IMG/VR virus record: IMGVR_UViG_3300021405_000011
From: an uncultured virus (IMG/VR IMGVR_UViG_3300021405_000011)
Lineage: Duplodnaviria > Heunggongvirae > Uroviricota > Caudoviricetes
DNA length: 20,000 nucleotides
Strand: one strand, 5' to 3'
Part shown: positions 1 through 20,000 of the stretch, piece by piece
Position numbering within the stretch: position 1 is the first letter of the stretch
Layout of the letters: each line of letters starts with the position of its first letter
The notes under the pieces: generated by a model
What the model was told of the DNA's origin: nothing
What the model saw: only the letters and a program-made list of their open reading frames with translations
Database searches by the model: none
Translations under genes and position numbers: made by a program

Positions 1-87
1 ATAATGCCGATTCGGACAGGAAAGCCACTCGCCTGTACAATCGGGAACCATTCGTTGTAAACATTTCGGACAAATTGGGCCGCTCAT
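1..87 (-). CDS. Partial small zinc-ribbon protein (runs off window)
   Basis: Hand translation MSGPICPKCLQRMVPDCTGEWLSCPNRHY...; CxxC and CxxxH; GGTGGAG upstream of ATG. Confidence 0.55.
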   Translation of the reverse strand, partial: MSGPICPKCLQRMVPDCTGEWLSCPNRHY

Positions 88-120
88 CGCTTGCGCTCCA
101 CCACTCGCGGATTAACTATA

Positions 121-435
121 TCATACACAATCATAACTCTTCCCATCCTTCCATTTGAAAGAGAGGTCGCAGGTGAGACAATGCCAGTGGCCTAAGTTAA
201 GTTTAGCGGGACCATAACCTATTAAGCAGGGTTTACGCCCGCTGTCACCTCGATTGGTAAATATTGGCCCTTCACTGGCTAACCTTCCACGTTTACCACA
301 ATTAGGACACCCATTCGGCTTGTAACCCTTGTCGAGCCAGTGGGTATGGAAACCGGGACAGGAGCCGGTGTTGGATTCCCGCAGAGCTGTACCTAATCCA
401 GCCGACAATAGCTCGTTGTAGCGTTTGGTGGCCAT
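121..435 (-). CDS. Cys-rich (Zn-finger-like) hypothetical protein
   Basis: CPNC and CLTC motifs; ATG directly follows the upstream TAG (TAGATG coupling). Confidence 0.65.
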   Translation of the reverse strand: MATKRYNELLSAGLGTALRESNTGSCPGFHTHWLDKGYKPNGCPNCGKRGRLASEGPIFTNRGDSGRKPCLIGYGPAKLNLGHWHCLTCDLSFKWKDGKSYDCV

Positions 436-579
436 CTATTTCCCTACCGTCTCCCATAATTTGATTACCAGAATGAACAGAAATATGGCTGCTTGGAACG
501 GAAAGAAGAATTTCCACACAAATTTACAGTAGAAACAGTTTTTATCCTCACAAGGTCCAATCCAGTCCCGTATGCTCAT
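436..579 (-). CDS. 47-aa membrane microprotein with Cys cluster
   Basis: Hand translation MSIRDWIGPCEDKNCFYCKFVWKFFFPFQAAIFLFILVIKLWETVGK; TAGATG junctions at both ends. Confidence 0.65.
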   Translation of the reverse strand: MSIRDWIGPCEDKNCFYCKFVWKFFFPFQAAIFLFILVIKLWETVGK

Positions 580-895
580 CTATCTCCCCTTTGCTGTCAG
601 CGATTTAATCTTAAACCTCAACCAACTATTCACTTTCTTCCAGCGTTCGTGGGGAGTAGCGGTCTCGGGGATGGAGTCGTTTACCCTAGCAACTTCATCC
701 AGCAGGGCATCGTTTACCACCGCGCCGGGATTATCGGCCCAAAAGGCTCCCATGGCGCAGTGTTGGCCATTCTTGTGGAGCTTGCCAAAGATTAATTCTC
801 GGCGTTTAGCTACGGAATCACGGATAAGGAATAGTGTCGTGTCATCCGGGAGTGCGGTTTCCCATGGCTTCGCGTTTATACAGTAACTTACTCAT
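580..895 (-). pseudogene. Frameshifted ~104-aa hypothetical gene (pseudogene, sequence error or recoding)
   Basis: Strong RBS GGAGGGAGAG + ATG at 895 gives only 17 aa; the +1 frame continues protein-like (ETALPDDTTLFLIRDSVAKRRELIFGKLH...) to TAG at 580; span 316 nt = 3n+1. Confidence 0.6.
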
Positions 896-918
896 GTTCT
901 CTCCCTCCAACTTGATGG

Positions 919-948
919 ATGTTACCCTAACCTACGAATATTTGTCAA
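919..948 (-). promoter_or_regulatory. Possible sigma70-type leftward promoter
   Basis: TTGACA (948-943) - 18 nt - TAACAT (924-919), just upstream of the 895 start. Confidence 0.4.
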
Positions 949-1113
949 GTGGATTCCATCAGTCACTTTTAATTCTCCTGTAACACTAGAAATGGGGAGT
1001 ATGATAGTCTGGTGTCGCCGCAGGCCAGCGGCCCGTCCCGTCAACGGTACGGATTTGAGACACGGGCAGTCGCCGCTCCAAGGGGCTGCCCGATGTCTAC
1101 CTTGGAGCACTAA

Positions 1114-2046
1114 ATGTCCCTTCCACATCAACGATTTCTCATCAACAACGTATGGCCCGCAGAAGAAGTACACCTCATCGGCGGTCCCTCAGGTTCAGGT
1201 AAGACACGATTCATCTTCCAACTCATCCTAAAATGGTCCAGAGGGGAACCTTTCCATAAACATGACTGTCATCCCATGCCCTTCGCCTACGTCTCCTGTG
1301 ACCGTTCCCTTGATTCCGTGAAACGCACACTGGATAACCTCAGTATCCCCCTCGATTCCTTCCCCATGTTCTCCGATGTAGACGATAAGCTGAACAATTT
1401 AGAGTGCATCATCAACAAAATTCGCACTCTCCAGCCTACTACCGAAGTCATCTTCATCGACGGTTTTATATCTCTCCTTCCCGGCGGCAAAATCAACGAC
1501 TACGGTGTTGTTTCCAACTGGCTAAAGGACCTCAATCGTCTCTGTAAACGTCTCCACATCACCATCATAGGTATCGTCCATACCACCAAGACCAAGGAAG
1601 GTGAGGCTTACCTGAATCCACGGGAGCAAATTATCGGCTCCACGGCCTTCGCTGGGTTTGCGGATGCTATTATCGTCCTTCGCCCCATAGATGTGGAAGA
1701 GACCACCACCAAACGCCGCCGTCTCTACATCCTTTCCCGCACCGGAGCCGCAGAACAGTTCGATTATGAATTCAACGATAAGGGTGAAATCCACCCTGTT
1801 GAATCCCTCCCTCCCGACGAGCCAGGTATCAGAGCCCGTTCCTATATTCTCAATCTCCCCCAAGGTTCCGTTTTCACCTATGAGGAGGTAGTAGGATTGG
1901 GTAAAATAAGTCGTGCCCAAACCTTCCGCATCCTTGGTGACCTTCAACGAAAAGGATTCATTGAACGTGTAGGGAAAGGTGAGTATACAACCCTCAAGGA
2001 ATCTTCCTCCAGAACCCCGCTCACCCTAACATTTGACGTAAACTAA
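1114..2046 (+). CDS. RepA/AAA_25-type (RecA-fold) replicative helicase-like ATPase with probable C-terminal winged HTH
   Basis: Walker A GPSGSGKT, Walker B VIFIDG, IIGIVHTTK and GSTAFAGFAD motifs; C-terminal ISRAQTFRILGDLQRKGFIERVGKGEY resembles wHTH. Confidence 0.85.
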   Translation: MSLPHQRFLINNVWPAEEVHLIGGPSGSGKTRFIFQLILKWSRGEPFHKHDCHPMPFAYVSCDRSLDSVKRTLDNLSIPLDSFPMFSDVDDKLNNLECIINKIRTLQPTTEVIFIDGFISLLPGGKINDYGVVSNWLKDLNRLCKRLHITIIGIVHTTKTKEGEAYLNPREQIIGSTAFAGFADAIIVLRPIDVEETTTKRRRLYILSRTGAAEQFDYEFNDKGEIHPVESLPPDEPGIRARSYILNLPQGSVFTYEEVVGLGKISRAQTFRILGDLQRKGFIERVGKGEYTTLKESSSRTPLTLTFDVN

Positions 2047-2050
2047 ACCT

Positions 2051-2305
2051 CAGTCTCATCGGAGCCAGCGTATGCACTCCCCCCATAGGGGGTGGGTGGA
2101 TGAGACTTTGGAAGAGTACGTGCTTATAAACCCTTACATATGTATAGTTTATAGTCTCTTGAGACCAGTCTCATGTCAGTCTCATGTGGTCTCATAGGGG
2201 GATGAGACTTTGGATGAGACTGTGTGTAAGTACAGTAGAATGTAAGGGATAAGTGGTGTCAGTCTCATCGCCGCCCCCCTCCATGGGAGGACCCCCATGA
2301 GACTG
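2051..2305. repeat. Iteron-like AGTCTCAT/ATGAGACT cluster, probable replication origin
   Basis: 8 exact copies (2052, 2100, 2167, 2178, 2202, 2214, 2261, 2297) plus variants (2153, 2159, 2188), both orientations, with an AT-rich patch near 2125-2152, directly after the helicase gene. Confidence 0.75.
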
Positions 2306-2325
2306 AAATAAGTCCTTTGTTTCTG

Positions 2326-2550
2326 CTATCCCTTTTTCTTGTCCAAAAACTCTCTCAGGGTTTCCTTGGGAATGTTAACCGGCAGAGAGGATAACTTATC
2401 TGCGAGTTTGTGCTTGTACTCCTCCGGCATTCCGGGTTCGACAACTAGTGTCACAGCGTCTTCTCCGTCCCAGAACACCACGGCAACAGGCTCCAATCCA
2501 TAGGACGAAACTTCCTCTACAACTTTTTGAGAAAGCCAGTCGATATCCAT
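2326..2550 (-). CDS. Hypothetical protein
   Basis: ORF track 2326-2583; start more likely MDIDWLSQ at 2550, next to the upstream stop. Confidence 0.6.
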   Translation of the reverse strand: MDIDWLSQKVVEEVSSYGLEPVAVVFWDGEDAVTLVVEPGMPEEYKHKLADKLSSLPVNIPKETLREFLDKKKG

Positions 2551-2551
2551 C

Positions 2552-3049
2552 TCAGTCGTCCCCCGAATGCCCGGTCGCATCACTCACACTCTCAGGTAGG
2601 GGAGTGGGAGTACCAGCGTCCACTTTAGGCGTCTCGGGGGCTAACACTCCCTTTGGGCAGTCCCATCTAATCCGGTCACGGGTGACAGTACGTTTCTCAT
2701 AGACCACCGGCACCTCCTCCTCCACGGTTTCCTGTCCTACCACCACACGTTCACATACCTGTTCTCTACCCCAGAGAGCCTCCAGTGTCAGTAGTCCAAA
2801 TTTCCTGGAGAGGACGAAGTAACTATCCCCTAACACTTCCTTCTTACACGTACCGAAGAGTTTGGCTATACGTGGGAGGTCCTCGGCCTTACGGGCGAAG
2901 ATATTGAGTTCCGCCCGGTAGGGTAGCTCCAGTTCAGGACGCTCACGATAGAACTCGGCTAGTTCTATAAGACCGTTGATGAAATCTTCTCTAGTTGTTT
3001 CCTTCATGTTGTCCTTCCTTTCTCTCATTTGGTCTAGCATCATACTCAC
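2552..3049 (-). CDS. Hypothetical phage protein
   Basis: 165-aa ORF packed within the leftward operon. Confidence 0.7.
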   Translation of the reverse strand: MSMMLDQMRERKDNMKETTREDFINGLIELAEFYRERPELELPYRAELNIFARKAEDLPRIAKLFGTCKKEVLGDSYFVLSRKFGLLTLEALWGREQVCERVVVGQETVEEEVPVVYEKRTVTRDRIRWDCPKGVLAPETPKVDAGTPTPLPESVSDATGHSGDD

Positions 3050-3374
3050 TCTTGTACTCCCGAATATGTTCCATCACCATTTGTGACCAGTCTTTCATGG
3101 CTGTGATGGCTCGTAATACGGGCTCACGTTGCTGCGAGTCAGTCAACTGACAGTTTAGTGTCTCCCCGCCATCCACGAGGTCCAGAGCACACGCGCCACA
3201 AACGGGCAGACAATCCTTAGGAACATCTTTCTCAAAGGTAAGGGGATTGATGGCGATATTCCCATGACACACGAAACATTCCCGTTTGAGGGCTCCTTGT
3301 CTGTCCCTTACCAACAAAGGAATAGTCTTCCATGGCACACACACGAGAAATCTGACTTCCTTAATCTTGTCCAT
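2991..3374 (-). CDS. Zn-finger-like hypothetical protein
   Basis: CFVC...CGAC; GGAGG RBS; overlaps neighbours. Confidence 0.7.
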   Translation of the reverse strand: MDKIKEVRFLVCVPWKTIPLLVRDRQGALKRECFVCHGNIAINPLTFEKDVPKDCLPVCGACALDLVDGGETLNCQLTDSQQREPVLRAITAMKDWSQMVMEHIREYKSEYDARPNERKEGQHEGNN

Positions 3375-3660
3375 TGTTATCCTCCAGTTTGAATTTGGAA
3401 ATCAGTCTCTCCAAAGCCACACGTGGACTATTACTCCCAGGTCCATTCTCCGCCACCTCCACCGCCAAATCCTCCTCGTCGTTCTCGATACAGAGGGAGA
3501 CGCCCAGTCCACTCAATTCCTCAGCCGTGAACCTGTAGCCCTTGTCTAAAATGGCCCTAACCTTAGGCCCCAACTTGATATCCACGTCAGCCGTGATGGC
3601 CCTACGCCTACCGTCTGGACGCAGATATTGTGTTAGAGGTACCTCTACTGTAGTTTTCAC
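3361..3660 (-). CDS. Hypothetical protein
   Basis: Likely GTG start at 3660 after AAGGGAG; C-terminal part of track ORF 3361-3783. Confidence 0.65.
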   Translation of the reverse strand: MKTTVEVPLTQYLRPDGRRRAITADVDIKLGPKVRAILDKGYRFTAEELSGLGVSLCIENDEEDLAVEVAENGPGSNSPRVALERLISKFKLEDNNGQD

Positions 3661-3673
3661 GATATTTCTCCCT

Positions 3674-3886
3674 TTACTTCCTTTTCTCCCTAAACTGTTT
3701 TGGCACTGGATACGGCCTCCCAGCACACTTAAAACACGCCGGTTTGTACTCCCCACGAGGGACGTTATCCTCCCGGCGGCCATATTGAGCGTCCGGAGTA
3801 CCGCAGAAGTGGCAGGTATCCTCTCTGGATGCCACTCCCAGTGGCTTTCTAGCCCCTACAGCCGTCCTCCTAGCCCGGATGACCAT
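3674..3886 (-). CDS. Small Zn-finger-like protein
   Basis: CHFC...CFKC. Confidence 0.6.
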   Translation of the reverse strand: MVIRARRTAVGARKPLGVASREDTCHFCGTPDAQYGRREDNVPRGEYKPACFKCAGRPYPVPKQFREKRK

Positions 3887-3947
3887 ATTTTACCTTCCCA
3901 GCGCCAGAATGCCTCTCAGCCACAGGGCTAGGGCCAAGAATGGGGTA

Positions 3948-4382
3948 TTAGTGAGGCTCCCCAACCACCAAATCCCTAATCTCCTCCCTCACTCTCATCA
4001 AAATCTTCCCTAGATGATTCTGCCCTATCCCATTCACCGTCCCCCAGAATGCATCCCCCCACCAGTTACCTTCCTGTATCTCCTCATCTCCAGTATCCAA
4101 AAGCATCCCACGTAATGGTTCACTAGAGAACTTTTGGAGTACCAAACTCTCCATTACCCTAAGTTTCTCCTTCTCCCAATCCGGTCTCATTTTGACTATC
4201 CTACCCAACCGTTTAGCCTCGGACGCCTTAATATTCTCGAATCTGATACAGTCATGGATATCCGCACACTTCGCTGCCTGATAGGCGTTCTCCACGGATG
4301 GATAAGGAACTCCATGCCAGTAGACGTAACAGGACCAGAAGTTGGAGAGGAATCGGAATTTCCCTGTTAGTTCGCCAATCAC
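3948..4382 (-). CDS. NADAR (YbiA-like) family protein
   Basis: FLSNF, YPSVENAYQAAK, AKRLGR, KF...L...LLDTG, EGNWWGDAFWG, GQNHLGKILMRVR signatures. Confidence 0.9.
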   Translation of the reverse strand: MIGELTGKFRFLSNFWSCYVYWHGVPYPSVENAYQAAKCADIHDCIRFENIKASEAKRLGRIVKMRPDWEKEKLRVMESLVLQKFSSEPLRGMLLDTGDEEIQEGNWWGDAFWGTVNGIGQNHLGKILMRVREEIRDLVVGEPH

Positions 4383-4715
4383 TTAGTTCTCCCCCTTAGC
4401 CGTCACCTTATTCGCCGCGAGTCCGATGACGTAACCCAACTTAACCAAATTGAACAACGTATCCTCCATCCCCATAATCCCCTTGTTATGCCCCATCAAG
4501 GTCCCTGTCACCAATATCTTGAGGAACATATCCCCTTCCCTCTCGTCCTTCACCACTCCCAATCCCACCAATATCTCGGGTATGGTCGCGGACATCTTGA
4601 CCATCCTCGACTCACCAAAGGACACCTTTTCCTTGGAGACCGTACTCCCACTAATTTCACTGAATTTAGCGTACATAGCGGCCAAACGTTCCCCGGTCAG
4701 TCCTGTTACGTCCAT
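4383..4715 (-). CDS. Hypothetical protein
   Basis: 110-aa ORF, GGAGG RBS, abuts NADAR start. Confidence 0.7.
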   Translation of the reverse strand: MDVTGLTGERLAAMYAKFSEISGSTVSKEKVSFGESRMVKMSATIPEILVGLGVVKDEREGDMFLKILVTGTLMGHNKGIMGMEDTLFNLVKLGYVIGLAANKVTAKGEN

Positions 4716-4718
4716 TTG

Positions 4719-4904
4719 TTACCTCCCTTGTCCCCATTTCCACTCCTTCGTACATCCCTCCCGTTCCAACTTAAACCTCTCGTCGATATCCTCCCGGTGC
4801 CACAAACTAATTGCCTGTCTATTTCCACACCTGGGGCATCCCTTGCTCACGTTCTTCCTGTCCTGAAACTCTCCACAATTTGGACAGTGGATATCAAAGG
4901 GCAT
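4719..4904 (-). CDS. Small zinc-ribbon protein
   Basis: MPFDIHCPNCG...CPRCG; start chosen at 4904. Confidence 0.65.
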   Translation of the reverse strand: MPFDIHCPNCGEFQDRKNVSKGCPRCGNRQAISLWHREDIDERFKLEREGCTKEWKWGQGR

Positions 4905-4906
4905 GG

Positions 4907-5023
4907 TCACGCCCCATATCCCGGCGGTATCTCCACTGGATGATGGCACGCACACACACAGTTTAGGGAGAAACACTGTCTATGTTTCCCAAACAAACAA
5001 GGCCGGGAGAATCCATCTACCAT
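4907..5023 (-). CDS. Small Cys/His-rich protein
   Basis: MVDGFSRPCLFGKHRQCFSLNCVCACHH; AAGGGAG RBS before 5023. Confidence 0.55.
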   Translation of the reverse strand: MVDGFSRPCLFGKHRQCFSLNCVCACHHPVEIPPGYGA

Positions 5024-5069
5024 TTTTCTCCCTTTACTGGCCCCACGTTTACGACCTCTCCCTGTCCCT

Positions 5070-5558
5070 TTAGGCGTCACGTCGATGTAACCCAGTCCGT
5101 ATATTAGCCGTCTGGTGGACAAACCTCTTCACCATCCCACCGCTATGGGAGTTATCCGGTTTAGTGGCCTTCCCCCTCCACGTCCCGAGTCGTGAGCACT
5201 TCGGTTGCGCCTTCAACTTATACTCCCCAGGTTCAAACATACTTCCACGGTCAAAGGACACGACTTCCCTACTGACAGCCTCAGGGACCTTATACCTCAC
5301 AGCCTCCGCCCCCTTAATCACATAAGCCGTACTGGCCGATATGATTACACTCGTCGCGTGTTCCTGTCTCTTCACCGCCGTCGCCATGGCACACTCGTTA
5401 TGGTCCTTCTTTTTACTTACCTTCTCGTCCCTATCCGTCACAGTGACAATTAAATCATCGTCCGCGTCCCTAACACTCGTTACTCCAGGGACAAACTTCC
5501 GGATGACTCCCAATGCTATCCTCCCGATACCATTCTTTCTCACCTTACGTTTAGACAT
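5070..5558 (-). CDS. Hypothetical basic protein
   Basis: 162-aa ORF, AGGAG RBS, TAATG overlap with upstream gene. Confidence 0.75.
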   Translation of the reverse strand: MSKRKVRKNGIGRIALGVIRKFVPGVTSVRDADDDLIVTVTDRDEKVSKKKDHNECAMATAVKRQEHATSVIISASTAYVIKGAEAVRYKVPEAVSREVVSFDRGSMFEPGEYKLKAQPKCSRLGTWRGKATKPDNSHSGGMVKRFVHQTANIRTGLHRRDA

Positions 5559-6058
5559 TATCCATTCTCCTTTAGGTTATCTTCCTCACCAATGGCCCGT
5601 TTTACCTTTTCCTTAAGTAATTCTCCAGCGTCATCAGCCCCAAGGGTAATACTAGTGAACCCTCCCTCCGTCCTTGTAACTGTCTTAGTATCAGCCAGTT
5701 CCAACGCATGAGCCGCCGCTTCCATCTTCCCCAACTCATGCAACGCCTCAATCGGCCCACCCTCCGTAATCCCCACACGTCTCACCATATCCACCACTAT
5801 CTGAGCCGCGTCATATCCATTATCGCGGTTATACCAAGTGGCATCGAAACTCACATCACTCGTCAGGTCCACTTTCATCACTCTACCCTTGAGGTAATCA
5901 AAGTATGCTCCCTTCAGTAACAGTTCCCTAGCCTCCTTCTCCTCCATATTATTTGGGTCATACTGGAGGAATCCCATCCCTTGTGGACGTGCAGCATTGT
6001 ATAAGGCAGCCAACACACTCGCCTTGTCCAATCCCTCTATGTTGACCATCATTTTCAT
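5558..6058 (-). CDS. Hypothetical phage protein
   Basis: 166 aa, GGGAGAG RBS; LAALYNAARPQGMGFL and FDYLKGRVMKVDL segments look like a conserved family; function unknown. Confidence 0.75.
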   Translation of the reverse strand: MKMMVNIEGLDKASVLAALYNAARPQGMGFLQYDPNNMEEKEARELLLKGAYFDYLKGRVMKVDLTSDVSFDATWYNRDNGYDAAQIVVDMVRRVGITEGGPIEALHELGKMEAAAHALELADTKTVTRTEGGFTSITLGADDAGELLKEKVKRAIGEEDNLKENG

Positions 6059-6111
6059 TATTACTCTCCCTTACCCCTACAAATATCACAGTTACTAGAT
6101 GCTGTCAACAC

Positions 6112-6375
6112 TCATTTCGATTCATTCCATCCACGATAACTATCCAGATGACTCTCCTTATCCCTCTGATTAATCGGTCTCATCCTCTCAGCAAACGCCC
6201 AAGCCTCTTCCGAATGGTCCAATCCCAAGAACACGGTACTCACCGTCCACTTGCCAACCTTAGTAAGCGCCACTCTCCTCTTATCCCCATCCTCAAACCA
6301 TCTCCCCCAAGTCAGCAAATCCTTCTCCACTACTGGCTTGTGGCCCTTCAGAATATATTTATTCATCATTCCCAT
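6112..6375 (-). CDS. Hypothetical phage protein
   Basis: 87 aa with VSTVFLGLDH segment; GGGAG RBS. Confidence 0.7.
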   Translation of the reverse strand: MGMMNKYILKGHKPVVEKDLLTWGRWFEDGDKRRVALTKVGKWTVSTVFLGLDHSEEAWAFAERMRPINQRDKESHLDSYRGWNESK

Positions 6376-6598
6376 GGTTTCTCCCTTTCCTCCATTTAAT
6401 AGCCGCCAGTCTCAACCCCTCCGCTTGCGGCCCATCAAATTTCTTCCTCTTTACTCCACTCACCCTATTCGATATCTCCAGCGCACATATCCCGCACACG
6501 TCCGCCTTATCCCCGCTACTACTCACTATCGGACTCACCAACTCCTCCGGGTATAGCCAGGTACACACGCTACATGGCGTTAACTTTGTGTCAGTCAT
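6359..6598 (-). CDS. Zn-finger-like protein
   Basis: CSVC...CGIC; ATGA overlap. Confidence 0.7.
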   Translation of the reverse strand: MTDTKLTPCSVCTWLYPEELVSPIVSSSGDKADVCGICALEISNRVSGVKRKKFDGPQAEGLRLAAIKWRKGRNHGNDE

Positions 6599-6738
6599 CT
6601 CTTCCTTCTCTCCACCTCGTACCTGTTCTCCTTAAATGCCCTACTAACCGTATCCCTAACGAATACGGCCACACTTCTCTTGGGTAGCCACTTTGTCAGT
6701 GGTATTCTCTTCCTTTGTACCCTCACCACTCTCCACAT
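6595..6738 (-). CDS. Small basic protein
   Basis: MWRVVRVQRK start after GGGAGAGG. Confidence 0.55.
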   Translation of the reverse strand: MWRVVRVQRKRIPLTKWLPKRSVAVFVRDTVSRAFKENRYEVERRKR

Positions 6739-6740
6739 GT

Positions 6741-7022
6741 TTACCTCTCCCTCGTCACTATCACCAAATTCCCCACTATCCCATCCGCTGGCCACCGTCC
6801 ATATATCTCGGTAGCCTTCCGGTTCAAGGGTAGCCCCTTCAACTTCCCTTCCTCATTTACATAAGCCTGATTATGACCATTCCCCGGCGGGAGATAAATC
6901 AACTCAATATACCCCTCCACTAACCCCTGTAACTCCTTCAAACTAAACTTCTTACCGTCTTTGGGATTCACTAGAGTATCCGTCCCATCCGGGTAGATTA
7001 CTCGTGCTATCTGTCTCTTCAT
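6741..7022 (-). CDS. DUF3846-like protein
   Basis: SLKELQGLVEGYIE...YVNEEGKLKGLPLNRKAT...IVGNLVIV pattern; ATGA overlap at 7019-7022. Confidence 0.75.
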   Translation of the reverse strand: MKRQIARVIYPDGTDTLVNPKDGKKFSLKELQGLVEGYIELIYLPPGNGHNQAYVNEEGKLKGLPLNRKATEIYGRWPADGIVGNLVIVTRER

Positions 7023-7234
7023 CGTCCTACCTTCCCTCCATTCTTCCCATTTGTCCCCGCGATATATCCCAGCCACCTGTCATACTTAAACGCACTGTTC
7101 TGACTCTTACAGAAGTCAGCCAGCATCTCTATCGCTGCTGGTGTCAGTGCCTCATGTGCGCGGTTAGGGTGACTAGTTTTGCGATTGAACTCTCGAATCG
7201 CATCCGCCAGAGCTATTAACACTTTCTTTGTCAT
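7019..7234 (-). CDS. Hypothetical phage protein
   Basis: 71 aa, GGGAGG RBS. Confidence 0.7.
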   Translation of the reverse strand: MTKKVLIALADAIREFNRKTSHPNRAHEALTPAAIEMLADFCKSQNSAFKYDRWLGYIAGTNGKNGGKVGR

Positions 7235-7244
7235 TCTTTCCTCC

Positions 7245-7379
7245 CTATGGCCGGACAGCCGATGATGCCCAATGGATACCCATAGCTACCAATACTATAC
7301 TAACTATACCTATTACTACTATAGTAGATATAGCTATAGTTCCATTTAATACTGACAATCTCTGTTCCCGTTCGCTCAA
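7245..7379 (-). CDS. 44-aa single-pass membrane microprotein
   Basis: TTG start overlapping upstream TGA, GGAGG RBS; MSEREQRLSVLNGTIAISTIVVIGIVSIVLVAMGIHWASSAVRP. Confidence 0.6.
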   Translation of the reverse strand: MSEREQRLSVLNGTIAISTIVVIGIVSIVLVAMGIHWASSAVRP

Positions 7380-7585
7380 CTCACCCCTCCATCTCTGGTC
7401 ACTAACCCAACTTCCCTATCGAATGGCCCTACAACTACAGTACCGATATCCCCATTCCAATGGATATCCACAATACTGGACCTCAAGTGTTTCTTTACTT
7501 CCTTCAACAATGACCTCTCGTCAATCACCCTCACCCGGCCACTGTATTTATCCCTCCCCACCTCAATTAAGTTATAAGATTGCAT
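7376..7585 (-). CDS. Hypothetical protein
   Basis: 69 aa, GGAG RBS. Confidence 0.65.
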   Translation of the reverse strand: MQSYNLIEVGRDKYSGRVRVIDERSLLKEVKKHLRSSIVDIHWNGDIGTVVVGPFDREVGLVTRDGGVS

Positions 7586-7760
7586 CCTTTAGCTCCTCCT
7601 TCTTCCGCCAAGTACCGGGACGTTTCAGGCCAATTGTTCCGTCGGCTAACTCATACCGAAGGAATTTCTGACCTAGCCGTGTCACGACCTCACCCTTTTT
7701 AACCTGTTCCACGGTCCCATCATCGGCAATGACCTCGTACTTTATTCGTGGTCTACTCAT
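7572..7760 (-). CDS. Hypothetical protein
   Basis: 62 aa, GAGG RBS, overlaps neighbours. Confidence 0.65.
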   Translation of the reverse strand: MSRPRIKYEVIADDGTVEQVKKGEVVTRLGQKFLRYELADGTIGLKRPGTWRKKEELKDAIL

Positions 7761-7938
7761 ATAAGATATTTACCTCTCTTTTGTCAATACGAATATACAG
7801 ATGCTCCAAAGTATCCACACGATTCAACTCGTGAACACTCCCTTGGATACCCTCAACCACGAGGATACCCACAGTAGGATTCACTTTACCTTCCCCCCTC
7901 GTTCTCCCACCTCTCCACGTCCTCATCCTCCTTATCAA
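7753..7938 (-). CDS. Hypothetical protein
   Basis: ORF fills the gap in the operon; start uncertain. Confidence 0.5.
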   Translation of the reverse strand: MIRRMRTWRGGRTRGEGKVNPTVGILVVEGIQGSVHELNRVDTLEHLYIRIDKREVNILYE

Positions 7939-8168
7939 TAATCGTCAACCGCATCCGCCCCCGCTTCTCCCATCAACTCAATGGCCCTCGCAATCCCGCC
8001 ACCTGAGATAATGGACTCCCCTATCCCCACACCAAAATGGATAAGGACCTTCATCAAAGCGGTCCCAGCCACTACCGCCGCCGCAAGAACGAAGTACCAC
8101 AACAAGAAACGGTACAGTTTCTTGTTCATTCTAATGACTTTATACTTTGCCTTGAACTTTGTCCCCAT
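7935..8168 (-). CDS. Small membrane protein
   Basis: Hydrophobic FLLWYFVLAAAVVAGTALMKVLIHFGVGI. Confidence 0.65.
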   Translation of the reverse strand: MGTKFKAKYKVIRMNKKLYRFLLWYFVLAAAVVAGTALMKVLIHFGVGIGESIISGGGIARAIELMGEAGADAVDDY

Positions 8169-8295
8169 TCTCCCTTTTACCTCTCTCCCTCTCCACGAGA
8201 GTCGAAATGGTGAACACTATCTCTCCCACAACCATAGCAATCACCGTTATCCTCGATACCAGTTCTTCCAGTAGCCCCGGTATTCCTTCATTCAT
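8140..8295 (-). CDS. 51-aa probable membrane microprotein
   Basis: MNEGIPGLLEELVSRITVIAMVVGEIVFTISTLVERERGK...; fills the operon gap. Confidence 0.45.
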   Translation of the reverse strand: MNEGIPGLLEELVSRITVIAMVVGEIVFTISTLVERERGKRENGDKVQGKV

Positions 8296-8518
8296 GTCCA
8301 ATAGCCACATGTTTCCCTCCCTTCGGTATGGGCTCCTCTACGTCCCATGTCGGGTACTTTTCAAATAGCCGACTGGCAGGCGGCAACATAATCGCCACAT
8401 TCTCATGGTCCGCCCTCAAGAAAGCGTCCGCAAACGCTCTCAGAAAGTGTCCACTCTCATGTGGATGACCATTGACCACGTTACGTGCCCAACGGTAGAC
8501 GACATATTCGTTTACCAT
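8288..8518 (-). CDS. Hypothetical phage protein
   Basis: 76 aa, AGGAGG RBS; GHFLRAFADAFLRAD segment. Confidence 0.7.
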   Translation of the reverse strand: MVNEYVVYRWARNVVNGHPHESGHFLRAFADAFLRADHENVAIMLPPASRLFEKYPTWDVEEPIPKGGKHVAIGHE

Positions 8519-8589
8519 TTCACCCTCCTCATAGTGACCGCCAACCCAAAAAAGATAACCGTCACTATCACTAACATATCCATCGGCAT
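8512..8589 (-). CDS. 25-aa membrane microprotein
   Basis: MPMDMLVIVTVIFFGLAVTMRRVKW; its tail carries the next gene's RBS. Confidence 0.55.
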   Translation of the reverse strand: MPMDMLVIVTVIFFGLAVTMRRVKW

Positions 8590-8593
8590 AGGC

Positions 8594-8794
8594 TCACCGG
8601 CTCCTTGCGATTAGGGCACGTTTGGCCTGCTCCAACTGAGCATTCCTCACGTCTCCAATAGGCACGGTCGTATTCCAAACCATACTGCTATCGCGTGTGT
8701 CTACCACGTCCAAATACACACTGTCATTCGGACCTACGATAGTTCGTGTCTGAATATGCTGCCGTGTCTCAAAGTGCGACTTCACTTGTTCCAT
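8594..8794 (-). CDS. Hypothetical protein
   Basis: 66 aa, AGGAGG RBS. Confidence 0.7.
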   Translation of the reverse strand: MEQVKSHFETRQHIQTRTIVGPNDSVYLDVVDTRDSSMVWNTTVPIGDVRNAQLEQAKRALIARSR

Positions 8795-8904
8795 TTTATT
8801 CCTCCTTGTAACCTTTTGTTACATTGATGTACCTATGAATAATCCACATAGGATGCATCCCGACACGGTTAAGATTCACGTCCCTAACCGTGTGAAGCTG
8901 AACC

Positions 8905-9147
8905 CTAAACTGTCTGGGGAACTGTTACCGTCCTACTCGACCTCTCCACATGCGGCCCAAAATACTTGAGATTAACGTTAGGAACGTAGTAGACCGTGTG
9001 CTGCTCATACCCCATCGAATGTCCCAATTGGGTATCAATACACGTAATGATTAACGTATCCGCTTCCGTCCTCCACGTTGTATTGGCCAGAGGGAACAGT
9101 ATGGGCAACCGTCCTATAATCTCTAGCCTCAAAAATTGCTGTTCCAT
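8905..9147 (-). CDS. Hypothetical protein
   Basis: 80 aa, GGGAGAG RBS after module. Confidence 0.7.
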   Translation of the reverse strand: MEQQFLRLEIIGRLPILFPLANTTWRTEADTLIITCIDTQLGHSMGYEQHTVYYVPNVNLKYFGPHVERSSRTVTVPQTV

Positions 9148-9224
9148 CCATCTCTCTCCCGAGTTCCACTATCCATGAGTTAGAACTCCTTAATCTCACT
9201 CTCAACGAATGAGATTACAGCGGT

Positions 9225-9632
9225 CTAACGAATGAATCCCAAATCCATCAATAATCCCATCGGCATGTGACCGGCGTTCTTAGCGATATTGCTATAATTC
9301 CCTATCGCCTTCTTAGCTATCGTGGACTCCGATATCCCCGGCACTATCTCATCCGCGAATTTCCACGCTTCTTTCTCCGCTACCAACGTGTCATTCGCTG
9401 AGGAATGATATCTCCCGCTATTCATCGCCGCCGGGGTCTCTAGTATCCTTCCCACAAAATGCCCCAACTCGTGAGCAAGGACAGCGGGAGTATTATCCTC
9501 TCCCGACCTCTCCTTATCCCCTTTGGGATTCAGGACAATCTTGTAATCTCCCGTCACATTGTCCCTTTTTGTGAAGCTAGACTTAGTGGAATCCTCGTCT
9601 ATCCACACTTCCAACGTTCCCAATTTCCTCAT
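9225..9632 (-). CDS. HExxH zinc metallopeptidase-like protein (ImmA/IrrE-like), paralog 1
   Basis: VLAHELGH plus downstream AEKEAWKFA (candidate third ligand Glu). Confidence 0.75.
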   Translation of the reverse strand: MRKLGTLEVWIDEDSTKSSFTKRDNVTGDYKIVLNPKGDKERSGEDNTPAVLAHELGHFVGRILETPAAMNSGRYHSSANDTLVAEKEAWKFADEIVPGISESTIAKKAIGNYSNIAKNAGHMPMGLLMDLGFIR

Positions 9633-9716
9633 CCATATTCTCCCTTGAGACTCCCTATTCCTCTAGGCGACTCTCCTTAGAGACACTGTTATCCAAACCA
9701 ATGTCCCTACAGCGGG

Positions 9717-10133
9717 TCACTTAAAATTATCACTCGCGTCTTCCATCAACGCATCCGCTCCCCATTCCTTCATCCCCTCCAGAAAGTCATTCATGGGTTC
9801 GGTATACACCGGCCTCTTGACAATCCCCGGTACAATCTTCTCCGAGAATCCCCACGCCTCTTTCTCCGCAGCATATTGCTGACCTAACGTGGTAGTGGGC
9901 AATCCACTCCGTTCAGAGATAGGCGTCCTGAACAAATGCGCCACAACATGCCCCAACTCGTGTGCGAATATGTCTTCGGTATCCTTCCCTGCACTACCAA
10001 ACGCCTTGTCAGCGTTAGGCCGCAGATAAATCTCAAATGTGTTACTGTCCGTCTGCCAATGCGTGTAAGAGCTTCCATCTCCCTTACCCGCATCTTTGTC
10101 CAGGAACACCTTGATTAAAGCTATTTGTTCCAT
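9717..10133 (-). CDS. HExxH zinc metallopeptidase-like protein (ImmA/IrrE-like), paralog 2
   Basis: IFAHELGH plus AEKEAWGFS..IVPGI; start MEQIAL at 10133 after GGGAGA. Confidence 0.75.
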   Translation of the reverse strand: MEQIALIKVFLDKDAGKGDGSSYTHWQTDSNTFEIYLRPNADKAFGSAGKDTEDIFAHELGHVVAHLFRTPISERSGLPTTTLGQQYAAEKEAWGFSEKIVPGIVKRPVYTEPMNDFLEGMKEWGADALMEDASDNFK

Positions 10134-10200
10134 AACTATCTCCCTGAGACATAATGTAAGTCTCATATAGTACACTCGCACTGAATGTACTATCTGTGAA

Positions 10201-10296
10201 TCACATATATATCCGGTAATACGCCAACGCAGCGTACCCAGCGACTAACCACCAAAACACTCGTTTCAAAATAGACTCAGCACGTTCCGTCGTCAT
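10201..10296 (-). CDS. 31-aa membrane microprotein
   Basis: GGAGG RBS; MTTERAESILKRVFWWLVAGYAALAYYRIYM. Confidence 0.6.
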   Translation of the reverse strand: MTTERAESILKRVFWWLVAGYAALAYYRIYM

Positions 10297-10615
10297 GGCA
10301 ATTCCTCCCTATCCATTCCGTCCCCACATAAGCCGGACTAGGATAATCCCGTTTAGGCGAATCACTAGGATTCACCCAACCATGGTTAACCTCATGTGTC
10401 ACCTGATGAACTGGACACGCCGCTTGCATCCCTACAATCGTTGGATACAATCGTCTCGCCACAAACTCCGCGTAGAACTCCGGCCACGAGACATTCTCCC
10501 TATTAATCTCATCCACTGAACGTCCCTCAGCCTTCATGTTCTCCACAAGGTTATGATGAGCCTTCCCAGCCTCAATCAACGCCGACTCGATAGCCAGCTT
10601 CAAACTAGTTTCCAT
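10277..10615 (-). CDS. Hypothetical protein
   Basis: 112 aa, GGGAGA RBS after module. Confidence 0.7.
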   Translation of the reverse strand: METSLKLAIESALIEAGKAHHNLVENMKAEGRSVDEINRENVSWPEFYAEFVARRLYPTIVGMQAACPVHQVTHEVNHGWVNPSDSPKRDYPSPAYVGTEWIGRNCHDDGTC

Positions 10616-10765
10616 ATCTATCTCCCTCTAGACTCCCTACAAAGCGAGTCTCCCCACGTCCCCTCACTTGGACAGCCATACAGGCGACGGCATGAATAAT
10701 CGTCCCGTTATTACTAGCGCTCACTGATATGGCCATCCAAGAGAAGGGACGTGTAGCGAATCACT

Positions 10766-10924
10766 TTAACTGTGAAAGTTATCCCTATAGGCGTCGCGGT
10801 AATCCACCGCATCGTCCACGTCCTCCACGTCCCCACTCCCATCGTCATCCGGGTCCGGTCTAGCAGAGCGTAATCTCTCAATCACTCTCTCCCACCACCC
10901 CTTACTTGCTTCCGTATAACTCAT
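10766..10924 (-). CDS. Small acidic protein
   Basis: Asp-rich C-terminus; start likely MSYTEA (10924) after GAGG. Confidence 0.55.
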   Translation of the reverse strand: MSYTEASKGWWERVIERLRSARPDPDDDGSGDVEDVDDAVDYRDAYRDNFHS

Positions 10925-11039
10925 AGACCTCAATCCCTTCCGTTCCATACATGAGAATCACGCCTATCACCGATACCGCTATTCCTCCCAGTACCAGCAA
11001 CGCGCTACCCTCCAATATGGAGACTATCCATGTTGGCAT
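10902..11039 (-). CDS. 45-aa membrane microprotein
   Basis: GGGAGAG RBS after module; MPTWIVSILEGSALLVLGGIAVSVIGVILMYGTEGIEVYELYGSK. Confidence 0.65.
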   Translation of the reverse strand: MPTWIVSILEGSALLVLGGIAVSVIGVILMYGTEGIEVYELYGSK

Positions 11040-11115
11040 ATACTCTCCCGAATGTCACCACGAAATATAAGTAACACTCATACTACCCACTAATTTCTAA
11101 TGGGCAGTCTGCGGA

Positions 11116-11430
11116 TTACTTAACCGTATTCGTCAATTTATCCAGAGTGTGACCTTCAAAGTAACGGTCACGTTCAATCTTGAGTCCCCCAGGTCCCCTC
11201 ACTGACTCCAATTCAGACAGCAGAAAGTTCCCCAGTTCCTTTTCGTGTCCTTCCACCAATCCAAAGAACTCCCAATCCCCATTGACCTTATTCCCCTCCA
11301 CCGCGTACCACGTCCAATAACTCCACGGTGTGAAGAATTTAACTATCACTGGGACAGGATTCACCTTCTCAGTGGAATACAGCGGAGACTTGAGTAACTT
11401 ACTCTCAATCTCCTTGGTAATCATTTGCAT
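11116..11430 (-). CDS. DUF2958-like protein
   Basis: VKFFTPWSYWTWYAVE...FFGLVEGHEKELGNFLLSELESVRGPGGLKIERDRYF; start MQMIT at 11430. Confidence 0.8.
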   Translation of the reverse strand: MQMITKEIESKLLKSPLYSTEKVNPVPVIVKFFTPWSYWTWYAVEGNKVNGDWEFFGLVEGHEKELGNFLLSELESVRGPGGLKIERDRYFEGHTLDKLTNTVK

Positions 11431-11494
11431 AATCACTCTCCCGAGACTAAGTAAGTCCCACAGTGAGCACTCTCCCCGAATGCCCACGAGCGAA

Positions 11495-11767
11495 TCACTT
11501 ATTCGCAATATAACTCGCACATACTGGAGCATGTAACTCCGTTGTAGCGTCACCCTCGTTTGCCAGAAGATAGTAATACCTCTCCCCATCCCCTAAACTC
11601 TCTTGGATATACACTGGCTTCCCTTGTTTAGCATGTTCGATAGCCAAGTTAAGGGCAATCTTATCCCTCTTCCAAGCCACCTTATCCAAGGTTAGAGACT
11701 TAACCTTCCTATACTCCCGGCGACACGCTAATAACTCCTCTAACGTCGCCTGTCTCATTCCTTCCAC
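11495..11767 (-). CDS. Hypothetical protein
   Basis: 90 aa, GGGAGG RBS after module. Confidence 0.7.
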   Translation of the reverse strand: MEGMRQATLEELLACRREYRKVKSLTLDKVAWKRDKIALNLAIEHAKQGKPVYIQESLGDGERYYYLLANEGDATTELHAPVCASYIANK

Positions 11768-11838
11768 TACTCACCTCCCATCACCCTAACGTAAGTGATT
11801 TCAGAGAGGCACTGTCTCCAGTGCCCTACTGGAATAAC

Positions 11839-12060
11839 TTACCTCTTGCGCGGTCCCAAATCTTCCCACGGTCCAAACTTCCCCGCACCGGGAAGAATCT
11901 CCCGCCGCCAGTTGTGATTGTCACAACTCACGGTTTCTTGATATCTCACATCCTCCGCAATCTTCGGAACAGGCCGCTCTGATAATTCCTTCAACGCGGC
12001 CACAACTCCCGCCGACTGCAATTGCTCCAATTTCTCCGTCGTTGCTGTCTTCGTTTCCAT
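11839..12060 (-). CDS. Hypothetical protein
   Basis: 73 aa, AGGAG RBS after module. Confidence 0.7.
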   Translation of the reverse strand: METKTATTEKLEQLQSAGVVAALKELSERPVPKIAEDVRYQETVSCDNHNWRREILPGAGKFGPWEDLGPRKR

Positions 12061-12136
12061 AATTCTCCTTGATACTTATAGAGTAAGTATCGTGATGCCC
12101 ACTATCTCTAATGGGCATCCCACTAATCACTCTCTC

Positions 12137-12304
12137 TTACTCCCCGAGAGGGTCCTCATCCGTCCCATTGTCCGGGTCACTCAGGTACCGATTTAGCGCA
12201 TCGTTAAACTGCGCCTGCTGTTCCGGCGTCGGTTGCGTCTCCGCGTGTGCTCCCTGAGCCGCTTTCGCTGCCTGAGCCGTGGTATGCTTGCGAGTCTTTG
12301 TCAT
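12137..12304 (-). CDS. Small hypothetical protein
   Basis: Start MTKTRKH at 12304 after GGAG; upstream part of the track ORF is module sequence. Confidence 0.6.
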   Translation of the reverse strand: MTKTRKHTTAQAAKAAQGAHAETQPTPEQQAQFNDALNRYLSDPDNGTDEDPLGE

Positions 12305-12384
12305 AGTGTCTCCACTCACTCTGTCCACATTGCCTAATGAACATTGTGTGTCCCACTTTCGGACCCCAAATGGGACACCCACTG

Positions 12385-12476
12385 TCCACTATTCCCATAC
12401 CAGTTAGGTGACGCTCACCTCCACGTTGCCGGGTATAACTGGCTAGAACCCGGCGAGTTAAATGGGTATCAGTGGA
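12385..12476 (-). ncRNA. Putative structured RNA: three-way junction with possible pseudoknot
   Basis: Closing stem 12385-12398/12462-12476; hairpins 12406-12420 and 12428-12454; loop TAACTGG (12436-12442) complementary to CCAGTTA (12400-12406). Confidence 0.5.
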
Positions 12477-12479
12477 AAC

Positions 12480-12749
12480 TTAATCGCTAACGTGGTGAGG
12501 ATTCCTACTTCCCCTCTGCACTTTCCCCTGTCCATTTTGCGGCGCTTTAATCAACCCATCCCGCATTAACCGGACAGCCGTCCTACCGTAACTCCCCTGC
12601 AATTGCCACACCATCCCAGTATCCACAAGATGCTGGAATAACGTGACAATCGCATCCTCATCCAATTCCCCACTCTCATAGGCCATAATCTGACCTACGG
12701 TGTCATAGGGTTTGAATATCTGAGGGAGTTTGCTTACTTGTCTCGCCAT
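12480..12749 (-). CDS. Hypothetical phage protein
   Basis: IMAYESGEL...LFQHLVDTGMVWQLQGSYGRTA pattern; GGGAGAG RBS. Confidence 0.75.
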   Translation of the reverse strand: MARQVSKLPQIFKPYDTVGQIMAYESGELDEDAIVTLFQHLVDTGMVWQLQGSYGRTAVRLMRDGLIKAPQNGQGKVQRGSRNPHHVSD

Positions 12750-12984
12750 ATCACTCTCCCTTTGTTCTCTCCTTGAATGGCAGTAAGTAGACCAACAATA
12801 GGAACAAAACTGTTCCCATCGCTACTCTCCCCACTGTCTCAAGGAAGAACACTAACGAGAGTGTGTCACTATCGCCCACTCTCATGGTTGTCTCCCCGCG
12901 TCCCCAACTATCCTAACTAGGTGCGCGATGCATCACATTACCCGTAACTATGAATAATGTGATGACTCTCGCATCTACTTGGAT

Positions 12985-13299
12985 TCAACTTACGTTTGGC
13001 TCAATAGTGTCCATTAGACTAGGTTCCCCATGTCCAGCCAGCATCCTAACCTCAGCGTAATCACGAGAGTAATCCCTATCACTCCCGCAACATTGAGTCA
13101 GTTTATGGAGATAAAGCGCGACGATTGGATGAGTGTTAACCCATGTAGTACTCTCACCTATTCTGTGCGCCTCATTCCACAGAGTAGACAGCGCACGGTT
13201 AAGACTCCCAACAATCCCAGAGACATTAACGCCATCTTGCACGTTAAGGCATTCCTGAGCTTCATCGGCCACCGTACGTGTATTAGGCTCCCATGTCAT
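12985..13299 (-). CDS. Hypothetical protein
   Basis: 104 aa, GGAGG RBS. Confidence 0.7.
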   Translation of the reverse strand: MTWEPNTRTVADEAQECLNVQDGVNVSGIVGSLNRALSTLWNEAHRIGESTTWVNTHPIVALYLHKLTQCCGSDRDYSRDYAEVRMLAGHGEPSLMDTIEPNVS

Positions 13300-13301
13300 A
13301 A

Positions 13302-13379
13302 TTAGTTATCCTCCCTCCTCATTAACTCACTAGTAATCAACATGAGGAAGAGGAAACTAATAACTACAAACGTTGTCAT
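13302..13379 (-). CDS. 25-aa membrane microprotein
   Basis: GGGAGAG RBS; MTTFVVISFLFLMLITSELMRREDN. Confidence 0.6.
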   Translation of the reverse strand: MTTFVVISFLFLMLITSELMRREDN

Positions 13380-13523
13380 AGTATCCACTCTCCCAGAGCA
13401 ACCAACGAATATGCTCTGCGTCCGTTACAGTCGTAATCTGTGAATCCCTAGTAAGATTCATTCCCCATTCGGTACTCGACTAGCAGAATACCGACAGACC
13501 ACTGTAACGGATGCACGGCATAT

Positions 13524-13640
13524 TCACCGTGTGCGTAACTTCGTCCAATACCCAAACCCCATTTTCGTAAACGCTTTCCCCATAGCCAGTAATATCACCA
13601 TAACGAAAACGAGTATGGACAATACTTTACTGTTCATCAT
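13524..13640 (-). CDS. 38-aa membrane microprotein
   Basis: GGAGG RBS; MMNSKVLSILVFVMVILLAMGKAFTKMGFGYWTKLRTR. Confidence 0.6.
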   Translation of the reverse strand: MMNSKVLSILVFVMVILLAMGKAFTKMGFGYWTKLRTR

Positions 13641-13719
13641 TCCTACACCCTCCCAACACCCAACCTACTCCTCCCAAAACTATCAACGTGATGTAGAGGA
13701 GTATCACGATATTCAACAT
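13627..13719 (-). CDS. 30-aa membrane microprotein
   Basis: GAGG RBS; MLNIVILLYITLIVLGGVGWVLGGCRNDEQ. Confidence 0.6.
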   Translation of the reverse strand: MLNIVILLYITLIVLGGVGWVLGGCRNDEQ

Positions 13720-13880
13720 TGGATTTACCTCAGAGCAAGAATACGCTCTATTAGAGGAGTTAATGTCTAACTAGAATGAAATAATACAGAACTGGTAAAC
13801 TCACAATCCTATTCCCACTAACTCCGCTAACAGAGGATACTCACTTGAGTACGCTCTATTAAGGGATTGCCTATGAGAAA

Positions 13881-14084
13881 CTACTTGACCTTGATTACCA
13901 CACCGTTTTCCATGGTCGCCTGAGCGTACCACGTGTGCGGTGCTGGATAATGCGGACCTTCCACGTATTCAATCCCATTATCCTTCGGACTGCCCAAACC
14001 CGGTGCGTACAACCTAACCTTCGCTCCAGACTCGACAGCCAAACGAAATTGCTTCTTTGTTTTATAGTTCTCTACGGTATACAT
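13881..14084 (-). CDS. Small hypothetical phage protein enclosed by inverted repeats
   Basis: 67 aa, GGGAGG RBS; EGPHYPAPHTWYA segment. Confidence 0.75.
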   Translation of the reverse strand: MYTVENYKTKKQFRLAVESGAKVRLYAPGLGSPKDNGIEYVEGPHYPAPHTWYAQATMENGVVIKVK

Positions 14085-14130
14085 GGTCTAGTTCCTCCCA
14101 TGCAATCCCTTAACAGAACATACTTCTAAT

Positions 14131-14365
14131 GGAGTGTGTCCTGTAAACTGGATAACTCGCCAAACATCCATTAAGCTGTCTACCCTAATAGCTATGGACT
14201 CTTAGACTTTTGCTGTACTGGCCTGTAGAGCTTGTTAGCGTCAATACAGGCAATCTTCACCTATCAGTACAGTTTGCTATCCAGTTAACAGAACACACTC
14301 CCACACTCCCATATTCGGTATAACCGTTATCCAATGGACTCGGTTAATCCTACTTAGAGAGTGTG
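14131..14365 (-). ncRNA. Putative large structured intergenic RNA
   Basis: 24-nt imperfect closing stem 14131-14154/14278-14301 with nested stems CTGTACTG/CAGTACAG and GCCTGTA/TACAGGC; further stem 14302-14365. Confidence 0.55.
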
Positions 14366-14397
14366 GAATTATGTTTGTGCGGCATGCGACGCGAGAG

Positions 14398-14778
14398 TTA
14401 ACTCGCGTGTAACTCTTCCCGGTATTCCTTCGCTGTCCTACTGAAAACATCGGCCATATGACCGTCGCCAAGCAAAACTTGCTCAGCGGCCATCGTTACC
14501 CCAACGAAATATACCGGATTGTAAGTCTTCCCTTGCCGAATGCCGCGCAACATACTGACAGCATCCTCAAGAATAGCCTTACTCTCTTGACTCAGTACCA
14601 GAATTGCTTGCATGGAATGGTCTCCCTTAACAGGATTTAACTCCCCCGTCCCATGCCGCCAAAACTTGAATTGAGCTATCTGTTTGCGCCGCGTCTTACT
14701 AGCCTTTCGCCGTCCCACAATAGGGACGATACTGTCAATGCACGCGAAGGATGCGGCAACCGTCTTTTCATTCTGCAT
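14398..14778 (-). CDS. Hypothetical protein, first gene of the leftward array (true start may be 14613)
   Basis: Track ORF; best RBS (AAGGGAG) precedes MQAILV at 14613. Confidence 0.55.
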   Translation of the reverse strand: MQNEKTVAASFACIDSIVPIVGRRKASKTRRKQIAQFKFWRHGTGELNPVKGDHSMQAILVLSQESKAILEDAVSMLRGIRQGKTYNPVYFVGVTMAAEQVLLGDGHMADVFSRTAKEYREELHAS

Positions 14779-14784
14779 GGTTTA

Positions 14785-15083
14785 GTCCGTTTTGCTACGG
14801 ACGCCTTGTCCCCCCGAATGCTAGTGACAGACTGCCACTAGGCCGGAGACTACATCGGACCATACGAGTATCTGTTGCGCTCAATTATCACTAGGGCATT
14901 TATGACTACCTTTAGCCTAGCGCTCAGTTTGGCGTGCTACCCTACGGTCCCTTATCCATTGACTAGCAGGTTGCTTCGGGAGACTGCATTCTCAGACTGA
15001 GAACCTAACTACCCCATCCCTGCCCGCTATCCCATGACCTGCTCGGAACGCGGATTGCATCCGGGACGATACTCTCACAAGGC
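14785..15083. ncRNA. Putative structured leader or ncRNA
   Basis: No ORF; GCCTTGT/ACAAGGC closing pair (14803/15077) with nested CTAGTGA/TCACTAG, GTCCC/GGGAC, AGCAGGT/ACCTGCT. Confidence 0.4.
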
Positions 15084-15300
15084 CAAACTACTGCTATGGC
15101 ATGTAGCAAGACACTATCCACAGTTAACTTGCTGATTCTAATAGGTATGCCCGACACTCACTAGGTAAAATCGCCATAGCAATCTAAACGAGTTAACTCC
15201 CACTAGCGTCTAACCTACTGATTCTAATACACTTCATTACTATAGCGAATTTACATAGTGACTGTAATATCTACTCTCAAGAATAACGATATTCTAACGA

Positions 15301-15309
15301 TTATCCACA
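15301..15309 (+). promoter_or_regulatory. Consensus DnaA box
   Basis: TTATCCACA exact; 1-mismatch CTATCCACA at 15114-15122. Confidence 0.35.
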
Positions 15310-15452
15310 CTCTCACACGTCCATTGTTATCAGTGACTTACAGAAACCTTGCACTGGGATAGGTAGCAATTGTCAAGTTATTGATTCGATTGGAGTTACT
15401 CATTAGTTTAACAACGTCTAAAGTTTTGCTGTAGCGCCTCTAATTGAGAGTT

Positions 15453-15600
15453 TAGTATTCACAGTACTCATAGTACTAGATGCACTACCCTCAGTACGTT
15501 CAGAACTCACAGGACCATCAGTACCATTAGTACTAGCTAGTACGCTCGTTACTCTTAGTAGTACACTAACTATCGGTACTCACAGTACCTACAGTACTAT
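15453..15600. repeat. Degenerate 9-bp tandem repeat (consensus near CAGTACTCA)
   Basis: AGTAC-like cores at 15454, 15463, 15472, 15493, 15502, 15511, 15520, 15529, 15539, 15548, 15557, 15575, 15584, 15593. Confidence 0.8.
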
Positions 15601-15777
15601 CACTAACGTTAGTTTATACTTTAGTTAATCTCACCATCACCTGTCCTGTCACCCTCAGCCGCCCTCAGTGTAGGGGTACATAAGCCAGGTAGGGGTCGAG
15701 ACAGGAACAGTCTCCTCCAAGTAATTTTTCCCCTAAAATTAGTGTAACTACGAATATTTCCATCAGCGGTAATAGTA

Positions 15778-15990
15778 CTATTCACTTGGATAGTCACGTT
15801 TGATGATGCGACGGGTGTAGATATCTATTAGCCGAGAACGCTCAAGGAACGTATGTGGATAGAGGTCAGCCGCTCGTCCACGGCAGAATCTCAAAGCGTG
15901 AGTGAGACGTTGGATACGGTTGAGGAGGGTGGAAAGAGGACAAGTTTCCCAAGTTTCATTAGGGTCCTTGGGGATGACCTCATCGACCAT
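15778..15990 (-). CDS. Hypothetical protein
   Basis: 70 aa, TGATG overlap with upstream gene. Confidence 0.55.
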   Translation of the reverse strand: MVDEVIPKDPNETWETCPLSTLLNRIQRLTHALRFCRGRAADLYPHTFLERSRLIDIYTRRIIKRDYPSE

Positions 15991-16325
15991 CAGATTTCTA
16001 GACGGTCCAGCAGGTCACCAATACGGTTAATCTGGAATTGTAGACGGTTGGAATTCCTATGGACCACAGCCACTAAATGCACTGGATGCTCCTGTTGTTT
16101 ATCCGCTCCTGGATTACTTGGGGATGGTTGAGTGGGCCGCAATGCCGGAGCCAATCTCCGTTCGAGCTGATTCACGGCATTATCCAAATCCTGCATCAAC
16201 GCCTCGTGAGCCAACATGGCCTCGGTTACGAGGGGACTGCGTTCTGTTGGCATGTTTTGGGGACTGCCTAAGCCACTACCCGCGGTGCCACCAACCTGAC
16301 CTGCTCTACTGAGTTCACCGTACAT
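15990..16325 (-). CDS. Coiled-coil hypothetical protein
   Basis: Start MYGELS at 16325 after AGGAGAG; two amphipathic helical stretches. Confidence 0.65.
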   Translation of the reverse strand: MYGELSRAGQVGGTAGSGLGSPQNMPTERSPLVTEAMLAHEALMQDLDNAVNQLERRLAPALRPTQPSPSNPGADKQQEHPVHLVAVVHRNSNRLQFQINRIGDLLDRLEI

Positions 16326-16409
16326 ATCCACTCTCCTTGGGTTCCCGTCAAGAACAATGGTATAGTCCAATTTTAGCGTTATACTGTCAACAGGAAAGTG
16401 AGATAAATT

Positions 16410-16799
16410 ATGGCCAAGACTGATGCCGAAAAGGCAGGTTACTTCGCTCCCGGTGCTGGTCTTACCGAAGCGGACTTCGCTCTCGTCAAACAGGCCATGG
16501 CTGGCGACCATGACGTGGACCTCACGGAAATTAACTTCCGCAAGCTCCTCTCCAGTTGGGCTCATAATCTCGGTACCATCGTCGAGTCCAAGGATAAGGA
16601 TGGTAACACTTACCGTCATCGTGTGGTGTCCAATCAGGACCATCAATTAAGGATGCTCGCAGCTAAGTGTCTAACCGCGTTATTCATCGCTAAGAGGAAG
16701 GACGAACCCCCCGCTCCCAAGACTCTCGTGGTGGATGGGATGGAAGAGGGGATGGCTAATTTGACGGGGATGCCGGTTAACCAGAAAGAGCCAATGTAA
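16410..16799 (+). CDS. Probable terminase small subunit (by position)
   Basis: 129 aa, first gene of the rightward module upstream of TerL; no diagnostic motif recognised. Confidence 0.5.
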   Translation: MAKTDAEKAGYFAPGAGLTEADFALVKQAMAGDHDVDLTEINFRKLLSSWAHNLGTIVESKDKDGNTYRHRVVSNQDHQLRMLAAKCLTALFIAKRKDEPPAPKTLVVDGMEEGMANLTGMPVNQKEPM

Positions 16800-16951
16800 T
16801 GGCCCTCTCCTTCCATCTCTTAGGCAAACTATTCGGCTTCGAGATTCGTCAATATTCCGATATCGGGTGGAAAATGATGCAAGAGTTAGTAGTCCAAATC
16901 GGCGCACGTCCACTCGGCCCGCAGATTAAAGTAACAGTAAGTAAGAGGTAA
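16799..16951 (+). CDS. 50-aa hypothetical protein
   Basis: TAATG overlap; MALSFHLLGKLFGFEIRQYSDIGWKMMQELVVQIGARPLGPQIKVTVSKR. Confidence 0.55.
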   Translation: MALSFHLLGKLFGFEIRQYSDIGWKMMQELVVQIGARPLGPQIKVTVSKR

Positions 16952-16957
16952 CCAACA

Positions 16958-17254
16958 ATGATGCCAATGCCCCCACCGATGCCCGGAGGAATGGGTGGTG
17001 GTCCCATTCTCCGCCAGCCAATGCAGGGAACTTTACCTCCTCCACCTCCCGCAGCACCCACTCCCGCACCTGGTCCAACTATGGGCGGTATACCCCCCAA
17101 CCGTGGTACCCTCCACCCCGGTCCCATGGGCGGCGGCCCCATTATGCATGAGGGTGGTCCTCTTACTAACTCTGGTGTACTTACTCCGCAACGTCCTTTC
17201 TCTCATATTGGCAATCCCAGAGCGACTAATCCCATCAGTACACCCATGTTATAG
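16958..17254 (+). CDS. Pro/Gly/Met-rich low-complexity protein
   Basis: GAGG RBS; 98 aa, probably disordered. Confidence 0.65.
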   Translation: MMPMPPPMPGGMGGGPILRQPMQGTLPPPPPAAPTPAPGPTMGGIPPNRGTLHPGPMGGGPIMHEGGPLTNSGVLTPQRPFSHIGNPRATNPISTPML

Positions 17255-17268
17255 TACCCACGAATAAT

Positions 17269-18888
17269 ATGCTCACCCCTCAACTCCTCCCAAGCCAGCG
17301 TGAGTGGATATACGCCACCGAACAGGAGAGAATGTTGATGGGGGGATGGGGGGTAGGTAAGACCAGAACTCTCTGTCTAGCTGGCTTCCTCCTCTCCCAC
17401 TACGTCCCCGATAACTTTGGATTCATAGGTAGAGCCAGTGGTAAGGACCTCCACACTACCACTATCAAAACTTTCTTCGACGAAATTTGTCCTCCTGAAT
17501 ATATCGTCGGTAAGCCCAAACGTGTAGGTCAGTCTGGATTACTGGTGACTATCAAATGTGACCCTAACCAATTCCCCGGTGCCACCAGTCAGGTCTATTT
17601 TGACTACATCATAGATAGGGTTACCGGTCGTTCCCACCTTGCTGGCGGTAATTGGGGATGGTTCGGCGTGGACCAAGTGGAGGAAATCAACCGTCCGGAT
17701 TGGGTCAAGTTAAAGGGCCGTCTACGCCGGATGACCAAAGACTGGAAGACTGGTCGCCGTATTCCCATTAAGACTCACGCCTTGGGAGTGGGTAACCAGC
17801 AGGGCCACGACTGGATATTCGAGGACTTCTACGAGAGTGGCGATTACATATTTGACCTCAAGAATGAGCCTAAACGCTTCTGGAAATCCGTTCATACCAC
17901 CCTCCCCAAACTAACCGGTGAATCCAAGGATTCCGCTCGTTTTGGTATCATCGTCCGCAGTGAGGAGAATGCCATCAGTAATGGCGGCTTCTCTCCCGAC
18001 GAATATTTTGCCAGCCAACGTAGGTCCAATCCCCCAGAGTTCGTGGCCCGTTACATGGACGGGTCCTTCGACGATTTCAGCGGCAAAATCTACGCCGATT
18101 ACAACATCCACAGCGTCCACAATATCGAGCCATTTGTTATACCTGACCACTGGCCATGGGGATGTTGTATTGACCCTGGTGGCTCTGTCCCTTGGGGCGT
18201 TGGCGTGTGGAGAATGGACGAGGATGGAAACAAGATACTCGTAGACGACGCCCAACAGCTCTACGCCCCCCGTATCAATCCCAACCACGTCGTCAACTGG
18301 CTCAAAAAACACACTCCAGTAGATAACTGTAAGTATATCGTCGATTACCAAAACGTCCCGGTGATGATTATCTTCCAGGAAGCCGGTATCTACTGTGAAG
18401 CGGCGATGAAGGATAAGAAGGTGGGATTAAACGGTGCCATCAACGAGATGTTCGTGAATCCTGGTATCAAATTACCTCCTTGGTACGAGGCCACACAACC
18501 TAAAGTTAGATACGAAAAGTTTAAGGATTTAGGGTCACCAAGGGTATTTAGTTTCAACACTAACAAATGTTGGATGAAGGAACACGATAACTACATCTGG
18601 GACCCCAATAAGAAAAATGAGCCTAAGGATGTCCAACAGGACCATCATTGTGACCAAACTAGATATTGGCTGGCTAGTAAACCTTTGGCTGCCACGCCTA
18701 CCATAATCGACCCCTACCGCTCCATGCGAAAGTTTGACCCCGTATCGGCGGGACATAATGCTAGAGTGGATAAGGAGTTGGAGCGTCACAGGAGATTACA
18801 GGCGAGGGAGTTGGCAGAAGTGGACCCATATGGCGGGGACAGCGGTGGGGATAACAACGTGGATTTTATAGTGGATTACGGTATCTAA
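17269..18888 (+). CDS. terL: Terminase large subunit
   Basis: N-terminal LLPSQ, Walker A GGWGVGKT, Walker B WFGVDQVEE, RYMDGSF, RNase H-like CIDPGG and DHHCDQTRY. Confidence 0.9.
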   Translation: MLTPQLLPSQREWIYATEQERMLMGGWGVGKTRTLCLAGFLLSHYVPDNFGFIGRASGKDLHTTTIKTFFDEICPPEYIVGKPKRVGQSGLLVTIKCDPNQFPGATSQVYFDYIIDRVTGRSHLAGGNWGWFGVDQVEEINRPDWVKLKGRLRRMTKDWKTGRRIPIKTHALGVGNQQGHDWIFEDFYESGDYIFDLKNEPKRFWKSVHTTLPKLTGESKDSARFGIIVRSEENAISNGGFSPDEYFASQRRSNPPEFVARYMDGSFDDFSGKIYADYNIHSVHNIEPFVIPDHWPWGCCIDPGGSVPWGVGVWRMDEDGNKILVDDAQQLYAPRINPNHVVNWLKKHTPVDNCKYIVDYQNVPVMIIFQEAGIYCEAAMKDKKVGLNGAINEMFVNPGIKLPPWYEATQPKVRYEKFKDLGSPRVFSFNTNKCWMKEHDNYIWDPNKKNEPKDVQQDHHCDQTRYWLASKPLAATPTIIDPYRSMRKFDPVSAGHNARVDKELERHRRLQARELAEVDPYGGDSGGDNNVDFIVDYGI

Positions 18889-18891
18889 AAC

Positions 18892-19215
18892 ATGAACATC
18901 AAAATAGTTCGAGTGAATTGGAGTTGGCCCCTAGTCTCAAAACGGGCCTATACTCTATTAGAGGAACAGTTAGCCAGAGTTCAAGCGGAGCGTGACGAGT
19001 ATCGTACTCGTGGTGACCGTCTCTACGATGAGACTATCATTAGATTTGGATACGAACCTGCTGCCCCCCAAGTACGAGCTGAGAATAAAGCCGCCGTCGA
19101 GGAATATCAACGCGAACAACATATCGACGACCCCTTCGGCGGCGGCCTGGACGAGGAAATCGAAGCCATTGCTGATGAGATAGTCAGTAGGAACGAGACT
19201 ACAGCTAAGAATTAA
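18892..19215 (+). CDS. Hypothetical coiled-coil protein
   Basis: 107 aa between TerL and portal. Confidence 0.7.
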   Translation: MNIKIVRVNWSWPLVSKRAYTLLEEQLARVQAERDEYRTRGDRLYDETIIRFGYEPAAPQVRAENKAAVEEYQREQHIDDPFGGGLDEEIEAIADEIVSRNETTAKN

Positions 19216-19217
19216 TT

Positions 19218-20000
19218 ATGTCCTCCCCCTTTGGCGGTTCCAACAGTCCCGGTGGTAGTACGAGTGACAAGTCCAAGGGACCCCTCCCTAATCCCTACCA
19301 GATAAGCGTCCTCAACACTCCCGACACTCCCCAAGTGGAGAAAATTAAACAACGTATTAAGGATAGATACAAGGTAGGTACCTATAGACGATGGACCTTT
19401 GAGTGTAGGTGGTTACTCAACATATTGTGGGCCATGGGTAGTCAGTGGACGAGAGTTGACCCTAGAGGACAAAAAGTCGTCAACATGAAGCTCCCCTTAG
19501 GCTTCCCCCGTGCCGTCACCAACAAATACGCCAAGGTCAACGATGATTTACTAAATAGTATTATATCTGGAGATATCCAATTCAACTACATGCCCGGCAC
19601 CGACGACCCCAAGGATTTAGGCGTGGCCGAGGTAAGTGACAGGTTACATGAGGTCATCGACGAGGAGACCAGAGCTAAGGAACGCAAACGATTACTAGGT
19701 TTCTGGTTCACCTATACAGGTAACGGATTCATCTTCCCCTACTACGACTACGGCCCTGAACACGGTACCATCCCTGTCCCCATATATAACTGTGCTGCCT
19801 GTAGCGCCATGGGCCAGCAGACTCAAGTAATGGACGCCACCAAACCTTGTCCCACTTGTGGCGCTCCACCAACCTCTATGCCCGCCGTCCCCCCTCCACC
19901 TCCACCGGGTCCTTTAGCCAGTCTAGGTCCCCCACCCCTCTCCGGTATCGGCACTCCCCCACCCTCCCCCGGTGGCCCCACTCCCCCTGTCCCCGCTCCC
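19218..20000 (+). CDS. Portal protein, P22-like (partial, runs off window)
   Basis: Open frame from ATG 19218; VTNKYAK...MPGTDDPKDLGVAEV...YTGNGF pattern; position after TerL. Confidence 0.7.
   Translation, partial: MSSPFGGSNSPGGSTSDKSKGPLPNPYQISVLNTPDTPQVEKIKQRIKDRYKVGTYRRWTFECRWLLNILWAMGSQWTRVDPRGQKVVNMKLPLGFPRAVTNKYAKVNDDLLNSIISGDIQFNYMPGTDDPKDLGVAEVSDRLHEVIDEETRAKERKRLLGFWFTYTGNGFIFPYYDYGPEHGTIPVPIYNCAACSAMGQQTQVMDATKPCPTCGAPPTSMPAVPPPPPPGPLASLGPPPLSGIGTPPPSPGGPTPPVPAP

Follow-up and report, generated by a model that had tools for sequence, protein, structure and literature searches.

Ten minus-strand hairpin modules between the early genes of a soil phage as probable T7-type RNase III processing signals

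The first small genes of an uncultivated soil phage are separated by ten intercistronic modules (m1-m10; positions 9147-13494, on the minus, coding strand), which very probably represent T7-type processing signals for the host RNase III in the polycistronic early mRNA. The window, a stretch of 20,000 nucleotides, forms part of a 48.5-kb contig, and the gaps holding the modules measure 64-150 nt and separate the initial genes of an early operon that runs in one direction. The ten hairpins described in the initial annotation were all recovered at their positions with the sequences described. Its label of a candidate new system is not supported, as the module matches a textbook kind; the array is most likely a well-built example of an ordinary mechanism. 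The modules typically combine a long hairpin, whose top is hairpin A, with an alternative hairpin B located before the Shine-Dalgarno (SD) sequence of the downstream gene. Bit scores below are those of the covariance model.

m1, 9147..9231, minus strand: long hairpin 9176-9231; hairpin A 9191-9217; hairpin B 9161-9188; SD GGGAGAGAG; start codon 9147; upstream stop UAG 9225-9227 within the lower stem; 57.1 bits.
m2, 9632..9724, minus strand: long hairpin 9663-9724; hairpin A 9678-9709; hairpin B 9647-9675; start codon 9632; stop UGA 9717-9719 within the lower stem; 54.2 bits.
m3, 10133..10208, minus strand: long hairpin 10152-10208; hairpin A 10167-10193; hairpin B 10145-10165; start codon 10133; 66.4 bits.
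m4, 10615..10766, minus strand: hairpin A 10655-10753 (core CCUU/AGGG), its long loop insertion forming an extended stem; lower-stem strands ~10754-10766 and ~10640-10654; hairpin B 10630-10651; start codon 10615; missed by the covariance model because of the loop insertion.
m5, 11039..11123, minus strand: long hairpin 11067-11123; hairpin A 11082-11108; hairpin B 11050-11079; start codon 11039; stop UAA 11116-11118 within the lower stem; 68.1 bits.
m6, 11430..11502, minus strand: long hairpin 11447-11502; hairpin A 11463-11487 (10 bp); hairpin B ~11440-11462; start codon 11430; stop UGA 11495-11497 within the lower stem; 54.8 bits.
m7 (variant), 11767..11842, minus strand: hairpin A 11808-11825 (core CACU/AGUG, C-G replacing U.G), extended by a 2x2 loop and three pairs; lower stem GUAAGU/ACUUAC, which includes the stop UAA; hairpin B within 11774-11807; start GUG 11767; 16 bits, E 0.088.
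m8, 12060..12134, minus strand: long hairpin 12079-12134; hairpin A 12094-12119; hairpin B 12071-12091; start codon 12060; real stop UAA 12137-12139 immediately upstream of the hairpin; 63.5 bits.
m9, 12304..12393, minus strand: long hairpin 12333-12393; hairpin A 12348-12378; no B-type hairpin; start codon 12304; not preceded by a stop codon; 32.4 bits, E 2e-6, in a model built with m9 left out.
m10 (variant), 13379..13523, minus strand: hairpin A 13469-13494 (core UAUU/AGUA, 9 bp); hairpin B 13441-13460 (UUAC loop); both enclosed by a larger outer stem; missed by the covariance model.

Two short hydrophobic ORFs adjoin these features: the lower-stem UGA of m3 (10201-10203) is the end of a hidden 31-aa ORF (10201-10296), and a 25-aa ORF (13302-13379) follows m10.

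Across the whole 48.5-kb contig, the core CATT..AGTG with at least four flanking pairs occurs eight times in the sense of the genes and never on the opposite strand. Seven of these matches fall inside the region of the array, and the eighth is a stray with four flanking pairs only. The exact core with at least five flanking pairs is found seven times in the window, against a mean of 0.043 and a maximum of 1 in 300 dinucleotide shuffles. When flanking pairs are disregarded, the core shows no enrichment (10 found, 6.56 expected), and the signal is therefore the flanked hairpin and not the motif. Variant cores occur in three copies (m4, m7 and m10), and three modules depart from the canonical form: m7 lacks the U.G pair, the 9-bp stem of m10 is enclosed by a larger fold and a B-type hairpin is missing from m9. 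All copies are paralogues within one genome; Rfam holds no match to the modules, and neither homologues outside the phage genome nor a second genome with the module were found. Three soil metatranscriptome runs contain pieces of the early genes in low-depth contigs, in which RNA ends are not visible.

Hairpin A is merely the top of a longer hairpin of approximately 24 rungs, a continuation into a lower stem with the upstream stop codon that the initial annotation missed, together with the mutual exclusion of that stem and hairpin B. From the loop downward, a variable closing pair is followed by U-A and U.G, by A-U and C-G, and by six hypervariable pairs that complete an 11-bp upper helix. Below it lie three 1x1 mismatches, two of which are a conserved G.A, and a lower stem of 6-8 bp, in which the upstream gene usually has its stop codon. 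Hairpin A is 11 bp long in seven of the ten copies, and the loops range from 4 nt to the long insertion. The earlier observation that the outer pairs differ between copies yet still pair is borne out by strong compensation, with 15 of 22 pairs changed on both sides. Over seven copies and 22 pairs, 92.7% of cells pair, compared with 68.5% in shuffles, none of 500 reaching the observed value, in an alignment that was fitted to the model and of whose seven rows six had served to train it; in controls with the partner shifted by 1-3 columns, 35-50% of cells pair. In nine of the ten modules, the 16 nt 5' of hairpin A pair with the 24 nt 3' of it in one shared geometry, and cognate duplexes are more stable than non-cognate ones (means of -7.96 and -6.18 kcal/mol; permutation p = 0.01). 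The U-A/U.G step is likewise retained in nine of the ten copies; the wobble, which had been described as kept even where neighboring pairs co-vary, is replaced by C-G at 11808-11825 (m7).

The module acts as RNA of the sense strand, as several observations argue. Sense-strand RNA folds more stably than antisense in all ten regions, and the model scores the same loci at 68, 66 and 64 bits in sense and at 27, 27 and 16 bits in antisense, so that the suspected strand asymmetry is real and folding support is not equal. The modelled pairs comprise 120 Watson-Crick, 20 G.U and only 2 A.C cells, and the excess of G.U over A.C argues for RNA.

The conserved features coincide with published determinants of RNase III substrates. 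In E. coli, the distal box of the enzyme is described as U-A followed by U.G, with the U.G strictly required (a loss of 50-fold for UG to GU and of more than 30-fold for UG to AU), an 11-bp helix from loop to cut is given as the minimum for significant reactivity, and the cut is reported not to be set by loop sequence or position (PMC1540722). Judged from sequence, the U-A/U.G of the modules appears to be this very box, including the strict U.G and the 11-bp helix, although the RNase III of the host may differ; distal-box preferences may vary among bacteria according to the same source (PMC1540722). The four outer pairs of hairpin A, the counterpart of the proximal box, are hypervariable and fit E. 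coli preferences only in part, and some copies carry beside the predicted cut a G-C pair that is inhibitory in E. coli.

A covariance model (R1) built from six copies of the soil phage alone was run over the T7 genome. Its top four matches (27.5, 24.7, 19.5 and 17.9 bits; E 3e-5 to 6e-3) are all intergenic, lying between genes 18/18.5, 0.4/0.5, 6.3/6.5 and 1/1.1, while the remaining matches all score at most 13.3 bits. The matches in the 18/18.5, 0.4/0.5 and 6.3/6.5 gaps are presumably R18.5, R0.5 and R6.5, which the RefSeq record does not annotate. The gene 1/1.1 gap is the location of the R1.1 RNase III site (PMC6121014). The upstream stop codon occupies model positions 6-8 in three of the four T7 matches and in five of seven soil-phage copies. 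Of the functions initially proposed, which also included antitermination, translational activation and ssDNA recombination, a site for a processing nuclease is strongly supported by the U.G singled out in the initial annotation, as distal-box determinant, and by the four T7 matches; the placement of the modules in gaps of an early one-directional operon fits as well, as RNase III sites are so placed in the T7 early region.

Alignment with R1.1 predicts a cut 2 nt past hairpin A, approximately 13 nt 3' of the loop. In seven modules (m1-m6 and m8), pairing in hairpin B begins 0-1 nt downstream of this predicted cut; the downstream mRNA would consequently start with a 5' hairpin beside its ribosome-binding site. 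The early RNA would first fold into one long irregular hairpin, in which the upper helix presents the U-A/U.G distal box beside the loop-closing pair. RNase III would then bind the two-turn helix and cut at the predicted place, probably only in the strand 3' of the loop because of the mismatch zone; in E. coli substrates, internal loops are reported to limit cleavage to one bond and to leave protective 3' hairpins (PMC1540722). The upstream mRNA would thereby end with hairpin A, which would shield its 3' end, and the freed 3' strand of the lower stem would refold with the next bases into hairpin B, so that the downstream mRNA would begin base-paired immediately before its SD sequence.

Hairpin B had been described as following hairpin A, usually by 1-4 nt, and abutting the ribosome-binding site. 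A hairpin starts 0-3 nt after A in nine of the ten modules, that of m9 not being of the B type, and in eight (m1-m8) its end lies 0-3 nt upstream of a purine-rich SD. The lower stem and hairpin B are mutually exclusive and both covary; between m8 and m3, the 5' strand of the lower stem and both arms of B have all changed together. The long hairpin and the A-plus-B fold differ by merely 1.5-3.3 kcal/mol in m2-m6 and m8. These properties, and the fixed model position of the stop codon in the five soil-phage copies and three T7 matches, would also suit a translation-gated RNA switch, in which a ribosome terminating on the lower-stem stop codon melts the stem and lets B form, either setting expression of the downstream gene or gating RNase III cutting, and so couples neighboring cistrons. 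Such a switch could coexist with RNase III processing, but it is an unlikely reading: the SD is unpaired in both folds of most copies, which leaves no clear on/off logic, the stop codon is not at the fixed position in m4, m8, m9 and m10, and the two folds are equally explained as the states before and after the cut.

Recognition of the conserved core and lower stem by a phage-encoded RNA-binding protein or nuclease, in place of host RNase III, is more doubtful still. In its favor, sequence conservation in the core and lower stem exceeds that required for pairing, most early proteins belong to no known family, and the contig may be partial, as its terminase cluster also occurs on a 72.1-kb contig. 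The conserved features are, however, exactly those of RNase III substrates, the model picks out four intergenic T7 hairpins, including one in the gap of R1.1, and the 58 ORFs scanned include no match to a nuclease or RNA-binding family.

It is highly improbable that the modules are single-stranded DNA recombination sites that shuffle gene cassettes, as proposed initially by analogy with integron attC and T4 PeSL. Like those elements, they are sequence-variable, structure-conserved, imperfect hairpins with variable loops and fixed mismatches in an array of same-orientation small genes; modules accompany both members of a neighboring pair of paralogous genes (32% identity), and the closest resemblance between modules is that of m1 to m2. 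Yet attC and PeSL act in DNA, via a dedicated recombinase or repeat recombination, whereas the soil-phage pairing needs G.U cells, which in DNA would become T.G mismatches. The scan of 58 ORFs turned up no integrase, recombinase or HUH enzyme, no module match appeared in 294 kb of other viral contigs with relatives of the cargo genes, and the metatranscriptome runs, with thin cover, contain no joints or deletions at module borders. The conserved box is the determinant of an RNA enzyme, and the match to T7 RNA processing hairpins accounts for the conserved parts.

Least credible of all are transcription signals (U-tract-less terminators, attenuators or nut/put-like antitermination sites), for although stable hairpins lie in intergenic gaps and the two-hairpin layout seems to us reminiscent of put RNA, the conserved feature is an internal helix box and not the loop, ten terminators in one operon would need ten promoters while no promoter-like site occurs at the modules, and, as initially stated, these are not intrinsic terminators, the U-tract being absent and the three terminator-like sites in 8000-17400 all lying away from the modules.

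Among known systems, the early mRNA sites of Bacillus phage SP82, with their stabilizer of 5' ends that depends on a ribosome-binding site, can be likened to the RNase III signals proposed here by description only, and the host of SP82 is Gram-positive. The likeness comprises repeated hairpin sites in early polycistronic RNA that are reported to be cut by B. subtilis RNase III, and a strong ribosome-binding site that lies close to the newly formed 5' end and stabilizes the downstream RNA (PMC4838370, PMC7509114). The SAS/ESAS elements of Cluster K mycobacteriophages also form a repeated unit before many non-structural genes, with an inverted repeat of variable spacer just upstream of a conserved start-site sequence; their authors describe the function as unknown and give little support to an mRNA hairpin, as departures are uncompensated (PMC3203893). 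The soil-phage modules, in contrast, are strongly compensated, and the sequences are unrelated.

The closest parallel is with phage T7, although the soil phage is not T7-like in its recognized genes, which include an SU10-type adaptor and among which a T7 RNA polymerase was not found. The soil phage packs ten sites into 4.4 kb, nearly one for every gene, and its hairpin B begins at the predicted cut and abuts the SD, whereas none was seen in the T7 gaps folded. Its zone beneath the upper helix consists of three 1x1 mismatches, whereas R1.1 has an asymmetric 4/5-nt internal loop (PMC6121014). In both phages, nevertheless, the signals are intercistronic, with an upper helix of approximately 11 bp, U-A/U.G beneath the loop, a loosened zone under the helix and then a lower stem. 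The T7 match in the 6.3/6.5 gap reads UAAGUGAU...UUACUU, a lower stem similar to those of the soil-phage copies, and the hairpin in the 1/1.1 gap has a CAUUC-loop-GAGUG top identical to that of the soil-phage modules.

The ten intercistronic double-hairpin modules (m1–m10), located on the minus (coding) strand between 9147 and 13494, are most likely T7-type RNase III processing signals. All ten hairpins reported by the initial annotation are found when the intergenic gaps are read on the minus strand, and each hairpin A, an upper helix with a U-A/U.G core in all copies but m7, is followed by a second hairpin (hairpin B) and then a purine-rich Shine-Dalgarno (SD) sequence, the order in which these elements had been described. 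The exact core with at least five flanking pairs occurs seven times in the window, compared with a mean of 0.043 in 300 dinucleotide shuffles; the bare core without flanks is not enriched (10 observed versus 6.56 expected). Across the whole contig, eight flanked cores lie on the sense strand and none on the other. A search of the window against Rfam with E values up to 1 returned no match at the modules, and only two weak matches, to ceN28 and the speF leader, elsewhere in the window.

In nine of the ten modules, the 16 nt before hairpin A pair with the 24 nt after it in one common geometry, forming a long hairpin in which A is succeeded by a mismatch, two pairs, a mismatch, two pairs, a mismatch and a lower stem of 6-8 pairs. 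Cognate flanks give -7.96 kcal/mol against -6.18 kcal/mol for module-swapped flanks (permutation p = 0.01). A covariance model, R1, was built on six of the phage's own copies of similar length and used, with filters off, to search the window as well as the remainder of the contig. The six training copies score 54-68 bits, whereas the opposite strand at the module loci reaches at most 27 bits, which bears out the earlier expectation that folding support is unequal between the strands. Outside the training set, m9 scores 32.4 bits (E 2e-6); m7 receives 16 bits, and the best score in the remaining 29 kb of the contig is 10.8 bits. R1 misses m4, which has a long loop insertion, and m10, which has a short stem within a larger fold; folding reveals the same parts in both. 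A separate R1 match of 22.2 bits (E 0.0016), within a 112-aa gene at 10338-10394 on the minus strand, carries a copy of the lower-stem motif, AGTGATTCGCC, and may be either a decayed module or a chance occurrence.

Seven copies can be aligned over 22 modelled pairs and three mismatches, equivalent to a two-turn helix, and folding yields the same geometry in m4 and m7. In this alignment, which is fitted to R1 and composed of paralogous copies, 92.7% of 151 cells are standard pairs compared with 68.5% after shuffling, a level reached by 0 of 500 shuffles, and 15 of the 22 pairs have changed on both sides. Covariation, for which a test had been proposed, is therefore strong by pair counting on these R1-fitted paralogues, and sliding the partners by 1-3 columns reduces pairing to 35-50% of cells. 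The four core pairs are invariant in the seven copies. The six outer pairs of A, though hypervariable, are compensated, in keeping with the original observation that they differ and still pair; the closing pair may be C-G, A-U, G-C or U-A. Hairpin A contains 11 pairs in m1, m2, m3, m4, m5, m8 and m9, 10 in m6, 9 in m10 and 8+3 in m7, with loops ranging from 4 nt to a long insertion. The three 1x1 mismatches occupy fixed columns, and two of them are G.A, in 5/7 and 6/7 copies. Because the modelled cells comprise 120 Watson-Crick and 20 G.U pairs versus 2 A.C, the structure belongs to the sense strand, and most likely to RNA.

In m1, m2, m3, m5 and m6 the upstream ORF ends on a stop codon at model positions 6-8, within the lower stem, and the stop of m7 also lies inside the lower stem. 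In m4 and m8 the stop is located 5-10 nt farther upstream, and m9 and m10 are exceptions to this rule. The stop in m3 terminates the first of two hidden hydrophobic ORFs, both of which occupy gaps of seemingly large length:

Hidden hydrophobic ORFs in the module region
10201-10296, minus strand: 31-aa ORF beginning MTT, with a good SD, ending on the UGA of the m3 lower stem
13302-13379, minus strand: 25-aa ORF beginning MTT, with a good SD

Hairpin B takes both its 5' arm and its loop from the 3' strand of the lower stem, which makes the long hairpin and B mutually exclusive, and both are maintained by compensated changes. Between m8 and m3, for instance, the lower stem's 5' strand and both arms of B are altered in step. 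The free fold is the long hairpin in 5/10 modules, and if the 18 nt preceding A are masked, B can form for 1.5-3.3 kcal/mol (m2-m6 and m8). Since the stop codon lies within the stem and the two folds are almost equal in energy, a translation-gated RNA switch is possible, if improbable, and could coexist with cleavage, but the SD is unpaired in both folds in most copies. Sequestration of the SD by the freed 3' arm of B was considered and rejected, as m3 alone shows it and m7 has just a similar arrangement.

The processing-site interpretation draws on phage T7, whose early gaps, when folded, display the same layout of upper helix, loosened zone, lower stem and then SD. The hairpin in the T7 gene 1/1.1 gap has the top CAUUC-loop-GAGUG, which m1, m3 and m6 share exactly, U.G pair included. 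According to PMC6121014, this gap holds R1.1, a model RNase III substrate. R1, trained on no T7 sequence, was run over T7 beyond its first 399 bases and gave four leading matches, all others scoring 13.3 bits or less:

Leading R1 matches in phage T7 (coordinates in T7 loci L232 and L233)
Gene 18/18.5 gap: best match, 27.5 bits; L233:28615-28669, stop of gene 18 at model positions 6-8
Gene 0.4/0.5 gap: second match, 24.7 bits; L232:1027-1082, stop of gene 0.4 at model positions 6-8
Gene 6.3/6.5 gap: third match, 19.5 bits; L233:10300-10376, stop of gene 6.3 at model positions 6-8
Gene 1/1.1 gap: fourth match, 17.9 bits

The upstream stop thus takes the same place in three of the four T7 matches, and the lower stem of the gene 6.3/6.5 match reads almost like that of this phage. 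We take the matches in the 18/18.5, 0.4/0.5 and 6.3/6.5 gaps to be R18.5, R0.5 and R6.5, RNase III sites reported by Dunn and Studier 1983; none of these three is annotated in the T7 RefSeq record.

The odd-looking features of the modules are explained by their match to the minimal R1.1 substrate dissected in PMC1540722. There, the distal box recognized by E. coli RNase III consists of a U-A pair and then a U.G pair, both with U in the 5' arm. The U.G pair is strictly required: replacing UG by GU carries a 50-fold cost, and replacing it by AU a cost of more than 30-fold. Good reactivity needs at least 11 bp of helix from loop to cut, the sequence and position of the loop are of no importance, internal loops can restrict cleavage to one bond, and the leftover 3' hairpin protects the product (PMC1540722). 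In the modules, the U-A/U.G box is present in 9/10 copies, including m4 and m10, where the adjoining pairs covary, as the earlier statement on these two copies had it; m7 has C-G in place of U.G. Helix A measures 11 bp in 7/10 copies, the loops are free, and the zone of three fixed 1x1 mismatches beneath the upper helix is predicted to limit cleavage to one strand. Proximal-box preferences are a G-C pair at position 1, A-U or U-A at 2-4, and the absence of G-C beside the scissile bond. The four outermost pairs of A are hypervariable and fit these E. coli preferences, which may not be those of the host, only in part: m1 and m3 largely fit, m8 and m9 have an outermost G-C pair, and m2 and m5 have G-C or C-G at positions 2 or 3. 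From the list of candidates originally offered, the RNA processing site is retained, and the proposal of a new system gives way to probable T7-type RNase III signals.

The cut in R1.1 lies 13 nt 3' of the loop. The same position follows from the 11-bp loop-to-cut helix and the 28-nt upper stem-loop product of R1.1 described in PMC1540722. When transferred through the R1 alignment, the predicted cut falls 2 nt past hairpin A in the modules, and 0-1 nt before the first paired base of B in m1-m6 and m8. In minus-strand terms, the predicted bonds are 9189/9188 in m1, 10165/10164 in m3, 11080/11079 in m5 and 12092/12091 in m8. From this position, hairpin A would become the 3' end of the upstream mRNA after cutting, and hairpin B would become the 5' end of the downstream mRNA, directly ahead of its own SD. 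The structure, its covariation, its strand and its likeness to T7 are observed; from them we infer that the modules would be cleaved, at this place and on one strand only, and that the hairpins would stabilize the products. Both 5'-terminal hairpins and strong ribosome-binding sites are established stabilizers of mRNAs. Stabilization by 5'-end elements is mentioned for SP82 (PMC7509114 and PMC4838370). The placement of hairpin B at the predicted cut is an attractive twist on T7-type signals.

A bolder and rather doubtful extension holds that the modules and the T7 sites constitute one uncatalogued phage RNA family, with no Rfam entry, spread across unrelated phages and endowed with stop-codon gating and a cut-and-refold 5' hairpin, features not described for T7. 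With the stop fixed in the lower stem, the terminating ribosome would decide whether an RNase III substrate forms, and after the cut the 3' strand of the lower stem would refold into a 5'-terminal hairpin abutting the SD. If this were true, each unit would act as a "cut-and-cap" insulator, giving every early cistron its own stabilized mRNA. A phage-encoded reader of the modules is not needed under T7-type RNase III processing.

The window corresponds, in reverse complement, to bases 27896-47895 of one 48.5-kb soil viral contig, from which it differs at two bases (8099 and 8104); L130, a metagenome contig of the same phage, shows 2 base differences from the window over 12.6 kb. Because terminase, portal, major head protein and an SU10-type adaptor are among its recognizable genes, the phage looks like a podovirus. 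The cluster of the identical terminase also occurs on a 72.1-kb contig of the same phage, and the 48.5-kb contig may therefore be partial. A giant ORF of more than 2125 aa (L005:3-6377 = G000:C1:3-6377, minus strand) extends past the contig end and has no match in Pfam or PHROG searches. The minus-strand genes of the module region are the first dozen of a long one-directional operon of small genes, mostly of unknown function. Two adjacent paralogs at 9225-9632 and 9717-10133 (minus strand) share 32% identity and a HELGH motif, with weak, below-cutoff likeness to zinc peptidases. Each has its own module, and since m1 and m2, located 3' of these genes, are the most alike pair of modules, gene and module appear to have been duplicated together. 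Other features of this region are as follows:

Further features in and around the early operon
12886-12984, 8795-8904 and 8519-8593, minus strand: gaps in the same operon with stable hairpins adjoining the SD
About 14427-15080, minus strand: abundant RNA, directly 5' of the first early gene (ATG 14613)
About 15125-15143, 15211-15229 and about 15290, minus strand: repeated TTAGAAT-containing motif, upstream of the abundant RNA
15455-15614: iteron-like array of AGTAC-type repeats spaced 9 bp apart, in the stretch that separates the early operon from the terminase side

The hairpins of the three additional gaps contain neither the U-A/U.G core nor the lower-stem motif, and genes past 8519 are packed gaplessly. 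The TTAGAAT repeats are candidate tandem early promoters that carry a -10-like hexamer. In three metatranscriptome runs, the abundant RNA has contig depths of 31.5, 27.7 and 13.9; its three contigs extend approximately 75-80 nt beyond 15000, with low ends at 14427, 14648 and 14615. Rfam gave no match to it, and its folding is unremarkable (z = -0.95). Early genes are covered in one DNA run and three RNA runs by short low-depth contig pieces, at depths of 2-4 in the three soil metatranscriptome runs.

Searches of phage records, IMG/VR, metagenomes and prokaryote genomes revealed no second genome with the module. Comparison of the region by blastn with 50,697 phage records gave no match. A first IMG/VR pattern scan returned at least 119 single matches, with no real hairpin among the matches listed, and a second, complete scan returned 56 loci, the best of which scored 18.8 bits under R1 without the stems. 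Terminase relatives in IMG/VR comprise four loci; the closest (54% identity) is a GC-rich record with tightly packed early genes and no module anywhere in its 63 kb. One metagenome scan yielded 23 loci, of which the best is the same phage and the rest, 61-71% relatives, sit on contigs that stop short of the early region; closer relatives with 76% terminase identity exist. No terminase relative was found in the prokaryote genomes searched. Relatives of two cargo genes (23 loci) and of the terminase, 294 kb together, contain 0 R1 matches.

These searches also bear on DNA recombination, raised initially as cassette shuffling through single-stranded DNA. Such a role is unlikely and has been set aside, as the pairing depends on G.U (20 cells that would be mismatches in DNA), the cargo-gene relatives elsewhere lack the module, and no recombinase occurs among the 58 scanned ORFs, where Pfam and PHROGs gave no integrase family match on a contig that may be partial. 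Integron attC sites were rejected because conserved outer core sites would be expected, but it is the outer pairs that vary most in A. REP/RAYT-like mobile repeats are disfavored by the single orientation of all copies and by stems that are hypervariable but compensated. N4-like DNA hairpin promoters were dismissed because no polymerase match was found for the giant ORF and pairing is on the sense strand with G.U, as were promoters inside the modules, given the varying spacing and the absence of promoter-like calls there. Terminators are excluded, as the initial annotation had recognized: the U-tract is missing, purine-rich sequence follows A, and no terminator-like site coincides with any module.

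T7-type RNase III processing makes a nucleotide-precise prediction of ten cuts in this uncultivated soil phage's early operon, which, if made as predicted, would yield monocistronic early mRNAs as in T7. Hairpin B at the predicted cut would be a natural counterpart of the mRNA insulators of synthetic biology. The U-A/U.G distal box and a T7-like lower stem recur here, yet this phage is unrelated to T7 in its recognized genes; for this reason, the likeness hints that the host RNase III may read its substrates like the E. coli enzyme, and that such signals have spread or persisted widely in phages, uncatalogued.

Follow-up and report, generated by a model that had tools for sequence, protein, structure and literature searches.

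Genomic setting

The window, by which we mean the whole 20,000-nt stretch of DNA analysed here, belongs to a linear 48.5-kb virus record that is 72% complete (CheckV), and the runs that contain its sequence come from soil, both metagenomes and metatranscriptomes. The + strand carries the terminase, portal, and structural genes from 16410, and many small genes, most of them unannotated, follow one another down the - strand from about 15,000, a gene layout that suggests a tailed phage with its early operon. Proteins recognized in this operon are NADAR (3948–4382), DUF2958 (11116–11427), DUF7417 (12480–12749), and DUF3846 (6741–7076). The window also carries, at 9225–10133, 2 tandem paralogues with an AHELGH motif that are zinc-peptidase-like (weak match to Peptidase_M91, below the cut-off). 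The features at the head of the operon are as follows, from high to low coordinates.

15453–15614, no strand: short tandem repeats in the gap between the early operon and the terminase, a possible genome end
15154–15265, - strand: stem D0, upstream of the leader; overlaps a sigma-70-like site (15268–15239)
14648–15080, - strand (taken from the operon direction): non-coding leader of about 430 nt
14373–14665, - strand: stem D1, 293 nt; encloses the 71-aa ORF 14613–14398
14398–14613, - strand: 71-aa ORF with a Shine-Dalgarno sequence (SD), in D1; no homologue found
14292–14375, - strand: hairpin D2; its 3' end overlaps the D3 5' arm by about 10 nt
14131–14301, - strand: stem D3, with a folded non-coding insert of 119 nt; basal motif shared
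14102–14124, - strand: outer 5' arm of stem D4 (arm A2); 15 bases common to D3 and D5, plus a private inner part
14085–14097, - strand: inner 5' arm of D4; carries the SD GAGGA and reaches the base before the AUG
13881–14084, - strand: 67-codon ORF of a widespread unannotated viral family with an invariant GPHYPAPHTWYA-like block
13875–13890, - strand: inner 3' arm of D4; starts in the last codons and takes in the UAG stop (13883–13881)
13848–13870, - strand: outer 3' arm of D4 (arm B2)
13827–13862, - strand: alternative local hairpin B2–A3, predicted only without the 5' arm
13739–13842, - strand: stem D5, with a 50-nt insert; basal motif shared
13398–13534, - strand: stem D6, enclosing 2 small hairpins; the 3' arm has a third copy of the B word (13417)
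7831–12983, - strand: 12 further irregular hairpins of 50–130 nt, mostly between early genes (outer ends at 12983, 12836, 12654, 12391, 12133, 11122, 10768, 10206, 9726, 9237, 8907, and 7884)

A row of stems with shared and private parts

Six stems, D1–D6, lie nearly end to end at the head of the early operon (14665–13398), with two small ORFs between D5 and D6, and two to four of the six have no ORF at all. The original prediction dealt with the fourth, D4, which encloses the 67-codon ORF, and missed that it belongs to a series. Across the 7.9-kb early region, 19 stems score at least 17, against a mean of 0.86 (maximum 4) in 100 shuffles, and 8 score at least 22, against 0.01 in the shuffles. 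Among 11 stems taken from a strand-symmetric scan, the sense strand has 26 G-U to 3 A-C (P = 0.001 after base composition), and this excess indicates that pairing is selected on the transcribed strand—i.e. the helix acts at the RNA level, as had been proposed. No promoter-like or terminator-like site is found in the arms of D3–D6.

Stems D3, D4, and D5 combine a common base with individual inner parts. Aligned in register, they are paired in 70 of 75 cells and show two-sided changes at 10 of 25 positions. The outer 15 bp are interchangeable, with 11–15 of 15 pairing in every D3/D4/D5 combination, whereas the inner 9 bp are private: each pairs with its own arm at 9, 9, and 8 of 9 positions and with the other arms at 4–6 of 9. 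The related words said to recur around D4 do recur, and are the shared bases of these neighbouring stems (3 and 5 matches vs 0.03 and 1.14 expected, for patterns picked after being seen).

The early region as a whole is over-structured, with a sense-strand mean z of -2.7 for 10,000–13,400 and -2.0 for 13,400–14,700, compared with -0.4 to 0.1 in the late region; a general cause could explain this excess across 10,000–14,700, coding parts included. Hairpins of 22 and 14 bp lie inside ORFs of the window, and a 22-bp hairpin (12654–12598) sits within the DUF7417 ORF. The strongest early-strand stem of the genome is intergenic (10640–10768; 48 bp, score 33.9). The intergenic hairpins 12133–12080 and 11122–11068 both carry TGCCCATTAG...TAGTGGG, and RNA contigs begin at 12086 and 11064, positions that coincide with these hairpins or lie just past them.

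Structure of the D4 clamp

D4 spans 277 nt and clamps the 67-codon ORF between its arms. Its outer helix joins 14124–14102 with 13870–13848 in 23 uninterrupted pairs, including 3 G-U on the - strand, exactly as read earlier from the inverted repeats and their three mismatches. A 4x4 loop separates it from the inner helix, where GAGGAACUA (14097–14089, bearing the SD) pairs with 13883–13875 with one G-U; this inward continuation had likewise been foreseen, and GACC at 14088–14085 adds 4 more pairs with 13890–13887. The duplex energy is -53.0 kcal/mol (outer helix alone, -35.5), and only one stem on the early strand of the genome exceeds its score of 31.3; when the 7.9-kb early region was dinucleotide-shuffled 100 times, no stem scored above 22.6. 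Folding of the 361-nt clamp region gives z -6.35, with none of 100 shuffles as good, and the inner helix over SD and stop has a predicted probability of 0.98. The inside of the clamp alone, coding part included, is over-structured as well (z -4.0).

The local hairpin proposed as an alternative fold (13862–13827; -16.1 kcal/mol) exists and excludes the outer helix. Its role as a switch did not hold up: the predicted probability is at most 0.001 while the 5' arm is present, and in an RNA that starts at 14100 the hairpin forms but the SD helix, which it does not overlap, stays at 0.97. The alternative hairpin is not an on-switch. Since the shared motif lets any 3' arm pair with the next 5' arm, it is a by-product of the array.

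The enclosed gene

Judged from its sequence relatives, ORF 14084–13881 is a real gene, with homologues in 22 viral and at least 150 metagenome stretches. The 67-aa protein is hydrophilic (net charge +3, maximum 19-residue hydropathy 0.35) and is modelled as a compact alpha/beta structure (pLDDT 93). It matches no Pfam or PHROG family, and its Atlas clusters are unnamed. The best match in a fold search has Z 3.5, with no viral structure at E ≤ 0.001, a result that shows neither a new fold nor a function. The original prediction held the product to be potentially toxic. No toxin family or toxin fold is matched, and nothing suggests a membrane toxin.

Recurrence of gene clamps at other loci

Homologues of the gene were collected at 105 loci, and once 7 with flanks shorter than 100 nt and 19 duplicates were dropped, 79 remained, including this phage. 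The same gene is clamped in 2 of the 78 other distinct loci, L064 (score 30.9) and L089 (30.3; L091 is a duplicate of the latter), and the next best score, 20.3, is not at gene borders. The gene stands without a clamp in 76 of the 78, and the cultured Pseudomonas phage Lucjan has it without a clamp too. The three clamped proteins are 60–66% identical and the clamp arms are mutually unrelated. Homologues had been expected to conserve the arms; what recurs is the clamping of the gene, and not the arms themselves. For D4, the searched loci include no close relative and no homologous arms that could show covariation between genomes. The terminase search gave four viral loci at 30–54% and none in genomes; the promoter of the nearest, L023, is ordinary, and this locus lacks a clamp array. 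Terminase relatives at 60–76% also occur on contigs. No viral loci were found for the small terminase, the L089 118-aa protein, or the L119 177-aa protein, the junction-pattern search returned 0 viral contigs, and the non-coding region of the window matched no phage record and none of the loci compared with it.

Both L064 and L089 clamp a neighbouring gene as well. In L089, 2 consecutive genes each have their own perfect 24–25-bp Watson-Crick pair. In L064, a core word is common to 4 junctions, and a 14-bp helix (by eye) closes the preceding gene; upstream of these clamps come tandem repeats, a TTGACA-17-TACAAT promoter, and a stretch of some 600 nt in which no gene is convincing. The L064 junctions (807–835, 1078–1112, 1345–1379, and 1435–1463) share CCTTCCCCGTAGG in direct orientation, which as RNA gives every clamp a 7x7 internal loop with two-fold symmetry; an arm of this locus takes part in two helices that exclude each other. 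Short tandem repeats sit just upstream of the leader in both the window (15453–15614) and L064 (1–110), possibly marking a genome end or packaging region. A further clamp, of 29 bp, encloses a 177-aa gene at L119 (115–729), two genes upstream of an unclamped homologue.

The L064 core word occurs in 103 viral stretches, and the 80 of these 103 that were listed, each with a single match, served as controls. Gene-enclosing stems scoring at least 18 occur in 8 of 106 homologue loci and in 7 of 80 controls, and given this similar rate the weak ones are noise. A score of at least 24 is reached by four loci (L064, L089 with its duplicate L091, and L119) and by none of the 80 controls (maximum 21.8). 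The clamp is therefore not a property of the protein family, but it recurs. The tree of 82 homologues is mostly unresolved and places L064 in a supported group with 13 unclamped rows; a common origin of the three clamps is, from these sequences, neither shown nor excluded.

The clamps also share a geometry, with arm limits set by hand from the folds. In 5 of 6 clamped genes the main helix ends 16–18 nt before the AUG (17, 17, 16, 18, 18) and resumes 5–11 nt past the stop (10, 11, 10, 5, 6), and D1 is the outlier (23 nt before the AUG, -4 at the stop).

Clamps were seen in the metagenome set only, and none in the first 22 viral homologue loci, where L006 has z -2.3 and L020 (z -4.1) was rejected as a repeated palindrome. 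Three other candidates, L037, L048, and L116, were rejected because halves of repeated intergenic hairpins mimic a clamp, and the long repeats of L031 and L051 enclose AT-rich non-coding DNA. In L037 (1843–5310), at least 7 intergenic hairpins, nearly identical and each with an internal loop, are spread through a cluster of small genes to which the homologue belongs, and repeated hairpins of this kind are also found in L048, L105, and L116.

Predicted access to the ribosome site

The cost of opening positions -16 to +12 around the AUG was computed for nascent and clamped RNA by equilibrium folding without ribosomes. For D4 it rises from 11.9 to 23.1 kcal/mol on clamping, and the claim that this gene hides its own ribosome-binding site is thereby borne out in silico. 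By contrast, the cost falls for D1 (15.0 to 7.4 kcal/mol), for both genes of L089 (16.4 to 8.3 and 15.0 to 6.4), and for both of L064 (10.5 to 7.7 and 7.8 to 5.5); the values for 13 other early genes are 4.2–16.2 kcal/mol. As such, 5 of 6 clamps are predicted to free the ribosome site, with the 3' arm stripping a nascent hairpin, and D4 is the exception.

In L089, the 5' arm can pair with the bases immediately ahead of the AUG, in a hairpin of 7 bp for gene 1 (240–266) and of 13 bp for gene 2 (509–551). According to the computed folding order, the 5' arm would make its hairpin first and the 3' arm would displace it, and translation may perhaps start only on complete transcripts. When D4 is cut in the outer helix, its site stays closed (21.8–23.1 kcal/mol), and processing alone therefore does not explain translation of the D4 gene. 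In these models, translation would need a nascent window, a cut in the 4x4 loop followed by more melting, or the arrival of a terminating ribosome at the stop codon, which is part of the inner helix.

RNA and DNA contigs

Three RNA runs and one DNA run were surveyed as assembled contigs. The deepest RNA contig of each run covers the leader—i.e. 14427–15078 (depth 31.5), 14648–15080 (27.7), and 14615–15075 (13.9)—and the upstream end common to the three studies (15078, 15080, and 15075) is a weak hint, given that the studies may be one campaign, that the runs were chosen with this region, and that depth cannot rank genes. The other 13 RNA pieces have depths of 2–3.7; 4 of the 16 pieces fall outside the array, and those of low depth may be DNA carry-over.

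A contig at 13892–14095 (depth 2.5, one run) lies just inside the D4 clamp, which is a weak hint of processing, and two contigs fit the gene between hairpins 12133 and 11842. None of the 12 RNA contigs in 10,800–15,080 covers both arms of any intergenic or gene-enclosing stem, and three extend across one arm of D1 or D5. No cut site is seen in these contigs. For a stem list set in advance, 8 of 21 contig ends lie near arms, vs 6.0 expected, which is not significant (P = 0.22); P values of 0.003–0.03 arise only with stem lists adjusted after the contigs had been seen (12 of 21 ends, P = 0.003–0.012). Hairpins also stop reverse transcription. D2, D3, and D6 have no RNA contig.

The leader has no Rfam, tRNA, or tmRNA match and no SD-led ORF, its folding shows no excess over shuffles (z -0.26), and no canonical promoter is found at its upstream end. 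An Rfam scan of 8500–16200 gave no match near the gathering score, and homology between the leaders of the window and L064 is not detectable (203 of 300 shuffles score as well). The start of the leader, CGUCCC (15070–15065), can pair with GGGACG (14652–14647) in competition with the D1 5' arm. Upstream of the leader, in 15133–15229, the - strand has two copies of TATTAGAATCAG, at 15229 and 15142, which are possible promoter or operator words.

At the DNA level, where an inversion of the segment had been considered worth checking, run X1 gives a single contig that covers the window collinearly and without a joint, and the orientation in L053 agrees with it; rare forms are lost from contigs, and the X1 contig and L053 may both be the source of this DNA. 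No circular joint appears in the 4 runs, for which contigs show presence, not absence.

Interpretation of the clamps

Our preferred reading, which we hold to be somewhat probable, is that the clamps are leader-trailer stems in the style of rRNA, cut by a host double-strand RNase of the RNase III type. RNA polymerase would run down the - strand from about 15080 or upstream, and each 3' arm, as it emerges, would pair with its own 5' arm to produce a row of closed domains, D1–D6, followed by ordinary intergenic hairpins. Two of these domains would hold a whole minimal gene (SD, ORF, and stop) and the others non-coding inserts. The private inner 9 bp may act as the address of the right partner, and the shared outer 15 bp as a common signal, most likely a site for the host RNase. 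Assuming that such an enzyme is present, its cuts would release end-clamped units, as in pre-16S and pre-23S rRNA. Excision of a mini-transcript by RNase III, as put forward in the original prediction, is thus also the best reading here, with cleavage as its putative step.

With 23 + 9 + 4 pairs, D4 falls within the size range of 25–40 bp that PMC10250234 gives for leader-trailer helices, and its 23 uninterrupted pairs meet the ideal RNase III helix of about 22 bp (11 bp minimum; PMC3867540). The E. coli consensus WNAGWGNNCWU (PMC4357697), a weak one that varies with the host, is absent from the D4 arms and matches within 7500–15500 at 14204, 12855, and 12105 only. In D4 alone the pairing extends over SD and stop codon, and this occlusion may be a dose limiter on top of the processing stem: ribosomes would load mainly on nascent RNA that still lacks its final ~35 bases; alternatively, a terminating ribosome would melt the inner helix and let new ribosomes load.

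The clamps could instead be translation devices that stay uncut and hold the stop codon beside the start, which we judge rather unlikely. Most of them would then turn translation on only after the full gene has been transcribed, and in D4 a terminating ribosome would melt the SD helix and re-initiate in a closed loop, or translation would be confined to one short nascent-RNA window, as in the MS2 maturation gene. The fall in opening cost in 5 of 6 genes and its rise in D4 fit such devices, as do the L089 hairpins before the AUG and the fact that helices stop 16–18 nt before it, at the edge of a ribosome footprint; MS2 is a precedent (PMC4615214). However, D3, D5, and D6 enclose no gene and yet carry the basal motif, the sign of the effect in D4 is opposite to that of the other clamps, which argues against one translational purpose, and equilibrium folding without ribosomes is a rough guide. 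It is quite unlikely, in our view, that the first RNA made after injection is simply folded tightly throughout, coding parts included, with the clamps as the extreme; host single-strand RNases, Rho, or an RNA-targeting defence would be the threats, and no specific enzyme would be needed. The sense-strand z values of the early region relative to the late one, the z of the clamp interior alone, and the 22- and 14-bp hairpins within ORFs all speak for this shielding, but it leaves unexplained the common 15-bp base of three stems and the gene-border helices in three unrelated sequences. Moreover, long regular RNA helices invite RNase III rather than avoid attack.

Two other readings are far less credible. 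An mRNA like that of a type I toxin, silenced by 5'/3' fold-back and activated by the alternative hairpin or by 3' trimming, is highly improbable: the SD and start region is paired with the stop region at a probability of 0.98, and such a 5'-3' long-distance interaction is a hallmark of aapA/hok (PMC6733600) and icaR (PMC3868564), but the product is a hydrophilic folded protein of 67 aa, the alternative hairpin is unpopulated and off the SD helix, no terminator-like site past the 3' arm and no + strand promoter-like site nearby is found, and the gene does without a clamp at nearly all other loci. With D4 being one of six stems and 5 clamps predicted to free the ribosome site, the idea of a gene-specific hok-like device is not supported. 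Sites that work as DNA, either inversion or excision repeats for gene cassettes or single-stranded DNA hairpins, deserve equally little credence. The perfect 24–25-bp repeats of L089 and the direct core word at four L064 junctions would suit them, and a one-strand G-T bias also fits single-stranded DNA. Yet every domain has a private inner sequence, the X1 contig is collinear without a joint and L053 agrees in orientation (in contigs, which drop rare forms), the G-U/G-T bias is on the transcribed strand, and no recombinase, reverse transcriptase, or ligase family occurs among the scanned proteins of a genome 72% complete, with about 6 kb at the far end unscanned.

A more ambitious form of the leader-trailer reading, which we consider unlikely, is that the first transcript of some phages is built like pre-rRNA, so that a host double-strand RNase frees minimal end-clamped mRNAs with the stop beside the start, and that the clamp gates their translation. 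Gating would be on only when the gene is complete for most clamps, and a self-sustaining re-initiation for D4; the mRNAs would possibly be ligated into circles. The cuts would also release an abundant leader of about 430 nt and small RNAs (D3, D6) with roles in infection.

Comparison with known systems

To our knowledge, end-to-end closure is not a routine feature of bacterial mRNAs, with leader-trailer helices being known from rRNA. We take UGUUCUGUUAA to resemble boxA, and GUGUGGG (14307) presumably resembles boxC. In pre-16S and pre-23S rRNA, complementary flanks close each unit in a helix of 25–40 bp (PMC11404451, PMC10250234). Here too, flanks close a whole unit, several units follow one another in a precursor, and the 5' strand contains a conserved word, boxC in rRNA and the A word in this phage. 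Unlike in rRNA, the enclosed units are genes of 67–177 codons and small non-coding inserts, and cleavage and antitermination signals are putative, whereas the rRNA helices are RNase III substrates.

The RNase III sites of T7 are local hairpins between genes. Most T7 transcripts carry an RNase III site (PMC3867540). The early polycistronic RNA of the present phage is similarly punctuated by long irregular stems, and the hairpins from 12983 to 7884 fit this pattern; by contrast, D1 (293 nt) and D4 (277 nt) are long-range helices that enclose a gene.

Pairing of a 3' sequence with the SD or leader of its own mRNA is described for S. aureus icaR (PMC3868564) and B. subtilis hbs (PMC5737220), and the icaR pairing both prevents initiation and creates a substrate for RNase III. 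Each of these is a single mRNA from the chromosome, and the paired stretch is shorter, with a 7-nt motif in icaR and 14 bp in hbs, whereas the pairing here is 36–40 bp, starts at the stop codon, and belongs to a tandem array. The MS2 maturation gene is translated in a nascent-RNA window before an inhibitory long-distance pairing closes (PMC4615214); in that RNA phage the inhibitor is upstream in the 5' UTR, and in D4, from a DNA phage, it is downstream at the stop codon. The PeSL cassettes of T4-type phages, described in PMC2839356 as sigma-70 promoter plus terminator hairpins that recombine as DNA, likewise place repeated elements beside small non-essential early genes, but the arms here pair across the gene and match no promoter or terminator. 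D4 works like an rRNA leader-trailer helix and like icaR, and it is a member of neither group, nor of the type I toxins.

A literature search for such a phage layout or RNA found no paper, with thin coverage of subscription journals and older phage work. This case contributes stems that combine shared and private parts, a single gene found in three clamps of unrelated sequence, the direction in which clamping is predicted to shift translation, and RNA data open to mining. If our preferred reading is true, the phage uses host rRNA-maturation logic to portion and time its first products. One small gene with three unrelated arm pairs and equal start and stop distances is a ready test set, and because RNA of the phage exists in situ, the raw data already available could reveal cut sites. 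Should the clamp permit translation only once the gene is complete, it offers a compact design for synthetic mRNA; if the stems simply undergo RNase III processing, they are a modest extension of the T7 theme.

Type I toxins are small hydrophobic proteins. As in hok and aapA (PMC6733600), a 5'-3' long-distance pairing covers the SD, and a long-range helix replaces nascent hairpins, which applies here to L089, L064, and D1. Unlike in those mRNAs, there is no hydrophobic toxin in the clamp, neither antisense RNA nor a terminator was found (no + strand sigma-70-like site lies near the gene, and contigs carry no strand), the transcript runs on, and the final fold is more open in 5 of 6 clamps. Near the clamps, five small SD-led ORFs of 25–45 aa with hydrophobic stretches lie on the - strand (13627–13719, 13524–13640, 13302–13379, 12751–12885, and 10902–11039); they encode the kind of peptide typical of type I toxins, and none of the five is in a clamp.
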